Positions 1 to 64,000 of a stretch of 64,000 nucleotides of DNA are shown one piece after another. The stretch spans positions 25,912 to 89,911 of the forward strand of contig JAFRKN010000003.1 in assembly GCA_017431725.1 (NCBI GenBank). Direction: 5' to 3'. Below the pieces are notes generated by a model, which was not told where the DNA came from, did no database searches, and was given only the letters and a program-made list of their open reading frames with translations. This stretch comes from Candidatus Saccharimonadota bacterium. GTDB taxonomy: Bacteria; Patescibacteriota; Saccharimonadia; Saccharimonadales; Saccharimonadaceae. Position 1 is the first letter of the stretch, and each line of letters opens with the position of its first letter. The translations under genes were made by a program, and so were the position numbers.

Positions 1-710
1 AACAATTCATCAATTTTTTCATCTTGGGCTAGCCCCATAGCCGAAATTACTAAGTCTTTGGTGATTTCCGAATTGGACAATGTAGAAATTTGGTCTAAAA
101 GCGACAAAGAATCTCTAAATGAGCCCCCTCCCCTTTTTGCAATAATTTTTAAAGCTTCATCACTGATCTTGATTTTTTCCTTTTCGGCAATTTTTTTCAA
201 AAAATCAAACATAATTTTTGGATTTGCCAACTTAAAAGTATAAATTTGCGCTCTTGAAGTAATTGTCACTGGAACTTTATAGGCGTCAGTCGTTGCCATA
301 ATAAAAATGATATGTTTTGGTGGCTCTTCGAGAATTTTGAGAAGCGCATTAAAAGCTTCTTTAGTTAACATATGAACTTCATCAATAATATATATTTTAT
401 ATTTACCACTAGTTGGTGCGATTAAAGCTTTTTCGCGTAATTCCCTAATATTATCAATTCCACGGTTGCTTGCCCCATCGATTTCTATAATATCAACATA
501 ATTATCCTCAACCGCATATTCAAATCCGTTCACTTCATGTGCCAAAATTCTTGCTACGCTAGTTTTTCCGCATCCTCTTGGCCCTACAAAAAGATAGGCA
601 TGACTAATCTTCCCCTGCTCTAAAGAATTTGACAGCAACGTTGTTACTTGCTCCTGCCCTACCACCTCGCTTAATTTAAGCGGCCGATATTTTCTATATA
701 AACTCTTCAT
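1..710 (-). CDS. dnaX: DNA polymerase III subunit gamma/tau (3' end runs off the window; not in ORF track)
   Basis: Manual translation from ATG at 710: MKSLYRKYRP...HAYLFVGPRGCGKTS (Walker A)...EIDGASNRGID...IIDEVHML. Confidence 0.96.
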   Translation of the reverse strand, partial: MKSLYRKYRPLKLSEVVGQEQVTTLLSNSLEQGKISHAYLFVGPRGCGKTSVARILAHEVNGFEYAVEDNYVDIIEIDGASNRGIDNIRELREKALIAPTSGKYKIYIIDEVHMLTKEAFNALLKILEEPPKHIIFIMATTDAYKVPVTITSRAQIYTFKLANPKIMFDFLKKIAEKEKIKISDEALKIIAKRGGGSFRDSLSLLDQISTLSNSEITKDLVISAMGLAQDEKIDEL

Positions 711-789
711 GTATTATATATATTATATCACGCTGTATATTGATAGAGCGAGTGCAAAAAACCGCCGAGATGGCGGATTTTAACATAAA

Positions 790-1308
790 TTATAAAGCGG
801 CTTCTACGGCTGCCCATGTAGCCTCATCATTTTTCGCTGGTATCGTAGCAGAAACCTGCGCCCCTTCCTTTAATCTAAAATAAGTCACTGAAGCATAAAG
901 AATCTGATATTCTTTGCCGGCTACTTCTACATAATATTTATCGTCATGGTGAGTCAAGGTCCCGATTACAGTTTTACGCTCAACCGGCCCAATTTGTTTG
1001 TACAAAAATTTCCCGTCATCAGTAATTGTTAGCTTCATAATGTCACCCTCAACCAACTTGGACTTAGAAGCATAGTTGGCGGGCACTGGATAATTTTTGC
1101 CATCCGGACCAATCATAATTTGCCCATCAAAAATTCCTTCTATGACCTTTCCTTCTGGACCAGAGACTACCGTGTCTCTAGGAGCAGCTATAGTCTCCCC
1201 ATCACCAATAATAGAAATTAATAATTCTTTTGCAGCCGACAAATTCGTCTCTGCCTCACTCAACAGACTCCTCAGCCTCTTTATTTGTTTTTCTGGTATT
1301 TCAGACAT
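790..1308 (-). CDS. Conserved hypothetical protein (CPR-type family)
   Basis: Open frame in ORF track (790..1386). ATG at 1308 follows a GAGGTG SD. A terminator-like hairpin (AAAAACCGCC/GGCGGATTT) lies at ~766-781. Confidence 0.7.
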   Translation of the reverse strand: MSEIPEKQIKRLRSLLSEAETNLSAAKELLISIIGDGETIAAPRDTVVSGPEGKVIEGIFDGQIMIGPDGKNYPVPANYASKSKLVEGDIMKLTITDDGKFLYKQIGPVERKTVIGTLTHHDDKYYVEVAGKEYQILYASVTYFRLKEGAQVSATIPAKNDEATWAAVEAAL

Positions 1309-1434
1309 CACCTCGCATTCCTGCCTAAATATAGTATTAATATTATAATATATCTGTAAGCTCACAAAGTCAAGCTTTTTTAACAAAAGTTTTCCACCAA
1401 AATCACATCGGTCCCATTAAAAATGTTGTAAAAA

Positions 1435-2493
1435 TTACATTTTTTCAGATTTCCAAAGTCCAGTATGTCTTTTTCCGTCAAAAATCATGGTTGGAATACC
1501 TTTGACTTTCAATATATTTTCGACAATATTGCGATTTTCTGACATTTTTGTAGCAATTTCTGGATATTCCGTGATTTGACGAATTTCCGCAATAGCTCCT
1601 TCATCTAGACCAGCCTCATTTAACCACTGTTCAATCTTATTTATCGCTTGTTCTGCGGTATAATCTTCGTTAAATTTGTTTTGATAGGATATTCCCTCAC
1701 TATTTTTGTCCATAAATATGTGATCTATAATTTCGAGCGATAAACCTGAGCGTATTTGCTCAGCCGCAAACATATATTTTACTATAATCTCTGAATTTTT
1801 AAATTTATAAGCTCCGTCAGCATCTTGAATAGCAAATGGCACCAAACGAACATTATAAGAATCAAAGAAACCAGCTTCTTTTTGGTTTCGATATGAAATC
1901 ATACAGACTGAACAGCCTGGATCAAAAATATCCACTGCAATTGACAGATCTGGTTGTTCTGTTGTGTTGATGGCAATATAATTAAAGTCATAATCCCTGG
2001 CATCATAAGTTTTAAATTTATCGGGGATAGCTTCAAAAATTTCTCCCCATTCCGTAAACCATCTACCAGTAGCTTCAAATATATTAGAAGGTTCGCTTTC
2101 ATCAATTGAACAGATTTCTGCTCCCATTGAGCAAGCCGAAGGTTTTGTCACATTGCAACTTCCGAGCGCCCAAAGTGCCAACAATGATTTTATTGCTGTT
2201 AGAATTGCCCAAACTGCCACTATTACTATGACGACAGATAAAATTTCAATAGTCACAGAAAGTGGCTTGGTCCACTTAGGGTGTTTAATAATTACTCGAC
2301 TCAGTAAAGTGTTTTTTACATCGTCTTTAAATCCAGTTTCACATTTTTGTAAACGCACCTTCTTCCATAAACACCCCCAAGCCTTCTTAAACATTTTAAG
2401 ATAAGCCTTACCTACTTTTGGCTTAAAAATTGAAATTATTGCGACGAATATTCCGATAATCGCCAAAATAATAAACGCAGCTATACACACCAT
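1435..2493 (-). CDS. Membrane-anchored thioredoxin/DsbA-fold protein with Cys-rich N-terminal region
   Basis: Two hydrophobic segments, FDPGCSVC (CxxC) and C-terminal VKGIPTMIFDG (cis-Pro loop of DsbA fold). Confidence 0.7.
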   Translation of the reverse strand: MVCIAAFIILAIIGIFVAIISIFKPKVGKAYLKMFKKAWGCLWKKVRLQKCETGFKDDVKNTLLSRVIIKHPKWTKPLSVTIEILSVVIVIVAVWAILTAIKSLLALWALGSCNVTKPSACSMGAEICSIDESEPSNIFEATGRWFTEWGEIFEAIPDKFKTYDARDYDFNYIAINTTEQPDLSIAVDIFDPGCSVCMISYRNQKEAGFFDSYNVRLVPFAIQDADGAYKFKNSEIIVKYMFAAEQIRSGLSLEIIDHIFMDKNSEGISYQNKFNEDYTAEQAINKIEQWLNEAGLDEGAIAEIRQITEYPEIATKMSENRNIVENILKVKGIPTMIFDGKRHTGLWKSEKM

Positions 2494-2511
2494 AATATAT
2501 TTATATTAGCA

Positions 2512-3675
2512 CTAGTAAATTATTTTTTCCATGATTTTTTTGACTTTTTCAATGTCTTCTGGGCGATTATGTAACCCCAAAGAAAATCGTATCAAAGGGG
2601 GATATTTTGAGACATGATCGAGATAATAATGCGCACAAAAATAACCAGTTCTCGCCATAATGTTTTCTCTACTCAGTGCATTGCCGAGCAGATGTGAATC
2701 AACCCCGTCAACATAAAAGGATATCGTTGGATTTACCTCACGATTAACTAAACAAACTTTTTCGGATGCAGACAAAAAAGTATATAATTCTTCAGCATTA
2801 TTTTTTAAATTATTCCAAGCAACTTTCGGCAATTTTTCCAACCAATCCAATGCAGCTCCTAATCCCACAATTTCTCCCCAAGCTTGTAAGCCAGATTCAA
2901 ATCTTGTATAGCGATGCTCTTTATTCTCGGCTGACAATAAATATGAAGTTTCTTTAACATCGTCAACCATACCACCACCAATAAATCCTTCTTCTAGTTT
3001 TGTCATTAAATCGTCGCGCCACACGATTACGCCAAGTGATGGAGCATATAATTTATGCGCCGAAAAACAAATTGCATCAACTTCTATTCCGCGCAGAATA
3101 TCCACAGAATGAGCCATTGCTTGCGCTGCATCAATAATAATAATTCCGCCCTCTTTGTGCACTTTTTTCACAATATCTTTAATGTTCAACAATTTTCGTC
3201 CATCAAAATTCGAGGCACAGTTAATCACTACGATAGCGTCGGAAAAATCATAGGCGCTTGAATTTATCGAACCATCTATATCTCTTTTCATTACTTCGCG
3301 CGGTAGTCCCGTTTTTTTTGAAAATGCCATCGTTGCTAAAAATGGTGAATTATGCTCAATTTCACTCGTCATCACTTTTTTAAATTGATTGGCTTTTATC
3401 TGTGACAGAATCAAATTAATCCCGTAAGTTGTATTTAAAGTAAATGAGACCGTATATTTTCGTCCTGATAACTTTAAAAACTTCAAAACTTTTTCCCGTG
3501 TTGCTTCAACTTTTTCATCCGTCACTATTCCCCATTTATATTTCACTCGCTCTCCACAAGAATTATACTCAGTGTAATAAGCATTAATTGCTTCAATTAC
3601 TGGACGCGGGCGCAAACTCTGGCACGCGCTATCTAGATAAACTTGCCCCTCGCTTAAATAATCAAAATCGTTCAT
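2512..3675 (-). CDS. Class V PLP aminotransferase, SufS-type cysteine desulfurase-like
   Basis: YLDSA, IDAAQ, FSAHK (PLP lysine), RTGYFCAH (resembles group II RxGHHCA). Confidence 0.85.
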   Translation of the reverse strand: MNDFDYLSEGQVYLDSACQSLRPRPVIEAINAYYTEYNSCGERVKYKWGIVTDEKVEATREKVLKFLKLSGRKYTVSFTLNTTYGINLILSQIKANQFKKVMTSEIEHNSPFLATMAFSKKTGLPREVMKRDIDGSINSSAYDFSDAIVVINCASNFDGRKLLNIKDIVKKVHKEGGIIIIDAAQAMAHSVDILRGIEVDAICFSAHKLYAPSLGVIVWRDDLMTKLEEGFIGGGMVDDVKETSYLLSAENKEHRYTRFESGLQAWGEIVGLGAALDWLEKLPKVAWNNLKNNAEELYTFLSASEKVCLVNREVNPTISFYVDGVDSHLLGNALSRENIMARTGYFCAHYYLDHVSKYPPLIRFSLGLHNRPEDIEKVKKIMEKIIY

Positions 3676-3692
3676 ATAATTAATTATACATC

Positions 3693-3812
3693 AAAAAAAC
3701 TGGAAATAATACTTTAAGGGGCTTCCGGAGGTTACGACCGAGGATGAGGGCGTGAGCCCCGTGACGACGGGCGCGAACGACCCGTCCCCGAAAAGTATTA
3801 TTCCAGTTTTTT
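3693..3812. repeat. ~120-bp palindromic element, intergenic copy
   Basis: Arms AAAAAAACTGGAAATAATACTTT and AAAAGTATTATTCCAGTTTTTT are near-perfect inverted repeats. The GC-rich core GAGCCCCGTGACGACGGGCGCGA (3754-3776) matches 63235-63257 at 22/23 nt. Confidence 0.9.
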
Positions 3813-3844
3813 AAAAATAGAACAATTAGCTAACTTTTAAATTT

Positions 3845-4228
3845 TTAGGCAAGCTCGACAGTTGCACCAGCTTCTTCAAGTGCTTTCTTCATTGCTTCAG
3901 CATCAGCCTTAGCGACTTTTTCTTTAACGGTGGCAGGAGCTCCGTCTACAATAGCCTTAGCTTCGCCAAGACCAAGCCCGGTAGCTTCCTTCACGGCCTT
4001 AATTACTGCGATTTTTTGCGCACCAGCGTCTTTCAAAACGACGTCATATTCGCTTTTACCTTCATCAGCAGCTTCACCAGCTTCTGCCGCTGGTCCAGCT
4101 GCAACCGCTACAGCAGCAGCGGCTGGCTCAATACCGTATTCGTCCTTGAGGACATTTTTTAATTCGTTGACTTCGAGAACAGTTAATTTAACTAGTTCTT
4201 CGGCTAATTTTTTAATATCTGTAGCCAT
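3845..4228 (-). CDS. rplL: 50S ribosomal protein L7/L12
   Basis: LTVLEVNEL, Ala-rich hinge, KIAVIKAVK...GLGEAK. Confidence 0.98.
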
Positions 4229-4256
4229 AATCTATCCTTTCAATTATTAGATGTTA

Positions 4257-4778
4257 CTAATTTGCATGTGCTTCAAGTCCAGAAATAATTCCTGGAAGTC
4301 CACCAGTCAGCCCAGAAATAGAATCTGTGACTGGTGAAAGAAGTTGCGCCACCACTTGCGCAATAAGCTCGTTTTTACTCGGCATCGCCGCAAGACTTTT
4401 CACTTCCTCTTCCGAAAGTGCTTTACCAAGATCCGAAAACCCGCCAACTAGACTGAGTGCATTGTGTTTTTTTGCAAAATCCGCTAAAACCTTAGCTGGT
4501 GCAACTTCATCTTCATTAGAAACCGCATAAAGCAGTTGCCCAGTTAGACCAGTAGTATCCGTATCTTTGTAAACCGCAATTTGACCCATTGCGACTCGGA
4601 CTAAACGATTTTTTACAACTTTGATTTTTACACCCATTTCTCGTGCCAGTTTTCGTAATTCTTGGAGCTCTGCCACGGTTAAACCCTGGTACTTAGCATA
4701 AACCGTAGTTTTTGCATTAGAAAGAAGCTCTGTCAAATCAGCAACCAATTCATTCTTTTTATCCTTTGAAATTGGCAT
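4257..4778 (-). CDS. rplJ: 50S ribosomal protein L10
   Basis: YQGLTVAELQELRK, KVVKNRL; directly upstream of rplL. Confidence 0.96.
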   Translation of the reverse strand: MPISKDKKNELVADLTELLSNAKTTVYAKYQGLTVAELQELRKLAREMGVKIKVVKNRLVRVAMGQIAVYKDTDTTGLTGQLLYAVSNEDEVAPAKVLADFAKKHNALSLVGGFSDLGKALSEEEVKSLAAMPSKNELIAQVVAQLLSPVTDSISGLTGGLPGIISGLEAHAN

Positions 4779-4856
4779 TCTAAGTTCCTTTGGTTAAATT
4801 TAATACTTGGTTAGCTAATTGTTAAATAGCGTCACCAAATAAAATTATAAGAAATT

Positions 4857-4902
4857 TCCTCGGCGACATGATTAAGAGCAAAACTCCGTCGCTGTCTTTG
4901 GT
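4857..4902 (-). promoter_or_regulatory. L10 leader (autoregulatory RNA) candidate
   Basis: Minus strand CCAAAGACAGCGAC...TTAA...GTCGCCGAGG upstream of rplJ resembles the AGACAG...CGAGG L10-leader pattern. Confidence 0.75.
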
Positions 4903-4944
4903 AACTTTCTTAATTATAACACACAACTTAAATTTCGGCAATAT

Positions 4945-5529
4945 TTAATCTACATGTTTGGTTGTAGCAAACTGGAAAATTGCCCCTAGCACGGCAAAAG
5001 CCCCAATCATTGGAAAATACAAAATGTTCCAATCAAGAACTGGGAAAATATTCAAAATTGCTATAGTTAAAGCATAGCCACCGGCTAAAGCAGTAGCAAT
5101 GATAATAGCTGGTTTTATCATAGCCGTAGCCGCAGCTGCTGCAACTACGCCGATGATTGCCCCCACGGCGAGTGTTGGTATATCAGTCCCAAAATATTGC
5201 ACTGTAATTAGCATTACGAGAAAGAAACAAATTCCCGCTACGCAAATTTTTTCAATCGAGAATCCTAGCAGGGCCAAAAGCAGCCCTCCGGCAATCGGTA
5301 ACAAAATTTGATAAAGTTGTTCTCCAGCAATTTGCGGTACCGCTCCGTTAATCATTGGCATCAAAAACATCATTAAATTATAACCAATCAAAAACCAAAT
5401 AATGAAAAAAGCGATTTTTTTAATGCGATATCCAAACAGCAGCACCGCTAGCCCCAACGCCGCCATAATTAATAGTTCGTAAAGTTCCATCCCCCTAAAT
5501 TTTGCTTTGATTTGTTCTAAATATTCCAT
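4945..5529 (-). CDS. Polytopic membrane protein, DUF4203-like
   Basis: About 6-7 TM segments; LGLAVLLFGYRIKK pattern. Confidence 0.6.
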   Translation of the reverse strand: MEYLEQIKAKFRGMELYELLIMAALGLAVLLFGYRIKKIAFFIIWFLIGYNLMMFLMPMINGAVPQIAGEQLYQILLPIAGGLLLALLGFSIEKICVAGICFFLVMLITVQYFGTDIPTLAVGAIIGVVAAAAATAMIKPAIIIATALAGGYALTIAILNIFPVLDWNILYFPMIGAFAVLGAIFQFATTKHVD

Positions 5530-5584
5530 AAGCCCATTATATCACAAGCTATATTTCTTGCGAAAAGGAATAATCAACAATTTT

Positions 5585-6535
5585 TTAGTTATAAAGATTT
5601 TCGATTTGAATTGACGGCCCCATTGTAGTAGTAACAAATACCGACTTAACATAAGAACCCTTAATTGAAGCTGGTTTTTGCGCTTTTAAACTATCAAAGA
5701 AAGCGGTAGCATTTTCAAGTAATTTATCTGTTCCAAAAGATAATTTACCCACGCCAATATGGACAATTGCCTGCTTATCTACCCGATATTCAACTTTGCC
5801 TGCTTTCGATTCTTTTACGGCTTTTTCAACATCCATAGTTACTGTTCCAGCTTTTGGATTTGGCATCAAACCTTTTGGCCCGAGTAGCCTAGCGTATTTA
5901 CCTAATTTTGGCATATATTGAGGAGTAGAAATTAATACGTCGAAATTTATTACACCTTTTTCAAGCTGTTTCAAAAATTCTTCATCTTCTGCAATATCGG
6001 CGCCAGTAGCTTTTGCGGTTTTACAAACATCAATCGGTGCAAATACTGCTACACGTACGGTTTTTCCGCTACCATTAGGAAGTACAATAGTAGTGCGAAT
6101 ATTTTGGTCGGCTTGACGTGGATCAACACCAAGTCTGGCGTGTATTTCGAGCGAAGCATCAAATTTTGCTGGGTTACTCTTTATAGCTAAATCAATAGCG
6201 TCTTTCAAGCTATAAGCCTTAGTTTTATCAATTAATTTAGCAACTTCTTGGTATTTCTTGCCACGCCTTTCGATGCGTGGGCGAGTGATTGGTGTAGCGC
6301 CTTTTGGTTTTTCAGCTGCCTCCGCTGCTTTTCTCTCAACTTTGCGAGCTTGTCTTTCCTCTTCAGCTTTTACTTCTTCGATATGTTTTTTGGATTTTTT
6401 ACCAGATTTAGCGTATTTTTCTGGCTCTTCTGCCTTAGCTTCCACTACTTCGGTAGATTCTTTTACATTTTTTTCTTTAACTACCTCTTCAGTAGTCTCA
6501 GCATTTTCTAAGTTTTTGACCTCTTCTTCGGCCAT
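5585..6535 (-). CDS. rplA: 50S ribosomal protein L1 with long charged N-terminal extension
   Basis: [39 protein letters not shown]; about 85 extra N-terminal E/K-rich residues. Confidence 0.97.
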
Positions 6536-6546
6536 AATTTCCTTTC

Positions 6547-6575
6547 TGTGGTTCTATCGGGAAACCCCTCCCACA
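6547..6575 (-). promoter_or_regulatory. L1-binding autoregulatory leader candidate
   Basis: Minus strand TGTGGGAGG...GAACCACA just before the rplA SD. Upstream promoter TTGCTT-17-TATAAT. Confidence 0.7.
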
Positions 6576-6650
6576 ATTATTTACTCTATTATTATACTAA
6601 AAATTCTATAAAAAAGCAATAAGGGAGACTAAAAGTCTCCCTATTGGAGG

Positions 6651-7214
6651 TTAAGAAGTTTTATCGAGATCCATTAATAAGATCTTGACTTTTGAGAGTA
6701 CTTCGCACTGTTTTTCCAGTCGCTTCTCTCTCGCTCGGTAATTTTCTGTATAACCGTTAGTCATCGGGTATCTCCGAATACAAGATTCAATTTCTTTAAT
6801 TGAATCTTGTATCTTTGAAAAAAGAACATTCTGTTCTTTTTCAACACGGACGTCATATACAGCTTGTCTTCTTTCTGGGAGAGAAAAACCGAAAATTATT
6901 TTTTTGACTTTTGTAAGCGCAGCTTCTCTTTTGAGTTTCAGCTCCTCGAATGATATTCTATCTCCAGAATACCCTTCGATGAAATTTCTCGATTTAGACA
7001 AGGTATAGATTGTCCTGAGTTTAGAATTATAGAATCCATCGCTACAGAACTTCTCATACCCACGATGAGATTTAGGAATGCCAAGCTTTCCTGCTGCCCA
7101 CAACCAGACCTCATGCTCATTCATAATTTGGTCGTAGCTTTTCCAGAAAGCTAACAGCTCCTCTATCTCCTGCCTTCTTGAGTCTTCTAAAGGTTCAGCC
7201 TTACTTTTTGTCAT
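6651..7214 (-). CDS. Hypothetical protein inserted between rplK and rplA
   Basis: Open frame; ATG at 7214 with AGGAGGGG SD; own promoter; terminator AGGGAGAC/GTCTCCCT at 6622-6642. Confidence 0.7.
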   Translation of the reverse strand: MTKSKAEPLEDSRRQEIEELLAFWKSYDQIMNEHEVWLWAAGKLGIPKSHRGYEKFCSDGFYNSKLRTIYTLSKSRNFIEGYSGDRISFEELKLKREAALTKVKKIIFGFSLPERRQAVYDVRVEKEQNVLFSKIQDSIKEIESCIRRYPMTNGYTENYRAREKRLEKQCEVLSKVKILLMDLDKTS

Positions 7215-7245
7215 AATACCCCTCCTTTGTAAAGCATATACTACT

Positions 7246-7294
7246 ATTATATCATACATAACAAAAAAAGTCAAGCTTTTTACGCTTGACTTTT
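7246..7294 (-). promoter_or_regulatory. Sigma70 promoter overlapping the rplK terminator hairpin
   Basis: TTGACT (7274-7269), 17 bp, TGn-TATAAT (7251-7246). The -35 lies in one arm of the AAAAGTCAAGC/GCTTGACTTTT hairpin. Confidence 0.75.
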
Positions 7295-7314
7295 AAGAGG
7301 ATTCAATCTGTAGA

Positions 7315-7743
7315 CTATTCAACTACTTCAACACCCATTGAACGAGCTGTCCCCGCTACAATCTTAATTGCTCCTTCAATATTAACAGCATTTAGTTGGT
7401 CCATTTTCTTTTCAGCAATTTCTTGAAGCTGCGCCTTTGTAATCTTGCCAACTTTATCAACATTCGGCTTGCCTGAACCTTTATCAATCTTAATTGCTTC
7501 ACGAATTAAATCATCTACTGGCTGGCCCAATGATTTCCAATCAAAAGTTCGGTCCTCAAAAACTCGAATATGGACAATTACATTCTTCCCCATTAAATCT
7601 TTAGTTTTTTCATTGAATGGGTTAATGAAATCCATCATATTTAGGCCCCACTGACCGAGCGTCGAACCTACCGGAGGACCAGCTGTCGCTCGGCCTGCCG
7701 GAATTCGGAGTTTTAGATTTCCAATTACCTTTTTTTCTGCCAT
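7315..7743 (-). CDS. rplK: 50S ribosomal protein L11
   Basis: AGRATAGPPVGSTLGQ, GTARSMGVEV. Confidence 0.98.
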   Translation of the reverse strand: MAEKKVIGNLKLRIPAGRATAGPPVGSTLGQWGLNMMDFINPFNEKTKDLMGKNVIVHIRVFEDRTFDWKSLGQPVDDLIREAIKIDKGSGKPNVDKVGKITKAQLQEIAEKKMDQLNAVNIEGAIKIVAGTARSMGVEVVE

Positions 7744-7784
7744 GATATCTAAATACCTTTCTAGTGCGTAACATTATAATTATA

Positions 7785-8330
7785 TCACAATTGCTTTACT
7801 TGTAAAGCGTCGAGCTCAACTGGCGTTTCGCGTCCAAACATCGAAACCATCACCTTAAGTTTACCTTTAGCAGCATCAATTTCTGAAATTGAACCGTCGA
7901 AACCCTTAAATGGCCCATCCGTAATTGAAACAACTTCTCCGACCTCATATTTAACTGAGAATTTCGGGTCTTCAACACCCATACGCTTCTTAATTTTCGC
8001 AATTTCTTTTTCTGAAACTGGCGTTGGCTGTGTTCCGGTGCCAATAAATCCAGTCACACCAGGCGTATTGCGAATAATATACCAAGTTTCATCCGATAGT
8101 TTCATATCTACCAAGACATAACCTTGTAAAATCTTACGATCCACAATCTTTCGCTTGCCGTTTTTAATCTCGATTTGCTTTTCTTTTGGTACAATCGCCT
8201 CAAAAATTTTATCGGCCATTTCTACCGTGTTAGTTCTCTGGTTGATGCTATCTGCCACTTTATCCTCGTAACCACTGTAAGTCGAGATAGCATACCAAGC
8301 TCTTGTATCATCATATCTGTTTACTGCCAT
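7785..8330 (-). CDS. nusG: Transcription termination/antitermination factor NusG
   Basis: WYAISTYSGYEDKV, RNTPGVTGF, KOW motif ITDGPF, MFGRETPVEL. Confidence 0.98.
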   Translation of the reverse strand: MAVNRYDDTRAWYAISTYSGYEDKVADSINQRTNTVEMADKIFEAIVPKEKQIEIKNGKRKIVDRKILQGYVLVDMKLSDETWYIIRNTPGVTGFIGTGTQPTPVSEKEIAKIKKRMGVEDPKFSVKYEVGEVVSITDGPFKGFDGSISEIDAAKGKLKVMVSMFGRETPVELDALQVKQL

Positions 8331-8340
8331 TTTTATCTCC

Positions 8341-8718
8341 TTATCCTAAAATTAAATTAAATAACCATGAAAAGAACAAATCTAATAATGAAATTATCAT
8401 TACGAAGAGAGCAGTATAAACTAATACTGCAAGCACCATTTTCCAGGTAGTTTTTCGATTCGGCCAACGTACTTGGCGCAGTTCTTGCCAAGAATCTCTC
8501 AAATATCTAAAGAAAGCTACGAATGGTCGAAACAATATAAAAATCTTTTTATCAGATTTATCTTTCGCAATATCTTTTTCAGCCTTTTTCTTTTTTTGGC
8601 GACTAACTTTTTCTTCTTTTTTATCTTTTACCACAACTTTTTGTCTAGTAATCTTTGGCTCGTCTGACTTTTCCTCCTTTGGAGAATCGCTTGCCTTTAT
8701 TCTTGTTATTTTCGCCAT
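8341..8718 (-). CDS. secE: Preprotein translocase SecE
   Basis: ELRQVRWP motif plus single C-terminal TM; upstream of nusG. Confidence 0.93.
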   Translation of the reverse strand: MAKITRIKASDSPKEEKSDEPKITRQKVVVKDKKEEKVSRQKKKKAEKDIAKDKSDKKIFILFRPFVAFFRYLRDSWQELRQVRWPNRKTTWKMVLAVLVYTALFVMIISLLDLFFSWLFNLILG

Positions 8719-8780
8719 TTCGCTCCTTTTTTTAATTCTATCATTAAAAAAAGTCTGATACCAGACTTGTCAAGAGTATA

Positions 8781-10523
8781 CTACATTGGAAATAAATAGT
8801 CAAGATAATCTTTCATCATTCTAGTGCCAGAAATGATTGGGAGAAAAGCGGATAATTGACGCTTTATTATAAATTCTAAATCAAAATCATTTTCCCAAGC
8901 CAAAATTGCTTCCTCCATTCTTTGATAAAGCATGTTTAGTTCTTCCTCGTCATTTTCTCCGGAAACACTCAGATAAGAATTAATTGAAGCGTCTGCCACT
9001 CCGCCGTCGTGCGTAGAAATTAACATATTTAAATTGGCCACATCTTTCATCCAAGATGTTCCGCATGCTTCCAAACCTACAATCGGAATATTAATTGCAA
9101 CGTTAGAACCAACCGAAAGCCCAAAAGCTAATTTTTCGTCATAATCCGCGATATAATGTACGTGGGTTTTTAGATAATCATCTCTATTAACCATTTCTAG
9201 TAAGCATCTTAGCTTATTAGACATTGTTTCATCTCCCGCGTGTACTCTTCCTGCAATAATGTAATGTGCATTTCGCTTCTCTAGAATATTTCTTAATCTG
9301 TCCGGATTTCTAAATGGTAAATCTGGCCTCTTATAATCTACAAATCTACGCTTAAAATCAAAAATAAAATCATTGCCAGAAAATCTCAAAATTTTACCAT
9401 TTTGATCCGGTCTGTCCTTTAAACAAGCATTTAAAATACCTCTTCCATAGCGTTTTAATTCACGGATTTTTTCCGAACTTAATAATTCGATCCCCTCATC
9501 ATAATTTGGCGTAGGGGCGTTGAACCTGTCTAGTATATTTGCCCGATGATAAAAACTCATCGTTTCAGCTAGCACCCAGGCATCCATGTCAATCCCATTA
9601 GTGATAGCTTTAAACTTTACTTTGTTGCCAGCAATATCTTTATAATCTGCAACTCTAGTATGAAGTTTTGATACACCACTCTTTAATTCGGCGATTTCAA
9701 TTGTGACTGAAGATAATTTTAGTTTTCCATTACTAAATTTATCCTTCAACCATCTTTTTACCGCCAAAGATTTTAGATTTGGAAAAACATAATTTTCGAA
9801 TTGTCCCTCCGAAAACTCTGCTTCTGCAGCTTGTACAAGAGTATGATTAGTATAAAGAGTGTGTTTTCTGGTATAGACCACCGCTTCATAAAAATCCATG
9901 CCATTACGTACTAGTTCGTCTAATCTAGCTAGAGCCGCAAAAAAAGTTGCCACTTCGTTTAATTGCATGATTGCTGGCTTCAAACCAATCAGTTTTAGTG
10001 CCGCATAACCACCAAAGCCTAGTGCAACTTCTTGATAAAGCCGATGGTCTGAGCCACTTGTGCCAGAATAAAGTTCCCCAAAATTAGGCTCCGTAATAGC
10101 GATAATTCTCGTATTTTTGAATTTTTTTTCAATTACATCAAGTTGGCAAAGGTTATCATGACATTTTATAAAAACTTTATCAACTAGTTTAAAACCAAAA
10201 TTACGATAATTGACTGGAAAATGTTGATCGACAATTTGGCCATTTTTTAAATTTTGACGTACTTCATATGGATAAAACGGTGTAATTAAAGCAAAAGCTA
10301 CTCCCATTTTTTCAGCTACTCGTCTAGTGTCGGCCGCTAGTATACCTAGCCCTCCGCCGCCTCTAATACCATTTATTTGGTCATATAATTCGATCGTCCA
10401 ATATGTATAGGGTCTCTCGGGCGAAAGTGATTTAGTTAAACGTTCGCGCTCGACTGCTTCATAAAAAACATCGACGTCTTCAATATTTTCCAACGGATGG
10501 TAGTAATACGGCTCAACTTCCAT
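8781..10523 (-). CDS. glgP: Alpha-glucan (glycogen) phosphorylase, short GT35 form
   Basis: GGGGLGILAAD, LNEVAT, RRFVDYKR, EACGTSWMK (PLP lysine). Confidence 0.88.
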   Translation of the reverse strand: MEVEPYYYHPLENIEDVDVFYEAVERERLTKSLSPERPYTYWTIELYDQINGIRGGGGLGILAADTRRVAEKMGVAFALITPFYPYEVRQNLKNGQIVDQHFPVNYRNFGFKLVDKVFIKCHDNLCQLDVIEKKFKNTRIIAITEPNFGELYSGTSGSDHRLYQEVALGFGGYAALKLIGLKPAIMQLNEVATFFAALARLDELVRNGMDFYEAVVYTRKHTLYTNHTLVQAAEAEFSEGQFENYVFPNLKSLAVKRWLKDKFSNGKLKLSSVTIEIAELKSGVSKLHTRVADYKDIAGNKVKFKAITNGIDMDAWVLAETMSFYHRANILDRFNAPTPNYDEGIELLSSEKIRELKRYGRGILNACLKDRPDQNGKILRFSGNDFIFDFKRRFVDYKRPDLPFRNPDRLRNILEKRNAHYIIAGRVHAGDETMSNKLRCLLEMVNRDDYLKTHVHYIADYDEKLAFGLSVGSNVAINIPIVGLEACGTSWMKDVANLNMLISTHDGGVADASINSYLSVSGENDEEELNMLYQRMEEAILAWENDFDLEFIIKRQLSAFLPIISGTRMMKDYLDYLFPM

Positions 10524-10544
10524 TATGCTTATGATTATAGCACA

Positions 10545-11507
10545 TTAATACCAAAAATTTTTCGGCAATTTATCGGCAATGCGACGATGAAATTCATAAT
10601 CAAACCCTTCCAACCTCTCTGGTTGAGAGTTTTTGGCAAAATATTTATTTCTAATTTCTTTAGCAGTCATCATCTTGCCTGGTATCAGTTGATATTTTTT
10701 ATAAAAGTTTAACCCTCTTTTATAATTTTTTGGTGGGAGTATTGCCATCGGCAAAAAATCACAATTAATTTCTGGATCTGAATAAAGTTTTAATGCAAGC
10801 ATTGACATTGTGGGAATAATTTCTTCTTGCTTTTCGAAAGCCTCCTCAGTTTTAAAAACCGTCGCCTGTCTAGTTGCTGAGGGGGCCACAAAAATTACCC
10901 CACCATTTTTTATCGCATCATGTGAAAGTTTTGTATAAATATCTCTGAACTCTTTTTTCAGGCGTTTTCCTTCTTCATAAAGCAGAGAGCCTTCTTTTAG
11001 ATTCATTTTTTTCCAAGTTGATGGGGTAATCGTCGGAGTTATAATAATTCCTAGACGTTTAATGCGATCAAAATTTGGCGCTAGAGCCTCGTACCAGGGC
11101 AAATTCACTGGAAAATACATTGGTTTATCGCCCATAATATCAATTTTCATAGTTAATATTCTGGCAATCTCGCCAAGCGAGGGATGATTAAAACCAATTA
11201 CTATACCATTTTCATTATCCTTTGGCATTCCGACATAACTACCAGGCGTGATTCTTGACAAAATTTTAACTAATTTTTTTCGTGCTGCTTTGTTATGTTT
11301 TTCTGGATTATTTTTTGGCCCCGTCGTACCAAAAAAATAATTAATTGCTGTATTGCAAGCTTTGCCAACTGGCACCATTTCTTTACGCAAATTTTCTGCC
11401 CCAAGTGTAGTTAATAAAGAGTAGTTTTCGTGTTGTATTTTGTCAATTATTTCTTCCGCAGATAAGTTTTTTAATTCACTTTTTTTAAAAATTTTCTTCT
11501 TTGCCAT
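10545..11507 (-). CDS. Putative lysophospholipid/glycerol-phosphate acyltransferase-fold protein
   Basis: GFNHPSLGE (HxxxxD/E block I) and FVAPSATR (block III-like). Start reassigned to ATG 11507, 7 nt after a TATAAT. Confidence 0.55.
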   Translation of the reverse strand: MAKKKIFKKSELKNLSAEEIIDKIQHENYSLLTTLGAENLRKEMVPVGKACNTAINYFFGTTGPKNNPEKHNKAARKKLVKILSRITPGSYVGMPKDNENGIVIGFNHPSLGEIARILTMKIDIMGDKPMYFPVNLPWYEALAPNFDRIKRLGIIITPTITPSTWKKMNLKEGSLLYEEGKRLKKEFRDIYTKLSHDAIKNGGVIFVAPSATRQATVFKTEEAFEKQEEIIPTMSMLALKLYSDPEINCDFLPMAILPPKNYKRGLNFYKKYQLIPGKMMTAKEIRNKYFAKNSQPERLEGFDYEFHRRIADKLPKNFWY

Positions 11508-11558
11508 AACAATCATTATAACACGAAAAAACGCCACTCTGGCGCCTTTTAATTCGAC

Positions 11559-11700
11559 TGGCTGGGGATGAGGGATTCGATTCGAAGAACGAGTCCTGCT
11601 TTTTGTGCATGCTCGTTAGAGCATGGCTGGGGATGAGGGATTCGACCGGAGCGTCAGCGACGGACGAGTCCTGCTTTTTGATGTTTTTGTGAAACAAAAA
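11559..11700 (-). repeat. Two exact 22-nt copies of the tRNA-Gln 3' end separated by motif-bearing units
   Basis: TGGCTGGGGATGAGGGATTCGA occurs at 11559-11580, 11624-11645 and 11701-11722. Both intervening units contain ACGAGTCCTGCTTTTTG. Confidence 0.95.
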
Positions 11701-11775
11701 TGGCTGGGGATGAGGGATTCGAACCCCCGAATGTCGGGACCAGAACCCGATGCCTTACCACTTGGCGAATCCCCA
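11701..11775 (-). tRNA. tRNA-Gln(CTG)
   Basis: Cloverleaf TGGGGAT/ATCCCCA, anticodon arm TCGGG-TTCTGGT-CCCGA, GTTCGAATC T-loop, encoded CCA. Confidence 0.97.
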
Positions 11776-11800
11776 ACGCGGAAATAATTATACCACAAGT

Positions 11801-14800
11801 CTATTCACTCCGCAACGCCTCAACTGGGTCTTTCTTTGAGGCGGCTCGAGCCGGGATTAAACCACCAATTAGTGTGAGTACAATCGATAATCCAACCAAA
11901 AACAAAGCCATTTTGGGATCCAACACAGCTGAAAGTGGTATATCGCCCGTAAAATAATGTAGAATCATATTTATTGGTGGAATTAAAAGATACGATATTC
12001 CTACACCAAATATTCCAGACAAAAAGCCAATAATAGTCGTTTCTGCATTAAAAATCGACGAAATATTATGTTTGCTTGCTCCAATTGCGCGTAAAATTCC
12101 GATTTCTTTAGTCCTTTCGTATACCGAAATATAAGTAATCACGCCAATCATAATTGACGAAACAACCAAAGAAATCGAAACAAACGCTATTAATACATAC
12201 GAGACTGCATCAACAATTGTTTTTACGGAAGACATTAAAACTCCCGTCGTATCAGTATAATCAATCACTTTATCTTCTTCTCCAAGCGAACGCATCGAAT
12301 CATTATAGCCATCTAGAAAATCAATAAATTTTGTTTTTCCATCAAAACTCGAAAAATAGAATGACAATTGCGTTGGATCGTTTAAATCCTGATATCCTAA
12401 AGCCGAAAGATTAGTCGCAAGCGTCGTCTTCTTCTTATTAAACATTGCCGTTACTACCCTCGAGAGTTCCTCTTCCGAAAAATTTAAACGAAAAGCCCCG
12501 ATAATTGCGTCTTGGTCTACATGAAAAGCTGAGGCAAAACTATTTGACAAATATGAAGTTAATTCTCCCACTTTCGTCAAAATTTCCTTTTTCATGATTA
12601 TTTCAGTTAGCGGTACCGCTATTGCATCAAAAGCCGTATTAAATTTGATTGAATCAAGTAGAGTTTCTGTCACCTGATTATAAATCATTGGCACAATCGT
12701 TATATCACTAGTTTCTACATCAAAACTAGGATTCATTGTTTGCGTCATTGCATAAGCCTGGATATAAGTTTCCAAAGTTCCAGATAATAATCCCTGATAA
12801 AGCATTTGTGCTTGCTCTGTTGGCAGATAATACAACATCTCAAATTCGCTGAAATCTTGCCGATTCAAAAACTCTGTCACTATTCCAGAAATTTCAGTTT
12901 TTTTGAAAGCCCCCTTTATTATCAACTCATTTTTCAAATTTTCTATCATAGTTTTGTACTTATCAACCAACTCATCTCTAATTGGCGATATATCAGCAGT
13001 AATATCATTGGCAATTTGGTTAATATATTCAGTGGTTTTTGCGGTAATTGTATTTTGGTTTATTGTCGTCCCGAAAGCTCTTGATAACGCCGCCTCATCT
13101 ATTGATACTAAATCCGAAAAGGCAAAATTAAAATTCTTTCCTTCTTCATCAAATCTTTTGCCAGAAAAAATATCTACTTCTGTATTATCGAGTTGCTTTT
13201 GAACAATTTCAGATTGGCCTGATTTTTCGATAATATGTTGAACCAATGAAGGTAAATATGCTATTCCACTTCCCGCTGATAGCATTTCTGAATTCATTAC
13301 CGCAACCCCCACGACGTGGAGTTTTTCTGCTTCATTATAAATAGAACGCATATAATTTTCATCTTCAGACATATTTTCATATATTTCATATTTCGTGTTG
13401 TATTTATATGTTTTAGTTGCGGGAATTAACCTTAAATCTACGTCTAGAAGATCCTCGTAAGTAAGTTCCAAAGGCTCATTATCAATTGCAACCTTTTCCC
13501 CACTCATAATTTTTGAGACAATCTCATTTAATTCATTAGAATTATGAAAGCCTAAAGAATATGTCAAAAGCTCCGAAATCTCATTCTTATTACTTAACAC
13601 GACCAACATTTCATTATATTTTTCTGGGTATCGCCCCGCTAAAATTTCGGTATCATTTTTTAAATTTTCAGATTCATATTGCCGAAATACCGAAGTCATA
13701 GTTGAATAATTTCTTAGTAGTGAAGTTTCCCCAATTAACGAAGTGAACATATTGCTCGGATTCATCTTCGCAATTTTTCCAGTCACATCCTCAGTATATA
13801 TTACCGGATCCACATTATATTCATATTCCATTATTCTGATATCATCTTGAAGATTTTGCCCGTGTATCTTTAAATATTTCGTAAAACTCGGCAAATCATT
13901 ATTCGAAACAGCTCCAAGCGTAGAAGTTAATATTTGATTTTCATGCAATTTATCATCATCATTTTTGCTATTTACATTGCCAGTTAAACTCAGTAAAATA
14001 CCAGAAACATCAGCTGATTCTTTTTGTAAAGCTAATGGATATGATCCCAAAGTATCTTGTTCTATTTTGTCAATATAATTTTGGAATCCAGTCGAAACTG
14101 CACTAATTAAAGCTATACCGATAATCCCAATCGACCCCGCCAAAGCTACTAAAATTGTTCGAGTCTTTTTTGTTAGTAGATTTTTGAGAGACAACAATAA
14201 GGCTGTCATAAATGACATTTTTGTTTTTTTGCTTTTGTTTTTTGCTTCAATTAAATCTAAATCAGTTTTAATTTTCCCGTCATAAGAGTTGGAGTCCGCT
14301 GTGATTTTCCCATCCTTAAGGTTTATAATGCGCGTTGCATATTTTTCTGCCAATTCCGGATTATGTGTTACCATTATCACCAACTTATTGCTAGCAATTT
14401 GCTTCAGTAATTTCATCACTTGTGTTGAGGTTTCTGAATCTAATGCTCCTGTCGGCTCATCCGCCAATAAAATATCCGGATCGTTTATTAATGCTCGCGC
14501 AATCGCCACGCGTTGCATCTGCCCACCCGACAATTGTGATGGTAGCTTATTTATATGTTCCTCCAAACCAACTTTCTTTAATACTTTCTTAGCACGACGC
14601 ACTGACTCACGTTTAGAAATACCCGAAAGCGTTAAAGCTAACTTTACATTGTTGAGAACTGTCTGATGCGGAATTAAATTATAAGATTGAAAAACAAATC
14701 CAATTCGATGGTTACGATAGGCATCCCAGTCTTTATCGCGAAATTTTTCGGTTGATTTTTCATTAATAATCAAATTACCAGAATCATAATGATCAAGCCC

Positions 14801-14956
14801 ACCGATGATGTTAAGGAGTGTGGTTTTTCCGGAACCCGAAGGACCCAAGATTGCCGCAAATTCTGAAATTGGAAAATTAATCGACACTTTATCAAGAACG
14901 GTCCGTCGAACTCCACCAGTCACATAGACCTTTGTTACGCCCCTTAACTCCAGCAT
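11801..14956 (-). CDS. MacB/FtsX-type ABC transporter, fused ATPase and permease
   Basis: GPSGSGKTT, LSGGQMQR, LADEPTGALD, ERTKEIGILRAIGA. Confidence 0.93.
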   Translation of the reverse strand: MLELRGVTKVYVTGGVRRTVLDKVSINFPISEFAAILGPSGSGKTTLLNIIGGLDHYDSGNLIINEKSTEKFRDKDWDAYRNHRIGFVFQSYNLIPHQTVLNNVKLALTLSGISKRESVRRAKKVLKKVGLEEHINKLPSQLSGGQMQRVAIARALINDPDILLADEPTGALDSETSTQVMKLLKQIASNKLVIMVTHNPELAEKYATRIINLKDGKITADSNSYDGKIKTDLDLIEAKNKSKKTKMSFMTALLLSLKNLLTKKTRTILVALAGSIGIIGIALISAVSTGFQNYIDKIEQDTLGSYPLALQKESADVSGILLSLTGNVNSKNDDDKLHENQILTSTLGAVSNNDLPSFTKYLKIHGQNLQDDIRIMEYEYNVDPVIYTEDVTGKIAKMNPSNMFTSLIGETSLLRNYSTMTSVFRQYESENLKNDTEILAGRYPEKYNEMLVVLSNKNEISELLTYSLGFHNSNELNEIVSKIMSGEKVAIDNEPLELTYEDLLDVDLRLIPATKTYKYNTKYEIYENMSEDENYMRSIYNEAEKLHVVGVAVMNSEMLSAGSGIAYLPSLVQHIIEKSGQSEIVQKQLDNTEVDIFSGKRFDEEGKNFNFAFSDLVSIDEAALSRAFGTTINQNTITAKTTEYINQIANDITADISPIRDELVDKYKTMIENLKNELIIKGAFKKTEISGIVTEFLNRQDFSEFEMLYYLPTEQAQMLYQGLLSGTLETYIQAYAMTQTMNPSFDVETSDITIVPMIYNQVTETLLDSIKFNTAFDAIAVPLTEIIMKKEILTKVGELTSYLSNSFASAFHVDQDAIIGAFRLNFSEEELSRVVTAMFNKKKTTLATNLSALGYQDLNDPTQLSFYFSSFDGKTKFIDFLDGYNDSMRSLGEEDKVIDYTDTTGVLMSSVKTIVDAVSYVLIAFVSISLVVSSIMIGVITYISVYERTKEIGILRAIGASKHNISSIFNAETTIIGFLSGIFGVGISYLLIPPINMILHYFTGDIPLSAVLDPKMALFLVGLSIVLTLIGGLIPARAASKKDPVEALRSE

Positions 14957-15015
14957 ATATTTATATGGTAACACATTCTGAAGAGATTTACTAGATTTCA
15001 GGTTATAATATATAT

Positions 15016-15774
15016 ATGGATAATAAAGTCCTCGACCGTATTGAGAAAAAATATTTAATTACTAAGTCTCAGAAAAGAAATCTTCTGAAAATTATCAGGA
15101 GAAATATGAAAAGAGACAGTTATTTTAAGTCCGAAGTGATTAATTTATATTTTGATACTGATAATTATGATTTAATTATTCAATCGATTGACCAGCCAAT
15201 TTTTAAAGAAAAATTACGTGCTCGTTCTTATTCCGGATATGATCGAGTTTTTCTCGAAATCAAAACTAAACTACGTGGAAAAGAAATAAATCCTGGTTTT
15301 AAACGTCGGGTAATGATTAAACACCAAGATTTTGAAGAACTTATTGCCAAAAAACATACAGTTCTCACTCTAGCCGCTCGTTCAATCGAGACCAAAAATG
15401 ATCTCCAAATTGCTAAAGAGGTTGATTATCTCATTGCAAAATTTCATTTAAAACCTAAAATTTTAGTCATATATAATCGCGAGAGTTATCAAGGCGAGAA
15501 TAAGCTTCGTATTACTTTTGATGAAAATCTAAAATATCGTGATGATAATTTGAGCTTATTTAAAGGAAAAGATGATAAAATTTATTTTAAGGGCAAACAA
15601 AATATTATTATGGAGATCAAAGCACACGGAGTTTTGCCTCTATGGCTGGTAAAAATTTTATCAGAAAACAAAGTTTATCCAGAGCAATTTAGCAAAGTTG
15701 GTAGAATATTCGAACGGATAATACTCGAAAAAAACACCGCTCGAATACATCACAGAAAGGAAAAACATGTTTAA
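15016..15774 (+). CDS. VTC (polyphosphate polymerase-like, CYTH-fold) domain protein
   Basis: RIEKKY, YFDT, EKLRARSY, FLEIK, RITFD, MEIK, FSK motifs. Confidence 0.88.
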   Translation: MDNKVLDRIEKKYLITKSQKRNLLKIIRRNMKRDSYFKSEVINLYFDTDNYDLIIQSIDQPIFKEKLRARSYSGYDRVFLEIKTKLRGKEINPGFKRRVMIKHQDFEELIAKKHTVLTLAARSIETKNDLQIAKEVDYLIAKFHLKPKILVIYNRESYQGENKLRITFDENLKYRDDNLSLFKGKDDKIYFKGKQNIIMEIKAHGVLPLWLVKILSENKVYPEQFSKVGRIFERIILEKNTARIHHRKEKHV

Positions 15775-16438
15775 TACTATTTTTAATTCAACTGCAGTTG
15801 GGCTTGATATTTCGACTGCTTTAATTGCTGCCGGCGTTGCGCTAGGGCTTGGTCTTATTATTGCGATCACCCACATGACAACCTCACAAACCAGCAAAAG
15901 TTTTTTAGTCACTCTTGCAATCTTACCACTACTCGTCATGGCAGTGATGATTATGATAAATGGCAATCTTGGCACTTCAATCGCTATTTTAGGCGCTTTT
16001 TCTCTTATTCGGTTTCGTTCGATTCAGGGCAATGCAAAAGAACTCCTTAGCATCTTCTTTGCTATGATGATTGGGCTTGCCTGTGGTATGGGGCACGTTC
16101 TTTTCGGTACCGTTATCACTGCTATTGCCGTTATTGCTATTCTTATTTTTTCCTATACGAATTTTCTCGAACCCAACAAAAAGCAACGTATTTTAAAAAT
16201 TGTTATTCCCGAAGATTTAGATTACGAAACAGTTTTTGATGACATTTTTAAAAAATATACTTCTAAGGCTGAGCTCGTTCGCATGAAAACTGTCAACATG
16301 GGTAGTCTCTATAAATTAACTTACAATATTACCATGAAACATGGTGTCAAAGAGAAAGATTTTCTAGACGAAATTCGTGTCAAAAATTGTAATTTAAAAG
16401 TTCTTCTTTCGCATCCTTGTCTCGAAGAGGAAATATAA
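15767..16438 (+). CDS. DUF4956 family membrane protein
   Basis: GAFSLIRFRS, GLACGMG; overlaps the VTC gene by 8 nt. Confidence 0.88.
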   Translation: MFNTIFNSTAVGLDISTALIAAGVALGLGLIIAITHMTTSQTSKSFLVTLAILPLLVMAVMIMINGNLGTSIAILGAFSLIRFRSIQGNAKELLSIFFAMMIGLACGMGHVLFGTVITAIAVIAILIFSYTNFLEPNKKQRILKIVIPEDLDYETVFDDIFKKYTSKAELVRMKTVNMGSLYKLTYNITMKHGVKEKDFLDEIRVKNCNLKVLLSHPCLEEEI

Positions 16439-18051
16439 TGAAAAATCATCAAAATTTATCAATTGGGGTAAAAAAATCTCAAAAAAACTTTTTCTGCCAA
16501 GAAAACTTAAAGTGGTTTTTGCTAATATTTATTACTATTATTATCTTATTAATTACAATTTTTATAAATATCAATAATACCAAAGACGACGCTACTATCA
16601 TTACTGGCACTATTGAGACCGACAACGGAAATCAAAAAATTGATTGGGGTCGTTATCCAACTCATAATATTACATTATCGGAATCGCTCACTATTACTGA
16701 AGCCGGAACTTATCATTTAATTGGAGAGCTTGAAGACGGGCTCATCACGGTCAATATAGAAAATACCGTTGCCAGATTAATTCTAGATAATGTAAAAATC
16801 AAAAATTCTTCTGGTCCTGCAATTCTTTGTAGCGCTGGCGAAGATTTAGTAATTGAATTAGTTGGCGAAAATACATTAGAGGATGGCGTGTTATATGCGG
16901 CCGATTATGCCGAAGACGTTACGGGCGTTGTTTATTCCAAAGCCGATCTAAGTTTTAGCGGTAATGGCAATCTCAATATTACCGCAAATCATCAAGATGC
17001 CATAATTAGCAAAGATGACCTCAAATTTAGCAGTGGTAATTATATTATCAATGCTATTGACGATGGTATACGCGGCAAAGACTCAGTTTATATCGTTGCT
17101 GGAAATTTTGATATTAAATCTGGCGGTGACGCCATTAAATCTACTAATGAGACAGATGCCAAGAAAGGTTTTATTGTTATTGAAAACGGAAAATTCAATA
17201 TTGATAGTTCAATGAAAGGCATTGCCGCCGTTAATAGTATTTTAATTTATAATGGGGATTTCAACATTTTGTCTTCTGACGATTCAATCCATTCAAATAA
17301 TTACGTCGGTATAATTAATGGTAGTCTAAATTTAAATTCTGGTGATGATGGGATACATGCTGACCGTGAATTAATTATAGATGGGGGAAACATTGTTGTT
17401 GAAAAAGCTTACGAAGGGTTAGAATCGCAAGCTATTACTATTAATAACGGGGCTATTAGCCTTTATACTTCTGATGATGGCATTAATGCAGGCGGTGGCG
17501 CAGATTTATCTTCTAATAATAAAATGGATATATTTTCCGCAGATGAAAATTGCGTCATAAACATTAATGGTGGGAATCTTTATATTGATTCTTCTGGCGA
17601 TGGTATTGATTCTAACGGATTCTTATATTTTAATGGGGGCACTACTGTGATAGATGGCCCTACTAATAATGGCAATGGGGCGCTCGATGCCGGTCTTGGT
17701 ATCACAACGAACGGTGGTGAAGTCATTGCGGTGGGTGCTAGCGGAATGGCAGAAGATTTGGGCTCTTCTTCATCAATTTATAGTATTAGTAGCTTTTTCC
17801 AAAACACTCAAAAAGCCGGTACTAAAATAGAAATTAAAGATTCATATAATAATATTCTTATATCCCATATTTCGGCTAAGACTTTTAGTCATTTAGCGGC
17901 TGGATCTGATTCTTTTATACCTGGTATGAGCTATAAAATTTTTATTGACGACAAAGAATATACTTCATTTTCCATTAAAGATACCGTTACTATTATTGGA
18001 AATGTCCGTTCAAATCAAATGATGCCTCAAGCCCAACAAAATCATAGATAA
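16438..18051 (+). CDS. Membrane-anchored carbohydrate-binding beta-helix protein (DUF4353-like)
   Basis: N-terminal TM, TITEAGTYHL, repeated DDGIH/DDGIN/GDGIDSNG units; TAATG stop-start coupling. Confidence 0.8.
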   Translation: MKNHQNLSIGVKKSQKNFFCQENLKWFLLIFITIIILLITIFININNTKDDATIITGTIETDNGNQKIDWGRYPTHNITLSESLTITEAGTYHLIGELEDGLITVNIENTVARLILDNVKIKNSSGPAILCSAGEDLVIELVGENTLEDGVLYAADYAEDVTGVVYSKADLSFSGNGNLNITANHQDAIISKDDLKFSSGNYIINAIDDGIRGKDSVYIVAGNFDIKSGGDAIKSTNETDAKKGFIVIENGKFNIDSSMKGIAAVNSILIYNGDFNILSSDDSIHSNNYVGIINGSLNLNSGDDGIHADRELIIDGGNIVVEKAYEGLESQAITINNGAISLYTSDDGINAGGGADLSSNNKMDIFSADENCVININGGNLYIDSSGDGIDSNGFLYFNGGTTVIDGPTNNGNGALDAGLGITTNGGEVIAVGASGMAEDLGSSSSIYSISSFFQNTQKAGTKIEIKDSYNNILISHISAKTFSHLAAGSDSFIPGMSYKIFIDDKEYTSFSIKDTVTIIGNVRSNQMMPQAQQNHR

Positions 18052-18091
18052 ACTTTTTTTCTTATGCTATAATAAGCAAAAAGGAGGTTAT

Positions 18092-19444
18092 GTGCAATTA
18101 ATTGTCATTTTACTTATTACCGTGTCGGTTCTTACCCTACTATCGGGTGTTACTGTTTTTCTCGGTTCATCAAAAGGAGATCGTTTACGTTCAGCCTGGT
18201 TTTTTATTGCCACTATTTTTGCCGCAATTTGGACAGTATCTATTTCAATGTTTTTAATTGCCGAACCAAGCTGGAAAGCATCAATCGATTTGCCAGTACG
18301 TTGGACCTACCTCAGCTCAATTTTTATCGATATTGCCTTGCTCGGCTATATTAGTTGGAGAGAAAAATATGGCAAAATTGTCACACTGGCTTTTCTCATC
18401 GGTGGGATTATTTTAAGCGCCGTCTTTATTAATAATCCTGGCCTCCTTTATACTGATGTCATTTTGAGTAATACTGGTAACAGTCTCGTTACAAACATCG
18501 GCCCATTTTATTTTATTTATATAACCTTTTTCTGCCTTTTGGTCCCAGCAGTTATTCTTACATTATTAAAACAAATTATTAAGCCAGTTTCAAAGAAAAA
18601 ACGTGGTGGCGACCTTGTTCTTCTTATCGGCTTCGCTATTTCTGGTACTATGTCATTAATTTTTTGTTTAATTCTGCCGCTTTGGCGTTGGGATTTAGTT
18701 TGGTTGGGCCCCCTCGCCGTCTCTACCACCATCATTGCCTTTTATTATTCGATTTTACGCTACCGCGTGTTAAACCTTTCTTCAATTTGGCTCAAAATCT
18801 TATCCTATATTGTTATTATGGCTTCGTCGGCAGTTATTTATATGGTCATCTTTTCTATCATATTTGCCCTTCTATTTCGTGGTTCAACGCCATCAACAGA
18901 AGTCATCATCTTAAACTTTATTATGATTTTGATAGTATTGCTACTATTCCCTGCCATGAATGAATTAAATATGTTTGTAAATTCGCTCATATCTACCCAA
19001 GATGTTGATATGATCTATATTATTAAAAAATTAAATAAATTTACTCCTCGTACTAATTCCGATCTCAAAGAATTAGCCGACTTTCTTGCTGATCATATGC
19101 ATTTTGAATCGGTCAACTTCTTGATTGATAAACAAATTTATGGCTCAATCAAAAATAAGATCACTTCGGATGAAGTTGAAATTATTTCTAGGCTAGGTGA
19201 CCCCGAAAATGGCATTTGGCAAAATATTGACGAAAACGACGAAAAATGGCTAAGGCACGACTTTTCTGCTATTGCTGCGCTAAGAGATTCCAATGGTCAA
19301 ACTTTTGGGCAAATGATTATTGGCAAGCCAATTGGAAAAATTAATTTTAATCAACGCGACATTATTCAGATCGAATCCGCAATTAATATGGTTGCAACAA
19401 CTATCAGTTCTAGAAATCATCCTAAAAGAACAAAGAGGTCTTAA
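18092..19444 (+). CDS. 7TM-type sensor membrane protein with GAF-like C-terminus and no kinase domain
   Basis: About 9 TM segments ending YSILRYRV; no H-box or N/G boxes before the stop; GTG start with AGGAGG SD and own -10. Confidence 0.55.
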   Translation: MQLIVILLITVSVLTLLSGVTVFLGSSKGDRLRSAWFFIATIFAAIWTVSISMFLIAEPSWKASIDLPVRWTYLSSIFIDIALLGYISWREKYGKIVTLAFLIGGIILSAVFINNPGLLYTDVILSNTGNSLVTNIGPFYFIYITFFCLLVPAVILTLLKQIIKPVSKKKRGGDLVLLIGFAISGTMSLIFCLILPLWRWDLVWLGPLAVSTTIIAFYYSILRYRVLNLSSIWLKILSYIVIMASSAVIYMVIFSIIFALLFRGSTPSTEVIILNFIMILIVLLLFPAMNELNMFVNSLISTQDVDMIYIIKKLNKFTPRTNSDLKELADFLADHMHFESVNFLIDKQIYGSIKNKITSDEVEIISRLGDPENGIWQNIDENDEKWLRHDFSAIAALRDSNGQTFGQMIIGKPIGKINFNQRDIIQIESAINMVATTISSRNHPKRTKRS

Positions 19445-19445
19445 A

Positions 19446-20408
19446 ATGGCTTCGGCAATGCTTAAGCAGACTAGATGGACCATCCTTTTGTCTATTAATG
19501 CGGCAGCAATTTTAATCGCTGGTATTGCTATCACGAGTGCCATTTGGCTAAACGGCGGCCTAGAATTTAAAGTCGTAGGTGAAAGGTCTGATATTATCAG
19601 TTCCGACATAGATGAAATGGCATTGATAGATTCAACTTCCGATTCTAATGCTAACGCTGCTAGTTATAGTGGCGAATTAGGTGGTTACAGCTACACCGCT
19701 CAGGCCGGTTATGAATTTAGCTCTAGCGCTGTTCCAAACGGAGAGATTTGGAATGAAACCGCCATCACTATTTATGCCACACCAGATATTGATATTTGTG
19801 TTGGTAACGGTTTGAATGAACTTGGTGAAATGTATTGGCAAACATCCGACACCAACGTTATCGCCGGTTTTTATAACTCAGCCCGCACTTGGCTTGGATA
19901 CAATAACGAAACTTGTCGATATCCAGTCATCAGTGGTATAGGCACAACCATCATTACTGCTGGTACGTATGACGGCAAACGCAAAGACACTATTACAGTT
20001 ACCGTAATAGATCCTCCAGCCGAACAGTGGAAGCGTGAAGTTCTAAGTTTGGTCAACAATATTAGGGCAAATAATAATCTTGGTCAGTTGACTTGGGGTG
20101 TTGCGTGCGAAAATGCCGCTAACATTCGGGCCAACGAAATTTCTCAACAGTATAGTCATACCCGCCCCGATGGTTCCCCTTGGTCAACAGCCTGCCCTAT
20201 CCCAGAATCTGGTGGTATTAGTGGCGAAAATCTCGCTATTGGTAATGCCGCAGTTTCTCCTGTAACAGTAGTAATGCTTTGGATGGGTTCAGAATCTCAC
20301 CGCGAAAATATTTTAAATCCTGACTATACTAAACTTGCCGTAGGTTTTAATTTTGATTTAGATTCAACTTACAAAACTTATTGGTCCCAATTTTTCAGCA
20401 CTTATTGA
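19446..20408 (+). CDS. Secreted/anchored CAP (SCP) domain protein with Ig-like region
   Basis: LVNNIRA, SHTRPDGS, GENLA, WMGSESHRENIL, YWSQFF. Confidence 0.85.
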   Translation: MASAMLKQTRWTILLSINAAAILIAGIAITSAIWLNGGLEFKVVGERSDIISSDIDEMALIDSTSDSNANAASYSGELGGYSYTAQAGYEFSSSAVPNGEIWNETAITIYATPDIDICVGNGLNELGEMYWQTSDTNVIAGFYNSARTWLGYNNETCRYPVISGIGTTIITAGTYDGKRKDTITVTVIDPPAEQWKREVLSLVNNIRANNNLGQLTWGVACENAANIRANEISQQYSHTRPDGSPWSTACPIPESGGISGENLAIGNAAVSPVTVVMLWMGSESHRENILNPDYTKLAVGFNFDLDSTYKTYWSQFFSTY

Positions 20409-21295
20409 TTAAAACTATTTTCAATTTCGGTACCTAGTGCACGAATTTTTTGAAACGGTACTCGACTTGTCATCACTACAACGATAAAATGTCTATTTTC
20501 TTCGGCAAATTCAACCATAGCTGCGTCATGATAAACATTCCAATATCCATTTTCATTATAATCCCAACCAACTTTATTATATACTTTTACTTTTTCAGAA
20601 AAACCACTCGGCAAACCTTGTCTCCAGTTATATTCTGTTGTTGGTTGATTTAAGAATGAATCTTTTATCACGGCAAGATATTCCGCATCTTCAATTTCAG
20701 AATGGTCATAAAATAACTTCATTATTTTTAAAATATCGTTCGGTGTAGAAATTAGAGCTGAAATATCTGAATCTGTAATTTTAAAATTATTGCGCATAAT
20801 TTCATCAAGTTCAGTATGCCCAATCATCGCCCATAAAGTTTCTGCGCATGGTGAATAAGATTCCCTAATTGATTTATCAAGGCATTCCAAAATTGTATAA
20901 CCAGTAGATCCAGCCAAAGTATTTTTATTCCATTCTCCATTCTGTAACCTTCTATAACCTTCATAAACCACGAACAATTTATATAATGAAGCCGTGTTAT
21001 ATTTTTCAGAAATATTATAACTACCAACCAATTTGTTAAGTTCTAAATCATAAATTACTACACTTTTATCACCATTGGTCGATCCCGCCCACGTATCGAT
21101 TATTGGTTGAAAATTAATTTCCTTGATTGTTTGGCTATAACTAATTTCACCATCATCTAATATTTCATTAAATTCATTAATTACGTTTCTTGCATCCAAA
21201 TGGAATTTGATCGGAATACAAATAATTAGTGTTAGAGTGACTAGAAAAATACCCAGCAATAACAAAAAAATTATTCTTGACCACTTCTTATCCAC
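20402..21295 (-). CDS. Serine hydrolase, class A beta-lactamase/DD-peptidase fold
   Basis: ASLYK (SxxK), NKVG (KTG-like), HDAA. GTG at 21295 overlaps the upstream TAG; ORF track start is 21331. Confidence 0.8.
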   Translation of the reverse strand: MDKKWSRIIFLLLLGIFLVTLTLIICIPIKFHLDARNVINEFNEILDDGEISYSQTIKEINFQPIIDTWAGSTNGDKSVVIYDLELNKLVGSYNISEKYNTASLYKLFVVYEGYRRLQNGEWNKNTLAGSTGYTILECLDKSIRESYSPCAETLWAMIGHTELDEIMRNNFKITDSDISALISTPNDILKIMKLFYDHSEIEDAEYLAVIKDSFLNQPTTEYNWRQGLPSGFSEKVKVYNKVGWDYNENGYWNVYHDAAMVEFAEENRHFIVVVMTSRVPFQKIRALGTEIENSFNQ

Positions 21296-22749
21296 TAAGG
21301 TCTCGCCATCATCAATCTTTCCAAAAACCATTTGCTTGTTTCCTCGTCTAGGAGTCTTGTTTGTAAATTATTATCATAAACCGTTGGCGCAATTTTAGTT
21401 TGTAATAGTTTTCCATTATAGAAATAGTGAGCCAAAATCAAACTTCTTGTCGTTCCTGGCCACCAACTCTGGTCAAAAAATAAATTTCCTAATCCGTAAT
21501 AAATTGCCCCATTTTCGTATAACTCAAAAGTTTGAGGCTGATGTGCACTTGTCCCAACCACTAAATCCGCTCCCAAATCGATTAAATGACGGAAAAAACC
21601 AACCTGATCTCCGGCAGCCGAATTAGCATAATCGCAAGTTGTATTTTCGTAACTAGTATCGTAAGCACTACATTCATAATATTGGACATCGATAATTACG
21701 AAATCTCCGCGCTCCTTAGCTTTATTTATTTCATCAATGGCGTTTTCCTCGTAATATTGGTTTGCCCCCGGCGTTTTGCCGTAAGTTGCTCCACCGGTCG
21801 ATAAATTATAAGCCAAAAAAGTAATATTATTCCCTTTTTCGCTAATTTCTAAAGGCACCGCCGCCTCCTCTGCTGTTTTACCTCCTCCAACGATTTTAAT
21901 ATCGTTATCGCGATATAAATCAATTGAAGAACTTGCGGCTTCATTGCCACAATCTTGATTATGGTTGCCAGTTAGTTCTACTATATCTAATCCTATGGCT
22001 AGAAGTGTATTGATAAAACGTTTATCCGAACAAATATTATTTGCATTAGCGTAATCCGTAAAAGACGATTCATTAGAAGTATGTGTTAAATCAAAGCTTG
22101 ATAAATAATCTTTGATATTTTCTGCGAAATAGTTTGCATCTCCTACTTGGGTTAATTTTGTATTCATTCTGCGAGAAAGCGCCGTGACTCCAGTTTGCGC
22201 AAAAGTTAAAACAGTTGTTTTTCCCGGAAAAACTTTGTTTAAAGTTTCCTCTACTAAGGGAGCTATTTCTTCGGCGTATTTTTCCGAAGCAAAACTAATT
22301 ACTCTAAATTTTGCTCCACCGTCAAAATCATCCAAAAAGTATTTTTTATCGATTGTTAATAATTTTTTTTGAAAAGTTAGCTCCTCAATTGGGATCAATT
22401 CATATTCAGTCTCTTCAAATTCGGCAATATCTGTTCTAGTATCATAAAAATCTGTGACTGGCACAAAAATTTCAGCTAAAAAATCGCCCTCTTCCAAAAT
22501 TGGCCTCTCAAAACTTTCTTTTACGTCGATTGAAACATCTTTATCTAAGTCGATTTCATCGGTAAAAATTGAATTTAATAAAGTCAATTCGTCTGCATTT
22601 AGATTTTCGGAATAATATACTACGCCTGGTATCCTAAATAATCCAGTTTTGGTAAAAAATTGAATTCCAATGAAAAATATACCAAAAAACATTGCAAAGA
22701 AAAATAAACCGAAAAGAAAAGATTTTAGTCGCCTTTTTCCCCGTGCCAT
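21295..22749 (-). CDS. CapA/PGA_cap family metallophosphoesterase-fold protein
   Basis: LTGNHNQD, VVGTSAHQPQ, YYGLGNLFFDQ; N-terminal TM. Confidence 0.85.
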   Translation of the reverse strand: MARGKRRLKSFLFGLFFFAMFFGIFFIGIQFFTKTGLFRIPGVVYYSENLNADELTLLNSIFTDEIDLDKDVSIDVKESFERPILEEGDFLAEIFVPVTDFYDTRTDIAEFEETEYELIPIEELTFQKKLLTIDKKYFLDDFDGGAKFRVISFASEKYAEEIAPLVEETLNKVFPGKTTVLTFAQTGVTALSRRMNTKLTQVGDANYFAENIKDYLSSFDLTHTSNESSFTDYANANNICSDKRFINTLLAIGLDIVELTGNHNQDCGNEAASSSIDLYRDNDIKIVGGGKTAEEAAVPLEISEKGNNITFLAYNLSTGGATYGKTPGANQYYEENAIDEINKAKERGDFVIIDVQYYECSAYDTSYENTTCDYANSAAGDQVGFFRHLIDLGADLVVGTSAHQPQTFELYENGAIYYGLGNLFFDQSWWPGTTRSLILAHYFYNGKLLQTKIAPTVYDNNLQTRLLDEETSKWFLERLMMARP

Positions 22750-22790
22750 ATTATTAATTATAACACATCAAGATATGATATAATGTATTC

Positions 22791-24752
22791 ATGTTTAAGT
22801 GGGCAAGCTTTTTTTCGAAAAATGAAATAGAAAAAGACATTATTTCGCCTAACAAGCGAGTTCGGTGCCACTTCTCCTTAAGGTCAGGTCACATCTCTTA
22901 TGCCGTCTTTCGTGATGAAAAACCAATTATCAAGTCATCGAAACTAGGATTTTTAATTTATGGCGAAGAACCTCTCAAAGAAAATTTAAAACTAATTCGC
23001 GAACAAAATAAAAAAGTTGATGAGACTTTTGAAACTCTATGGGGCGAAGATCGATTTATTAATAATAAATATACGGAAGCCGCTTTTTACATCACCGAAT
23101 CCAAAGGCTCTCGCCGTATTTTCACTGTTAGATTTAGAATTTTTAATGATGGCGTTGCTTTTCGTTATGAAATACCTCCACAGCCTAAATTCCAACGAAT
23201 CACTATAAAGGATGAGCTTACAGAATTTAATTTAGATTTAAATTCTACGGCTTGGCAAATTCCCGCTTATCAACCCGATCGTTACGAATATAATTACAAA
23301 AAATGTTCCGTCTATGATTTGGAAAAATCTGTGCATACTCCACTTACCATCAAGACTCCTAATGGCTGCTACCTCAGTTTGCACGAAGCGGCACTTTATA
23401 ATTATGGTTCAATGACTATTAAATTAGCCGAAGATAAAGCATTAAAAACAGACATCACCCCATTGTCGGATGGGACCAAAGCACATCTCCTACTGCCATT
23501 TCAAACTCCTTGGCGGTTGATTATGCTAGCTGATTCGGCTATAGAATTAACAACAAATCGTATTATGCTTGCTTTAAATGAGCCACCCAGATACGATTTT
23601 TCATGGGTTAAAACTCTCAAATTTTTGGGAATTTGGTGGGCAATGTATGTCGGAGAATGGACTTGGGCGCCAGGCAGTAGACACGGTGCTACTACCGAAC
23701 ACGCCAAAGAATACATTGACGCTGCTGTTCGGCTTGGCATAGCTGGATTATTAATTGAAGGATGGAACGAAGGGTGGGGCGGAGATTGGCTAAAAAATGG
23801 CATTAATAATAATTTTACTACTCCCGCTCCAGACTTTAATCTTGAAGAAGTTGCCCGCTATGCTAACGCAAACAATATTGAATTGATAGGTCACCACGAA
23901 ACTGTCGGTTTTGTGGATAATTATGAAAAACAAATAGAATCCGCTTACAACTTATATGCTGCCAACGGTATTCATTATATTAAGAGCGGCTATGCCGGTA
24001 GTATGATGTTAATCAACGGGCGTAAAGAATATCACCATTCTCAGCTGGGGGTTAATCATTACCAAAGAACCGTTGAATTAGCTGCAAAAAAACATATTTG
24101 CCTAGATATACACGAGCCAATCAAAGGGACTGGCATAGAACGGACTTGGCCCAATCTACTGTCCCGTGAAGGAGCGCGGGGACAAGAATACGAAGGTGGC
24201 GCCCTTTCCCCCTCCCATGCCTGCTACCTTCCGTATACTCGATTACTTTCTGGGGGTATGGATTATACTAGCGGCATTTTTGATATTGACAACGCGGTAA
24301 AGCGCCTAGCTACTACTTTGGCTAGACAGCTAGCCTATTTCGTTACCATTTATTCTGGTATGCAGATGGCTGCCGACCGCCCATATTATTACGAAGAAAA
24401 ACATCGCGATGTTTTTAAATTTATTTATGATGTTCCAACTAATTTTGAAAAAACTATTCCACTAGCTGGCGAAATTGGCGAATATTATATTGTCGCCAGA
24501 AAAGACCGCGACAGTAGCGACTGGTACATTGGCGGTGTAACCGATGAAAACGCCCGTCGCGTCAATATCAATCTTGATTTTCTCGAACACGGCACTTATG
24601 TTGCAGAAATTTATATGGATACAGATGAAGCTCATTATCGTGATAATCCATTTAGTATTACTATTACGGAAAAACACATCGGGAAAAACGAAACCCTAGA
24701 CCTTTTTATGGCCCCAGGTGGCGGATTTGCTATTCGGCTTCGGCAGTTATAA
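22791..24752 (+). CDS. Glycoside hydrolase family 97 alpha-glucosidase
   Basis: FRIFNDGVAFRY, LIEGWNEGW, GHHET, IHEPIK, REGARGQE, DYTSGIF. Confidence 0.93.
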   Translation: MFKWASFFSKNEIEKDIISPNKRVRCHFSLRSGHISYAVFRDEKPIIKSSKLGFLIYGEEPLKENLKLIREQNKKVDETFETLWGEDRFINNKYTEAAFYITESKGSRRIFTVRFRIFNDGVAFRYEIPPQPKFQRITIKDELTEFNLDLNSTAWQIPAYQPDRYEYNYKKCSVYDLEKSVHTPLTIKTPNGCYLSLHEAALYNYGSMTIKLAEDKALKTDITPLSDGTKAHLLLPFQTPWRLIMLADSAIELTTNRIMLALNEPPRYDFSWVKTLKFLGIWWAMYVGEWTWAPGSRHGATTEHAKEYIDAAVRLGIAGLLIEGWNEGWGGDWLKNGINNNFTTPAPDFNLEEVARYANANNIELIGHHETVGFVDNYEKQIESAYNLYAANGIHYIKSGYAGSMMLINGRKEYHHSQLGVNHYQRTVELAAKKHICLDIHEPIKGTGIERTWPNLLSREGARGQEYEGGALSPSHACYLPYTRLLSGGMDYTSGIFDIDNAVKRLATTLARQLAYFVTIYSGMQMAADRPYYYEEKHRDVFKFIYDVPTNFEKTIPLAGEIGEYYIVARKDRDSSDWYIGGVTDENARRVNINLDFLEHGTYVAEIYMDTDEAHYRDNPFSITITEKHIGKNETLDLFMAPGGGFAIRLRQL

Positions 24753-25221
24753 TCAAACGATGTGTGGCGTCTCCACCACCCAAATCTTCTCCTGCGCAAG
24801 TCATCAAAATCAAAGTTTTCTTTTCGGCACTCTTTAAAAGTTCACCCATTTTTATTTTTGATTTTTCTATTAGTTCGATCTCTACTATTTTATAATTTAG
24901 GCCATCATAATTTATTTCTTCACTCAATTTTATTTGATCCAAATTTTTAAAAACTGTGCTAGAATGCCCCAGCAACAAAATTTTATTTTCTGAACGAGTA
25001 TAGCTTCCTACAATGTACTCAGGCGTTTTTAATTCTCGTCCTTCTAATTCTAGTGCAGTGACTGCCGAATTCAGATTTATACTAGGCACTTGTAAGCTAG
25101 CAGAGATTTCATATTTTTTCGCTCCTACTGGTTGCAGACCAAAAAAGACATATATTCCAAAAGCCACAAAATATATTACAACTAAGACTAACCTAAAATC
25201 CAGCCGCTTTTTTAGCTCCAC
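24730..25221 (-). CDS. Sortase-like protein (class F-like)
   Basis: N-terminal TM, LLGHS, LILMTC, HRLII; GTG start with AGGAGG SD. Confidence 0.75.
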   Translation of the reverse strand: MELKKRLDFRLVLVVIYFVAFGIYVFFGLQPVGAKKYEISASLQVPSINLNSAVTALELEGRELKTPEYIVGSYTRSENKILLLGHSSTVFKNLDQIKLSEEINYDGLNYKIVEIELIEKSKIKMGELLKSAEKKTLILMTCAGEDLGGGDATHRLIITAEAE

Positions 25222-25256
25222 CTCTCCTCCTTAAAATCATTATAGCATAAGGATTT

Positions 25257-25802
25257 TTAAAGTCCAGGCTTAAAATATTTTATTTTTTTCTCATGATTTT
25301 TGTAATTTTTGTCGTGGCTCCCCACTTCCGCCCAAAAAGCTTTTGAGTGATCCATATGATTTAAATGCGCAAGCTCATGTAAAATCACATAATCTCTTAA
25401 AACTTCCGGCACCTTCATTAGACCAATATTTAAAGAAATTGTACGATTAGAAGAACAACTGCCCCATCTAGTATTTGCGTGCGTCAATCTACACCTACTA
25501 TAATTATAACCATACATTTTTGCATAGTATTCCAAACGATAAGGCAAATATTCTTTTGCTTTTTTCATCAAAACTTTTTTTTGGTAATCTCTTGTGCGTT
25601 GAGTCGCAGGGTCATTGATGGGCAATTTCTCTTTTATGAGCTTCCTATTAGTATTCAAAAAACGTTTAGCCAAAAAATCGGAAGTATATTTTGGTACCGA
25701 CATTTGTAATCTTCCAGAAGTTGAAATTGAAAATTTAACACCCGCAGCTAAAGGGCTTTTTCTAACAATTACTTCTCCGAATTCTTTATCTTTTATAATC
25801 AT
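25257..25802 (-). CDS. M48/YgjP (DUF45) family zinc metallopeptidase-like protein
   Basis: TRWGSCS, YVILHELAHLNHMDHSKAFW. Confidence 0.9.
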   Translation of the reverse strand: MIIKDKEFGEVIVRKSPLAAGVKFSISTSGRLQMSVPKYTSDFLAKRFLNTNRKLIKEKLPINDPATQRTRDYQKKVLMKKAKEYLPYRLEYYAKMYGYNYSRCRLTHANTRWGSCSSNRTISLNIGLMKVPEVLRDYVILHELAHLNHMDHSKAFWAEVGSHDKNYKNHEKKIKYFKPGL

Positions 25803-26299
25803 TTATTATTACAAAGATCAGCTAAGCCAGAAATTACGTGTTTAGTTTGAGTTTCAAAAGTATGTTTTCCAGAAAGAATAATCGGTTTTTCTGTTTCAGC
25901 AGGCGCCTCAAGTTCACTCACTGCTAAATCATAAACTTCTTTTGCCCTAGAGACATTTTTATATTTTGATTTTAAGCGTGATCTTAGCGTAGTAACATCA
26001 GTCTGAATCCAGATTAAAGATGGTTCATAATTATTATTTCTTAAAATGTTGCGTATCTCTGTGCGGTCTTTTTCGGTTTTTAATCCGCCTTCAATCAAAA
26101 TTGTTTGCCCAGTTTTTAAAATTTGTTCCAGTATTACCAAAATATTTTCGCGTGAAAAACTATTTTTTTCGGCCAAATCATCGAGATCGTAATATGCTAG
26201 ACCGAATTTTTTTGCAAATTTTTTGCTAAATGTAGTTTTTCCGCTACAAGGGGCTCCAAATATGAGCAAACCGCGTGGTTTAGATTTATTACCTTCCAT
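25799..26299 (-). CDS. P-loop nucleotide-kinase-like protein (AAA_33-like)
   Basis: IFGAPCSGKTT Walker A; 166-aa kinase-size fold. Confidence 0.75.
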   Translation of the reverse strand: MEGNKSKPRGLLIFGAPCSGKTTFSKKFAKKFGLAYYDLDDLAEKNSFSRENILVILEQILKTGQTILIEGGLKTEKDRTEIRNILRNNNYEPSLIWIQTDVTTLRSRLKSKYKNVSRAKEVYDLAVSELEAPAETEKPIILSGKHTFETQTKHVISGLADLCNNK

Positions 26300-26324
26300 A
26301 ATAATTTCAATTATAGCACGATTC

Positions 26325-26400
26325 TGGCAGGGGTGGCAAGACTTGAACTCGCGACACCTGGTTTTGGAGACCAGTGCTCTACCAACTGAGCTACACCCCT
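26325..26400 (-). tRNA. tRNA-Trp(CCA)
   Basis: AGGGGTG/CACCCCT acceptor, CTGGT-CTCCAAA-ACCAG anticodon arm, encoded CCA; no 3' duplication. Confidence 0.97.
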
Positions 26401-26470
26401 TTATAAGTTACTATTTTATTTTATCATAAAAGCACTCCAAAATAAAAAAAATATGCTAAAATAATAATTA

Positions 26471-27694
26471 ATGAAAATACTTATGTTAGGTTGGGAATTA
26501 CCTCCACATAATAGTGGTGGTTTAGGAGTAGCTTGTTTAAATATGGCACGAGCTCTTTCGAAGGAAGGCGCGCAAATAGATTTTGTGCTCCCTTATAAAG
26601 CAAACCACCCTGAGGCAAAATTCATGCATATTTTACCAGCCACTGATCTTGATCCAATTTATCGTTACGGCAATGGTTCATATGAATCTTTAAGGCTCTT
26701 TGAAGAAATTATCCCAACTTTTAAAGAAAATGAAATGATTTCAATTAGGGAAATTCAAAAAAAATATTGTGATTTTGTTGAAAAATATCTCATGGAACAC
26801 AAACCAGATTTAGTTCATGCGCACGATTGGTTAACTTATGAAGCGGGTATACTTGCCAAAAAGGAATATCAAATTCCTCTTATTGCGCACGTTCATGCTA
26901 CCGAGTTTGACCGCTCTGGCATGCACACTGGCAACCCTCTCATTCACGAAATAGAATATGAAGGTTTAATGATGGCTGATAAAATTATTGCCGTCTCAGA
27001 AATTACCAAACGTCTTATTCACGAAAAATATCAAATACCTTTATCAAAAATTGATGTTATTTATAATTCTTTAGATGAAAATTATGAAAAAAACGAATAT
27101 CAATTTTATGACGCGAATTATCGTTATCTACAAAAACTCAAAGAAACCGGTCATATTATTGTTTCTACCGTCGGCAGGTTCACTATTCAGAAAGGTTTGC
27201 CTAACTTAGTCCGAGCTGCCGCATTGGCCATCTCCAAAAACCCTCAGCTTATTTTTATTTTTGCGGGAGATGGTGAAGATCGCAACGAGTTAATTGAACT
27301 GGCTGCCGATTTAGGAATTTCTAAAAATGTAATTTTTACCGGCTTTATACGGGGAAAAAGATTACGCGATATTTATTCAATTACCGATATTTTTGTAATG
27401 AGTTCCATTTCCGAACCTTTCGGTCTTACTGCTCTCGAGGCTGCTCACCATGGAGATGTATTAATCTTGACTAAACAATCCGGGGTGTCCGAAATTATTT
27501 GGTCAGCTATGAAGTATGATTTTTGGGATCAAAAGAAACTTGCCGATGAAATTTTAGCTATCTCAAAAAACCCCGCCCTAATGGAAAGTTTGAAAGAAAA
27601 TGTCAAAACCGAATATCGTAAAATTTCGTGGGACCAAGTTGCAAAAAAGTGCTTGAAGATTTATAATAAATTAACAAAACATAAGAGGAATTAG
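26471..27694 (+). CDS. GT4 family glycosyltransferase (glycogen-synthase-like)
   Basis: MLGWELPPHNSGGLG, HAHDW, HVHATEFDR, SEPFGLTALEA. Confidence 0.9.
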   Translation: MKILMLGWELPPHNSGGLGVACLNMARALSKEGAQIDFVLPYKANHPEAKFMHILPATDLDPIYRYGNGSYESLRLFEEIIPTFKENEMISIREIQKKYCDFVEKYLMEHKPDLVHAHDWLTYEAGILAKKEYQIPLIAHVHATEFDRSGMHTGNPLIHEIEYEGLMMADKIIAVSEITKRLIHEKYQIPLSKIDVIYNSLDENYEKNEYQFYDANYRYLQKLKETGHIIVSTVGRFTIQKGLPNLVRAAALAISKNPQLIFIFAGDGEDRNELIELAADLGISKNVIFTGFIRGKRLRDIYSITDIFVMSSISEPFGLTALEAAHHGDVLILTKQSGVSEIIWSAMKYDFWDQKKLADEILAISKNPALMESLKENVKTEYRKISWDQVAKKCLKIYNKLTKHKRN

Positions 27695-28903
27695 ATGCGA
27701 TCAATCTGTTTATATCTTCACATGCATCAGCCTACTCGCTACCGAGAGTATTCGATTTTTGATGTCTCAAATGATTCCAATTATTTTAATGCCGACTATT
27801 ATAGTCGCCAATCCAATGAACGTATTTTTAAAAAAGTTACCGAAAAAAGCTATCAACCGATGCTCGGTCTCATTGAAAAAAATCTTCACCAATATCCCAA
27901 TTTTAAAATATCCTTATCAATTACTGGCACTTGGCTTGAACAAGCCGAAAAATGGGCTCCAGAGCTTCTCGAAACCATTCGTAGAATGGTTAAAACTGGT
28001 CAAGTCGAAATCATCGGCGAAACCTATTACCACTCTCTCTCATATTATTATGATTTAGACGAATTCAATCATCAAGTAGAAGCTCATGCAGCAAAAATCA
28101 AGGAACTTTTTGATTTCGTTCCAAAAGTTTTTCGCAATACCGAGCTAGCTTATAATGATAATTTAGCTAAATGGGCTGAAGAAAGGGGGTACCAGGGTAT
28201 TTTAGCTGAAGGTTGGGACAAAATACTCGGTTGGCGCAGTCCAAATTATATTTATCGTCCCACTGGGTGCAAAAATATCAAATTACTTCTCAAAAATTAC
28301 CGGCTTTCAGATGATATTGCTTTTCGTTTTTCTGATCGCAGTTGGAATGAATGGCCACTTACCGTTTCAAAATATCAAAGTTGGTTAGATATGGAATGTT
28401 TGCGTGGCAATTTAATTAATCTTTTCATGGATTTCGAGACTTTTGGCGAACACCAATGGGTCGACACTGGAATTTTTGATTTTTTCGACCAGCTAATTTC
28501 TTCTTGGCTCAAAGTTTATGACAATAATTTTCTTACTGTTTCTGAAGCCTGCAATTTAATGGAGCCAGTAGACGAGATTTCTATGCCAGAAACCGTTACT
28601 TGGGCAGATACCGAACGTGATTTATCAGCTTGGCTGTCTAATTCCATGCAAAAATCCGCCATGCGGACCCTCTATGATTTACGTGAAAGAATTTTAAAGA
28701 CTAATGATTCTAAACTAATTTCTGATTGGCGTTTTATGACTACTTCCGACCACCCATATTCAATGTGCACAAAATATTGGAATGATGGCGACGTTCATGC
28801 TTATTTTTCAGCCTACGCTTCACCTTATGAAAGTTTTATGTATTTTATGAATGTCGTTCGCGATATAGAATATCGTCTCAGCCTTTTTGAACAACAAAAA
28901 TAG
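27695..28903 (+). CDS. Glycoside hydrolase family 57 (alpha-amylase-like)
   Basis: HMHQP, ETYYHSL, FRNTEL, DFETFGEH, TTSDH. Confidence 0.92.
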   Translation: MRSICLYLHMHQPTRYREYSIFDVSNDSNYFNADYYSRQSNERIFKKVTEKSYQPMLGLIEKNLHQYPNFKISLSITGTWLEQAEKWAPELLETIRRMVKTGQVEIIGETYYHSLSYYYDLDEFNHQVEAHAAKIKELFDFVPKVFRNTELAYNDNLAKWAEERGYQGILAEGWDKILGWRSPNYIYRPTGCKNIKLLLKNYRLSDDIAFRFSDRSWNEWPLTVSKYQSWLDMECLRGNLINLFMDFETFGEHQWVDTGIFDFFDQLISSWLKVYDNNFLTVSEACNLMEPVDEISMPETVTWADTERDLSAWLSNSMQKSAMRTLYDLRERILKTNDSKLISDWRFMTTSDHPYSMCTKYWNDGDVHAYFSAYASPYESFMYFMNVVRDIEYRLSLFEQQK

Positions 28904-28934
28904 AGTTTTACCAAAAATAAAACTCTATTTTTTA

Positions 28935-29144
28935 TTAACGTTTCTTTTCTTTTACTTCGTTTCGTCCCAAATTCTTTTTCGTTTCAACAAAAAGTACGTG
29001 TTTTCTTAGGACTGGATCATATTTTTTTAACGAAAGTTTATCCGGAGTGTTCATCGTGTTTTTCTTGGTATAATAAGCACGTACTCCAGATTCTTCTGAA
29101 ACCAAACCAACTAACTTTCTTTTAGTATTATTCTTCTTTGCCAT
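28935..29144 (-). CDS. rpmG: 50S ribosomal protein L33
   Basis: [31 protein letters not shown]; start reassigned to ATG 29144. Confidence 0.93.
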
Positions 29145-29239
29145 AATTAAAAAGATTATATCATATAACTCTTCAAAAAACAATATTGAAGTATAAAAAA
29201 ATGGCAAGCTCTCTCGTCTTGCCATTTTTTGATTGGTAT

Positions 29240-29422
29240 TTAAGGTAATTTACCACTGCCCTTGCAATAAGGACATTTTATACGATAAACATCGTAACCA
29301 GTTCCATTGCAGTGATAGCATTTTTTAGCTCGATAGCCTAAGCCGCACTCAGCCCTATGACGATCACGTTCTTGTTCAGTCAGAAACGGCCGACCACAAC
29401 GATCGCAAGTATAAACTACCAA
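29240..29422 (-). CDS. 60-aa double zinc-finger microprotein
   Basis: CDRC-x12-H-x3-C plus two CxxCxGxG repeats; TTG start after GGGGGTG SD; own terminator at ~29197-29231. Confidence 0.7.
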
Positions 29423-29484
29423 TCAAAACACCCCCTTCTTAATAAAGTTCATTAAAATCAGAATTTTAATCGTTTGATATTTTA

Positions 29485-32400
29485 CTAAAATGTTTTATTT
29501 TTTGCAAGCAAGAGCTCAATAAACTTCTTGATATCTTTTACTCCAAATTTTTCATTTGGTGCGATGAACATATCTGGATCATCTATAAAATTCAAAGAAT
29601 AAACATTTTGATAAACCGCTCGCATTAATTGCTTTAGTTTAGTTTCTTCTTCTTCGGTAAATTCATAAATTTTATCATGCACCTCGCCGTCATAATCCGG
29701 GGTTACGAACAAAATGTGTGCCTTCTCAACCTTATATTTTTTATACTGCGTCGAATGATTTAGCAACAACTTATAAAAGCCTAGTTGCAACATATATTTA
29801 TATAGTGAAGCGTGAGATTCCCATTTTTCCTTATGGTAGCCCGCCGTTTTAAAATCATATATTTCAATAGTTTTTCTCTTTTCATCAATTATTATATGGT
29901 CAATTTTTCCGGTAACTGGTACGCCGTCTATTACAATCTTTTCGGCGCCAAAATCAACTTCAGCTTTGCCTTGTCTTAAAATATCTTTAAATTTTTTCAG
30001 GGAAGCTATTAAACTATTCGGCCCCTTTTCCCTAATGGCCTGTTTTATTTCTACAGATAAATCTTCCTTATCTAATTTAGAATTAAATAATTTTAGAGCT
30101 TCTTCATCCGAAATATTTTTCTTAGTCACTGTCTCAAACACTTCATGCACTAAATCTCCAAATGCCAAAGATTCAGTCTTTGGTTCGCGTGGAGCTTGGA
30201 GCACATACGATTTAAAGAAAGCTTGCGGCCCCGCGTAAACAATGTCAACAAAAGAACTTAGTGCCGTAGCTGACATCCGCCACTTCTCCACTCTATTTTT
30301 ATAGATTTCTCTTAAATCCGGTGTATAACCGGTAAAAACGGACAGCCAATTTTTTAAATTTTGCTGTCTTTTTTCTAAAGTAGCTGTATCATAAAGACAA
30401 TTAACTTTTTTAGTAGGCAAAAATGGCGAGATTACTTCATCATTTTCAACGTATTCATTAAAATATTCTAGTCTTTCAGGAGATTTATCATTAAAATCAC
30501 GTAAAGAATTAGTAATATAAAGAGCTTTTTTCGCTCGCGTCAATGCGACATAAAGAACTCTTAATTTTTCTCCGTCCGTTATTCCTGTATGTCTAATTTG
30601 AATCAAATTTTTTGGCAAACTCAAAAGATTGTTATTGCCTTTTCCTTTCCCCCAAGCCATATGGTCCGCCGAAATAATAAAGACATAAGAAAATTCTAGC
30701 CCCTTTGCTTTATGCGCAGAAAGCACCGAAACCGCATCTTCTGATTCTCGATACGGCGAAGAAATATTCAGTGGCATTTCTGCAGCCAAATAATCATCTA
30801 ACATTTCAATTAAATCTGCTAAGCGTAGAGGTTTTTCACAAAAATGTTTTGTAATTTTACCACGCAAAGCCGCCAAACTCTCATAAAAGGTAAATATTTC
30901 ATATTCATCGTGGTTTTCTGTGACATAATATTCTAAAAGGGGAGATCTGTAGCCATTTAGCTCACTTGTCCCAATAATATAATCTAGCATCGTATCTAGC
31001 GGTTCTAGGAAAGATTTTGCGGCTAAATCTGCCAAAAATTTTATTACTTCAACTATTTTGGGGTTTTCCGCTTCCGACAAAACTTCAAGCGCCGTCCTAT
31101 GCTCTGATTTTGCTCGCCCCACTAAATTTAAAATTTCCAACGTTGATAATTTAAAGAAAGGATAAGACAAAATTTCTAAAATCTGAACGCTAGGTTTCTT
31201 TTCGTTAGCTATTTCATCAACAAATCTTGCAATTGTAAGAATCTCATGAATTTTTTCATCATCAAACAAGTTATCTTTTTTTTCGTAGGCTATCCTAATT
31301 TTTTGGTGCGCTTTCAAAAAAGGTAGCAGCGGCTCAAAATATTTAGTTTTATAAGAAATCACTGCTATCTCACTTTGTTTTACTCCATTAGTGATTAATT
31401 TTACAATTTCATCTGCAACAAAACCATATTCCGCATCCGAAGAAATAAACTCATAACGATTGACTTGGGAAACTTTTGGATTTTTATTGTGCGCTATTAG
31501 TTCCTTATCTGCAAATCTATCTGGTGCCTGTTTGATAATTTCATGCGAGAAATCAAGAATTTCTTGCGTGCTACGATAATTTTCAACTAATGGTATGACA
31601 TTGGCAGAATAATGTTTTTGAAAATCCGTTAGATTAGAAGCTAAGGCTCCCTGAAATTCATAAATTGCCTGGTCATCATCGCCAACTGCCATAACCATTG
31701 GATTTTCGTAGTTGGTCAATTCCTTCACAATGGCAAATTGCGAGGGGTTTGTATCCTGAAATTCGTCTAGCATAATAAATTGGTAGCGTTCCTGCAAAGT
31801 CATTCTAAACCCATCGTCATCTTTCAAAATCTTCACCGCCTCTTCAATCATGTCATTAAAATCATATAACCCATTTTCTTTTAAATATTGGTCATAGTTT
31901 GACATTATCCCAGCTAAACTCAAAAGTTTTTTATTTGCTACTCGATCCTTCAACCGATAATTATTGGCCTTATCTTTTTCAAAATATTTATCTTTCCAGT
32001 CACTCAAAGGCTTAATTTTTTCAGTTTCAGAAGCCAAAAGAATTGCTTCCTTTAAATCCCTCGCTAGGCCCGCAATCGAACGCTCGATTGTTCCTAAAAT
32101 TGGCTTTAAATTGCCATATTCTTTTAGCGTTTCGTAAATTGGCATATAAGCATTATCATATGACTCACGAAATTTATACGGTACAACATTTTTTAAGAGT
32201 GGCGAGATAGCTTCTGATAAAACCTTTGAATCTTCAATATTTTTTTCTGCAATTTTGAATAAATCTTTAGCCGAAAGATTAGCTGCCTTTGCTTCACTAA
32301 TCACCCCCATAATATCTTTTACGCTATCACCTTTTAAAATGTCTGTAGCGGGAAGATTATCTTGAAGCTTTTTGATAATTTTATATTGAATTACTTCATT

Positions 32401-32727
32401 TATTGGCTGATCGAGCTTTCGGTCATAATCTTCAGAGTAATTTTTATATTGCGCTAAAATTTCCGAGCCAAACGCATGGTATGTTCCGATATTAACCTTT
32501 AAAGCATCATTACCAATAATCGACTTAAGCCGTTCGCGCATATTTTTGGCACCAGTTTCTGTAAAAGTTAAGCACAAAATATTTTCTGGGTTTGTATCCA
32601 AATTTTCTAAAATGTAAGCAACTTTATGGCTTAAAAGCTGCGTCTTACCAGTACCTGGCCCTGCCAAAACCAAAAGAGGCCCCCCGAGATATTCTACTGC
32701 CTCTTTCTGTTTTTGGTTCAGGCCCAT
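29485..32727 (-). CDS. UvrD/PcrA-family helicase with C-terminal PD-(D/E)xK nuclease
   Basis: AGPGTGKT, LDEFQD, VGDDDQAIY, ENYRS, YVALTRA; C-terminal GKIDH...YDFKT. Confidence 0.92.
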   Translation of the reverse strand: MGLNQKQKEAVEYLGGPLLVLAGPGTGKTQLLSHKVAYILENLDTNPENILCLTFTETGAKNMRERLKSIIGNDALKVNIGTYHAFGSEILAQYKNYSEDYDRKLDQPINEVIQYKIIKKLQDNLPATDILKGDSVKDIMGVISEAKAANLSAKDLFKIAEKNIEDSKVLSEAISPLLKNVVPYKFRESYDNAYMPIYETLKEYGNLKPILGTIERSIAGLARDLKEAILLASETEKIKPLSDWKDKYFEKDKANNYRLKDRVANKKLLSLAGIMSNYDQYLKENGLYDFNDMIEEAVKILKDDDGFRMTLQERYQFIMLDEFQDTNPSQFAIVKELTNYENPMVMAVGDDDQAIYEFQGALASNLTDFQKHYSANVIPLVENYRSTQEILDFSHEIIKQAPDRFADKELIAHNKNPKVSQVNRYEFISSDAEYGFVADEIVKLITNGVKQSEIAVISYKTKYFEPLLPFLKAHQKIRIAYEKKDNLFDDEKIHEILTIARFVDEIANEKKPSVQILEILSYPFFKLSTLEILNLVGRAKSEHRTALEVLSEAENPKIVEVIKFLADLAAKSFLEPLDTMLDYIIGTSELNGYRSPLLEYYVTENHDEYEIFTFYESLAALRGKITKHFCEKPLRLADLIEMLDDYLAAEMPLNISSPYRESEDAVSVLSAHKAKGLEFSYVFIISADHMAWGKGKGNNNLLSLPKNLIQIRHTGITDGEKLRVLYVALTRAKKALYITNSLRDFNDKSPERLEYFNEYVENDEVISPFLPTKKVNCLYDTATLEKRQQNLKNWLSVFTGYTPDLREIYKNRVEKWRMSATALSSFVDIVYAGPQAFFKSYVLQAPREPKTESLAFGDLVHEVFETVTKKNISDEEALKLFNSKLDKEDLSVEIKQAIREKGPNSLIASLKKFKDILRQGKAEVDFGAEKIVIDGVPVTGKIDHIIIDEKRKTIEIYDFKTAGYHKEKWESHASLYKYMLQLGFYKLLLNHSTQYKKYKVEKAHILFVTPDYDGEVHDKIYEFTEEEETKLKQLMRAVYQNVYSLNFIDDPDMFIAPNEKFGVKDIKKFIELLLAKNKTF

Positions 32728-33497
32728 TTATCACTTCTCTCAATCAAATTTAATAAAAGTGACACGTTTTCAGGTATAACAATCTCTCCACGCTTAATTT
32801 TTTTTAGAGCTGATATCCCTTCTACGGTTTTTTCTGGTTGATAATCAGGATTATCTTTTAATTTATCGCCAAATTCAAAATTACGCGACGGATAGGCGCA
32901 AGTAATTTTTAAATCTCCCTTACCACAAACTAAATCTACTGTTTCTGGCTTCGCCCCATTAGCTTTTAAAATTAATTTCATCTCATTTTCGACATCACTC
33001 AAAAATTTTCGGTGCTCTTTTGTCCCCGTTTTTAGCCCCAACAAACCAGCCAATATTGCGTAAACATTTTTTAAAGCTCCGCACATCAAAACACCTTTTT
33101 CATCATCTGTCGTATCAAAAGTCAAATAATCAGTCCCAAACATCTTGAGAATTCTTTCGTCAGTCGCGGTTAATTTGGTCTTTTTATGCGCTTTTATATC
33201 GACTGCAAAACCCGGCCCAGACAGAATCATATAATCTTTAAAATCTTTAAAAGTATCAACAGACAAAATACCTTTTGTCGCAATAATTAGAGGCTTCTTT
33301 TTTGGCAAATGTGGTAAAAGATATGGTACAGATTTTGAAGGCACCGCCAAAAGAATCATTTGCGCAGTCGCCAAAACTTCTTGCAAAGGTTCATTCATGA
33401 TTTTTGAGTCATAATAATCCACGTCATACCCATTATCGGTTAAAATACTTCCTAGTGCTGTCCCAAATGCCCCCGCTCCTAAAATCGCTATTTTCAT
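32718..33497 (-). CDS. gpsA: NAD(P)H-dependent glycerol-3-phosphate dehydrogenase
   Basis: GAGAFGTAL, ATKG, LSGP, GALKNVYAI, GDLKITC, SRNFEFG, TVEG. Confidence 0.88.
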   Translation of the reverse strand: MKIAILGAGAFGTALGSILTDNGYDVDYYDSKIMNEPLQEVLATAQMILLAVPSKSVPYLLPHLPKKKPLIIATKGILSVDTFKDFKDYMILSGPGFAVDIKAHKKTKLTATDERILKMFGTDYLTFDTTDDEKGVLMCGALKNVYAILAGLLGLKTGTKEHRKFLSDVENEMKLILKANGAKPETVDLVCGKGDLKITCAYPSRNFEFGDKLKDNPDYQPEKTVEGISALKKIKRGEIVIPENVSLLLNLIERSDKWA

Positions 33498-33532
33498 TTT
33501 TGTTATCCGATTAAATAAAAAAATAATATTGA

Positions 33533-33676
33533 AAGTAGGACTCGCTCGAAATAGTAGCGACAACCGATGCCCTGCTTTTTAATACACTTTCGCAAGAAAG
33601 TGGTGCTGGAAGTAGGACTCGATTCGAATGAAGTGAGAACCGATGTCCTGCTTTTTAATGCACTTTCGCAAGAAAG
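33533..33676 (-). repeat. Exact 22-nt and partial 12-nt copies of the tRNA-Tyr 3' end separated by near-duplicate motif units
   Basis: TGGTGCTGGAAGTAGGACTCGA at 33601-33622 equals 33677-33698; AAGTAGGACTCG at 33533-33544. Both units contain AACCGATG(T/C)CCTGCTTTTTAAT(G/A)CACTTTCGCAAGAAAG. Confidence 0.95.
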
Positions 33677-33761
33677 TGGTGCTGGAAGTAGGACTCGAAC
33701 CTACGAAGCCCGAAGGCGAGAGATTTACAGTCTCTTGTCATTGCCACTAGACGATTCCAGC
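33677..33761 (-). tRNA. tRNA-Tyr(GTA)
   Basis: GCTGGAA/TTCCAGC acceptor, AGAGA-CTGTAAA-TCTCT anticodon arm, long variable arm, encoded CCA. Confidence 0.97.
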
Positions 33762-33827
33762 TCACTCATAATTATATGGGATTTCCACAAAAAAATCAAC
33801 TTTATTAAGCATCTTCTGATTTTTAAA

Positions 33828-34631
33828 CTAAATCCGTTTTCGGCCGACATGTTGTTTTATAATACGAGGCAAGGGCTTTTTTTCGACGGATTTATTTATT
33901 TTTGTAGGAGTTTGCTTTTTTGGCTCCACATCAGTTTTTGATTTATTTTTTTTGGATACATTCAAAATTGACTTTCTAGCATTAGACAGAGTCTTTTTTC
34001 TTTTTAGTTCATTGTCTCGCACAATTTGTTCTTCGATTCGTGCTGCCGTTGCCGTCACAGCTTCCTCGTCTCCGCTTTCTTCATAAATCGATAAAATCAG
34101 CCTTAGTGTTGCAATTTTTGGATCAAGCTCATAGGCGTTTTCCAAAGCTTTGATTGCTTTCTTGGTGTGACCCAACTTTTCTTCTGCTTTAGAAAGCGCA
34201 ATATAGCGAGAAGGAACATCACCTTCTAGCTCAATTGCCTGTTCAAACGCCATTGCAGCTTTTTCATAAGCTCCAGTCTCTAAATATATCAAACCGGCGT
34301 TATGAATTGAAGCCGAATTACTGTCAAGAGATTGAGCAATTTCAAAACATTCCACCGCTTCGTCGTATTTTTTGCCTTTGGCATACAAAATACCCAATCT
34401 ATTATAAGCTGCGGCATTTTTTTCATCAAATTTTAAAATCGTCAGCAAGGCCTTTTCTGCCTTAAAAGGTTTTCTTTCTTTCATTGAAGTTTGTGCAATC
34501 TGCCAAAGTTTTTTCATTTGGGCAGTGTATTTAGGAGATTTAATTTCCCTCTCTTTTTCTTTTTTGGATTCTAACGGGAAAAAGAAAGAAAGATAAATGA
34601 CAAAAAACAAAATAGCTAAAACAGCAATCAT
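33828..34631 (-). CDS. Membrane-anchored TPR-repeat protein
   Basis: N-terminal TM; AAAYNRLGILY, HNAGLIYLETGAYEKA TPR patterns. Confidence 0.85.
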   Translation of the reverse strand: MIAVLAILFFVIYLSFFFPLESKKEKEREIKSPKYTAQMKKLWQIAQTSMKERKPFKAEKALLTILKFDEKNAAAYNRLGILYAKGKKYDEAVECFEIAQSLDSNSASIHNAGLIYLETGAYEKAAMAFEQAIELEGDVPSRYIALSKAEEKLGHTKKAIKALENAYELDPKIATLRLILSIYEESGDEEAVTATAARIEEQIVRDNELKRKKTLSNARKSILNVSKKNKSKTDVEPKKQTPTKINKSVEKKPLPRIIKQHVGRKRI

Positions 34632-34669
34632 ATTTAAATATTATAATAATGCGGTAGATAAATCAACCT

Positions 34670-35332
34670 TCAAATTAAATCTGCCACTAGATGAAGCTTA
34701 ATATGCCCATTATTTTCAATATTCTCATATAATTTTAGAAATTTAGGTATTTTTTTCAAAAAAACAGGTTTATTAGTAATAAAATACGATTTATAAAGCA
34801 TTTCAATCGCCGCTCCTACAACAGCAAGAGCGTAAGCCCGCACCCCGTCTTTCTTTTTTACTATTTGCTCAGCTACGTCTATCAGATCAGCTGGCTTTGC
34901 TATCATGATTTTTTTTGCTAAAGTTTTAATATTTTCATCCGCTCCAATCTCTTTGTCTATGTCAGACTTTTCTTTCATAAAATACATTGCCGTTCGGCTC
35001 AAAATTGTCGGCAATAATTTTGACGGAGCGTCCGTAATCAAAATATAATGAATTTTTTCTTTTGGTTCTTCTAAACTCTTTAAAAGCGCATTTGCTGCAA
35101 TTTCGTTTAAAAGATCCGCTGGACGTATAATCACGAAACTATCTTCTAATTGGCGCATGCTAATTTTACTCATTAAATCTCGTATTTGCTCAATCGTGAT
35201 AGAGGTCTTCGTTTCTGGGCTTATCACCAGAGCTTTTTTCATATTAAAAACTACTTCTTTTGGCATCACAAAAACTGCTGAATCAGTTTTTAGAGCAATC
35301 TTGGCTATTTCATCAATATTATTAAAAAACAC
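34670..35332 (-). CDS. DNA polymerase III delta-prime-like (HolB-like) protein
   Basis: ITIEQIRDL, AANALLKSLEEP, LLPTILSR; GTG start inferred at 35332. Confidence 0.7.
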   Translation of the reverse strand: MFFNNIDEIAKIALKTDSAVFVMPKEVVFNMKKALVISPETKTSITIEQIRDLMSKISMRQLEDSFVIIRPADLLNEIAANALLKSLEEPKEKIHYILITDAPSKLLPTILSRTAMYFMKEKSDIDKEIGADENIKTLAKKIMIAKPADLIDVAEQIVKKKDGVRAYALAVVGAAIEMLYKSYFITNKPVFLKKIPKFLKLYENIENNGHIKLHLVADLI

Positions 35333-36203
35333 TCTCAAACTCCTTTGGCAAAGTAGCCTCAAAAGTTGCCTTTTTCCCTCCTGGCAAAATAATTTCTAAT
35401 TTTTTAGCATGCAAATAAAGTCGAGGAGCGGCTTTCTTTTCCCCATAAACCGTATCACCCAAAATCGGATAACCTAAATATTTCATATGCACACGCAATT
35501 GATGAGTTCTACCTGTCGTTGGGCTTAGCTCCACCAAAGTATATTTATTATTTGATTTAATAACTTTATAAAAAGTTTCCGATTCTTTGCCATTTGGATC
35601 CACCCTAAATGTGGTCGGTCTCTTTAAATCTCTGGCAAGTGGCAAATCAATTCTGGCCTCATTTAGCTTTGGTCGCCCTTCAATGATAGCATAATAAACT
35701 TTATGTGCACTTCGATTCTGAAATTGCTTCTTTAAAAACATTTGCGCTTCTGAATTTTTTGCAAGTATGATTACGCCAGAAGTGTCTCTATCCAGTCTAT
35801 GGACCAACAGGCCATACTTTTCCAAAGTATTTTCCGGACAATACTGTCCCCTCGCCATCGACAAAAGCCCCGCCGGTTTGTTTAGAACAATCACATTTTC
35901 GTCCTCATAAATAGTCTCAGGAGTCAAATCTGCATTTTTCATAATCTTAGGTATTTTTAAATCTATTTTTACCCCACGCGTAAATTTCCGATTAGGCTTA
36001 TCTACTAATTTTCCATCTACCATCACAAAACCATATTCTATAAATTTTTGCAAAGTCGAACGATTATAACTTTTAAAAATTTCTGCCATCAAAATATCAA
36101 GTCGCACTTTTTCTTTAATTTCTTCCGTTTTATCTATTATAATATCGCCATTTATTACACGCGACATCTCTGGCTTACTAAATTTTTTCCCCGTCCTAAT
36201 CAT
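35322..36203 (-). CDS. RluA/RluD-family pseudouridine synthase
   Basis: S4-like N-terminus, LNKPAGL, HRLDRDTSG, TGRTHQLRVH, GDTVYG. Confidence 0.95.
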   Translation of the reverse strand: MIRTGKKFSKPEMSRVINGDIIIDKTEEIKEKVRLDILMAEIFKSYNRSTLQKFIEYGFVMVDGKLVDKPNRKFTRGVKIDLKIPKIMKNADLTPETIYEDENVIVLNKPAGLLSMARGQYCPENTLEKYGLLVHRLDRDTSGVIILAKNSEAQMFLKKQFQNRSAHKVYYAIIEGRPKLNEARIDLPLARDLKRPTTFRVDPNGKESETFYKVIKSNNKYTLVELSPTTGRTHQLRVHMKYLGYPILGDTVYGEKKAAPRLYLHAKKLEIILPGGKKATFEATLPKEFESVF

Positions 36204-36247
36204 ATCCCTTCATTATATCACACTTATGTTAATTTGTCAAATTATCT

Positions 36248-37258
36248 CTAGCGAAGCCCGAAAGCTTTTTGTACTTCTAATAATTTTTCGTTTGCTACAG
36301 TATTTGCATACACCTCCCCCATTTTTAATAAATGCAAGACTTCCTCATCTAAAATATTTGATGACTTTTCTTGAAAATCCGTCAGCATTTCTAAGACACT
36401 TTTTGCGACCTTTTCTTTTAATTTGCCATAACTGGTTTCGCCTGCCCATGCGGATACTACATCCTGCAGTGGGATGTCGTTTACTAATGCTTCAATCTGT
36501 AGTAAATTTGAAATACCTGGCTGATTAAACATATCAAACTTTACTTTACCCAGTGAATCAGTCGTTGCCGACATAATTTTTTTAGCTGCCCTTTCTGGCT
36601 CGTCACTAAGCATAATCTTAGAATTTTCTGCTTTTGTCGATTTGGACATTTTCTTTTCGGGGTTCAATAAATCACGAATTCTAATTCCATCCGTAACTCC
36701 CATAAATTTTACCTGGTCTGCTGTTTTAGCTGGAATGGTGAATATTTCACCAAAACGATTATTAAACCGCATCGCTAAATTACGCGTTAATTCTATATGT
36801 TGGAACTGATCCTCCCCCAAAGGAATATAAGTAGCATCATATAATAAAATATCCGCTGCCATTAAAATTGGATAATCAAAAATCCCGACATTTGAAGATT
36901 CCTGCCCCTTAGATTTTTCTTTATATTGGATCATCCGCGAAGTTTCGCCCATCGTTGCAATGCAATTTAAAATCCAACAAAGTTCCGAATGAGCCGGCAC
37001 ATAAGATTGACGATAAATATGAACATTGTCGTTTATTTTTAATCCTGCCGCCAAATAATATTTTATTGTTTTAATGGTATTTTCTTGTAAATTTCCGTCT
37101 ATTTCCGAAATAATTGAATGAAGATCTGGCACAAAAATATTTACTTGATATTCCGAAGAATGTTTATTTGCCAACCTTACCATAGGGAGAAGCGCCCCCA
37201 AATAATTACCCAATGTTAATTCTGAATTTGCCCTAATCCCAGTTAAAATCGTTTTCAT
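36248..37258 (-). CDS. trpS: Tryptophanyl-tRNA synthetase
   Basis: TLGNYLGA (HIGH-like), YPILMAADIL, GEDQFQH, KMSKS. Confidence 0.97.
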   Translation of the reverse strand: MKTILTGIRANSELTLGNYLGALLPMVRLANKHSSEYQVNIFVPDLHSIISEIDGNLQENTIKTIKYYLAAGLKINDNVHIYRQSYVPAHSELCWILNCIATMGETSRMIQYKEKSKGQESSNVGIFDYPILMAADILLYDATYIPLGEDQFQHIELTRNLAMRFNNRFGEIFTIPAKTADQVKFMGVTDGIRIRDLLNPEKKMSKSTKAENSKIMLSDEPERAAKKIMSATTDSLGKVKFDMFNQPGISNLLQIEALVNDIPLQDVVSAWAGETSYGKLKEKVAKSVLEMLTDFQEKSSNILDEEVLHLLKMGEVYANTVANEKLLEVQKAFGLR

Positions 37259-37298
37259 ACTTTTATTCTAGCACACATTATGCTAAAATAAAATTATC

Positions 37299-37375
37299 GG
37301 GGCGTTAGCTCAGCTGATTAGAGCGCTACTATGGCATAGTAGAGGTCATGAGTTTGAATCTCATACGCTCCACCA
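37299..37375 (+). tRNA. tRNA-Ala(GGC)
   Basis: GGGGCGT/ACGCTCC acceptor with G3:U70, CTACT-ATGGCAT-AGTAG anticodon arm, encoded CCA. The D-loop has GA instead of GG and the T-loop has TTTGA instead of TTCGA, consistent with a compensatory A19-U56 pair. Confidence 0.93.
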
Positions 37376-37441
37376 AAAATGAAAAGCCAAGAATTTATTC
37401 TTGGGTTTTTATTTTTTAGGAGTGGCCTGAGATTACTTCGT

Positions 37442-37460
37442 AATCTCATACGCTCCACCA
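37442..37460 (+). repeat. 19-nt duplicate of the tRNA-Ala(GGC) 3' end
   Basis: AATCTCATACGCTCCACCA at 37357-37375 and 37442-37460. Confidence 0.92.
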
Positions 37461-37533
37461 AAGTAGGAGCCGAACAAAAAGAGAGTTGCACTCTCTTTTT
37501 TGAGGCGACGCCCTTTGGTCTTTAAGACCATTT

Positions 37534-38154
37534 TTATATTGCATCTGCAAACAACACTAATCGATGCGAAGCATCGCCATTTCCATAAGAAATTCCGTAA
37601 CAGGTCATCAAAGCAATATTATATTGCGCCCCATCAAAATTCGCATTTGCAACCGATTTCATATAGCTTCCTTCTCCATTCATTTGTAAACGACCATTTG
37701 TCGTATTTTTTTCAAAAATCACTACTCTTTTTACCTGATAATTCGTTGAAAGACCATCAAGTGTAAGTGTAAAACTACTCCCCACCCCCAAATTTACTAA
37801 ACCACCAAAGACCACACTCGTATTATGCCCATACAAAAATCTATCACCGTATTTGTTTACATGATTACCAGAATCGACCGCTGTATTCGCCACATTAACA
37901 ACCGCCAAATTTCTTCCAGCAATCGCAATAGAATTTGCCGGCGCCACTGATACAACGGGCACAACCTGAGTATTAGCAGTAGTAACCGTCTGAACTCCAT
38001 TAGTTTTAGCAACTGGCCTTTCAATTTCAACAGTATTGACAGCATGAAATTCTGGTTGCCTTATTATAAATGAATCGTCTGCTGTCAAAAAATTAGGTGT
38101 GTTTATAACCCCAATTAAACTTAAAAACAGTAACAAAAAAAGGCGTTTCGCCAT
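37534..38154 (-). CDS. Sortase-like secreted protein
   Basis: Signal/TM, LYGHN, ALMTC, HRLVL; promoter TTGACA-17-TATAAT upstream. Confidence 0.65.
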   Translation of the reverse strand: MAKRLFLLLFLSLIGVINTPNFLTADDSFIIRQPEFHAVNTVEIERPVAKTNGVQTVTTANTQVVPVVSVAPANSIAIAGRNLAVVNVANTAVDSGNHVNKYGDRFLYGHNTSVVFGGLVNLGVGSSFTLTLDGLSTNYQVKRVVIFEKNTTNGRLQMNGEGSYMKSVANANFDGAQYNIALMTCYGISYGNGDASHRLVLFADAI

Positions 38155-38270
38155 CTTAATCTCCCATTTATGACCAAATTATACCCTAATTATAGCACAC
38201 TTTGCTAAAATTGTCAAGATATAGTAGACTAGTTAAAGAGGGTGGCGAACTTTGAAAGGAGGTGTTTTTA

Positions 38271-39107
38271 TTGTATGAAGTCGAAGAATTGAAGAGAGAA
38301 TATGAACGTATAATTGAACAGGAGAGGATATTATTTGGCCTTTCTGAATCATATATCCCTCTTAGTAGTGAGGAAGCCTATAATACCACGTATCAAATCC
38401 TTGAAATTGCATCGTCTGCACTAGTTTCACGCGGGTATAATCGTATTTATAATATCACAGAAGAAAATGTTACTTACGAATCTGTTTCCGCTCACACTAA
38501 TCTTGGCATCGCTTTAATCGATCGATTTTGGATGTTTATCTATGGTCCAGACGTTTTTAAGACTGTAGATGGGTATTCTTATCGAGAAGTAATGGAGGCA
38601 TTCCGCCGTCATGACTTACCAGAAAATATCATTGGCGACATTCCAGATAATGGTAGCCGTGATGATTCTAGAAAGGCTATCGCAGAACAAGATTACTGGC
38701 AGAGTTTTAGCGAATGTTCTCCAAAACGTGAAGACAAATCAGAGAAAAAAATTGCTGAACTTCTTGAGGATATGGAAAAACGTAAAACCAGAACCGGAAA
38801 TATGTTATATGCAGCCGACAAAATTTCTGCAATCATCATTACGCTTTGTTACGATTATCACGGTATTTCTCCGCAAAAATCAAAGCATGGACCTGAGAAT
38901 TCGACTAGAGATTTAAAGGCAATGACACTTTGCGATTTTTGTGAACAAGATATGTGTAAAGCAAGCGAAATGTGGACTATCGACTATTTAAAACTACGCA
39001 AAATTGTGAAATTCGACCAATACGGCTATTTTACATCAATAATGGTTATGTTGACTTTAATAGTCAATCAAAAATGGTATAACTGGCGAGAAAAAGACTA
39101 CCAATAA
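38271..39107 (+). CDS. HD-domain phosphohydrolase (YfbR/5'-deoxynucleotidase-like)
   Basis: ESVSAH, RHDLPE..IGDIP, AADK. TTG start inferred after AGGAGG; the ORF-track GTG at 38262 lies inside the SD. Confidence 0.65.
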   Translation: MYEVEELKREYERIIEQERILFGLSESYIPLSSEEAYNTTYQILEIASSALVSRGYNRIYNITEENVTYESVSAHTNLGIALIDRFWMFIYGPDVFKTVDGYSYREVMEAFRRHDLPENIIGDIPDNGSRDDSRKAIAEQDYWQSFSECSPKREDKSEKKIAELLEDMEKRKTRTGNMLYAADKISAIIITLCYDYHGISPQKSKHGPENSTRDLKAMTLCDFCEQDMCKASEMWTIDYLKLRKIVKFDQYGYFTSIMVMLTLIVNQKWYNWREKDYQ

Positions 39108-39189
39108 CACCCCCTCAAGCCCTGAGTTAATCTCGGGGCTTTTTCCTTACAGCATCACAAACCATGCTATAATATGAAAAAGGAGGAAA

Positions 39190-40155
39190 ATGAGCCAGTT
39201 TGACGAACAGTATATTAATTTATGCCGACGTATCCTAGCACATGGTGAAAAAATTACAAACTACAAAAAAGAAGATCAGCGTAAAAAATCTGTAGCCTCA
39301 GCTATTCCTGATCATGCAGCCCAAGCTTCTTCTGGCGCCAAAACTATTCGTTTACCACACCAAATTCTTCAATTCAACTTAGAAGAAGAATTTCCTATCT
39401 TAGTCTCAAAAAAAGTTGGGTTTAAAACTGCCGTTCTCGAAATTCTTTGGATTTATCAAGCCGCCTCAAACGACGTTCGCTGGCTCAAAGAACGTAACGT
39501 TAAAATTTGGGATGAGTGGGAAATTTCTGAGTCTGGCGAGTACCAGGGACGTAATCTCAACCAAATTTTTGCAGAAAAACATCCTTCCGAACCTAAAGAA
39601 AATTTTGCTCACACTATTGGCACTGCCTATGGTTGGATTGTCAAAAAATACAATCTAATCGAAAACTTAATTGAAACTCTAAAAACCAATCCAGGCAACC
39701 GTCGTATGGTGCTTTCTCTCTGGCAAAACGAATGGCTTGAAACTGCCGCACTACCTTCTTGCGTCTGGAACACAGAATGGAATTTAATTGATGGCCACCT
39801 CAATCTTTTAGTCAATTCTCGCTCATCTGATGTCCCTCTAGGCCTCCCTTTTAATATAGTTCAGTACGCGGTTCTCTGTCATCTAATCGCTCAAACTATC
39901 AATGCTAAACCCGGTCAAATGACTTTTGTGACGAACGACGCCCATATTTATGAGAATCAAATCGACGGCATTAAAGAGCAAATCTCTCGCTATGAAAAAG
40001 CAGTCAAATCAGGCACTTTACCAAAAACTCCAAAGCTCTGGCTTAATCCCGATATTCAAGATTTCTATGCTTTTGACAACTCTCGCGAATTAAAAGATAT
40101 TAAATTAGAAAATTATGAAAATCTCGGTGTTATTAAAATGCCCGTAACAGAATAG
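39190..40155 (+). CDS. thyA: Thymidylate synthase
   Basis: EILWI, IWDEW, RRMVLSLW, ALPSC, RSSDVPLGLPFN, DAHIYENQ. Confidence 0.97.
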   Translation: MSQFDEQYINLCRRILAHGEKITNYKKEDQRKKSVASAIPDHAAQASSGAKTIRLPHQILQFNLEEEFPILVSKKVGFKTAVLEILWIYQAASNDVRWLKERNVKIWDEWEISESGEYQGRNLNQIFAEKHPSEPKENFAHTIGTAYGWIVKKYNLIENLIETLKTNPGNRRMVLSLWQNEWLETAALPSCVWNTEWNLIDGHLNLLVNSRSSDVPLGLPFNIVQYAVLCHLIAQTINAKPGQMTFVTNDAHIYENQIDGIKEQISRYEKAVKSGTLPKTPKLWLNPDIQDFYAFDNSRELKDIKLENYENLGVIKMPVTE

Positions 40156-40162
40156 GAGGAAT

Positions 40163-42013
40163 ATGTTTAGCATCATTGCCGCAATAGGTAAAAATAACGA
40201 ACTAGGCAAAAACAACGGTCTAATTTTTCATATAAAAGAAGATATGAATTTTTTTCGCGAAACTACGACCGGCCACCAAGTCGTCATGGGTTATAATACC
40301 TGGAAATCTCTCCCTAGTAAACTAAAAAACCGTCACAATATCGTTATCTCGGAAAAAAAATTTACTGGCCCTGACGAAGTTATAACAGATTTAAATGCTT
40401 TCATTGCCAAAAATCAAACCTCTAAAGAAGAGATTTTTGTTATCGGTGGTGGAATGATTTATCGCGAATTTCTCCCCTATACTAAAAATCTTTATCTAAC
40501 CGAAGTTGATGCTACAGACTCTTCCGCTACAGTTTTTTTTCCAGATTTTGACCATTCTGACTATCAAAAAGAAATTATCAAAAAAGGCTCTGAGAATAAT
40601 CTAAGCTACACTTTTGTTAAATATATAAAAAAGGAGAAAAAAATGAAAGATCCAGTATTTGACCTAATTGACGAAGAAAAAAAGCGTCAAAACGAAGGTT
40701 TTGAGCTTATTCCCAGTGAAAATTATGTTTCTAAAAACGTTTTAGATGCTATGGGCTCAATTTTAACCAACAAATATTCCGAAGGTTATCCCAATTTTGA
40801 AGGAATTAAAGATTGGCCAGAAGAAAAAATCGCTACAACAATTTTACCTAATTATCGCTATTATGGTGGTCAAAAAAATATTGATCGTATCGAAAGGCTA
40901 GCCATTAGTCGCGCCTGCAAACTATTTGATGCCGATCACGCCAACGTTCAGCCTCATTCCGGCGCCAACGCTAATGAAGCAGTCTACTATGCCTGGCTAG
41001 AACCTGGCGACAAAATCCTTGCTATGAGCCTTCCAGCTGGTGGTCATTTAACCCACGGCGCCCCTGTTACACGTTCTGCCAAAATTTATCAATTTTTAGG
41101 TTATGGCGTAACCGAAGATGGCGACATAGACTACGACGAAATGGAAAAACTCGCTCTTTCAGAAGATATTAAATTAATCTTAGTCGGCTATTCGGCCTTC
41201 CCTAAAATTCCCGATTTCAAGCGCGTAGCCACTCTCCGTCAAAAAGCCGAAGCAAAATGGGGACACGAGATTTTATTGATGGCCGATATGGCCCATGTTT
41301 CTGGCCTTATCGCTGGCCAAACCCACCCCAATCCTCTGGATTATGGTTTTAATGTCATGACTACCACCACTCACAAAACCTTACGTGGTCCACGTGGCGG
41401 CATTATCTTAAGCAAGGGCATTGTTAATTCTCCTCTCAAAAAACCAGAGAGAAAATTAGCAAATATACCAACTCTGATTGATCGCGCCGTCTTTCCTGGC
41501 ACTCAAGGTGGTCCATTAGAACACATCATCGCCGCCAAAGCTGTCGCTTTTGGCGAAGCCCTAAAACCAAAGTTTAAAACTTATGCCAAAAATGTCATTA
41601 AAAATGCTAAGGTACTAGCTCAAGAATTAATCAAATTAAATTTCGTTCTACAAGGAGATGGTACTGAAAATCATTTAATTTTAATTAATATTAAAGAAAG
41701 TTTTAACATTGATGGAAAATTTTATGAAAAAGCTCTCGATCAAGTTGGCCTCACTTTGAATGCCAATTCTCTCCCTAGCGATAAAAGTGGCGCTTTTCGC
41801 CCCAGTGGTGTCAGACTTGGCACTCCCGCCATCACTACTCGCGGGCTTGGCGAGCAAGATATGGAAACCTTAGCTCTCTGGATGAAAAAAATTGCCAATA
41901 TTTGCAAAGAAGCAAAAACTGAAGAAAATCTTCCTGAATTTTCTGCCGAGCTCGAAACTATTAAAGCCGAAGTCAGAGCATTAGCGTTAAAATTTCCTGT
42001 TCCAAACAGATAA
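40163..42013 (+). CDS. folA-glyA: Dihydrofolate reductase and serine hydroxymethyltransferase in one uninterrupted ORF (internal SD and ATG at 40643)
   Basis: Residues 1-160 DHFR (IAAIGKNNELG, VVMGYNTW, FVIGGG); residue 161 onward SHMT (LIPSEN, NKYSEGYP, RYYGG, QPHSGA, TTTHKTLRGPRGG). Confidence 0.92.
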   Translation: MFSIIAAIGKNNELGKNNGLIFHIKEDMNFFRETTTGHQVVMGYNTWKSLPSKLKNRHNIVISEKKFTGPDEVITDLNAFIAKNQTSKEEIFVIGGGMIYREFLPYTKNLYLTEVDATDSSATVFFPDFDHSDYQKEIIKKGSENNLSYTFVKYIKKEKKMKDPVFDLIDEEKKRQNEGFELIPSENYVSKNVLDAMGSILTNKYSEGYPNFEGIKDWPEEKIATTILPNYRYYGGQKNIDRIERLAISRACKLFDADHANVQPHSGANANEAVYYAWLEPGDKILAMSLPAGGHLTHGAPVTRSAKIYQFLGYGVTEDGDIDYDEMEKLALSEDIKLILVGYSAFPKIPDFKRVATLRQKAEAKWGHEILLMADMAHVSGLIAGQTHPNPLDYGFNVMTTTTHKTLRGPRGGIILSKGIVNSPLKKPERKLANIPTLIDRAVFPGTQGGPLEHIIAAKAVAFGEALKPKFKTYAKNVIKNAKVLAQELIKLNFVLQGDGTENHLILINIKESFNIDGKFYEKALDQVGLTLNANSLPSDKSGAFRPSGVRLGTPAITTRGLGEQDMETLALWMKKIANICKEAKTEENLPEFSAELETIKAEVRALALKFPVPNR

Positions 42014-42034
42014 AATATGGTATAATAAAAAGGT

Positions 42035-42110
42035 GGGGTGCTAGCTCATCTGGTAGAGCGCGACATTCGCATTGTCGAGGTGAGGAGTTCGAGTCTCCTG
42101 CACTCCACCA
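42035..42110 (+). tRNA. tRNA-Ala(CGC)
   Basis: GGGGTGC/GCACTCC acceptor, CGACA-TTCGCAT-TGTCG anticodon arm, GTTCGAGTC, encoded CCA. Confidence 0.96.
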
Positions 42111-42116
42111 ACATAG

Positions 42117-42150
42117 GAAGCGAGAACGAAAGTCTTGCTTTTTTGATGCA
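42117..42150. repeat. Copy of the tRNA-associated motif unit, inverted relative to the tRNA
   Basis: GAAGCGAGAACGAAAGTCTTGCTTTTTTGATGCA aligns with GAAGTGAGAACCGATGTCCTGCTTTTTAATGCA at 33630-33662. Confidence 0.75.
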
Positions 42151-42239
42151 TCATTTCTTGACATTTTAGCATAAGTGTGATATAATAAGGTCATATGGCT
42201 TAGACCATAGTAATAATTTACATAAAGGAGGGGTCACGG

Positions 42240-42998
42240 GTGCAAGAACTCCGTCCCAGAAAAGTCAGATGTGCCTTATTTGTTGTTGTCTTTTTAGTAA
42301 TAGGAATTCTCATTGGCATTAGATCGCCTCATCAAGAAACTCCTATTCAAACCGCTGAAACCAAAGTCGAGTTAAAAGCTATTCCGTTAGAGGAAAAAGC
42401 TATTTTGACTAAAATCAAACGGGATGGAGCTACCGAAAATATTGAAAAAGGGTTAAAACCCGTAGAAGCTACTGTCACCACCGCCGTTGTCGAAGAACCA
42501 GTCTCTTATCAAGATTGGGACTACCAAACTGTAGCTGCAGTTTATAACTGGGCCACCAGTTCTAATGATGGCACCATCTCTGATTACGAAAAGCAAATGA
42601 TGGCCCAGCTTCTCTATGGGGAAGCCAACTCAGTCGCATCCGAAGCTGAAAGAGCTATGGTCGTCTGGACCATTCTGAATCGTTATGATTCAGGTGCGTT
42701 CGGAGACAGTGTTTCTGAAATCGTTTCTGCCCCCATGCAGTTCACAGGTTACGATTCTAGTAACCCCGTAACTGACGCTAATCTTTCCCTTGTCGAAGAT
42801 GTTCTCGACAGATGGGAACGGGAGAATGCCGGCGAAGAAAACGTCGGCCGCACCCTTCCAGAAGAATATTGTTACTTTGTAGCAGATTCCGACCCGTCCG
42901 CAGGCGAGTGGCATAATGCCTTCTACGCCTACGAATACGGTAACCAAGGAGAAAAAGTTTGGTATGATTATGAAAATCCAGACGAAAATCCCTATTGA
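42240..42998 (+). CDS. SleB/Hydrolase_2-like cell wall hydrolase, membrane-anchored
   Basis: MAQLLYGEA, VWTILNR, EIVSAPMQF; GTG start, AGGAGGGG SD, promoter TTGACA-17-TATAAT at 42158-42186. Confidence 0.75.
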   Translation: MQELRPRKVRCALFVVVFLVIGILIGIRSPHQETPIQTAETKVELKAIPLEEKAILTKIKRDGATENIEKGLKPVEATVTTAVVEEPVSYQDWDYQTVAAVYNWATSSNDGTISDYEKQMMAQLLYGEANSVASEAERAMVVWTILNRYDSGAFGDSVSEIVSAPMQFTGYDSSNPVTDANLSLVEDVLDRWERENAGEENVGRTLPEEYCYFVADSDPSAGEWHNAFYAYEYGNQGEKVWYDYENPDENPY

Positions 42999-43045
42999 TA
43001 CCAAAAACCACCCCAAAGGGTGGTTTTTTCCAGGTTATCAACCTT

Positions 43046-43447
43046 TTAACGCTTAGAGAACTGCTCTTTCTTACGCGCCGAACGCAAACCATATTTTTTG
43101 CGCTCTTTCTCACGTGGATCGCGCTTCATCATTCCCGCCTTTTTTAGAACCGGGCGAAGATCCGGCGCCTCCGCCGTCAAAGCTTTAGAAATTGCTAACT
43201 TAGTCGCATCAACCTGCCCAGCTAAACCTCCACCCTTCACGACAATCGTAATGTCGTATTCTTTTTGCTTCTCAGCCAAAGCTAACGGGTCAGTAATTTC
43301 AGCTAAATAGGTCTTATTTCCTGATAAATATTCTAAAGCCGGTTTGCCATTGATAGTAATTTCGCCCTTACCTTTATAGAGACGCGCTGTTGCGGTCGCA
43401 GACTTCCGTCTCCCTAAACCGTAAGTATATTTCTTCGTCGCTACCAT
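43046..43447 (-). CDS. rpsI: 30S ribosomal protein S9
   Basis: GRRKSATA, GGGLAGQ, RDPREKERKKYG...QFSKR. Confidence 0.98.
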   Translation of the reverse strand: MVATKKYTYGLGRRKSATATARLYKGKGEITINGKPALEYLSGNKTYLAEITDPLALAEKQKEYDITIVVKGGGLAGQVDATKLAISKALTAEAPDLRPVLKKAGMMKRDPREKERKKYGLRSARKKEQFSKR

Positions 43448-43872
43448 TATTTAATCTCCTTTGGATTTTGAGCCGCGTGTGCATGTTCTGCCCCACTAAA
43501 TACGCGTAGCCTCTTTAATCTATCTGCAGCCAACTTATTTTTTGGCAACATCCCCTTCACTGCTTCATTTATCGCTCGCGCCGGATCTTTTTCAATCACT
43601 TCTTCAAGTTTTAATTCCTTTATTCCACCTGGATAACCACTATGTCGGTAATATTTTTTCTGCGTCATCTTTTCGCCTGTTACAACCAAATCTTTTGCAT
43701 TAATTACTATTACATAGTCCCCATTATCAATATGCGGTGTATAGGTAATCTTAGACTTCCCCATCAATTTATCAGCAATTATCACTGCCAATTTTCCTAA
43801 TGGCATCGTCGAAGCATCAATTAACCACCATTCGCGCTTAATTTCGGATCCTTTTTGACTAAAAGTTTTCAT
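43447..43872 (-). CDS. rplM: 50S ribosomal protein L13
   Basis: WWLIDA, YTPHIDNGD, RHSGYPGG, GMLPKN. Confidence 0.98.
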   Translation of the reverse strand: MKTFSQKGSEIKREWWLIDASTMPLGKLAVIIADKLMGKSKITYTPHIDNGDYVIVINAKDLVVTGEKMTQKKYYRHSGYPGGIKELKLEEVIEKDPARAINEAVKGMLPKNKLAADRLKRLRVFSGAEHAHAAQNPKEIK

Positions 43873-44288
43873 TATTTAGCCTCCTTTTTAGTGGTCTCTT
43901 TCTTCGCTGGTTCTTTTTTCTCTTCAAATGAAATATCATCGACAAAACTAATTGTCCCCATTTCTGAATTGTCCCCTCTTCTATATCCAGCATGCTCAAT
44001 CTTTAGATAACCAGAATTCCGCTTTATTTGTGGAGCAATTACGTCCATCAATAAAGCAGCGACTTCCATATCATTCAAGCGTGCAATAATCAACCGTCGA
44101 TTAGCAAGTCCACCTTTTTTCGCAAGAGTAATCAACTTTTCAGTCATGCGACGAATTTCTTTTGCCCGTGCCAAAGTAGTTGTAATAGATTGATATTGTA
44201 TTAGAGAGCACATCAGCCCACGCACTAGCGCCCTCCTTTGGTCAGTTTTACGGCCGAATTTTCGGCCTCTTTTTCCATGTGCGTGCAT
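43872..44288 (-). CDS. rplQ: 50S ribosomal protein L17
   Basis: RKFGRKTDQRRAL, ITTTLARAKE. Confidence 0.97.
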   Translation of the reverse strand: MHAHGKRGRKFGRKTDQRRALVRGLMCSLIQYQSITTTLARAKEIRRMTEKLITLAKKGGLANRRLIIARLNDMEVAALLMDVIAPQIKRNSGYLKIEHAGYRRGDNSEMGTISFVDDISFEEKKEPAKKETTKKEAK

Positions 44289-44289
44289 A

Positions 44290-45240
44290 TTAAATATTTA
44301 ACTCCATTAACTTTTCTTTAACCTCGTCTAATGCCTTAGTACCAAATCCTTTCAAATCTTTTAGATCCGTTTCCGAAAGCATCACGAGATCACGAATTGT
44401 CTTTATATCATTATTCAGTAATGCATTAGCAGTCCGGGCTGAAAGGTCAAGCTCCTCAATTGGTAGCATCAACCCAGAATCATCTTCCTCAGACCTTACT
44501 CCAGGAGCAGGCGTTGATTCAATTTTTGTCCCCCCAGCTAGAGCAGTATATTGATTTACCAAAATTGCTGCTGCTTCTTCAAAAGCTTCTCGAGGAGTCA
44601 TAGTCCCATCCGTATCAATAGTGAGCGTAAGCTGTTGTAAATTTGTATCCCGTCCTACACGGGTATTTTCCACTTTATAACGTACTCTTAAAACTGGCGT
44701 AAAAACTGCATCAACCGCAATCATATCACTATGTACTCTAGTTTCGCTTGATTGTTCGATCGTTAGATACCCTCTGCCAGTCTCAACAATAAAATGCATC
44801 TTTAATACTGTCTTTGGATTATCAATATGACAAATCACCTGATTTGGATTTGCAATTTCCACTTCAGCCGGCAACTTAATATCTCCAGCTACAACTCGTT
44901 TATCACCATCTTTTTCAGATTGTTTATCGCCCTTCATTTCTAGGCTTAATTCCACTGGTGCATCTGTATGACATTTAAATCGAATATTCTTAAGATTTAA
45001 CATAATGTCCACTACATCTTCCCTAATACCAGGGATAGAAGTGTATTCATGAGTTGAGCCTTCAATCGAAAACGCCGTAATCGCCGCTCCTTTTACGCTC
45101 GACAAAAGAACACGTCTCAGAGAATTACCTAATGTATTGCCATACCCATAATAAAGCGGCTTAATGACAAATTCAGCACTATTTCGGCCAAGATCCTTTA
45201 CTTCAGCCAATGTTGCTTCGTGAATATTTTTTGTAGTCAT
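44290..45240 (-). CDS. rpoA: RNA polymerase alpha subunit
   Basis: GYGNTLGNSLRRVLLSS, IEELDLSARTANAL, KGFGTKAL. Confidence 0.98.
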   Translation of the reverse strand: MTTKNIHEATLAEVKDLGRNSAEFVIKPLYYGYGNTLGNSLRRVLLSSVKGAAITAFSIEGSTHEYTSIPGIREDVVDIMLNLKNIRFKCHTDAPVELSLEMKGDKQSEKDGDKRVVAGDIKLPAEVEIANPNQVICHIDNPKTVLKMHFIVETGRGYLTIEQSSETRVHSDMIAVDAVFTPVLRVRYKVENTRVGRDTNLQQLTLTIDTDGTMTPREAFEEAAAILVNQYTALAGGTKIESTPAPGVRSEEDDSGLMLPIEELDLSARTANALLNNDIKTIRDLVMLSETDLKDLKGFGTKALDEVKEKLMELNI

Positions 45241-45254
45241 TTACTTATATCTCC

Positions 45255-45872
45255 TTAGCGTGAGTAATACTCAACAATTAATTGTTCATTAATACCAGCA
45301 TCTGCCTCCTCGCGTTTTGGAAGAGCGGTAATTTCAATTTTCATTTTTTTCGCATCGGCCTTTAACCACGAAAGCGGAGTTGCACTGGATGCCCCCACAA
45401 TATTCGGGAGATTCTTGAAATATTCAGTTTTACTAGATTTCGGACGCACTTCTAAAATATCGCCTGGTTTTAAGCGTATTGAAGGAATATCAATCCTTCG
45501 ACCATTCAAAACAAAATGTCCATGCGAGACTAATTGGCGAGCTTGTCGCCTCGTCAAAGCAAATCCTGCTCGATAAACTACGTTGTCGGTTCTTCGTTCC
45601 AAAAATTCCAACAATTTTTCACCCGTCAAACCTTCAGCTTTTTGTGCCTCTTTCATTAATTTTGCAAATTGTTTTTCTAGAAGCCCATACATTCTACGTA
45701 CTTTTTGTTTTTCGCGCAACTGTGTAAGATATAGGCTACCACCTCTCACCCTCATATCGCCATGCTCACCCGGAATACCAGATTTTTTGGCCATAATTTT
45801 ATGAGCCTTCGGCGCTAAAGCAAAACCTTCACGACGACTCTGTTTTACAACTGGAGAATAATCCCGTGCCAT
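45255..45872 (-). CDS. rpsD: 30S ribosomal protein S4
   Basis: QLREKQKVRRMYG, LERRTDNVVYR, ARQLVSHGH, IVEYYSR. Confidence 0.98.
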   Translation of the reverse strand: MARDYSPVVKQSRREGFALAPKAHKIMAKKSGIPGEHGDMRVRGGSLYLTQLREKQKVRRMYGLLEKQFAKLMKEAQKAEGLTGEKLLEFLERRTDNVVYRAGFALTRRQARQLVSHGHFVLNGRRIDIPSIRLKPGDILEVRPKSSKTEYFKNLPNIVGASSATPLSWLKADAKKMKIEITALPKREEADAGINEQLIVEYYSR

Positions 45873-46309
45873 TATGGTTTCCTTTCTCCCTTCGGTCGCA
45901 CACCACCATGTGCAATCGGGGTTATATCAGTAATACTATCAATTTTTATTCCTACCGCAGACACAGCCCTAATTGCCGCATCTCGGCCTAGACCAATACC
46001 CGAAACGTAAACATCAACCGAATTTAACGCGTGATTCTTTTTAGCTAATTCCAAAGCCTTTTCTGCTGCCACCCCCGCCGCAAAAGCCGTTCCTTTTTTC
46101 GATCCACGAAAACCATTAGCACCAGCCGAGGAAGTAGTTAAAACCCCGCCATTTTTATCAGTCACGCTAATTATTGTGTTATTGAAAGTAGCTTGAATAT
46201 GTACAGCTCCAGCATTAACAATCCGTTTGCCCTTTTTCCCAGCTTTCGACTTCGAAGCTTTTACTTCCCCCACTTCAGTATTAGTAATTTTATTTTCTTC
46301 TTCTACCAT
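45872..46309 (-). CDS. rpsK: 30S ribosomal protein S11
   Basis: HIQATFNNT, GFRGSKKGT, DITPIAHGG. Confidence 0.98.
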   Translation of the reverse strand: MVEEENKITNTEVGEVKASKSKAGKKGKRIVNAGAVHIQATFNNTIISVTDKNGGVLTTSSAGANGFRGSKKGTAFAAGVAAEKALELAKKNHALNSVDVYVSGIGLGRDAAIRAVSAVGIKIDSITDITPIAHGGVRPKGERKP

Positions 46310-46319
46310 CTTCTACTCC

Positions 46320-46706
46320 TTAAGTCTTACTCGCTGCCTTAGGTTGTGTTCCGCCAACTGCAATTGCTTTACCCTTACGAGTACGTGCATTCGTTCGAGT
46401 TCGCTGGCCATTGACTGGTAATTTAGCTTTATGGCGAATACCTTTGTAGGAATTAATATCCTTTAAACGTTTAATATTATTACTCACGAGACGCTTAAGA
46501 TCGCCCTCAACGTGATATTTCGTAGAAATAATATCGTTGATTTTTTGTTCTTCAGCCTCGGTGAGATCTTTCACCCGAGTGGTAGGCTCGATTTTAGCCT
46601 CCGCAAGGATTTTTTTGCTTGTTGTTTGGCCAATTCCATACACATAAGTAAGCGCAATCCACACTTGCTTTTCAGACGGAATTACAACACTAGCTATTCT
46701 AGCCAT
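46320..46706 (-). CDS. rpsM: 30S ribosomal protein S13
   Basis: [26 protein letters not shown]. Confidence 0.98.
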
Positions 46707-46708
46707 AT

Positions 46709-46825
46709 TTAACCCTGCCTTTGCTTATTCTTAGGTTTTTTCTTATTGATGACTCTTAGCACTCCCTTCCGGCGCACTATAATATCATCAGGTGAGATTT
46801 TTTTAACACTTGCACGTACTTTCAT
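46709..46825 (-). CDS. rpmJ: 50S ribosomal protein L36, zinc-free type (not in ORF track)
   Basis: Manual translation [38 protein letters not shown] between infA and rpsM. Confidence 0.95.
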
Positions 46826-46972
46826 AGTGTCAAAATATCCTTTCCCATTATATTTTTAAGTTTTTAAATCTTAATATTAAGTTACGTAATCTCAATATTA
46901 AGATTTTATGATTTTCACCCCTGTTAATTTTTCAGGCCAAAAATCATCATCTCAAACTTAAAAATGTTAATA

Positions 46973-47197
46973 TTAATCTTTGAGTCGAAAACTGATTCTA
47001 CCCTTTGTAAGATCGTAAGGGGTTAACTCAACCTCGACTCTGTCACCCGGGACCAAACGAATGTAGTTTTTCCGCATGCGTCCACTCATATGGGCAACAA
47101 TAACATGACCATTCTCGAGTTCTACTCGAAATTGAGTATTAGGCAGCGCCTCAATAACACTACCAGTGAGTTTAATCACTTCCTTTTGACTAGCCAT
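46973..47197 (-). CDS. infA: Translation initiation factor IF-1
   Basis: [29 protein letters not shown]. Confidence 0.98.
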
Positions 47198-47288
47198 AAA
47201 TTACCTAACCAGTTTATCATAGAATTAAAAGTTTGTAAAGAGCAAATAATCAATATTTTAGCTTGAATAAACCCAAAAATATCAATTT

Positions 47289-47975
47289 TTACTCTTCTAC
47301 TAAAATTGCTCTTGTGAATTGTCTAGAAAGATACGTTTTCTGTTGTTGTGACCACTCGCCCGTGCAAGAAATCAATGTCAAAGACTCTTTACCTTTTTCT
47401 GGCGATTTCACCGCCACCGACATATAATTATCTGCTTCGCTTAAAGGTATTTCTTTATTTTCCACGACTTGATATTTTAAAATCAAACCGTCTCCTCTTT
47501 CAACTATAATCAAATCTCCATTAACAAGTGTAGGGAGCTGCTTAAAAACTCCGTGCTTCGTCGGTCCACCATTATGGCCATCAATAACCATCGTCCCTCC
47601 TTGACCAGGTTTGCCAGAAGCTTCATACCATCCCACATCAAAAATATTACTCGGTGTAGCTAATTCACCTTTTGAATTAACGCCCATCGGCAAAATTCTG
47701 GCTTTATTTACCCCTAATTTACTAATTGAAAGATATCTCGGCCTATCGACAGCTACCACATATTCTTTTACTTCTTGGTCGGTCGGTTCTATTTCAATCA
47801 ATTCTTCTTCCTCTTCCAAAATTTGAGCAGTCTCTCTTTCGCTACCTTCCTTTTCGTTATAATAATTATTTTCAAAAACTATCACCCTAATTAAAAAGAT
47901 CAGAAACAAAATTCCTAAAAGCGACCAAATAGCCCACTTTAGAATCTTTCGCCACCCTTTAATTTTTAAGCTCAT
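47289..47975 (-). CDS. Class F sortase
   Basis: TM anchor, DVGWY, IDGHN, LTLISCTGEW. Confidence 0.85.
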   Translation of the reverse strand: MSLKIKGWRKILKWAIWSLLGILFLIFLIRVIVFENNYYNEKEGSERETAQILEEEEELIEIEPTDQEVKEYVVAVDRPRYLSISKLGVNKARILPMGVNSKGELATPSNIFDVGWYEASGKPGQGGTMVIDGHNGGPTKHGVFKQLPTLVNGDLIIVERGDGLILKYQVVENKEIPLSEADNYMSVAVKSPEKGKESLTLISCTGEWSQQQKTYLSRQFTRAILVEE

Positions 47976-49392
47976 TGCCAAAATCATCATAAGTTATCAT
48001 CAACGCCCTAGAATCCACCGACCTTAGATTCTCTAGCGCCACCGTCACCACAATGAGAAGTCCAGTTCCAGAAATCGAGAGACCAATCGGCGCGCCAGTC
48101 ACTAATATAAATATATAATCTGTAATGAAAGGAAGCATCGCCACCAAACCTAAAGCTAGCGCTCCAAATAAATCCAATCTGTTTACCACTTTCCCAAGAT
48201 ACTTAGCTGTTGCAATACCAGGCCTCACTCCCTCTATAAAACCGCCCTGTTTTTGCAAATTGTCTGCAATTTCTTTCGTATTGAAAATAATCGACGTATA
48301 GAAATAAGTAAACGCAAAAACTAAGATAAAATATAAAGCCGGATAAACAAACCATTGTCCAGTGATACCATCTGGATAAATAGCTGAAAAATTACTGGCC
48401 GACGGAGCCGAAAAAACCGTCACTAACGATTCGCCCAGCTCATTACCAGGATTCACTGTTGAAATCACTTGCCCAATTAATGCCGGAAGCGACAAAAAAG
48501 CTGTTGCAAAAATTACTGGGATTACTCCAGCTGCAATCATTTTAATTGGTAAAATCGATTTAATTCCGCCATAAGATGAATTACCATGTACTCTTTTTGC
48601 ATAATTAATTGTAATAATTCTTTGCGCCTCATTCATTTTGACCAAGAAATATACTACCCCTAGCATAGCCACCGTAAAACCTAATACTATCCAAAAAATG
48701 GTTGGATTGACTGGAATATCTAACCAACCAAACAAACTCAAACTTCCTCCGCTTGTATCAAATAAGGCCGAACCTAACGATGCCATAGTAGTAGGTAGTT
48801 GTGAAATAATCGAAGCGAAAATTAATGTCGAGATACCATTGCCAATACCCTGCTCTGTTATTAATTCACCCATCCACATCAAAACAATCGAACCAGCAGT
48901 CATAGCTGTAACCGAAAGCGCCCAATCACCTGCCGTTGGCACAAAATCAGTTGCAATGTTTGCCGCCACAGTTGACTTATAAAGTATAAATATATATGCA
49001 ATTGATTGCACCACCGCCAAAGGCACCGTTAACATCCTAGTCCATTGATTTATTTTCCGTCGACCACTTTCGCCATCATTGGACAATTCTTCGAGCGATG
49101 GAATAGCCTTAGTTAAAAGCTGGACAACAATCGAACCAGTAATATATGGCGAAAGTCCCACCAAAATAATACTAAACGAAGCTAATCCCCCACCCGAAAT
49201 TAAATTCAAAAAACTCGAAAAATCAGATTTTTCTAATAGGTTTGAAACAGCCTCCCTAAAAGTCGCTGCATCCCCCATTGGCACCGGAATTTGTGCAAGC
49301 AAACGATATGCCAAAATAATACCAAAAATAGTCAGTACTTTCTTCAGCATATCTTTATTTTTTAGGGATTTGAAAATCGTCTTAAAATGCAT
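47959..49392 (-). CDS. secY: Preprotein translocase SecY
   Basis: GLSPYITGSIVVQLL, GIGNGIS, LQKQGGFIEGVRPG, ISGTGLLIVV. Confidence 0.98.
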   Translation of the reverse strand: MHFKTIFKSLKNKDMLKKVLTIFGIILAYRLLAQIPVPMGDAATFREAVSNLLEKSDFSSFLNLISGGGLASFSIILVGLSPYITGSIVVQLLTKAIPSLEELSNDGESGRRKINQWTRMLTVPLAVVQSIAYIFILYKSTVAANIATDFVPTAGDWALSVTAMTAGSIVLMWMGELITEQGIGNGISTLIFASIISQLPTTMASLGSALFDTSGGSLSLFGWLDIPVNPTIFWIVLGFTVAMLGVVYFLVKMNEAQRIITINYAKRVHGNSSYGGIKSILPIKMIAAGVIPVIFATAFLSLPALIGQVISTVNPGNELGESLVTVFSAPSASNFSAIYPDGITGQWFVYPALYFILVFAFTYFYTSIIFNTKEIADNLQKQGGFIEGVRPGIATAKYLGKVVNRLDLFGALALGLVAMLPFITDYIFILVTGAPIGLSISGTGLLIVVTVALENLRSVDSRALMITYDDFGNELKN

Positions 49393-49484
49393 AATACCTC
49401 TTAATGACTATATATAATAATATCACACAGCCTAACAAAAAACAACTAGAATAGCTTCAGAAGAAGCTATTCTAAATATTTTAA

Positions 49485-52400
49485 TTACAGATTTTCTAAA
49501 TCTTCCTCTGTTGGAATTTTAGAATCCGGAGTTTCAAAATTTGCAATTGGCGCTATTCCAGTCCCCACTGGTATCTTTCGTCCAATAATCACATTTTCTT
49601 TCAATCCTTTCAATCTATCCACTCGCCCATTTATCGCTGCGTTAATCAAAACTCGCGTTGTATCTTGGAACGAAGCTGCCGACAAGAAAGAATCCGAGAA
49701 AATAGATACTTTTGTAATACCTAACAAAAGATTAGTATAGGTAGCTGGTTTTTTACCGAGTTCTTCTAGCTCTTTATTTTGTAGCGTCACCGAAGCTCTG
49801 GATGTAATATCACCAGAAACAAACTCCGAATCACCTGGTTCTTTAATTTGCACTCTAGAGAACATTTGCCTTACCAAAATTTCCAAATGCTTTGGTGAAA
49901 TCTCATGCCCTTGTGCAGCATACACATTCAACACATCATTCATGATATAACGTTCAGTTGCCTCAATTCCTTTAAATTTCAACAAATCTTGCAAATTTAA
50001 GGAGCCTGTCGTTAATCGATCACCAGCCTTTATTGAATCATTTGGTTTTACTACCATTTCAGCATCACCAGGAATTTCTATTCTAATTGGAGAAATTGCT
50101 GAAGCTACAAGAATAATTGCATCTTTTACTAATTCAACCACGCCGTCATGAGCAGCCTTAACTGCAGCTTTTTCGCCACTCTTTTTTATTAACACCGCTC
50201 CAGCCTTCACACTATCACCATCTTTTACTGCTGGCTTACGATTATCCAGCTCAATCCTTTCAATCGTCCCAGACTGAGGAGTAATTTGCACTACATAATG
50301 GCCATTATCTTCCCATAAATCAACCACACCATCAATTGGCGAAACATAAGCTTGACCTTTCGGTGTTCTTGCTTCCAAAAGCTCTTCTACACGCGGCAAA
50401 CCTCGAGCAATCGCACCCGAACCTGCTACACCAGAACCGTGTTTCGTATCAAGTGTCAACTGTGTACCTGGCTCGCCAAGCGACTGTGCTGCAATCACCC
50501 CAACCGGCTCATTTGCTGCTACCAGCTCCCTCGTTGACATGTCTACCCCATAAGCTTTACGCGGAATTCCATCTACAGCTGTAGTAGAAAGAATGGACTG
50601 GATTTTTACTGCTTCAATTTTTTCATCAGCTTCAATCTGCGCAGCCATTTCTCTAGTGATAAGCTCGTCTGCCTCAAGATATCCTGGCACAGCCTCAGCC
50701 GTCCAACGTCCAGCAATTCTTGCGCTAAAACCAATTCCAGAAAGTTCCGTTTCGTTACGATAAACCGTAAAACCTGGATCTTCCGCTTCTTCATCAGTCG
50801 TAAATACGTCCTGCGAAACGTCCACTAAACGACGTGTAAGATAACCGGAATCCGCTGTTCGAAGCGCTGTCGAAACCTGCCCCTGTCGTGCACCTCGAGT
50901 CGCAATAAACGATTCCAAAGTATTTAAACCTTTCTTATAAGAAGATTTTACTGGCAACTCAATCTCGTTATTGTTGATATCAACCATGATGCCAATCTCT
51001 GCTGAAGCAAGTTTAATATTAGAAATATTACCACGTGCACCAGAGTTCACCATTACTGCGATATCAGTATCCATCTCTGATAATTTACTCTGCAGAAAAT
51101 CAGAAATCTTTTTATCAATATCTCGCCAGTTTGCAATAGTTAGTTTATAACGTTCTTCTTCAGTCACTAAACCATCATTAAACTGTTTCTGAATAAGTGC
51201 AGTTTTGGCATCGCCCTCTGCAATAAAATCATCAATCTCATCATAAGTCGGATAATCATCTTTTGCGGTTGAAATTGAAGCAATCGTTTCATATTCAAAA
51301 GCTAAATCTTTCAAAGCATCAGCAGTTTTTACCATCACTTCTGAACCATAAAGATCAAAGATGTCTGCCATCACTTTCGATAAATGTTTCTTAGTTTGCA
51401 CAGAATTATCATACGGATAATCAGCTGGCAAAATCTCGTTAAAAATCACTCGGCCTAAAGTAGTATTTCTAATTTCTTTCTTAGCAAAAACTCTAATCGG
51501 TGTCTGAAGTGCAATTATTCCTTGGTCATAAGCCATCTCTGCTTCATAAACCGAAGAAAAGGCTTTTGGCTCACCTTGGTCCGTACCTGGCTTATCATAA
51601 GTCAAATAATAAGTTCCTAACACTACATCCTGATAAATAGCGAGGACCGGTGAACCATCTGCCGGCTTTAAAAGATTTTTACTGGCAGACATTAATTCTT
51701 TCGCTTCTGCTTGGGCTGCTTCAGAAAGCGGTAGATGCACTGCCATCTGATCACCATCATAATCAGCATTAAAACCAGAAGCTACTAACGGATGAAGTTT
51801 AATAGCTTTACCCTCGATTAATCTTGGTTGAAAAGCCTGAACCGATAAACGATGAAGCGACGGAGCCCGGTTTAGTAAAACATATTTACCTTTAATTACT
51901 TCATCAAGTGCATCCCAAACTACAGTTTCTTTAGATTCTATCAATCTCGAAGCCGCTCTAATATTATTAGCATGTTCATTACCAATCAACCATGAAATTA
52001 CAAAAGGCTTAAAAAGTTCTAACGCCATTTGTTTTGGCAAACCACATTCATTTAACTTAAGTTCCGGACCCACCACAATTACTGAACGCCCAGAATAGTC
52101 AACTCGTTTACCCAGCAAATTTTGACGGAATCGGCCTTGTTTCCCCTTTAACAAATCAGATAATGATTTTAATTTACGTCGCCCATTAGTCGAATTTGCC
52201 CCTCTAGAACCGTGCGCTGCCGAATTATCAATTAAAGCGTCTACCGCTTCTTGCAACATCCGCATTTCATTACGACAAATCACTTCCGGAGCATTGAGAT
52301 CAATTAATTTCTTCAAACGATTATTTCGATTAATTACTCGACGGTAAAGATCGTTTAAATCAGAAGTGGCGAATCTACCACCAGGCAATGCAATCATCGG

Positions 52401-53318
52401 TCGAAGATCTGGAGGAATTACCGGAATAACTGTTAAAATTAAATCCACTGGCCGAATTCCTGCTGCCTGCATCCCCTCCAAAGTTTTTAATCTTTTCTGT
52501 ATTTTCTTTTCTTTTTGACCTTTAGCTTCCGCTTCTTCCTCACGAAGTTTTTTCACTAATTGTTCTAAGTCAACTTCGTCCAACATCTTTTTAATTGCCG
52601 TCGCCCCCATTTCAACCGTAATTAAATCCTCATATTCTTCTGGCAAATTACGATAATCGACTTCCGTGATTACTCCGCCTTTTTTAAAAGATTCTAAAAT
52701 CGCTTTACGCGAAAGATAGCTAGCGTCTAGCTCCTCTAATTCCTTAGTCTGAGCCTCCGCCAAGGCTTTAACGTCTGCATTTTCATCTTTAGCTTCTTTT
52801 TCATAACGAATTTTGATAGCTTCTCTAGCCGCAACAGTTTGGCTTTCGAGGTTTTCAAGCGTCTTTGCAATTTCCTCATCTTTTGCATCAGTAATTAAAT
52901 AAGTGGCAAAATAAACTACTTTTTCAATATTTTTAACTGTAATATCCAAGAGCAAACTAAGAGCTGAAGGAATCCCTCTCATGAACCAAATATGCGCAAC
53001 CGGAGCCGCCAAAGCAATATGACCCATCCTTTCACGCCGCGTAATCGACTTAGTGACTAAATTTCCTTCTTTATCAACTGCCGCTTCCCTAGAACGCACG
53101 CCTTTAAGTTTAGAATCGTGCGGATTAATATCCTTGGTCGGCCCAAAAATTCTCTCGCAAAACAAACCATCTCGTTCCGGCTTTTGGGTTCGATAGTTAA
53201 TCGTTTCTGGCTTTGTTACTTCACCATAACTCCAATTCAAAATATCATCACGGCTTGCCACCGTTAATCTTATTGAATCAAAGTCCGAAGCACTAATGAA
53301 ATTATCCATCCACGCCAT
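49485..53318 (-). CDS. rpoC: RNA polymerase beta-prime subunit
   Basis: WSYGEVTKPETINYRT, GLFCERIFGP, NADYDGDQMAVH; start reassigned to ATG 53318 after a GAGGAG SD. Confidence 0.98.
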   Translation of the reverse strand: MAWMDNFISASDFDSIRLTVASRDDILNWSYGEVTKPETINYRTQKPERDGLFCERIFGPTKDINPHDSKLKGVRSREAAVDKEGNLVTKSITRRERMGHIALAAPVAHIWFMRGIPSALSLLLDITVKNIEKVVYFATYLITDAKDEEIAKTLENLESQTVAAREAIKIRYEKEAKDENADVKALAEAQTKELEELDASYLSRKAILESFKKGGVITEVDYRNLPEEYEDLITVEMGATAIKKMLDEVDLEQLVKKLREEEAEAKGQKEKKIQKRLKTLEGMQAAGIRPVDLILTVIPVIPPDLRPMIALPGGRFATSDLNDLYRRVINRNNRLKKLIDLNAPEVICRNEMRMLQEAVDALIDNSAAHGSRGANSTNGRRKLKSLSDLLKGKQGRFRQNLLGKRVDYSGRSVIVVGPELKLNECGLPKQMALELFKPFVISWLIGNEHANNIRAASRLIESKETVVWDALDEVIKGKYVLLNRAPSLHRLSVQAFQPRLIEGKAIKLHPLVASGFNADYDGDQMAVHLPLSEAAQAEAKELMSASKNLLKPADGSPVLAIYQDVVLGTYYLTYDKPGTDQGEPKAFSSVYEAEMAYDQGIIALQTPIRVFAKKEIRNTTLGRVIFNEILPADYPYDNSVQTKKHLSKVMADIFDLYGSEVMVKTADALKDLAFEYETIASISTAKDDYPTYDEIDDFIAEGDAKTALIQKQFNDGLVTEEERYKLTIANWRDIDKKISDFLQSKLSEMDTDIAVMVNSGARGNISNIKLASAEIGIMVDINNNEIELPVKSSYKKGLNTLESFIATRGARQGQVSTALRTADSGYLTRRLVDVSQDVFTTDEEAEDPGFTVYRNETELSGIGFSARIAGRWTAEAVPGYLEADELITREMAAQIEADEKIEAVKIQSILSTTAVDGIPRKAYGVDMSTRELVAANEPVGVIAAQSLGEPGTQLTLDTKHGSGVAGSGAIARGLPRVEELLEARTPKGQAYVSPIDGVVDLWEDNGHYVVQITPQSGTIERIELDNRKPAVKDGDSVKAGAVLIKKSGEKAAVKAAHDGVVELVKDAIILVASAISPIRIEIPGDAEMVVKPNDSIKAGDRLTTGSLNLQDLLKFKGIEATERYIMNDVLNVYAAQGHEISPKHLEILVRQMFSRVQIKEPGDSEFVSGDITSRASVTLQNKELEELGKKPATYTNLLLGITKVSIFSDSFLSAASFQDTTRVLINAAINGRVDRLKGLKENVIIGRKIPVGTGIAPIANFETPDSKIPTEEDLENL

Positions 53319-53319
53319 C

Positions 53320-56300
53320 TTAGAACTCCTCTCCGAGGTCGACCGTTCCATCATCGTCGCCCTCCGTTATTTCGATTCCTTCTTCAGCCATCATTGCTGC
53401 CGCCTCTTCCTCATCAAGGTCAACAATTTCTGGCTCGGTTTCCTTCTTATGTTGATCATAAATTGACTGATCGTCTTTCGACATCTCGATTTCTTTTGAA
53501 GTCTTTTCAATCACATCTCCCGCATCAGCAGATTCGCCATGATCCAACAGATCGACTTTCAAACCTAAGCCCTGAAGCTCTTTCACTAAAACATTAAAAC
53601 CTTCTGGAAGTTTCGGACCTTCAATTGGCTCATGTTTGATAATCGCTTCATAAGCTTTAGCTCGCCCATAAACATCATCAGATTTAATTGTTAACATTTC
53701 TTGCAATGTCGTAGCCGCACCATAAGCTTCGAGCGCCCAAACCTCCATTTCTCCAAATCTCTGACCACCATTCTGTGCTTTACCACCAAGTGGCTGTTGC
53801 GTCACCATTGTGTATGGTCCAGTCGAACGTGCATGGATCTTATCTTCAACCATATGATGAAGTTTCAAAATATGCATCACGCCAACCGAAGTTCTTTCAT
53901 TAAACGGCTCGCCAGTTAAACCATCGTATAACTGCACTCTACCATCTTCCGCATAACCAGCTTTTTTTAATTCGCTCGAAATAATTTCATCTGGCACCCC
54001 ATTAAACGAAGGTGTAGCCACTCTATAACCTAACGCCTTTGCTGCCATGCCAAGATGAGTTTCAAATAACTGTCCTAAATTCATACGGCTCGGCACACCC
54101 ATTGGTGAGAGTACTACATCAATCGGCGTCCCATCTGCCATAAATGGCATATCTTCCACTGGTAATACTCTCGAAACTACACCTTTATTACCATGCCTAC
54201 CAGCTAGCTTATCGCCAACGCCAATTTTTCTCATTTCTGCTACAAAAATTTTAATTTGCATCAACACACCAGCCTTTAATTCGTGCCCTTGTTCTCTTGT
54301 ATAAACTCGTACATCAACCACCTTACCAGTCGAAGAGCCATTCATCCTCACCGAAGTATCACGCACGTCTTTAGCCTTTTCGCCAAAGATTGCACGGAGT
54401 AATCTTTCTTCCGAAGATAATTCTTGCTCACCTTTTGGTGTAATTTTTCCCACTAAGATATCACCATTTTTAACTTCTGAACCTATCGTGACAATCCCAT
54501 CCTCACCTAAATGCCTCAATGAATGCTCCGAAACATTTGGAATATCTCGCGTTACTTGTTCGGGTCCAAGTTTAGTCTCCCGTACCTCAACATCAAAATC
54601 TTTAATATTTATAGATGTCAAAGTATCGTCTTCAACTAAACGATTCGAAATTACAATCGCATCATCCATATTATAACCACGCCAAGGCATAAATGCCACC
54701 AAAAGATCTTTACCTAATGCCAACTCACCATCGCAAATCGATGCTCCCTCAATTAAGGTGTCGCCTTTTTTAACTTTTTGACCCCTAGTCACTACGCATC
54801 TCTGATTGTAACAACGGTCATCATTAGTCTTTTCAAAATGTTGTAATTTGTATTCGATATCTCCACCCTTATCATAAGTCACTACTACCGATTCACCATC
54901 AGCTTTTTTCACTACGCCAGACCCCGTAGCCATAACTAATTGTGAAGTGTTTTTTGCAACTTCACGCTCAATGCCAGTTCCTACTATCGGATTATCATTC
55001 CTAAGTAGTGGTACGGCTTGCTTTTGCATAGCACAGGCCATGAGCGAGCGGTCAACCCGGTTCTTTTCCACGAATGGAATTAAACTTGCCGAAACCCCCA
55101 AAATCTCTTTATGTGCTGCATCAATATGTGTTACGTTCTTCGACTCAACCTGTGCCGGCGTTCCATGTACTCTTGCCGAAACCCAACTTTCTACAAATTT
55201 ACCATTTTTGTCTAGTTTTACGGATGCATCCGCAATTACCATATCATTTTCGGTATCCGCATCCATATAAACCACTTCGTCGGTCACTTTGCCATTTTTT
55301 ACTACACGATAAGGGGCCTCAATAAAACCATATTGATTAATTCTTGCATAAGTTGCAAAATTAAGAACCAATCCCACGTTTCCACCCTCTGGTGTTTCCA
55401 CCGTGCAAATTCTGCCATAATGCGTTGGATGAGCATCACGTACATCAAAACCGGCCCGCTCTCTAGTTAGACCACCTGGCCCCATCGAGCTCAAACGCCG
55501 TTTGTGTGCCAACTCAGAAAACGGATTTACTTCATCCATCAACTGAGAAAGCTGAGAGGTAGCAAAAAATTCTTTTACGGCTGCCACTACTGGCCGAGAA
55601 TTCAAAAGTTGTGAAGGGGTTACATCCTCAAGACTTGCCATTGACATTCTATCTAAAATATTACGCTGTAAACGAAGCATTCCTAAACGAAATTGACGTT
55701 GCACCAATTCACCAACCAATTTAACTCGCCGATTTGACAAAGAATCAATATCGTCCGCTGGCTCTTGAGTATTATTTAAGCGGATGATTTCGGAAATAAT
55801 TGCCACTATGTCATCAATTTGCAAAGTACGATGAGCCGGATCATTCGGCGTATCAAAATGTAATCTTCGATTTATTTTAAAACGTCCTACATTTGAATAA
55901 TCATAACGCTTTGGATCGAAAAAAGTCCTTTCAATCATTGATTTAGCATTCTCGACAGTTGCCAAGTCACCAGGTCGAAGCCGTCTATAAACTTCAAGCA
56001 ATGCTTCACCCTGAGAAGAAGTCGTATCTTTTTCTAAGGTGATATCAATGTAATTTTTTTCACCAGTATCAACTTTACTAAATTGATCTTTTATTTCGGA
56101 TTTTGAAAGACCTAAAGCTTTGAGAAAAGTCGTTACCGGAATTTTCCTCCGACGATCAATCTTGACATAAATAGCTCCATTGGCCGCCGTTTCAAATTCC
56201 AACCATGCTCCACGACCAGGAATAATCTTCGCGCCATAATAACGTTTCATCCCAATTGTCTCGGCATTAAAGAAAACTCCAGCCGAACGAATTAATTGTG

Positions 56301-56697
56301 AAACAATCACACGTTCAGTACCGTTAATAATGAAAGTTGCCCGTTCGGTCATCCATGGATAATCACCAAAATAAATATCCTGTTCTTTTTTCTCACCTGT
56401 AGCTTTATTTTCAAGCTCGACCAAAACATGAAGCGGTGCTTCATAAGTCACCAAATTATATTTAGCCTGTTTTTCAGACTCCTTTGGCTCCTTAAAATAA
56501 TAATCTTTAAATCGGAGCGAAAGCTTTTGACCAGTATAATCGTCAATTGGATTAAGTTCAGCAAAAACCTCTCGCAGTCCATTTTTGACAAAGTCTTCCC
56601 ACGAATCTTTTTGGTGCACAGTAAGATCCGGTATCGGAAGAGCTTGGTCACCTTCGGTGAAAAATACGCGTTCACCAGACTTCGGTTTTGTAACCAT
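53320..56697 (-). CDS. rpoB: RNA polymerase beta subunit
   Basis: ETPEGGNVGL, GDKLAGRHGNKG, GGQRFGEMEVWALE; acidic C-terminal tail. Confidence 0.98.
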   Translation of the reverse strand: MVTKPKSGERVFFTEGDQALPIPDLTVHQKDSWEDFVKNGLREVFAELNPIDDYTGQKLSLRFKDYYFKEPKESEKQAKYNLVTYEAPLHVLVELENKATGEKKEQDIYFGDYPWMTERATFIINGTERVIVSQLIRSAGVFFNAETIGMKRYYGAKIIPGRGAWLEFETAANGAIYVKIDRRRKIPVTTFLKALGLSKSEIKDQFSKVDTGEKNYIDITLEKDTTSSQGEALLEVYRRLRPGDLATVENAKSMIERTFFDPKRYDYSNVGRFKINRRLHFDTPNDPAHRTLQIDDIVAIISEIIRLNNTQEPADDIDSLSNRRVKLVGELVQRQFRLGMLRLQRNILDRMSMASLEDVTPSQLLNSRPVVAAVKEFFATSQLSQLMDEVNPFSELAHKRRLSSMGPGGLTRERAGFDVRDAHPTHYGRICTVETPEGGNVGLVLNFATYARINQYGFIEAPYRVVKNGKVTDEVVYMDADTENDMVIADASVKLDKNGKFVESWVSARVHGTPAQVESKNVTHIDAAHKEILGVSASLIPFVEKNRVDRSLMACAMQKQAVPLLRNDNPIVGTGIEREVAKNTSQLVMATGSGVVKKADGESVVVTYDKGGDIEYKLQHFEKTNDDRCYNQRCVVTRGQKVKKGDTLIEGASICDGELALGKDLLVAFMPWRGYNMDDAIVISNRLVEDDTLTSINIKDFDVEVRETKLGPEQVTRDIPNVSEHSLRHLGEDGIVTIGSEVKNGDILVGKITPKGEQELSSEERLLRAIFGEKAKDVRDTSVRMNGSSTGKVVDVRVYTREQGHELKAGVLMQIKIFVAEMRKIGVGDKLAGRHGNKGVVSRVLPVEDMPFMADGTPIDVVLSPMGVPSRMNLGQLFETHLGMAAKALGYRVATPSFNGVPDEIISSELKKAGYAEDGRVQLYDGLTGEPFNERTSVGVMHILKLHHMVEDKIHARSTGPYTMVTQQPLGGKAQNGGQRFGEMEVWALEAYGAATTLQEMLTIKSDDVYGRAKAYEAIIKHEPIEGPKLPEGFNVLVKELQGLGLKVDLLDHGESADAGDVIEKTSKEIEMSKDDQSIYDQHKKETEPEIVDLDEEEAAAMMAEEGIEITEGDDDGTVDLGEEF

Positions 56698-56851
56698 TCT
56701 ACCTCTTTTTATTAGTGTTATTAGTATCTCAGCGCTGAAGATTACTGCCCCATTTTCCCCCAGAAAGTCGCCAGCTTCCCTAAGTATTAAAAATAAGGCA
56801 CACTACTTCTTATATTCGAGTTTAACATATATGATAAATAAAATCAATACC

Positions 56852-56948
56852 AAAAAATCACCTCAACGGTGGGTGATTTTTTAGACATAGATAAGCTCTC
56901 AACGCATCTCTAAATTTTTACAAGCCGACTCGCAGTTAGTTAGCTTAT
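56852..56948 (-). ncRNA. Candidate small RNA between khpA and rpoB
   Basis: TTGACT-16-TATAAT (56981-56954), about 65 nt without a credible ORF, then terminator AAAAATCACC/GGTGATTTTT. rpoB has a separate promoter candidate (TTGATT-17-TAAACT). Confidence 0.45.
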
Positions 56949-56987
56949 GTTTAATTATACATAACTTTTTTCTTTAGTCAAGCATTT

Positions 56988-57416
56988 TTATATATCAAGA
57001 TCATCCAAATCTGCCAACTCTGCTCTAGTTTTTTCTGCCAATTCCGAAGATTGTTCTTCTTCGTTATCTTCTTCAATATTATCTTCCACTTCTTCTTCTG
57101 CGTCTATATCGCTATCCTTTTCTTCAACTTTCTTTTCGCGTATTTCTTTTTTCGCTCCACTCTCTTCTTCATCCGTATTTACAATTTTTAAATTATAACG
57201 CGCATCCTGCTTGGTCCCCAAAGCTCTCAATAATACTCTTATCGCTTGCGCTGTTACCCCGCGTTTGCCAATCACTCTTCCAACATCTTCCGGATCTACA
57301 GTGAGCGATAACAAAACGCCTTTTTCATCAATTTTTCGTTCAACTGCTACCTTTTCAGGATTATTGACTAAAGTTTTTACGATATATTCTACAAATTGCT
57401 GGTCAATAGTAGCCAT
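56988..57416 (-). CDS. khpA: KH-domain RNA-binding protein KhpA with acidic tail
   Basis: DVGRVIGKRGVTA (GxxG), downstream of rpsP. Confidence 0.9.
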   Translation of the reverse strand: MATIDQQFVEYIVKTLVNNPEKVAVERKIDEKGVLLSLTVDPEDVGRVIGKRGVTAQAIRVLLRALGTKQDARYNLKIVNTDEEESGAKKEIREKKVEEKDSDIDAEEEVEDNIEEDNEEEQSSELAEKTRAELADLDDLDI

Positions 57417-57485
57417 TTTTTCTCCTTAAAGTTAATTATGTTTTCATTATAGCACAAAAATAGCCCCACGATGGGACTATTTTTC

Positions 57486-57863
57486 TTAAGCTTCTGTTGA
57501 AGCTTCAGTAGAAGCCTCTTCGGCAGGAGCCCCCTCTGCTGGAACTTCTTTCGGCTGATTCTTGCGAAGTTTATCAGCATGTTTTGCTGTAGCTTTTTTA
57601 GCCGTAGATTCTTTGTACCATTTCGGCAATTTCACACCATTTTTCTTCAAAATAAACGCTACTCTGCTCGAAGGTTGAGCACCATTTTTTAAATATTTTT
57701 CCACCGCTTCTTTATTTAAAGTCAAAGCTTTAGTCGCGGGGTTATAGTTGCCGACCTCAGCCACCACACGTCCCGAAAGCGGATGACGCTGTGATTCTTG
57801 GACGACTATCCGGTACATTGGATAATGTGACCGGCCATTACGTTGCATGCGAATCGCTAGCAT
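57486..57863 (-). CDS. rpsP: 30S ribosomal protein S16
   Basis: MLAIRMQRNGR, YRIVV, GAQPS. Confidence 0.96.
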   Translation of the reverse strand: MLAIRMQRNGRSHYPMYRIVVQESQRHPLSGRVVAEVGNYNPATKALTLNKEAVEKYLKNGAQPSSRVAFILKKNGVKLPKWYKESTAKKATAKHADKLRKNQPKEVPAEGAPAEEASTEASTEA

Positions 57864-57957
57864 TTTTTCTCCTTAAAATTATTAATCCTTATCATTATAT
57901 CATAAATTTTAAAAATGAAAAGGGAACCATTTCTGGTCCCCATTTCCCCTTCTTAGA

Positions 57958-58470
57958 TTACTTTTTTCTCGCCTTCCTCGGCGGAAGATCTACTAAAGCC
58001 ACTGCTGGATATTTGACCGGATTTTCCTTATATCTTCGACAACGAGATCGATAACTTGCGATATCGTCACCGTTCCAAAGATGCGACCGCATCCACTTCA
58101 TGGATGCTGGTTTAATGCCACAAGCAAAGCAAAACATTTCATAAACACCATAATCGCGAGTAAACTGAAGTTCCAACTCCCTCACTCTACTTTCAAGCCG
58201 CCACAAACTTCCACCGAACTTTTGCTCAACGACATTCCAAACTTTAAATCTAGTCTGCTCATCCCGAGCGTTATCCAGCAAATCTTGACGACCAACATAT
58301 GGCCCCCAAGAAGTCAGCATTTGGTCACATACAGACCAATATACTGACGTTTTTTCTGTCGACATTGCCACCTCAACCTTAGATTTAGGCTTGGGCTTCT
58401 TAGACTCTTCCGAAAAAGACCAGAAACTAAGCTGACCGTCAACTTCAAGGTCTTTACTATTTTTAGGCAC
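57958..58470 (-). CDS. Hypothetical protein
   Basis: 170-aa ORF, GTG start, own promoter TTGACT-17-TATAAT (58549-58521). Confidence 0.6.
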   Translation of the reverse strand: MPKNSKDLEVDGQLSFWSFSEESKKPKPKSKVEVAMSTEKTSVYWSVCDQMLTSWGPYVGRQDLLDNARDEQTRFKVWNVVEQKFGGSLWRLESRVRELELQFTRDYGVYEMFCFACGIKPASMKWMRSHLWNGDDIASYRSRCRRYKENPVKYPAVALVDLPPRKARKK

Positions 58471-58582
58471 TCAGCCCACCCCCCTTTTTTTTAGTAATCT
58501 GATTTTAAGGTACTACCTTAATTATATCACACTTTATCAAAAAAGTCAAGCTTAAACCCTTATCTTAAGCCTGATTGTCTGC

Positions 58583-59287
58583 TTATTTCTTAATTTTATG
58601 TTCTTTGCGGTATTTCTTAATTCCTTCTCTAGCCGCCTCTGTTTGAGCCTCTTGTTTTGAGTGCCCCATTCCAGTTCCTTTTAAAGAAGTTCCTACATAA
58701 ATCCCCACCGTAAATTTTTTATCATGATCTGGACCTTCTTCCTTTAAGGTTCGGTACACCGGCGTTACTCCATCAATCTTCTGTGCCAACTCTTGTACAT
58801 AAGATTTCGGGTCTCGCCAACTCCCTTCTTCCAAAATCGTATCTATTTTCACCAAAATATTCTTTTCGATAAATTTTTTTGCTATATCATATCCCTGATC
58901 TAAATAAATTGCCCCAATAATTGCTTCAAAACAATCCGCTAAAATCACATCGTGCGCTCTTTCCGACCCTTGTTGTTCACCTTTAGACAACCGCACCAAT
59001 GGCTCATACCCCAGCTCTCTTCCTGCCTCTCCAATCGACTCAGTCCTCACTAGTGCCGCCCGAAGTGCTGTCATAATTCCCTCAGGTTCATCGTAATTTC
59101 GATACAAAAAATCCGAAGAAACTAACTCTAAAACCGCATCACCTAAAAATTCCAATCTTTCATTGTGCTCATGCGCCGCCTTATGTTCATTTACATAACT
59201 CCGATGTGTTAATGCTGTTATTAAAAGATTGATATCATGAAACTTTAGACCTAGTTTCTCTTCTGCAAATTTTTTGTACTCTTCCAT
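58583..59287 (-). CDS. rnc: Ribonuclease III
   Basis: NERLEFLGDAVL, DCFEAIIGA, dsRBD with G.SKQEAQ. Confidence 0.98.
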   Translation of the reverse strand: MEEYKKFAEEKLGLKFHDINLLITALTHRSYVNEHKAAHEHNERLEFLGDAVLELVSSDFLYRNYDEPEGIMTALRAALVRTESIGEAGRELGYEPLVRLSKGEQQGSERAHDVILADCFEAIIGAIYLDQGYDIAKKFIEKNILVKIDTILEEGSWRDPKSYVQELAQKIDGVTPVYRTLKEEGPDHDKKFTVGIYVGTSLKGTGMGHSKQEAQTEAAREGIKKYRKEHKIKK

Positions 59288-59289
59288 TT

Positions 59290-59868
59290 TTAATAATCTC
59301 CAGCGCGAATTTTTTTCTTCGCAATTAACATTAATTTTTCAATATCTTCATATTCAATTGCCTCTAGAGCCTCTGAAAATGAGAACCATTTTATTCCCTT
59401 CATCCACTTCTCGGCCATCGGCATCTCATGGTCATCTAAAGCTTGCACCAAGTAAATTTGTGTCGTCATTAGCACAAGTTTTTCCAATCTACGATATTTA
59501 AAATGAATTTTACCCAGCCATGTCAAAACTGAAACATTTTTCAATCCCGTCTCTTCTTCAATTTCACGCCGCGCCGTCATCTTGGCAGTTTCGCCCGGCT
59601 CTATATGCCCTTTAGGAATAGTCCACCTCTCTTTTGAATCTTGGATTAACAAAACTTCGATATCTTTCTTGTCTTTTGTAAATCTAAAAACAATCCCGCC
59701 AGAAGTCGGTTCTCGCACAATCTCCTGAATTGCCGCTTTTTTGCGGAACACAGCAGATTTTATCTTATCGAGGGTCGATTCTTTTTCTCTATCCGTCGGC
59801 AGGGCTTCCGGAATCTTTAGCGATCTCCTCGCCGTCGGTTCGATCGACGGACTTAACCTTTGACTCAT
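59290..59868 (-). CDS. NUDIX hydrolase
   Basis: Nudix box [24 protein letters not shown]; start inferred at ATG 59868. Confidence 0.9.
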
Positions 59869-60313
59869 GATTTTTCTTCTCAACAATTCCGAGCTTTTTA
59901 TAAGCAGTCCCGAGCACCCCATTAATAAATTTGGAAGAATTTTCGGATCCAAATGCTTTAGCTAGCTCCACAGCTTCATTAATTGCCACTTTCGGCGGGA
60001 TTGAATCCCCACACTCTGAAAGTTCGTATAGTCCCATCCTCAGAACATTACGATCTATTGCCGCAATTGACTCAATTGGCCATTCTGGAGCCATCGGTTG
60101 AAGAGCTTTGTCCAAAACTTCAAAATTTTCGACTACTTTTTTTGCCAAATTATAAACAAATTCCGTGTCTCCAAGCGCCTTTTCGTATGGTTCAATATTT
60201 CTAGCAATAATCATGTTCAGATCGACTTCTGGGTCATTTGCAAGCGTCCGCAGTTCATACTCATACAAACTTTGTAAAACGATTACTCTACCTAAATGTC
60301 GATTACTAGCCAT
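59789..60313 (-). CDS. nusB: Transcription antitermination factor NusB
   Basis: [38 protein letters not shown]. Confidence 0.96.
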
Positions 60314-60330
60314 ATTTCTTAATCTTCTCT

Positions 60331-60498
60331 TTAATTAACTTTTTTATTGGTTTTAATTTTTAGATTTGGTGTCTTCTTCTTCGTCTCAAACGCTTTAACG
60401 GGAGAAATCTTATTTACTCTCCGCGCCAGTTCCAAACGAAGATGACTCCTGCGAAGCCCAGTCTTACGTGGGCTACTCTGTTTCTTAGGTTCAGGCAT
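60331..60498 (-). CDS. rpmF: 50S ribosomal protein L32 (not in ORF track)
   Basis: Manual translation [20 protein letters not shown]...; SD AAGGAG; promoter TTGAAT-17-TAGAAT. Confidence 0.85.
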
Positions 60499-60564
60499 CT
60501 TGCTCCTTAAATTTAATAGATAATTTTACTAATTCTACCACTTTTCTTTCAAACATTCAAGAGG

Positions 60565-60593
60565 TTGACTATTCTTAAAAAGTATGGTATAAT
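60565..60593 (+). promoter_or_regulatory. Consensus sigma70 promoter pointing antisense into grx/trmH
   Basis: TTGACT (60565-60570), 17 bp, TGn-TATAAT (60588-60593). Confidence 0.6.
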
Positions 60594-60600
60594 AAAACTA

Positions 60601-60810
60601 TCAAGCCATATCTTGCTTTTTTAAAGCTTTCTTAATCGCCGGGCGATCAAAACCTACAATTCTTTCTCCGTCAATTTCCGTTACCGGCACAATCTTTATG
60701 TCGTTTTCTTTCGTCGCATCCATTTCTATATATTCCACCCCCATATCATCCAGCCAATCCATCAAAGCATGACAATAAATACAAGTTGGTGTAGTATAAA
60801 TCTTTATCAT
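60601..60810 (-). CDS. Glutaredoxin/NrdH-like redoxin
   Basis: YTTPTCIYC (CxxC), VPV, IVGFD. Confidence 0.88.
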   Translation of the reverse strand: MIKIYTTPTCIYCHALMDWLDDMGVEYIEMDATKENDIKIVPVTEIDGERIVGFDRPAIKKALKKQDMA

Positions 60811-61313
60811 AAATTCATTATACCATATATTGCAATTCCTGCCGCCACCGAAACGTTAAAAGACTCTTTTTTGCCCCTCATTGGAATTTCTACAAACAGG
60901 TCAATTATATCATATAATGAATAATCAATCCCATTCACTTCTTCTCCTAAGATTAAAACCATTTTATCTGTTAATTTAGTTTTTAGCAAAGGGTCATTTA
61001 ATGAAAAAATCCGTTCATCATTGATATTATTTTCTAACCCTATGATTTGCCAACCCTGTTTTTTAAAATCATCAAGCTCTGAAAAAATATCATCACATGA
61101 ATAAATATCTAATAATTTTTCCGTCCCCAAAGCTGTCTTATGAATTTCTTTATTTAATTTTTCTCTTAAATGTGGCAATAAGCTCGCATCATTTACTTTT
61201 GGTGTATAGCCAGACAAAAGCACTTTAAAAACCCCTAATCCTTCTGCTGTCCTCAAAATTGCCCCCACATTATAAATCGAACGAATATTATGCAAAACTA
61301 AAATTATTTTCAT
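60807..61313 (-). CDS. TrmH/SpoU-family RNA methyltransferase
   Basis: LHNIRSIYNVGAILRTA, LGEEVNG, IPMRGKKESFNVSVA; start reassigned to 61313. Confidence 0.92.
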   Translation of the reverse strand: MKIILVLHNIRSIYNVGAILRTAEGLGVFKVLLSGYTPKVNDASLLPHLREKLNKEIHKTALGTEKLLDIYSCDDIFSELDDFKKQGWQIIGLENNINDERIFSLNDPLLKTKLTDKMVLILGEEVNGIDYSLYDIIDLFVEIPMRGKKESFNVSVAAGIAIYGIMNL

Positions 61314-61350
61314 CCCTATATTATACAATAAATATGATATAATTAAACCT

Positions 61351-63732
61351 ATGAATAGATACGAACCTCTCAAAATTGAACAAAAATGGCAAAAAATCTG
61401 GGAAACTGAAAAACCTTTTAAAGCTAATGAAGTTCCAAACCAACCTAAAATGTTTCTGGCCGAAATGTTCCCCTATCCTTCCGGAGCTGGCCTCCATGTT
61501 GGGCATGTCCGTAATTTCACTATTGTTGACGTTTTAACCCGTTTTTATGAACAGCAAAGATTAAACGTTTTAAGACCGTTTGGCTATGATACCTTTGGTT
61601 TGCCAGCCGAAAACTATGCCATCAAAACTGGTATTTCCCCTCAATCCGCCACCAAAACTAACATCGATAATTTTCGTAAACAGGCCAAAAAGCTCGGCTT
61701 TGCCATTGACTGGGATCGCGAAATCAACACTTCTGACCCCGAATATTACAAATGGACTCAGTGGTGTTTTCTACAGTTATATAAAAAAGGGCTCGCCTAT
61801 CAGAAAGAATCTTATCAATGGTGGTGTCCCGAAGATCAAACCGTTCTCGCTAACGAACAAGTCGAAAACGGCAAATGTTGGCGTTGTGGTCACGAAGTCG
61901 AAAAGAAAAAAATGAAACAATGGTTCTTTAAAATTACCGCTTACGCCGATGAACTCCTCGACGAAATTGACAATCTCGAATGGCCCGAAAAAATTAAAAC
62001 CATGCAAAAGAACTGGATCGGTCGCTCTGTTGGCGCCGAAATCGATTTTAAGGTAACCGAAAGTTCTCTTAAAATTAAAGTTTTTACGACTCGCCCCGAT
62101 ACCATCTTCGGCGCTACCTTCCTAGTCGTCGCTCCTGAATATCCTTATCTCGATGTCTTAACAACCGACGATACCCGCGAAACGGTTCTTAATTATAAAG
62201 CCGAAGCCTTGAAAAAATCCGAAATTGAACGTCAGGAAAATAAAGAAAAAACTGGCGTTTTTACCGGAAGCTATGCTATTAACCCCGCAACTAAAGAAAA
62301 AATTCCCATTTATGTTGCTGATTATGTTTTGGCTGGTTATGGCACGGGAGCCATTATGGCTGTTCCTGCTTACGACGAACGTGATCGCGAATTCGCCAAA
62401 AAATTTGATTTACCAATTGTCGAAGCTAAGCTGTGCGATCGCGATCTATTCGGTACTCCCAAAACTATTTATCGTATGCGTGATTGGCTCATTTCACGCC
62501 AGCGTTACTGGGGTTGTCCAATTCCAATCGCCTATGATAAAGAAGGCAATCCTCATCCTATTCCTGAAGATCAACTTCCAGTTATTATCCCAGAGGTCGA
62601 AGATTATCAACCCGATCACTCTGGGCATTCCGCCCTCGCCAAAGCCAAAGATTGGCTTAAGGTCAAAATAGAAGTCAAAGATTCAAAAACTGGCAAAACT
62701 CACCTGGAAGAAATGACCAGAGAGACTGATACATTGGATGGTTATGCTTGTTCATCTTGGTATCTTTGGCGTTATGCCTCACCCCATGATGAAACAGCCG
62801 CTTGGGATCAAAAAGCCATTAAATATTGGGAGCCGATCGACTATTATGTTGGTGCCGATCACGCTGTTGCCCATTTGCTTTATATTCGCTTTTGGTGCAA
62901 ATTTTTTGCCGATGAAGATTATTTGCCTTTCCGTGAACCGATAAAACGCCTTCTTTATAATGGCTATATCAACGCTCCCGATGGCAAAAAGATGTCTAAA
63001 TCTAAAGGTAATGTTATCGACCCACTCGATGTTATTAACGATGGCTATGGTGCCGACACCTTAAGAACTTACGAAATGTTTATTGGGCCATACGACATGG
63101 ATGCCGCTTGGGATCCACGTTCTGTCGGCGGCGTTTACCGCTTCCTTAATCGTTGCTGGACTTTATGCTTCGACAGCGAATTTGCGAAAACCTCTTCTGA
63201 GGGGCATCCACAGTTGCTACGAGGACGAAACGAGGAGCCCCGTGAAGACGGGCGCGACGAGCATCCCGAAGAAGACGGTTTTGCAAATTCGCTTTTTTCT
63301 AGACATAAAACCATCAAAAAAGTCACCGAAGATCTCCACCGCTACAATTTCAATACCGCCGTCGCCGCTTTAATGGAATATGTCAATGAACTTTATAAAA
63401 TCGGCGCATCTGAAGAAGATTTGATTACCTTAGCAAAATTATTAAAACCTTTTGCCCCTCATCTCGCCTCCGAAATGCTAGAAAAATTAAACTCTGACGA
63501 CGAATGGCCAAAATGGGACGAAAAATATCTCATTGCTGATATCGTTGAAATCGTTATCCAAATTAATGGTAAACTTCGCGCCAAACTAACCGTCAACGCC
63601 AGCGACCTAGAAGATGAAGAAAAAATTACCAAACTTGCCTTAAAAGACGAAAAAATTAAAAAATACACCGAAAATGACATCAAAAAAACTATTTTCATCA
63701 AAAAAGCTAAATTATTAAATATTGTAATTTAA
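61351..63732 (+). CDS. leuS: Leucyl-tRNA synthetase carrying an in-frame palindromic insertion
   Basis: MFPYPSGAGLHVGH, TTRPDT, DWLISRQRYWG, KMSKSKGN; extra GC-rich segment at about residues 609-648. Confidence 0.98.
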   Translation: MNRYEPLKIEQKWQKIWETEKPFKANEVPNQPKMFLAEMFPYPSGAGLHVGHVRNFTIVDVLTRFYEQQRLNVLRPFGYDTFGLPAENYAIKTGISPQSATKTNIDNFRKQAKKLGFAIDWDREINTSDPEYYKWTQWCFLQLYKKGLAYQKESYQWWCPEDQTVLANEQVENGKCWRCGHEVEKKKMKQWFFKITAYADELLDEIDNLEWPEKIKTMQKNWIGRSVGAEIDFKVTESSLKIKVFTTRPDTIFGATFLVVAPEYPYLDVLTTDDTRETVLNYKAEALKKSEIERQENKEKTGVFTGSYAINPATKEKIPIYVADYVLAGYGTGAIMAVPAYDERDREFAKKFDLPIVEAKLCDRDLFGTPKTIYRMRDWLISRQRYWGCPIPIAYDKEGNPHPIPEDQLPVIIPEVEDYQPDHSGHSALAKAKDWLKVKIEVKDSKTGKTHLEEMTRETDTLDGYACSSWYLWRYASPHDETAAWDQKAIKYWEPIDYYVGADHAVAHLLYIRFWCKFFADEDYLPFREPIKRLLYNGYINAPDGKKMSKSKGNVIDPLDVINDGYGADTLRTYEMFIGPYDMDAAWDPRSVGGVYRFLNRCWTLCFDSEFAKTSSEGHPQLLRGRNEEPREDGRDEHPEEDGFANSLFSRHKTIKKVTEDLHRYNFNTAVAALMEYVNELYKIGASEEDLITLAKLLKPFAPHLASEMLEKLNSDDEWPKWDEKYLIADIVEIVIQINGKLRAKLTVNASDLEDEEKITKLALKDEKIKKYTENDIKKTIFIKKAKLLNIVI
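63175..63293. repeat. ~119-bp palindromic element in frame in leuS
   Basis: Arms AGCGAATTTGCGAAAACCTCTTC and GAAGACGGTTTTGCAAATTCGCT; core GAGCCCCGTGAAGACGGGCGCGA shared with 3754-3776. Confidence 0.9.
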
Positions 63733-64000
63733 ATCACTTTTATCATTTATCACTTTATGATAAATATTAATAAATTTGTCTAAAGTCTTTTCAAAATCAT
63801 GTTCCGAAGCAATTTCTACTGATTTTTCCGAAAATTCTCGTCTCTTTTTCTCATCTAACAAAATTTTTTCCATCGCTTCGGCAATCCCTTTCGCATCACC
63901 AGGCTCACACAAATACCCATTTTTACTATTCAAACAAACTTCCGCCACCGCCCCTTTATTAACCGCTATTAAAGGAAGTCCACTCGCTGCCGCTTCAATC
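63715..64000 (-). CDS. GT4 glycosyltransferase, C-terminal fragment (gene starts beyond the window)
   Basis: IEAAASGLPLIAVNKGAVAEVCLNSKNGYL. Confidence 0.85.
   Translation of the reverse strand, partial: IEAAASGLPLIAVNKGAVAEVCLNSKNGYLCEPGDAKGIAEAMEKILLDEKKRREFSEKSVEIASEHDFEKTLDKFINIYHKVINDKSDLNYNI

What the first reader, a model, noticed from the sequence alone, without database searches (positions are those of the whole stretch)
33531..33761. tRNA-Tyr followed by a tandem array of 3'-end copies with the same motif as at tRNA-Gln
Transcript sense: tRNA-CCA, 54-nt unit, exact 22-nt copy (TCGAGTCCTACTTCCAGCACCA), 56-nt unit, decayed 12-nt copy. Both units start with the hairpin CTTTC-TTGC-GAAAG, then TG(C/T)ATT-AAAAAGCAGG(A/G)CATCGGTT, then diverge and end in TTCGA(A/G). 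The distal copy is the more degraded, suggesting polarised, tRNA-proximal addition as in CRISPR arrays.
Basis: seen in the sequence. Interest (0 to 1): 0.8.

Follow-up and report, generated by a model that had tools for sequence, protein, structure and literature searches.

The report
tRNA-linked mini-repeats behind tRNA-Tyr
Behind the tyrosine tRNA gene of this tiny gut Saccharibacteria genome sit two copies of a short two-hairpin repeat, each ending in a copy of the tRNA's own 3' end. They belong to a large lineage-specific family built like the long-known, still unexplained 'tRNA-linked repeats' of E. coli, and the arrays grow by ordinary unequal recombination, not like CRISPR.

Summary
tRNA-Tyr (33677-33761, minus strand) is followed by a 54-nt spacer and an exact 22-nt copy of its 3' end. 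A 56-nt spacer and a decayed copy follow: 12 nt are exact, then five differences, all GC-to-AT transitions.

The unit is one of more than 230 copies of a covariance-model family. I found it in 68 of 151 genomes of this genus and in none of 149 genomes from other genera of the order. It sits behind at least 14 different tRNAs, and the tail always matches the local tRNA.

Each unit has a small hairpin, an A-tract, and a long hairpin in which an 'anti-tail' pairs with the copied T-loop/T-stem side of the tail. Covariation strongly supports this structure.

A larger sister family of about 140 nt occurs in 124 of 151 genomes. It shares its layout with E. coli RtT and the tRNA-linked repeats (TLRs), and its model finds all four E. 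coli RtT copies.

Arrays show identical neighbouring units, alternating block duplications, and shared tail mutations that the tRNA lacks. This indicates unequal crossing-over between tails, not CRISPR-like polar acquisition.

Function and mode of spread remain unknown. I found no linked enzyme.

The scan reached the same reading earlier for the tRNA-Gln locus of this window.

The parts
33771..33799 (-). Promoter-like site (TTGATT-17-TATAAT) just upstream of tRNA-Tyr
   Evidence: Consensus scan, 10 of 12 matches. This is a pattern match only.
33677..33761 (-). tRNA-Tyr(GTA) gene with encoded CCA
   Evidence: ARAGORN; Rfam tRNA model, 57.6 bits.
33601..33676 (-). Unit 1 (class A, 76 nt): 54-nt body plus 22-nt tail
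   Evidence: Model R1, 91.1 bits, E = 2e-19; lengths checked.
33663..33676 (-). Unit 1, hairpin 1 (CTTTC-TTGC-GAAAG), starting directly after the tRNA CCA
   Evidence: Sequence; all 5 pairs of this helix show compensatory changes across 38 distinct units.
33645..33656 (-). Unit 1, A-tract plus start of the anti-tail (AAAAAGCAGGAC)
   Evidence: Motif search; four A's are invariant in the seed alignment.
33612..33651 (-). Unit 1, hairpin 2: the anti-tail (GCAGGAC-A-TCG...) pairs with tail positions 56-65 (CGAGTCCTAC) around an apical mini-hairpin
   Evidence: Minimum-free-energy fold; covariation, 95% of cells paired; the anti-tail changes with tRNA identity.
33601..33622 (-). Unit 1, tail: exact 22-nt copy of tRNA-Tyr positions 55-76 including CCA
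33524..33600 (-). Unit 2 (class A, 77 nt) with a decaying 3' half
   Evidence: Model R1, 78.3 bits.
33524..33544 (-). Unit 2, decayed tail: 12 nt exact (33533-33544), then 9 nt with 5 GC-to-AT transitions
32718..33497 (-). Downstream gene gpsA (NAD-dependent glycerol-3-phosphate dehydrogenase). It is on the same strand, and the scan found no terminator between it and the array.
   Evidence: Pfam PF07479 and PF01210; terminator scan found none.
11559..11775 (-). Sister locus: tRNA-Gln(CTG) (11701-11775) plus two class A units (11624-11700 and 11559-11623) with exact Gln tails, followed by a terminator
37299..37541 (+). tRNA-Ala(GGC) (37299-37375), then a terminator hairpin and a reduced RtT-like unit (37409-37541) ending in a 19-nt Ala tail
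   Evidence: model R2, 46 bits (C8:63320-63452 converted to window coordinates).

Best explanation
The feature is a two-unit array of a genus-specific family of tRNA-linked repeats, the same kind of element as the E. coli TLRs.

Each unit repeats part of the tRNA 3' end in a direct-inverted-direct layout. The tRNA's own tail is followed by a small hairpin, an A-rich linker, and an inverted partial copy of the tail (the anti-tail). An apical mini-hairpin follows, and then a direct copy of the tail running from the T-loop to CCA.

The unit lies inside the tRNA transcription unit. In this window it sits between tRNA-Tyr and gpsA; in many relatives it sits between tRNA-Tyr and tRNA-Thr. It is therefore most likely made as part of the tRNA precursor.

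In that RNA the anti-tail pairs with the tail copy. This keeps both from mispairing with the real tRNA, and it leaves a 3' end that looks like a tRNA end to the processing machinery.

Arrays expand and contract by unequal crossing-over or slippage between the 22-nt tails. The outermost tail escapes this homogenisation and decays under AT-biased mutation.

What is shown: the anatomy, family membership, conserved structure, distribution, and the way arrays evolve. What is inferred: transcription and processing, the masking role of the anti-tail, and birth of the direct-inverted-direct layout by a replication error at the two natural hairpins (T-arm and trailer hairpin), followed by spread between tRNAs through the conserved T-loop sequence.
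For: Family: model R1 finds more than 230 units in 68 of 151 genus genomes. It finds none in 149 genomes from other genera of the order. The exact core pattern occurs only in Saccharibacteria/Nanosyncoccus MAGs among 185,579 species genomes.

Location: of 75 arrays examined, 56 lie directly behind a tRNA and 7 more lie within 400 nt of one. The hosts include 14 tRNA species, and the tail matches the local tRNA.

Structure: 94% of cells are paired against 77% in shuffles, with 99 compensatory cells. The anti-tail tracks the tail: GGAC/GTCC, GGGC/GCCC, GAGAT/ATCTC, GGAT/ATCC. Units in the conserved Tyr-unit-Thr context differ by compensatory changes in hairpin 1, which argues for selection on the structure.

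Transcription context: a promoter-like site lies before tRNA-Tyr, and the scan found no terminator before gpsA.

Array dynamics: identical neighbouring units, the alternating block in L126, and tail mutations shared among units in L062. A strongly decayed tail occurs only in the last unit. All five changes in this window's distal tail are GC-to-AT.

Kinship with TLRs: the larger sister family (model R2) has the same tail and anti-tail logic, with 341 compensatory cells. It hits all four E. coli RtT copies at E = 4e-6 to 1.5e-5. In both, the 5' arm is the reverse complement of tRNA positions 52-69 at 13-16 of 18 positions. TLRs are defined by an 18-19-bp copy of the upstream tRNA or rRNA 3' end and have no known function (PMC8144298). 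Direct-inverted-direct triplications bounded by short inverted repeats are a known product of replication errors (PMC4689423).
Against: The strand-specific features of class A read better on the antisense strand. Loops are T..C in sense, which is GNA/GNNA in antisense. The apical stem is flanked by TC/TC, which is tandem G.A in antisense. AAAAAG before the hairpin becomes a hairpin followed by T5 in antisense. The stems show no G.U-over-A.C bias (36:32). A sense RNA under selection should show such a bias, so selection may act on DNA.

Tails tolerate decay: 13 of 56 last tails have 3 or more mismatches. Exact tail identity is therefore not essential.

Bodies that are 88-92% identical occur with different tails, for example L071 (Ser) and L050 (Gln). 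The family is confined to one genus. Both facts imply movement between tRNA loci, and I have not demonstrated any mechanism for that movement.
Confidence: 0.55

Rival explanations
1. The units are miniature, non-autonomous integrative elements, or the reduced ends of integrative islands, placed at the tRNA 3' end by a site-specific recombinase. The tail would be the att core supplied to rebuild the tRNA, and the anti-tail would be the symmetric half-site of an attP-like palindrome.
For: Large serine recombinase islands do integrate at tRNA 3' ends in this genus and duplicate the tail. L170 has an 11.3-kb island between tRNA-Gln and a 17-nt tail copy. The window's own genome has such a recombinase frame running antisense through tRNA-Leu(TAG). 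Of 151 genus genomes, 81 carry at least one. 'Orphan' units are preceded by tail fragments with island DNA upstream. A tail/interior/anti-tail/tail order is what integration of an element with a palindromic attP would give. The lack of wobble bias in stems fits a DNA-level constraint. The family is confined to one genus yet sits behind 14 tRNA species.
Against: Units of 62-78 bp are too small to circularise. The same architecture recurs hundreds of times, which random internal deletions would not produce. The right ends of the islands lack the anti-tail hairpin, and in L170 the unit lies outside the island. Stems vary freely while keeping strict complementarity; this points to nucleic-acid folding rather than protein reading of a fixed sequence. 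Presence of class A is not associated with the serine recombinase (odds ratio about 0.6) or with reverse transcriptase (about 1.4) across 151 genomes. The own genome has no IS110, Y1 or TnpB transposase. There are no copies in viral contigs.
Confidence: 0.2
2. The functional strand is the one opposite to the tRNA. Each unit would be an intrinsic terminator that shields the tRNA gene from convergent transcription, or a small antisense RNA whose 5' end is complementary to the tRNA's acceptor 3' strand and CCA. Alternatively, the antisense single-stranded DNA folds into GNA-loop hairpins recognised during replication or recombination.
For: On the antisense strand the loops are GNA/GNNA/GNRA, the apical stem is flanked by tandem G.A, and hairpin 2 is followed by T5. 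The antisense folds are at least as stable as the sense folds.
Against: Neighbouring genes run in the same direction as the tRNA. Many units sit between two co-oriented tRNAs, so there is nothing convergent to terminate. No promoter of the local TGnTATAAT type faces the array. The stems show no A.C excess either.
Confidence: 0.12
3. The array grows by CRISPR-like or integron-like polarised acquisition: each new unit is inserted next to the tRNA with duplication of the tRNA tail, so the array records insertion order.
For: A strongly decayed tail is found only at the distal end. In L026 and L027 an extra short-type unit lies proximal to a long-type unit that is the only unit in L028.
Against: Identical neighbouring units, a duplicated two-unit block, and tail mutations shared among units but absent from the tRNA show copying from unit to unit. 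The 'spacers' are homologous to one another, not captured sequences. No Cas1-like or integron-type machinery was identified; I did not search for Cas1, and the second tyrosine recombinase is Xer-like.
Confidence: 0.05
4. The array is a single local slippage duplication of the tRNA-Tyr trailer, unrelated to other loci.
For: Units 1 and 2 share a nearly identical 5' half (35 of 37 positions).
Against: The same unit family occurs behind 14 tRNA species in 68 genomes, with E-values down to 1e-19.
Confidence: 0.01

Closest known systems
E. coli tRNA-linked repeats (TLRs; Egan & Landy 1978; Rudd 1999; as summarised in PMC8144298)
   Same: They lie immediately downstream of a tRNA (or 5S rRNA) gene in the same orientation, with 1-5 per locus. 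Each ends in a copy of the last 18-19 nt of the upstream gene. They are transcribed with the operon, in some cases by read-through of a first terminator. No function is known.
   Different: Class A units are much shorter (62-78 nt against about 100-180 nt). Their tail is 21-22 nt, starting at T-loop position 55/56. They have their own two-hairpin body, they are confined to one Saccharibacteria genus, and they show no sequence match to any Rfam family.
RtT RNA (Rfam RF00391), the 178-bp repeats of the E. coli tyrT-tyrV operon
   Same: It also follows tRNA-Tyr. Its closing helix pairs an upstream anti-tail with the tail copy and leaves 7-9 nt ending in CCA unpaired. Its 5' arm is the reverse complement of tRNA positions 52-69, with GA opposite G57-A58. 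The Saccharibacteria sister family (model R2) hits all four RtT copies.
   Different: The Rfam RtT model does not detect any Saccharibacteria unit at E <= 1. The R2-to-RtT similarity rests largely on parts derived from the universal T-loop, so it may reflect shared construction rather than descent. The class A units of this finding have no RtT-like core.
att-site duplications of tRNA-integrating genomic islands (tyrosine or large serine recombinases)
   Same: They produce a direct repeat of the tRNA 3' end from the T-loop or T-stem to CCA. They are present in this genus at the same tRNAs.
   Different: Islands are kilobases long and carry a recombinase. Their right ends lack the anti-tail hairpin. 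Units show conserved, covarying secondary structure, and the analysed units have no recombinase gene within them.
Inverted triplications (direct-inverted-direct) produced by replication errors at short inverted repeats (tandem inversion duplication, ODIRA; PMC4689423)
   Same: The tail has a direct-inverted-direct layout with a hairpin at each junction. The duplicated segment is the stretch between two natural hairpins, the T-arm and the trailer hairpin.
   Different: Known cases span kilobases and are unstable. Here the module is about 75-180 nt, it is stably inherited with compensatory changes, and the same body recurs at different tRNAs. A de novo error at each locus cannot be the whole story.

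Membership tests
tRNA-linked repeats (TLR) as defined for E. coli | Located directly downstream of a tRNA/rRNA gene, same orientation, within the operon | tested here: met
   Unit 1 starts at the base after the tRNA-Tyr CCA. Of 75 arrays, 56 lie within 6 nt of a tRNA 3' end. Many lie between tRNA-Tyr and tRNA-Thr.
tRNA-linked repeats (TLR) as defined for E. coli | 3' end of the repeat identical to the 3' end (18-19 bp) of the upstream gene | tested here: met
   Unit 1 carries an exact 22-nt copy. The last-unit tail is perfect over 21 nt in 37 of 56 arrays. The larger classes carry 18-19 nt.
tRNA-linked repeats (TLR) as defined for E. coli | One to five tandem copies per locus | tested here: met
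   Array sizes: 1 unit (55 arrays), 2 (17), 3 (1), 4 (1), 5 (1).
tRNA-linked repeats (TLR) as defined for E. coli | Transcribed and processed out of the tRNA/rRNA precursor | not testable with these tools
There is indirect evidence only: no terminator between the tRNA and the units.
RtT RNA (Rfam RF00391) | Match to the Rfam covariance model at or near its gathering score (45 bits) | tested here: not met
   No RtT hit at E <= 1 on the class A loci (L001-L003) or class C loci (L009, L016, L020), nor in the window. The positive control worked: 133-138 bits on E. coli.
RtT RNA (Rfam RF00391) | Closing helix between an upstream anti-tail and the tail copy, with the CCA end unpaired | tested here: met
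   Class A hairpin 2. Class C helix P1: 10 of 11 pairs show compensatory changes. RtT consensus structure.
RtT RNA (Rfam RF00391) | Shared core sequence/structure (reciprocal model hit) | tested here: inconclusive
   The class C model hits the four RtT copies at 22-25 bits, E about 1e-5 in 1.7 kb. The aligned parts are the tail helix and the T-loop-derived GAGAACC...GGTTCGA. For class A, the class C model gives only E = 0.78 on unit 1.
CRISPR-like / integron-like acquisition array | Unrelated captured inserts between constant repeats, added one at a time at one end | tested here: not met
   The inserts are homologous to one another. The evidence shows block duplication and unit-to-unit copying.
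Integrative element att scar | Recombinase gene, or island DNA, between the two tail copies | tested here: not met
   Only 54-56 nt of hairpin sequence lie between the tails here. Islands with a serine recombinase exist at other tRNAs but are separate from the units.

The most novel reading that the evidence does not exclude
The tail/anti-tail modules (class A together with the RtT-like class) are a self-propagating, enzyme-poor kind of tRNA-targeting element. A folded DNA or RNA hairpin that mimics the tRNA's T-arm/acceptor side would direct its own copying behind new tRNA genes. This could work through structure-specific recombination, as with integron attC sites, or through template switching at the universal T-loop. 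The element would acquire the new tRNA's tail each time. If so, this would finally explain the origin of the E. coli TLRs.
Probability: 0.15. Interest if true: 0.8.

Novelty: new variant of a known kind. Interest (0 to 1): 0.55.

Why it matters
tRNA-linked repeats have been known in E. coli since 1978, and their origin and function are still unexplained.

This genus of reduced gut Saccharibacteria carries hundreds of such modules: more than 230 class A copies and more than 680 RtT-like copies in 151 genomes. They sit behind many different tRNAs. That is enough diversity to read the construction rules directly:
- a direct-inverted-direct repeat of the tRNA's T-loop-to-CCA segment;
- an anti-tail that co-varies with the tRNA;
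- hairpins at both junctions;
- arrays that evolve by unequal recombination.

E. coli RtT obeys the same rule, which links a proteobacterium and a candidate-phyla-radiation lineage.

If the modules turn out to be processing or insulating elements, they matter for how minimal genomes mature tRNAs. If they are mobile, they are a new, very small class of tRNA-targeting element. In practice, they are also uncatalogued structured repeats that annotation pipelines miss.

Tried and rejected
- **Rfam.** No family other than tRNA matches the units.
- **Viral contigs.** The class A and class C core patterns are both absent.
- **Transposases.** The own genome has no IS110, Y1 (IS200/IS605 or RAYT) or TnpB genes.
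- **Reverse transcriptase as the copier of tails.** The genome has two RT genes. RT presence is not associated with class A presence across 151 genomes: 36/32 against 37/46, odds ratio about 1.4. Every tRNA gene here encodes CCA, so the usual test (tail has CCA, gene lacks it) cannot be applied.
- **Large serine recombinase as mobiliser.** There is no positive association: 32/36 against 49/34, odds ratio about 0.6.
- **The linker TGCATTAAAAAG as a decayed complement of the tRNA-Tyr acceptor end.** tRNA-Tyr only ties with three other tRNAs at 10 of 18, so this is unsupported.
- **Class A as an inverted fragment of class C.** The class C model gives no antisense hit on class A units.
- **The 'inverted unit' behind tRNA-Ala(CGC).** Model R1 does not detect it. 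On the tRNA strand it reads as an ordinary terminator (hairpin with GAAA loop, then T6).
- **Strand choice by thermodynamics or wobble counts.** Inconclusive.
- **Strain-level comparison of unit number.** I found only one syntenic relative, at 80% GpsA identity.

Full report
**What is there.** ARAGORN and Rfam place tRNA-Tyr(GTA) at 33677-33761 on the minus strand. Read in tRNA sense, the CCA is followed at once by a 76-nt unit. This unit consists of a 54-nt body and an exact 22-nt copy of tRNA positions 55-76. A 77-nt unit follows: it has a 56-nt body, a 12-nt exact copy, and then 9 nt that differ from the expected tail at five positions. All five differences are GC-to-AT transitions. The motif AAAAAGCAGG(A/G)C occurs exactly four times in the 64-kb window, only in these two units and in the two units behind tRNA-Gln(CTG). 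A covariance model (R1) built from eight units scores the four window units at E = 2e-19 to 7e-13 and hits nothing else in the window. A promoter-like site precedes the tRNA. The scan found no terminator between the array and the downstream co-oriented gene, which is gpsA.

**It is a genome-wide and genus-wide family.** The window lies in a 752-kb, 39% GC genome with 49 tRNA genes. An exact-tail search found seven tRNAs followed by copies of their own 3' end. The two models add tRNA-Ser(CGA) and tRNA-Asp, giving nine. R1 finds more than 230 units in 68 of 151 genomes of the genus. It finds none in 149 genomes from about 120 other genera of the same order. An exact 25-nt core pattern scanned over 185,579 species genomes matches only Candidatus Saccharibacteria/Nanosyncoccus MAGs, some of them from ruminant guts. 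I examined 75 arrays. Of these, 56 start within 6 nt of a tRNA 3' end and 7 more lie behind a tRNA with another unit or a terminator in between. The hosts are 14 tRNA species, with Tyr and Ser(CGA) the most common. Array sizes run from 1 to 5 units. Many Tyr units sit between tRNA-Tyr and tRNA-Thr, inside a tRNA operon.

**Anatomy.** I call this unit type class A. Each unit has four parts:
- a 5-6-bp hairpin that starts right after the CCA;
- a linker that ends in the near-invariant AAAAAG;
- a long interrupted hairpin;
- the remaining acceptor 3' strand plus NCCA, which is left unpaired.

In the long hairpin the 5' strand (the anti-tail, for example GCAGGAC-A-TCG) pairs with tail positions 56-65, and the apex is a GC-loop-GC mini-hairpin. 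Covariation is strong: 94% of cells are paired against 77% in shuffles, 99 cells have changes on both sides, and 11 of 15 pairs show compensation. The anti-tail follows the tRNA's identity: GGAC/GTCC for Tyr, GGGC/GCCC for Lys and Val, GAGAT/ATCTC for Ser(GCT), GGAT/ATCC for Arg and Gln. An inner 3-bp helix takes at least six complementary forms. Units in the same Tyr-unit-Thr context in different species differ by compensatory changes in hairpin 1. This indicates selection on folding rather than a decaying scar.

**A larger sister family and the link to E. coli.** Behind other tRNAs, and behind tRNA-Tyr in other species, lies a unit of about 140 nt preceded by a palindromic terminator-like hairpin. 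I call this larger unit type class C. Its alignment folds into a four-way junction whose closing helix pairs an anti-tail with the tail. Forty-one of 45 pairs show compensatory change, with 341 such cells. The closest described objects are the E. coli tRNA-linked repeats. There are 22 of them at ten loci. Each ends in 18-19 bp identical to the 3' end of the upstream tRNA or rRNA gene, and none has a known function (PMC8144298). The best-known example is the 178-bp RtT repeat of tyrT-tyrV, which is Rfam family RF00391. R2 hits all four RtT copies in E. coli K-12 at E = 4e-6 to 1.5e-5. The Rfam RtT model does not detect the Saccharibacteria units. I found a common rule behind this. In both class C and RtT, the 5' arm is the reverse complement of tRNA positions 52-69 at 13-16 of 18 positions, with GA placed opposite G57-A58. 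The shared GAGAACC...GGTTCGA motif is therefore the universal T-loop and its complement. The resemblance may reflect a shared way of construction rather than descent. In several loci the terminator hairpin and the anti-tail mirror the tRNA's own tail in exact register (up to 35 of 45 positions). The overall layout is thus direct tail, hairpin, inverted tail, hairpin, direct tail. Replication errors at short inverted repeats are known to produce this kind of layout (PMC4689423). The T-arm and the trailer hairpin are two such repeats, and they flank exactly the duplicated segment.

**How arrays evolve.** Several observations argue against CRISPR-like polar acquisition:
- Neighbouring units are often identical: four in L055, two in L053 and elsewhere.
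- The only syntenic relative I could recover (80% GpsA identity) has the order short-long-short-long between tRNA-Tyr and gpsA. This is a recent duplication of a two-unit block.
- In L062, five units share three tail substitutions that the adjacent tRNA-Gln lacks, and sub-blocks share further changes. Tails are therefore copied from unit to unit, not templated afresh by the tRNA.
- Across 18 multi-unit arrays, a strongly decayed tail occurs only in the last unit (3 cases) and never in an inner one. This is the edge effect expected for tandem repeats homogenised by unequal crossing-over.

The inference of ordered addition is not supported.

**Spread between tRNAs.** The family is confined to one genus yet sits behind 14 tRNA species. 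Bodies that are 88-92% identical carry different tails, for example a Ser(CGA) unit and a Gln(TTG) unit that share the T-loop/T-stem start CGAATCCT. Units have therefore moved between tRNA loci. I could not find what drives this movement. The own genome has no IS110, Y1 or TnpB genes. It has two Xer-like tyrosine recombinases and two unclassified reverse transcriptases. Neither reverse transcriptase nor large serine recombinase presence is associated with class A presence across the 151 genomes. Viral contigs hold no copies. Large serine recombinase islands do integrate at tRNA 3' ends in this genus and duplicate a 17-19-nt tail. One example is L170, and a recombinase frame also runs antisense through tRNA-Leu(TAG) in the own genome. 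'Orphan' units lie distal to such islands. However, the island ends lack the anti-tail hairpin, and the units lie outside the islands. I therefore treat the two as separate users of the same site. The conserved T-loop sequence at the junction between body and tail is an obvious place for recombination or template switching to swap tails. That step is inference.

**What remains odd.** The units lie in the sense transcript, but every strand-specific feature of class A reads better on the opposite strand:
- Loops are T..C in sense, which is GNA/GNNA/GNRA in antisense.
- The apical stem is flanked by conserved TC/TC, which is tandem G.A in antisense.
- The invariant AAAAAG becomes a T5 tract after the hairpin.

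The stems show no wobble bias: 36 G.U against 32 A.C. Class C has 35 against 21 and carries GNA loops in sense. There is no evident antisense promoter and no convergent gene. This leaves open a DNA-level role, either as a hairpin or as a recombination site.

**Verdict.** The finding is real. It is a lineage-specific, miniature variant of the tRNA-linked repeat, and its arrays are shaped by unequal recombination. The earlier follow-up on the tRNA-Gln locus of this window reached the same classification (e1-5280317), and my independent tests agree with it. This report adds the following:
- the direct-inverted-direct rule, shared with E. coli RtT;
- the restriction of class A to one genus;
- the evidence on array dynamics against polar acquisition;
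- the negative tests for candidate enzymes;
- the unexplained strand asymmetry.

Noticed in passing
G000:C4:~7060-8165 (minus strand; not in the window); L170 = G098:C20:4500-24400: Large serine recombinase islands sit at tRNA 3' ends in this genus. In the own genome, a recombinase C-terminal frame runs antisense through tRNA-Leu(TAG) up to a contig end. In L170, an 11.3-kb island with a 525-aa serine recombinase lies between tRNA-Gln(CTG) and a 17-nt tail copy. Of 151 genus genomes, 81 carry at least one such gene, often as tandem pairs.
   Followed up: partly
L075 (G002:C16:1-8046) and L170: Islands wedged between a tRNA and an orphan unit carry proteins with DUF4379 treble-clef repeats (one of them also with a REase_MTES_1575 nuclease domain). 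L075 also has a HATPase_c_3 protein and L170 an AAA_14/DUF4143 ATPase. The content resembles a defence island.
   Followed up: partly
G000:C8:7120-8259 (minus) and G000:C7:~1280-2410 (plus); outside the window: This 752-kb genome has two unclassified reverse transcriptases. Their best similarity is to group II/Drt/retron models, far below the cut-offs. RT homologues occur in 73 of 151 genus genomes.
   Followed up: partly
window 37409-37541 (+): A reduced RtT-like unit lies behind tRNA-Ala(GGC): a terminator hairpin, then a hairpin pairing an anti-tail with a 19-nt Ala tail. The mimic has A3-U70 where the tRNA has G3-U70.
   Followed up: partly
window 42111-42150 (+): The supposed inverted unit behind tRNA-Ala(CGC) is not detected by the class A model. 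On the tRNA strand it reads as an ordinary intrinsic terminator: a hairpin with a GAAA loop followed by T6.
   Followed up: yes
G000:C3:19229-19370 (minus) and G000:C3:77346-77484 (plus); outside the window: There are further units in the same genome: two class A units with diverged tails behind tRNA-Ser(CGA), and one RtT-like unit behind tRNA-Asp.
   Followed up: no
L033:653-760 and 990-1100; also L030, L036, L011: A palindromic element of about 100 nt (AT-rich arms around a GC-rich terminator-like core) flanks arrays in relatives. It is probably the same repeat family noted elsewhere in this window.
   Followed up: no
L029 (G069:C21): A class A unit with a decayed tRNA-Tyr tail sits between tRNA-Thr(TGT) and tRNA-Thr(GGT). 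A unit can therefore outlive the loss or relocation of its tRNA.
   Followed up: no
window 4831-4919 (minus): Ribosomal protein L10 leader (Rfam RF00557, 53.6 bits).
   Followed up: no

What the first reader, a model, noticed from the sequence alone, without database searches (positions are those of the whole stretch)
33531..33761. tRNA-Tyr followed by a tandem array of 3'-end copies with the same motif as at tRNA-Gln
Transcript sense: tRNA-CCA, 54-nt unit, exact 22-nt copy (TCGAGTCCTACTTCCAGCACCA), 56-nt unit, decayed 12-nt copy. Both units start with the hairpin CTTTC-TTGC-GAAAG, then TG(C/T)ATT-AAAAAGCAGG(A/G)CATCGGTT, then diverge and end in TTCGA(A/G). The distal copy is the more degraded, suggesting polarised, tRNA-proximal addition as in CRISPR arrays.
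Basis: seen in the sequence. Interest (0 to 1): 0.8.

Follow-up and report, generated by a model that had tools for sequence, protein, structure and literature searches.

The report
tRNA-end hairpin repeat cassettes
Behind tRNA-Tyr, and behind many other tRNA genes in this gut Saccharibacteria genus, sit short arrays of 55-80-base hairpin units that each end in a copy of that tRNA's last 21-22 bases; they form a previously undescribed, genus-wide family of small repeats that home to tRNA gene ends.

Summary
tRNA-Tyr (33677-33761, minus strand) is followed by two units. Each has a small hairpin, a conserved A-rich linker and a long imperfect hairpin, then a copy of the tRNA 3' end. The first copy is exact (22 nt). 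The second is a full 21-nt copy with five transitions, not a 12-nt stump. The same unit family follows tRNA-Gln in the window and three more tRNAs in this genome. A covariance model finds it in 58 of 151 species genomes of the genus (Candidatus Nanosyncoccus, ruminant gut). It sits behind at least 16 tRNA isoacceptors, in arrays of up to five units. It was found in none of 149 other genomes of the order. The long hairpin shows strong covariation, and its 5' arm is fitted to each tRNA's T-loop and T-stem. Its loops are GNA/GNNA on the strand opposite the tRNA. My best reading, at moderate confidence, is miniature non-coding cassettes that insert at the T-loop CGA of tRNA genes through a folded DNA site; arrays then grow, shrink and decay distally. 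A co-transcribed RNA role like E. coli RtT is a serious rival. The CRISPR analogy fails because there are no spacers.

The parts
33771..33799 (-). Promoter-like site (TTGATT, 17-nt spacer, TATAAT) just upstream of tRNA-Tyr
   Evidence: Consensus scan, 10 of 12 matches. This is a pattern match only.
33677..33761 (-). tRNA-Tyr(GTA) gene with encoded CCA and a TTCGAGT T-loop
   Evidence: ARAGORN; Rfam tRNA, 57.6 bits.
33663..33676 (-). Unit 1, hairpin 1 (CTTTC-TTGC-GAAAG), starting directly after CCA
   Evidence: Sequence and fold. Of 62 distinct hairpin-1 segments in the family, 56 fold although their sequences differ.
33651..33662 (-). Unit 1, conserved single-stranded linker TGCATT-AAAAAG
   Evidence: Alignments A1-A3.
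33612..33650 (-). Unit 1, long imperfect hairpin 2. The 5' arm CAGGAC(A)TCG pairs with CGAGTCCTA(C) at the start of the tRNA-end copy. An inner 3-bp helix and an apical loop lie between the arms.
   Evidence: Fold z = -3.3. Covariation on 72 distinct units.
33601..33622 (-). Exact 22-nt copy of the tRNA-Tyr 3' end (T-loop T55 to CCA)
33545..33600 (-). Unit 2: the same hairpin 1, linker TGTATT-AAAAAG, and the hairpin 2 5' arm CAGGGC(A)TCG with a different inner part
   Evidence: 57.7 bits.
33524..33544 (-). Old distal copy of the tRNA end. The first 12 nt are intact. Five transitions fall in the acceptor/CCA part and make it U-rich, just upstream of gpsA.
   Evidence: The same decayed copy lies behind a different unit body in metagenome contig L216.
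32718..33497 (-). gpsA-like glycerol-3-phosphate dehydrogenase gene, a housekeeping flank (ATG at 33495-33497)
   Evidence: Pfam NAD_Gly3P_dh_N and NAD_Gly3P_dh_C; sequence.
11701..11775 (-). tRNA-Gln(CTG), the second locus in the window that carries the family
11559..11700 (-). Two units behind tRNA-Gln, one long form and one short form, each ending in an exact 22-nt copy of the tRNA-Gln end. A terminator hairpin follows.
   Evidence: 54.7 and 48.5 bits.

Best explanation
The units are miniature, non-coding insertion cassettes specialised on the 3' ends of tRNA genes. One period runs: the tRNA segment from T-loop C56 to CCA, a small hairpin, the linker TGCAYY-AAAAAG, then the 5' arm and interior of a long imperfect hairpin, whose 3' arm is the next tRNA-end copy. 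When folded, the base of that hairpin reproduces the duplex of the tRNA gene's T-loop and T-stem 3' half. I infer that this folded site, probably on the strand opposite the tRNA sense, is what a recombinase pairs with the tRNA gene. This would resemble the folded attP of CTX phage or an integron attC. Exchange would occur at or just 3' of the T-loop CGA. The tRNA stays intact and the previous 3' end is displaced distally. New units enter next to the tRNA. Arrays then expand and contract by recombination between the 21-22-nt repeats, which produces runs of identical units. The most distal copy decays. Shown: the anatomy, the family relationship across loci and species, the covariation, the fit to each tRNA, the restriction to one genus, the turnover between strains and the strand asymmetry of the loops. 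Inferred: the DNA-level recombination mechanism, the crossover position and the enzyme. The only candidates seen are Xer-like tyrosine recombinases, one of them accessory and itself mobile.
For: 1. One family at many targets. Five tRNAs in this genome carry the unit, and three more carry other kinds of unit that also end in a tRNA-end copy. Across the genus it follows at least 16 isoacceptors: Tyr, Ser x3, Arg, Gln x2, Val x3, Lys x2, Asn, Trp, Leu and Asp.
2. Patchy and young. It is present in 58 of 151 species genomes of the genus and in 0 of 149 other genomes of the order, which span 119 other genera. Public genome hits are all Saccharibacteria or Nanosyncoccus MAGs.
3. Structure is kept while sequence varies. 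92.2% of cells are paired against 81.1% in shuffles (0 of 500 shuffles reach it). There are 112 double-sided changes against 36 expected. 10 of 13 pairs show compensatory change. Controls with the partner slid by 1-3 columns give at most 42% paired.
4. The 5' arm follows the tRNA: GGAC with GTCC, GGAT with ATCC, GGGC with GCCC, GAGAT with ATCTC, GGAAT with ATTCC, GAGAC with GTCTC.
5. The copy always starts at T-loop C56 or T55, and every carrier tRNA has a TTCGA-type T-loop. Only 26 of this genome's 49 tRNAs do (my own count of the T-loops listed).
6. Strand asymmetry. Hairpin-1 loops are GNA/GNNA on the antisense strand in 46 of 56 cases against 1 of 56 on the sense strand. The apical loop reads GCGAAGC on the antisense strand. 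The antisense strand folds better in 58 of 70 units. A.C mismatches outnumber G.T on the sense strand, 35 to 23.
7. Cassette-like behaviour. Arrays mix different unit kinds. A 6.4-kb gene island lies between tRNA-Tyr and a unit plus copy in G002. A related contig (L218) has the unit first, followed by DNA that resembles the start of that island and about 420 nt inside it (85.6% identity).
8. In a 95%-identical strain the proximal unit is replaced while the distal one is kept. The same decayed distal copy lies behind different unit bodies in two genomes.
9. An accessory Xer-like recombinase is enriched in unit-bearing genomes: 23 of 38 against 35 of 113, odds ratio 3.4.
Against: No recombinase is linked to any array. 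The accessory recombinase is never adjacent to one, and genomes rich in units lack it (G017, G125, G123). The association is not corrected for relatedness. A 76-nt period is too short to circularise as duplex DNA, so a single-stranded or other intermediate has to be assumed. No free element carrying the site was found in IMG/VR; all 5 pattern hits there were chance matches. No excised form or empty-site joint appeared in the laid contigs. The TTCGA-only target rule is partly circular, because the model contains CGA. The strand asymmetry rests on loop motifs and nearest-neighbour energies; with DNA parameters the two strands fold equally well. Homologous recombination anchored on conserved tRNA genes, with gene conversion, could explain much of the turnover without any site-specific enzyme.
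Confidence: 0.4

Rival explanations
1. The units are co-transcribed 3'-trailer RNA modules in the manner of E. coli RtT. They are transcribed with the tRNA and cut at the internal CCA and in the A-rich linker by the tRNA-processing machinery. The released hairpin RNAs, or the hairpins in cis, serve processing, termination or regulation. The family spreads between tRNA loci by recombination in the conserved T-loop.
For: Units always lie between the CCA and the terminator or the next tRNA gene, as in the Tyr-unit-tRNA-Thr operons, so they must be transcribed with the tRNA. No terminator-like site separates tRNA-Tyr from the units. Contigs from RNA libraries of one study cover copy 1, unit 2 and the start of gpsA. 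Structure is conserved with covariation. The single-stranded A-rich linker between two hairpins looks like an endonuclease site (inference). The decayed distal copy has become U-rich behind a strong hairpin, which resembles a terminator. E. coli provides a precedent: four RtT units behind tyrT and tyrV, each ending in 19 nt of tRNA-Tyr.
Against: The sense strand shows no preference for G.U over A.C. Loops and internal loops look optimised on the opposite strand. Presence is patchy across species and varies at every locus, which argues against a needed function. The RNA-library contigs cannot exclude DNA carry-over and show no ends. This reading does not explain how units reach new tRNAs with a fitted 5' arm.
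Confidence: 0.3
2. The units are scars of ordinary integrase-carrying elements (prophages, islands, tycheposon-like elements) that integrated in the T-loop of tRNA genes and later lost their interiors. Only the two arm sequences and the displaced tRNA end remain.
For: A partial tRNA copy that starts in the T-loop is the classic footprint of such elements, and tandem accretion with older elements pushed distally is documented. In G002 a 6.4-kb island sits between tRNA-Tyr and a unit plus copy. Other, longer unit kinds of 65-262 nt share the arrays.
Against: Independent interior deletions would not yield a uniform 43-58-nt unit with the same helices, bulge and apical loop at 16 different tRNAs in dozens of species. 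No integrase lies at any array or in the G002 island. This genome has no distant tRNA-end copies. No matching attP was found in viral contigs.
Confidence: 0.15
3. The array is a purely local event: one slippage or unequal-crossover duplication of the tRNA-Tyr trailer, unrelated to other loci.
For: Units 1 and 2 share an identical hairpin 1 and a nearly identical linker. Many arrays in the genus consist of identical units, so tandem duplication does occur.
Against: The same unit family lies at other tRNAs with their own 3'-end copies, at a level far beyond chance. Arrays also combine dissimilar units.
Confidence: 0.03
4. The array is a CRISPR-like adaptive memory in which each unit stores a foreign-derived segment added next to the tRNA.
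For: There is a polarised look, with a degraded distal copy. The proximal unit differs between strains.
Against: The variable part is 3 bp of covarying helix plus a conserved loop, with no room for a spacer. Runs of identical units are common. No associated acquisition genes were seen. The reverse transcriptases show no association: 40 of 58 against 56 of 93.
Confidence: 0.02

Closest known systems
E. coli tyrT-tyrV distal repeats / RtT RNA (Rfam RF00391; rttR, tpr)
   Same: A tRNA-Tyr operon is followed by tandem units that each end in a copy of the tRNA 3' end starting in the T-loop. I checked this in K-12: the 19-nt copy recurs every 178 nt behind tyrV and once between tyrT and tyrV. The units are co-transcribed with the tRNA.
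   Different: The E. coli unit is 178 nt and occurs at one operon. The units here are 43-58 nt plus the copy, have a different fold, occur at 16 or more tRNA species, and have a 5' arm fitted to each tRNA. RF00391 scores 133-137 bits on the E. coli control and nothing at E <= 1 on the units of this genus.
tRNA-targeting integrative elements and their tandem accretion (for example tycheposons of Prochlorococcus; CIME/ICE accretion)
   Same: The target is the 3' part of a tRNA gene. A partial tRNA copy marks the far end. New arrivals sit next to the tRNA and older ones are pushed distally. Partial tRNAs accumulate.
   Different: Those elements are kilobases long and encode an integrase or derive from one that does. 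Here the element is 55-80 nt, has no gene, and its conserved feature is a folded hairpin.
Folded single-strand recombination sites: integron attC and CTX-phage attP(+) (own knowledge)
   Same: An imperfect hairpin conserved in structure rather than sequence, with a bulged base and a fixed mismatch. One strand looks favoured. Folding recreates the duplex of the target site. Arrays of cassettes lie beside a fixed entry site.
   Different: There is no IntI-type integrase or attI, and no R-box consensus. The entry site would be a tRNA gene. The cassettes are almost all empty. None of this has been tested biochemically.
REP/BIME, BOX, Correia and other small bacterial interspersed repeats (own knowledge)
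   Same: Short, non-coding, hairpin-forming repeats that lie inside transcription units upstream of terminators, are patchy between relatives and vary in copy number.
   Different: Those repeats are scattered through intergenic DNA and do not duplicate a tRNA end. No RAYT/Y1 transposase is present in this genome.

Membership tests
RtT RNA (RF00391) | Match to the Rfam covariance model at or above 45 bits | tested here: not met
   No RtT match in the window at the gathering score, and none at E <= 10 on 33450-33800. The longer units of the genus gave none at E <= 1, while the E. coli control gave four matches of 133-137 bits.
RtT RNA (RF00391) | Tandem units behind a tRNA gene, each ending in a copy of the tRNA 3' end | tested here: met
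   This is a likeness of layout only.
tRNA-integrating element with tyrosine integrase (attL/attR) | Direct repeat of the tRNA 3' part that starts inside the gene, with the tRNA kept intact | tested here: met
   The copy runs from T55 or C56 to CCA and the tRNA scores normally.
tRNA-integrating element with tyrosine integrase (attL/attR) | An integrase gene inside the repeat-bounded element | tested here: not met
   Units are 43-58 nt without an ORF. The only two tyrosine recombinases of the genome lie elsewhere. The G002 island has none.
tRNA-integrating element with tyrosine integrase (attL/attR) | A free or excised form carrying attP | tested here: inconclusive
   No true match in IMG/VR and no joints in the laid contigs. 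The searches were limited to one loop variant and to assembled contigs.
Integron (attI, attC, IntI) | An IntI-type integrase next to the array | tested here: not met
   The recombinases score best as XerD or XerC. The integron-integrase models score far below cut-off (126 and 72 bits against 265), and neither gene is near an array.
Integron (attI, attC, IntI) | Cassette-end sites that are imperfect hairpins conserved in structure, with extrahelical bases and a strand bias | tested here: met
   Covariation. A bulged A or G is present in 32 of 65 distinct units, and the G-G or T-T mismatch position is fixed. The loops are asymmetric between strands. This is a resemblance of form and does not establish membership.
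CRISPR array | Unique spacers of foreign origin between identical repeats | tested here: not met
   The variable parts are a 3-bp covarying helix and hairpin-1 stems. Many arrays are runs of identical units.
IS200/IS605 or REP-RAYT type hairpin elements | A Y1 HUH transposase in the genome | tested here: not met
   PF01797 was not found in the 98.5%-complete genome.

The most novel reading that the evidence does not exclude
This is an integron-like cassette platform that uses the 3' end of tRNA genes as its entry site and a folded, bottom-strand hairpin as the cassette recombination site, with the hairpin base mimicking the tRNA gene duplex. Most cassettes are empty 55-80-nt units, but the same site can bound gene cargo, as in the 6.4-kb defence-like island in G002. 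It would be driven by a Xer-like recombinase acting in trans.
Probability: 0.15. Interest if true: 0.85.

Novelty: new variant of a known kind. Interest (0 to 1): 0.62.

Why it matters
Partial tRNA copies are normally read as footprints of large integrated elements. The only textbook case of small tRNA-end repeats, E. coli tyrT/RtT, has remained an unexplained curiosity. Here the same layout appears as a well-defined, structured family of 55-80 nt. It has spread to at least 16 tRNA genes within one genus of ultra-small, host-dependent bacteria, and its arm is re-fitted to each target. If it is mobile DNA, it would be among the smallest site-specific insertion units known, and it would show how a folded site can be aimed at tRNA genes. 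If it is an RNA, it is a new class of tRNA-trailer RNA. Either way it provides a fast-evolving strain marker for Nanosyncoccus. It also warns that tRNA-end fragments are not always prophage scars.

Tried and rejected
1. Reverse transcriptase link. The genome has two RT genes, but RT presence does not track units: 40 of 58 against 56 of 93, p = 0.30.
2. Y1 HUH transposase and serine recombinase. Neither was found in this genome.
3. Viral contigs. All 5 pattern hits were chance matches in coding DNA.
4. Public genomes outside Saccharibacteria.
5. Rfam at permissive threshold. Nothing but the tRNA itself.
6. RNA evidence. The only RNA runs are kept as contigs of poly-A libraries. They cover parts of the array but show neither ends nor strand, and DNA carry-over cannot be excluded.
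7. No joints or skipped forms were seen in the four runs laid.
8. The accessory recombinase lies on a 2.7-kb segment that is 87.7% identical between two otherwise about 74%-identical genomes. In one of them it lies about 170 nt from a tRNA-Glu that carries another kind of unit, but it has no tRNA copy at its far end and is never next to a type-1 array.
9. I looked for the tRNA-Asn that belongs to a solo unit in L119. The assembly holds only the copy itself.
10. Literature searches for a description of such units in Saccharibacteria or elsewhere found none. The Bosl and Kersten 1991 paper on rtT is not held.

Full report
Observation. On the minus strand, tRNA-Tyr(GTA) occupies 33677-33761. Behind its encoded CCA lie a 54-nt unit, an exact 22-nt copy of the tRNA end (33601-33622), a 56-nt unit and a degraded copy. 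tRNA-Gln(CTG) at 11701-11775 has two units with the same AAAAAGCAGGAC motif, each ending in an exact 22-nt copy of its own end. The 12-mer occurs four times in the window, only in these units, against 0.04 expected. One detail needs correcting. The distal Tyr copy (33524-33544) is a full 21-nt copy with five transitions, all in the acceptor/CCA part.

Scale. The window lies in a 752-kb, 98.5%-complete genome. In that genome seven of 49 tRNAs have a downstream copy of their own end within 170 nt, and none has a distant copy. The covariance search added units behind an eighth, Ser-CGA. Five carry the same unit family: Gln-CTG, Tyr, Lys-TTT, Asn and Ser-CGA. Three carry other unit kinds: Ala-GGC in the window, Arg-TCG and Gln-TTG. 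A covariance model built from eight units finds the family in 58 of 151 species genomes of the genus, in arrays of up to five units. It finds none in 149 other genomes of the order, which span 119 other genera. Record titles identify the genus as Candidatus Nanosyncoccus (Saccharibacteria), from MAGs of sheep, goat, yak, cattle, buffalo and deer gut. Only those records are confirmed by the model. Sequencing runs that hold the window's DNA are ruminant gut metagenomes. Carrier tRNAs across the genus cover at least 16 isoacceptors.

Anatomy, in tRNA sense.
- Directly after CCA comes a small hairpin. Its sequence varies but 56 of 62 distinct versions fold.
- Next is the linker TGCAYY-AAAAAG.
- Then comes a long imperfect hairpin. 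Its 5' arm has 5-7 nt that match the cognate tRNA, an optional bulged A or G, TCG, a fixed G-G or T-T mismatch, and a 3-bp helix that covaries freely. Further in are a TC-by-TC internal loop and a 2-bp apical stem, with a loop that is most often TTC. Its 3' arm ends in CGA plus the T-stem 3' strand, which is the start of the tRNA-end copy.
- A short form lacks the apical part.
On 72 distinct units, 92.2% of cells are paired against 81.1% in shuffles (0 of 500 shuffles reach it). There are 112 double-sided changes against 36 expected. 10 of 13 pairs show compensatory change, and slid controls give at most 42% paired. The 5' arm tracks the tRNA: GGAC for GTCC, GGAT for ATCC, GGGC for GCCC, GAGAT for ATCTC, GGAAT for ATTCC, GAGAC for GTCTC. 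The window's own Gln units keep GGAC against ATCC, a C.A mismatch. That looks like a unit that has not yet been refitted after moving from a GTCC-type tRNA (inference).

Which strand. On the sense strand, A.C mismatches (35) outnumber G.T pairs (23) in the helices. In addition, one flanking position is C.A in 30 of 65 units. Hairpin-1 loops read GNA or GNNA on the antisense strand in 46 of 56 cases, against 1 of 56 on the sense strand. The commonest apical stem-loop reads GCGAAGC on the antisense strand, which I recall as a very stable DNA mini-hairpin. The TC-by-TC loop becomes tandem G-A on that strand. With RNA parameters the antisense strand folds better in 58 of 70 units, by 2.9 kcal/mol on average. 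With DNA parameters the two strands are equal. This points away from a structure selected only as sense RNA, but it is not proof.

Dynamics.
- Many arrays are runs of identical units, for example four behind Arg-TCG in G044 and four identical plus one variant unit behind Gln-TTG in G162. Others combine unlike units.
- At tRNA-Tyr, species have zero, one, two or five units, followed by a terminator or by tRNA-Thr.
- A contig from another sheep sample, about 95% identical, spans the whole Tyr array. The distal unit differs at 3 positions. The proximal unit differs by at least 13 substitutions and 6 indels.
- A metagenome contig (L216) has the same decayed distal copy as the window but a different unit body in front of it. 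Exchange therefore happened to the left of position 12 of the copy.
- Distal copies decay in their acceptor/CCA part, with 99 mismatches in 52 last copies. Most internal copies are identical to the tRNA.
- In G162 all five copies differ from the resident tRNA-Gln at the same 2-3 acceptor positions, so copies are not simply kept in step with the gene.
- In G002 a 6.4-kb island lies between tRNA-Tyr and a unit plus exact copy. It encodes a zinc-finger/REase-like protein and a HATPase_c_3 protein but no integrase. In contig L218 the unit and copy come first, followed by DNA that resembles the start of that island and about 420 nt inside it (85.6% identity); no further Tyr copy lies in the 5 kb that follow.

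Enzymes. The genome has no Y1 transposase and no serine recombinase. It has two Xer-like tyrosine recombinases and two reverse transcriptases, none of them near an array. RT presence does not track units. The more divergent recombinase is accessory, present in 38 of 151 genomes. It lies on a 2.7-kb segment that is far more similar between two genomes than their flanks are. It is enriched in unit-bearing genomes, with an odds ratio of 3.4 and p = 0.002, uncorrected for relatedness. It is never adjacent to a type-1 array, and several unit-rich genomes lack it.

Interpretation. A single local slippage event is excluded. The CRISPR analogy fails because there are no spacers. Random decay of large integrated elements does not explain a uniform, structured unit at 16 targets. 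The evidence that favours a small mobile DNA cassette with a folded recombination site entering at the T-loop is as follows: spread within one genus, patchiness, a 5' arm fitted to each tRNA, a copy that starts at the T-loop CGA, TTCGA-only targets (26 of 49 tRNAs here, by my count of the T-loops listed, with the caveat that the model contains CGA), the strand asymmetry and the cassette-like order changes. Tandem duplication and distal decay would follow insertion. I put this at 0.4. A co-transcribed RNA role is the main rival at 0.3, because the units lie inside tRNA transcription units and the layout has a precedent in E. coli RtT. I verified that precedent on K-12, but the units here do not match its Rfam model. 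The two readings are not mutually exclusive.

Novelty. Searches of the held literature found no description of such units. Known relatives in kind are the tyrT/RtT repeats and tRNA-targeting elements such as tycheposons, where proximal insertion and leftover partial tRNAs are documented. I file this as a new variant of a known kind.

Noticed in passing
window 37376-37460 (+), behind tRNA-Ala(GGC) at 37299-37375: A different kind of unit: a terminator hairpin, then a 'minihelix'. GGAGTGG pairs with the acceptor 3' strand, there is a T-arm-like hairpin, and a 19-nt copy of the tRNA end lies at 37442-37460. The 5' strand has A at position 3, so the Ala identity pair G3.U70 becomes A-U. The same holds in a tRNA-Ala(CGC) unit of another species (L013). 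Similar minihelix units follow Arg-TCG, Thr-TGT, Gln and Glu tRNAs in the genus.
   Followed up: partly
G000:C3:32227-32410 (L025); also L009 and L035: Longer units of 164-262 nt behind tRNA-Gln(TTG) or tRNA-Tyr end in an 18-nt copy that starts right after TTCGA. They share a GAGAACCGTAGGTTCG motif that recalls GGATGAGAA...GGTTCGAC in the E. coli RtT unit. RF00391 does not match them.
   Followed up: partly
G000:C8:20089-22768, about 3 kb before the window start (L228 8090-10769): A 2.7-kb segment carrying an accessory Xer-like tyrosine recombinase is 87.7% identical to a segment in G114, whose flanking genes are only about 74% identical. In G114 it lies about 170 nt downstream of a tRNA-Glu that has a minihelix unit. 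This is probably a small mobile element.
   Followed up: partly
L079 (G002:C16) 89-6470: A 6.4-kb island between tRNA-Tyr and a unit plus copy. It encodes a 796-aa protein with nine DUF4379 treble-clef zinc fingers and a weak REase_MTES_1575 match, and a 515-aa HATPase_c_3 protein. The content looks defence-related and there is no integrase.
   Followed up: partly
G000:C8:7363-7974 (L027) and G000:C7:1817-2203 (L028): Two reverse transcriptase genes of 396 and 376 aa that reach no curated subfamily cut-off. RT genes occur in 96 of 151 genomes of the genus. They are possibly diversity-generating retroelements; this was not examined.
   Followed up: no
L060 (G162:C4:35700-36700): A five-unit array behind tRNA-Gln(TTG). 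All its copies differ from the resident tRNA at the same 2-3 acceptor-stem positions, as if the array or the gene's 3' end came from another lineage.
   Followed up: no
L119 / G301:C3:1743-1763: A unit with a perfect tRNA-Asn-type copy, preceded by a degenerate copy. The assembly contains no tRNA-Asn gene with that end.
   Followed up: partly
window 4831-4919 (-): Ribosomal protein L10 leader (RF00557, 53.6 bits).
   Followed up: no
window 33567-33941 (+) and 32718-33563 (-): Mechanical ORFs of 124 aa and 281 aa run through the tRNA and the unit array. They are spurious or over-extended; the real gpsA start is the ATG at 33495-33497.
   Followed up: yes

What the first reader, a model, noticed from the sequence alone, without database searches (positions are those of the whole stretch)
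33531..33761. tRNA-Tyr followed by a tandem array of 3'-end copies with the same motif as at tRNA-Gln
Transcript sense: tRNA-CCA, 54-nt unit, exact 22-nt copy (TCGAGTCCTACTTCCAGCACCA), 56-nt unit, decayed 12-nt copy. Both units start with the hairpin CTTTC-TTGC-GAAAG, then TG(C/T)ATT-AAAAAGCAGG(A/G)CATCGGTT, then diverge and end in TTCGA(A/G). The distal copy is the more degraded, suggesting polarised, tRNA-proximal addition as in CRISPR arrays.
Basis: seen in the sequence. Interest (0 to 1): 0.8.

Follow-up and report, generated by a model that had tools for sequence, protein, structure and literature searches.

The report
tRNA-trailer hairpin repeat family
Behind tRNA-Tyr lies a short tandem repeat whose units each end in a copy of the tRNA's last 21-22 bases; it belongs to a hairpin-forming repeat family found behind many tRNA genes in one genus of Saccharibacteria, which grows by local duplication rather than CRISPR-like capture and whose function is still unknown.

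Summary
tRNA-Tyr (33677-33761, minus strand) is followed by two 76-77-nt units. The first ends in an exact 22-nt copy of the tRNA 3' end; the second ends in a decayed copy. The shared motif at tRNA-Gln is not chance. Both arrays belong to one family: a covariance model of the unit hits 72 of 151 same-genus genomes (Ca. Nanosyncoccus-like Saccharibacteria) and none of 150 other genomes of the phylum. In every locus examined the unit sits directly 3' of a tRNA on the same strand, at 13 or more isoacceptors, in arrays of 1-4.

Each unit has a trailer hairpin, a TGCAY + A-run linker, and a long bulged hairpin whose 3' strand is the T-loop/T-stem part of the tRNA copy. The acceptor strand and CCA then stay unpaired. 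The hairpins covary strongly, including a helix unrelated to the tRNA.

Array mates are mostly identical, copy number differs between species, and edge copies decay. Arrays therefore grow by unit-to-unit duplication, not by CRISPR-like capture. Unit presence does not track extra integrases or reverse transcriptases.

The closest known cases are the E. coli tyrT 178-bp repeats and the partial-tRNA att repeats of genomic islands. The function, and the way units spread between tRNAs, remain unknown.

The parts
33771..33799 (-). promoter-like site (TTGATT-17-TATAAT) just upstream of tRNA-Tyr
   Evidence: Consensus scan, 10 of 12 matches. No terminator-like site lies between the tRNA and the downstream gpsA-like gene, so the units are probably inside this transcript (inferred).
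33677..33761 (-). tRNA-Tyr(gta), CCA encoded
   Evidence: ARAGORN; Rfam tRNA model, 57.6 bits.
33601..33676 (-). Unit 1. Trailer hairpin hp1 33663-33676; TGCATT 33657-33662; A-run AAAAAG 33651-33656; hp2 5' arm CAGGACATCG 33641-33650; loop 33622-33640; 21-nt core copy (tRNA positions 56-76) 33601-33621.
   Evidence: Sequence. Best hit of model R1, 92.7 bits. The minimum-energy fold gives hp1 and hp2, z -3.3.
33524..33600 (-). Unit 2. hp1 33587-33600; A-run 33575-33580; 5' arm CAGGGCATCG 33565-33574; loop 33545-33564; decayed core 33524-33544 (the first 12 nt, 33533-33544, still match).
   Evidence: Sequence. R1 hit of 74.4 bits. Core matches the tRNA at 16 of 21 positions.
   Evidence: ARAGORN; Rfam.
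11624..11700 (-). Gln unit 1: hp1 of the TTTTTGTTTCACAAAAA type, long loop, exact core copy
   Evidence: Sequence. R1 hit of 56.3 bits. The same hp1 type is found behind Arg(tcg), Trp and Gln(ttg) in other genomes.
11559..11623 (-). Gln unit 2: hp1 TGCTCTAACGAGCA, short loop TTCTTCGAAT, exact core copy
   Evidence: Sequence. R1 hit of 60.1 bits. Orthologous to the two identical units behind tRNA-Gln(ctg) in G125.
11525..11546 (-). intrinsic terminator that follows the Gln array
   Evidence: GC-rich hairpin followed by a T-run, read. The scan finds the same stem on the + strand at 11532-11544. The array therefore lies between the tRNA and its terminator.
37376..37460 (+). Related 'type C' element behind tRNA-Ala(ggc) (37299-37375): a terminator hairpin, then a minihelix-like hairpin whose 3' strand is the exact 19-nt tRNA 3' end (37442-37460).
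   Evidence: Exact 19-mer repeat, 0 expected by chance. Fold -36.2 kcal/mol, z -8.1.

Best explanation
The Tyr array is a locally duplicated member of a genus-specific family of tRNA-trailer repeat units.

Unit anatomy:
- a 5-7-bp trailer hairpin (hp1) directly after CCA;
- a TGCAY + A-run linker;
- a long bulged hairpin (hp2). Its 5' arm matches the cognate tRNA, and its 3' arm is the start of a copy of tRNA positions 56-76;
- the acceptor 3' strand and CCA, which stay unpaired.

Shown:
- The family exists and is always attached to a tRNA in the loci examined.
- Both hairpins are maintained through compensatory change.
- Arrays differ in copy number between species, array mates are mostly identical, and edge copies decay.

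Inferred:
- Arrays expand and contract by unequal exchange or slippage between the 21-22-nt cores. This also keeps the cores identical to the tRNA.
- The units lie between the tRNA and its terminator or the next tRNA. They should therefore be transcribed with the tRNA and released as RNAs of about 75 nt ending in CCA, cut by the enzymes that make tRNA ends.

Speculative: the selected role is that of a processed trailer RNA, or a folded single-stranded DNA site, that presents a masked mimic of the tRNA's 3' end.

It is not an acquisition record. How units reached many different tRNAs is unexplained.
For: Family and linkage to tRNAs:
- Model R1 hits 72 of 151 genus genomes, up to 13 per genome, and 0 of 150 other genomes of the phylum.
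- All 14 exact pattern hits in the species-representative genome collection are in Saccharibacteria-type records, one of them labelled Bulleidia.
- In 38 of the 40 loci examined the units directly follow a tRNA on the same strand: Tyr, Val, Ser x3, Lys x2, Arg, Gln, Trp, Asn and Gly. The other two (L224, L227) showed no tRNA in the stretch fetched; L224 runs to the end of its contig.

Structure:
- On 57 distinct units, 92.7% of cells are paired, against 25-51% in slid controls; 0 of 500 shuffles reach this.
- The hp2 outer helix tracks tRNA identity (CG 27 / UA 23 at one pair).
- An inner helix that is independent of the tRNA, and was not in the model's structure, covaries (AU 24 / UA 22; UA 36 / CG 9; CG 31 / UA 9 / GC 6).
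- hp1 covaries within the orthologous Tyr locus of 15 species.

Local duplication:
- Tandem Repeats Finder gives period 76.
- Array mates have median identity 1.0.
- G044 carries four identical units. The orthologous Arg(tcg) locus has 4, 2 plus a remnant, or 2 units in different species.
- The G162 units share core variants that the tRNA lacks.

Transcription geometry:
- The next tRNA starts 0-21 nt after the unit's CCA in several species.
- Terminators follow the arrays.
- There is a promoter-like site before tRNA-Tyr and no terminator-like site after it.
Against: - There are no expression data, so transcription and processing are inferred from geometry alone.
- G-U versus A-C counts in hp2 (16 against 11) give no strand call. 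The selected structure could be RNA, single-stranded DNA, or a double-stranded inverted repeat.
- Nearly identical non-core modules sit behind different tRNAs. Loops are more alike within a genome than between genomes. Both imply a mobility step that duplication alone does not provide.
- Cargo genes lie between units in at least four genomes, which hints at a DNA-level role.
- Copy numbers of identical units in short-read MAGs may be mis-assembled.
Confidence: 0.6

Rival explanations
1. The units are scars or miniature derivatives of integrative elements that target tRNA genes. A tyrosine integrase crosses over in the T-loop, the element restores the tRNA, and the displaced 3' fragment stays behind. 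The hairpin and A-run would then be remnants of the attachment-site arms.
For: - A partial tRNA copy running from the T-loop to CCA is the classic mark of such integration (established knowledge; tycheposon preprint).
- Cargo DNA without housekeeping function lies between the tRNA or a unit and a further unit in G002 (6.4 kb, defence-like genes), G072, G047 and G061.
- The family is spread over many tRNAs.
Against: - No integrase was seen in the cargo: the G002 and G072 ORFs were scanned against Pfam; the G047 and G061 inserts were only listed as ORFs.
- The window's genome has only two Xer-like recombinases, both in housekeeping contexts.
- Recombinase counts do not differ between unit-positive genomes (mean 1.65) and unit-negative genomes (mean 1.70) (my tally).
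- Cargo is bounded by a 6-nt NCACCA repeat at the CCA end, not by the T-loop junction.
- Viral contigs hold no attachment site of this kind.
- Neutral scars would not keep compensatory changes in a helix unrelated to the tRNA.
Confidence: 0.2
2. The units are folded recombination sites comparable to integron attC sites. They would turn tRNA 3' ends into platforms where gene cassettes are inserted and lost, using a host Xer-type recombinase.
For: - The structure is conserved while the sequence is not. The terminal loop is variable (10-25 nt) and the stem has a conserved bulged A.
- There is no strand bias between G-U and A-C.
- Cargo segments are flanked by near-identical units.
- A XerD-like recombinase is nearly universal in the genus.
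Against: - Most arrays hold no cargo at all.
- No integron integrase or attI-like site was found. The Xer proteins score far below the integron-integrase cut-offs.
- Cargo junctions lie at CCA, outside hp2.
Confidence: 0.1
3. CRISPR-like polarised acquisition: each unit records a separate event added next to the tRNA, with the tRNA end acting as the repeat.
For: - The distal-most core is the one that decays.
- The proximal Gln unit belongs to a different sub-lineage from the distal one.
Against: - The spacers are one homologous family.
- Array mates are identical.
- Units copy each other rather than the tRNA (G162).
- No Cas1 was found.
- The pattern scans of viral contigs found no unit-like sequence, apart from a host-type tRNA-Tyr on one contig.
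Confidence: 0.02
4. The units act on the opposite strand as intrinsic terminators that stop antisense transcription from running into the tRNA gene. Read antisense, hp2 is followed directly by a U-run.
For: - The A-run before hp2 is the most conserved non-core feature.
- The terminator scan picks up hp2 of Gln unit 2 on the + strand (11579-11595).
Against: - The genes downstream of the arrays run in the same direction as the tRNA, so there is nothing convergent to stop.
- A terminator has no need for a tRNA copy or for tandem copies.
- There is no excess of pairs that would be G-U on the antisense strand.
Confidence: 0.05
5. A single local slippage duplication with a chance resemblance to the Gln locus.
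For: The two Tyr units are indeed sister copies from a local duplication.
Against: - The motif is significant in the window.
- The unit model finds the same architecture behind 13 or more tRNA types in 72 genomes.
Confidence: 0.01

Closest known systems
E. coli tyrT-tyrV distal repeats (178 bp x 3.14; RttR/RtT small RNA and tpr)
   Same: A tRNA-Tyr gene is followed, within its own transcript, by tandem units that each end in an exact copy of the tRNA 3' end. I verified this in K-12: spacing is 178 bp and the 19-mer occurs six times at the locus, with rttR and tpr annotated there. The 19-nt copy starts in the T-loop, as in the type C elements here.
   Different: The E. coli case is a single locus with 178-bp units. 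It has no family spread over many tRNAs and no reported hairpin arm matched to the tRNA. Rfam finds nothing in the units here, so there is no sequence or model relationship.
Displaced partial-tRNA (att) repeats of genomic islands, prophages and tycheposons
   Same: A direct repeat of the tRNA 3' part, from the T-loop to CCA, lies downstream of an intact tRNA. Successive copies are pushed distally, and cargo sometimes lies between copies.
   Different: Here the interval is usually only 44-57 nt of conserved, structured sequence. There is no integrase, no link to recombinase content, the array mates are identical, and the hairpins covary.
CRISPR arrays
   Same: Both alternate a constant segment with an intervening segment, and both have a degenerate terminal repeat.
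   Different: The intervening segments are homologous to each other rather than captured. No cas genes are present. Units duplicate as whole blocks.
Integron attC sites
   Same: Both are imperfect inverted repeats defined by structure, with a variable loop and a conserved bulged base. Some flank cargo.
   Different: There is no integron integrase, attI site or cassette promoter. Most units flank nothing. The 3' arm is dictated by the neighbouring tRNA.
REP/BIME and MITE-type small structured repeats
   Same: Both are short, hairpin-forming, non-coding units present in many copies, often in tandem, in intergenic DNA.
   Different: These units are strictly tied to tRNA 3' ends, and part of each unit is re-matched to its host tRNA. 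No RAYT/Y1 or TnpB-type gene was found.
Functional tRNA trailers such as the 3' external transcribed spacer of leuZ in E. coli (from my own knowledge; not checked here)
   Same: Both are segments of a tRNA precursor outside the mature tRNA that could have a role of their own.
   Different: The leuZ spacer has no repeat structure and no tRNA-end copy, and its role as a sponge for small RNAs rests on experiments. Nothing comparable has been tested here.

Membership tests
CRISPR array | Near-identical repeats separated by unique spacers of foreign origin | tested here: not met
   The intervening segments align with each other across loci and genomes, and array mates are identical.
CRISPR array | Cas1/Cas2 acquisition genes in the genome | tested here: not met
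   No Cas1 (PF01867) match in the 98.5%-complete genome.
tRNA-targeting integrative element (att remnant) | An intact tRNA plus a displaced direct copy of its 3' part | tested here: met
   Exact 21-22-nt copies lie behind Tyr and Gln, and 19 nt behind Ala(ggc).
tRNA-targeting integrative element (att remnant) | An integrase gene in the interval or at its edge | tested here: not met
   The intervals in the window are 54-56 nt. The cargo intervals in G002 and G072 have no Phage_integrase match; the G047 and G061 inserts were only listed as ORFs. The genome has two Xer-like genes elsewhere.
tRNA-targeting integrative element (att remnant) | Presence tracks recombinase content, or an attachment site is found on a phage or plasmid | tested here: not met
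   Mean PF00589 hits are 1.65 against 1.70. The pattern scans of viral contigs gave no unit-like sequence. Unbinned plasmids could not be searched.
tyrT-type trailer repeats / RtT RNA | Tandem units inside the tRNA operon, each ending in the tRNA 3' end | tested here: met
   for the window; for E. coli.
tyrT-type trailer repeats / RtT RNA | Match to a curated RNA family model | tested here: not met
   Rfam gives only the tRNA in 33450-33800, even at E up to 10.
Integron attC | Integron integrase with an adjacent attI site and cassette array | tested here: not met
   The Xer-like proteins score 72 and 126 bits against a cut-off of 265 for the integron-integrase model.
Integron attC | A folded imperfect palindrome with extrahelical base(s) and a variable loop | tested here: inconclusive
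   hp2 has these traits, but whether it folds as single-stranded DNA cannot be told from sequence.
Retro-element product (tRNA-primed or snap-back cDNA) | Dependence on a reverse transcriptase | tested here: not met
   An RT is present in 47 of 72 unit-positive and 49 of 79 unit-negative genomes. The unit-rich genomes G125 and G162 have none.
Degenerate tRNA pseudogene | The non-core part of the unit is homologous to the 5' two-thirds of the cognate tRNA | tested here: not met
   Local alignment against shuffles gives p from 0.03 to 0.86 in 8 loci, with no consistent region.

The most novel reading that the evidence does not exclude
The units are a new class of tRNA-anchored module defined by its structure. 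It would be either a processed RNA of about 75 nt that displays a masked mimic of its tRNA's 3' end, or an attC-like folded DNA site. It would retarget to new tRNAs by re-matching its hairpin arm and tail to the host tRNA, work without an integrase or reverse transcriptase of its own, and make tRNA 3' ends the cassette platforms of these minimal genomes.
Probability: 0.25. Interest if true: 0.8.

Novelty: new variant of a known kind. Interest (0 to 1): 0.6.

Why it matters
Saccharibacteria have tiny genomes in which non-coding DNA is scarce. Yet about half the sampled species of this genus keep structured repeats behind their tRNA genes, with hairpins preserved by compensatory change.

If the units are made as RNA, they would be abundant tRNA-sized molecules with a tRNA-identical 3' tail. 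That is a candidate decoy, sponge or processing signal in organisms whose RNA biology is almost unstudied. If they act as DNA sites, they would explain how gene cassettes enter genomes that lack integrases.

The family also has practical consequences. It breaks short-read assemblies, it spawns spurious ORF calls, and it could be misread as a CRISPR-like array or as prophage att scars.

Tried and rejected
1. Strict motif search in 40 relatives found only one further true unit. The motif was too narrow, so I replaced it with a covariance model.
2. RNAalifold on the MAFFT alignment gave no useful consensus. I tested a named structure instead.
3. Viral contig scans. The specific unit pattern gave 0 hits. 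A loose pattern returned only coding-region noise. The tRNA-Tyr core pattern found only phage tRNA-Thr genes and one host-type tRNA-Tyr.
4. The metagenome scan gave 2 hits with the same architecture and nothing new.
5. Strain-level variation. Other assemblies that carry the identical gpsA-like protein have the identical array, so copy-number change within the species could not be seen.
6. Enzyme candidates in the genome. There is no serine recombinase, Cas1, TnpB-type or Y1 transposase. Of the two RT genes, the one with the flanking 114-nt repeat pair looks like a diversity-generating retroelement. Neither RT nor recombinase content tracks the units.
7. The strand call from G-U against A-C pairs was inconclusive.
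8. The idea that the unit is a decayed tRNA copy is not supported.
9. Literature searches found no description of such repeats in Saccharibacteria. The search for tyrT papers was uninformative, so I checked the E. coli case on sequence instead.

Full report
**1. Check of the observation**

tRNA-Tyr(gta) lies at 33677-33761 on the minus strand. In transcript sense it is followed by unit 1 (33676-33601) and unit 2 (33600-33524).
- Unit 1 has a 54-nt spacer and then an exact 22-nt copy of the tRNA end.
- Unit 2 has a 56-nt spacer and then a copy of which only the first 12 nt survive.
- Tandem Repeats Finder gives period 76, 2.2 copies and 90% matches.
- An independent assembly of the same strain carries the identical array.

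The motif AAAAAGCAGGRC occurs exactly four times in the window, all in the Tyr and Gln units. With one mismatch allowed there are 5 matches against 1.2 expected, and 0 of 100 shuffles reach 5. tRNA-Gln(ctg) at 11701-11775 has two units, 11624-11700 and 11559-11623, followed by a terminator.

**2. What the unit is**

The genome is 752 kb, about 39% G+C and 98.5% complete. Record titles of close matches name Candidatus Saccharibacteria and Candidatus Nanosyncoccus from animal guts.

Units with the same motif also follow tRNA-Lys(ttt), tRNA-Asn and tRNA-Ser(cga) in this genome. Other tRNAs carry 3'-end copies of different design:
- Arg(tcg) and Ala(ggc) have a terminator followed by a hairpin ('type C').
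- Gln(ttg) has an element of about 180 nt ('type B').

I aligned 18 units from six tRNA types. The motif turned out to be the 5' arm of a hairpin whose 3' arm is the first part of the tRNA copy. AGGAC(A)TCG pairs with CGAGTCCT, which is tRNA positions 56-63. The unit therefore reads:
- hp1, a 5-7-bp hairpin directly after CCA;
- TGCAY plus an A-run;
- hp2, made of an outer helix, a bulged A, the helix UCG/CGA, and in most units two further inner helices;
- the unpaired acceptor 3' strand and CCA.

Single-sequence folds recover this layout.

**3. Distribution**

A covariance model of the unit (R1) finds hits in 72 of 151 genomes of the same genus, up to 13 per genome. It finds none in 150 genomes from 130 other genera of the phylum.

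I examined 40 loci. In 38 the units sit directly 3' of a tRNA on the same strand; the other two (L224, L227) showed no tRNA in the stretch fetched, and L224 runs to the end of its contig. The tRNAs are Tyr, Val(cac), Ser(gct, cga, tga), Lys(ttt, ctt), Arg(tcg), Gln(ctg), Trp, Asn and Gly(tcc), and Gln(ttg).

Arrays hold one to four units. G044 has four identical 78-nt units behind tRNA-Arg(tcg).

Several arrays lie between two tRNA genes with 0-21 nt to spare, and others are followed by a terminator. The units therefore lie inside tRNA transcription units. That they are made as RNA is inferred from this geometry and has not been shown.

**4. Selection on structure**

I counted pairs on 57 distinct units.
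- 92.7% of cells are paired, against 25-51% when partners are slid by 1-3 columns. No shuffle out of 500 reaches the observed value.
- The outer helix of hp2 follows the identity of the tRNA: GGAC/GTCC, GGAT/ATCC, GGGAT/ATCCC, GGGAC/GTCCC and GGGC/GCCC. One pair is CG in 27 units and UA in 23.
- A three-pair inner helix owes nothing to the tRNA and was not part of the model's structure. It covaries just as well (AU 24 / UA 22; UA 36 / CG 9; CG 31 / UA 9 / GC 6) and is 97% paired.
- hp1 shows compensatory changes within the orthologous Tyr locus of 15 species, with 80 of 85 cells paired.

The alignment was fitted to the model, which favours the modelled pairs. The inner helix and the slid controls are the fairer tests.

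G-U pairs (16) and A-C mismatches (11) are about equally common in hp2. The data therefore do not say whether the selected fold is RNA, single-stranded DNA or a duplex inverted repeat.

**5. How arrays grow**

- Array mates have median identity 1.0 in hp1, linker, loop and core.
- The orthologous Arg(tcg) locus carries four units in one species, two plus a truncated third in another, and two in a third.
- In G162 at least four units behind tRNA-Gln(ttg) share three core differences from the tRNA itself. Units are therefore copied from units.
- The two Tyr units in the window share features that the single unit of the nearest relative G004 lacks. They are sisters from a local duplication.
- In 20 arrays the cores are equal in 11, the distal copy is more decayed in 7, and the proximal copy in 2. 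Every strongly decayed core is the last one.

All of this fits unequal exchange or slippage between the 21-22-nt cores. Such exchange would also keep the cores identical to the tRNA, even where the acceptor stem has changed between species. The edge copy escapes homogenisation and decays.

It does not fit CRISPR-like capture. The only point in favour of proximal addition is the Gln array. Its proximal unit belongs to the sub-family with hp1 TTTTTGTTTCACAAAAA, which is also found behind Arg, Trp and Gln(ttg). Its distal unit is orthologous to the units of G125.

**6. The unexplained step: spread between tRNAs**

Nearly identical non-core modules lie behind different tRNAs. Loops are more alike within a genome across tRNAs (0.66) than between genomes across tRNAs (0.56). 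Some transfer between loci therefore occurs, together with re-matching of the arm and the core.

I found no enzyme for it.
- The genome has two Xer-like recombinases in housekeeping contexts.
- It has no serine recombinase, Cas1, TnpB-type or Y1 transposase.
- It has two reverse transcriptase genes. One is flanked by a 114-nt repeat pair and looks like a diversity-generating retroelement.
- Across the genus, unit-positive and unit-negative genomes have the same mean number of tyrosine recombinase hits (1.65 against 1.70; my tally).
- They also have the same frequency of reverse transcriptase (47 of 72 against 49 of 79).
- The non-core part of the unit is not a decayed copy of the cognate tRNA.

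**7. Cargo**

In G002 a 6.4-kb segment with defence-like genes lies between tRNA-Tyr and a unit. It encodes a DUF4379/REase protein and a HATPase_c_3 protein and has no integrase. In G072, G047 and G061, segments of 1.2-1.8 kb lie between two near-identical units or copies.

The cargo starts right after a CCA and ends with a 6-nt NCACCA that precedes the next hp1. tRNA ends that carry units are therefore also insertion points. The junctions lie at CCA, however, not at the T-loop border of the core. The mechanism is open.

**8. Comparison with known systems**

The nearest described case is the E. coli tyrT-tyrV locus. I confirmed on the K-12 sequence that 178-bp units, each ending in the 19-nt tRNA-Tyr 3' end, follow tyrV. 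The region is annotated with the small RNA RttR and with tpr. That is a single locus with no matched hairpin, and Rfam finds nothing in the present units.

The second comparison is the displaced partial tRNA left by integrases, as at genomic islands and tycheposons. The partial copy is shared, but the integrase, the link to recombinase content and a phage or plasmid attachment site are all missing here.

Resemblances to integron attC sites (structure-defined site, bulged base, variable loop) and to REP or MITE repeats are functional analogies only.

**9. Verdict**

It is a genus-wide family of structured repeats attached to tRNA 3' ends. I rate it a new variant of a known kind.
- About 0.6 that it is a co-transcribed, structurally constrained trailer repeat that grows by local duplication.
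- About 0.2 that it is a product of integrases.
- About 0.1 that it is an attC-like site.
- Very little that it is a CRISPR-like record.

Function and the route between tRNAs remain open.

Noticed in passing
window 37376-37460 (+), behind tRNA-Ala(ggc) 37299-37375: A strong terminator hairpin is followed by a minihelix-like hairpin whose 3' strand is the exact 19-nt tRNA 3' end including ACCA. Its 5' strand also pairs with the acceptor strand, with A-U where tRNA-Ala has G3:U70. The fold has z -8.1. The same design follows tRNA-Arg(tcg) on contig C7 of this genome.
   Followed up: partly
G000:C3:32227-32408 (own genome, outside the window); also L027, L030 and L041: An element of about 180 nt sits behind tRNA-Gln(ttg), and behind tRNA-Tyr of G071, G047 and G007. 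It consists of a terminator, an inverted copy of the tRNA 3' part, a conserved GAGAACCGTAGGTTCG block, internal hairpins, and then a direct 3'-end copy.
   Followed up: no
window 33567-33941 (+): A 124-aa ORF runs antisense across both units and tRNA-Tyr. It is called as a gene without any Pfam hit in a public assembly. It is almost certainly a spurious call caused by the repeat.
   Followed up: partly
G000:C8:5863-9474 (L250; about 16 kb before the window start): A reverse transcriptase of 396 aa is flanked by a pair of 114-nt direct repeats at 92% identity. This looks like a diversity-generating retroelement. A second, weaker RT gene lies on contig C7.
   Followed up: partly
L045:89-6470 (G002, between tRNA-Tyr and a unit): A 6.4-kb island carries a 796-aa protein with nine DUF4379 zinc-finger repeats and a weak (below cut-off) REase_MTES_1575 match, and a 515-aa HATPase_c_3 protein. 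The cargo looks defence-related and has no integrase.
   Followed up: partly
L246 (contig labelled Bulleidia sp.): One exact unit-pattern hit lies in a 14-kb contig binned as a Firmicute. It is probably a mis-binned Saccharibacteria contig.
   Followed up: no
window 42111-42145 (+), behind tRNA-Ala(cgc): The one-mismatch motif hit at 42132-42143 (minus strand) is the reverse strand of an ordinary hairpin-plus-T-run terminator, not a unit.
   Followed up: yes
window 4831-4919 (-): Ribosomal protein L10 leader, Rfam RF00557, 53.6 bits against a gathering score of 44.
   Followed up: no
L183/L049 (G069:C21:195-270): A Tyr-type unit with a decayed Tyr core lies between tRNA-Thr(tgt) and tRNA-Thr(ggt), with no tRNA-Tyr next to it. 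A unit can therefore outlive, or be separated from, its tRNA.
   Followed up: no
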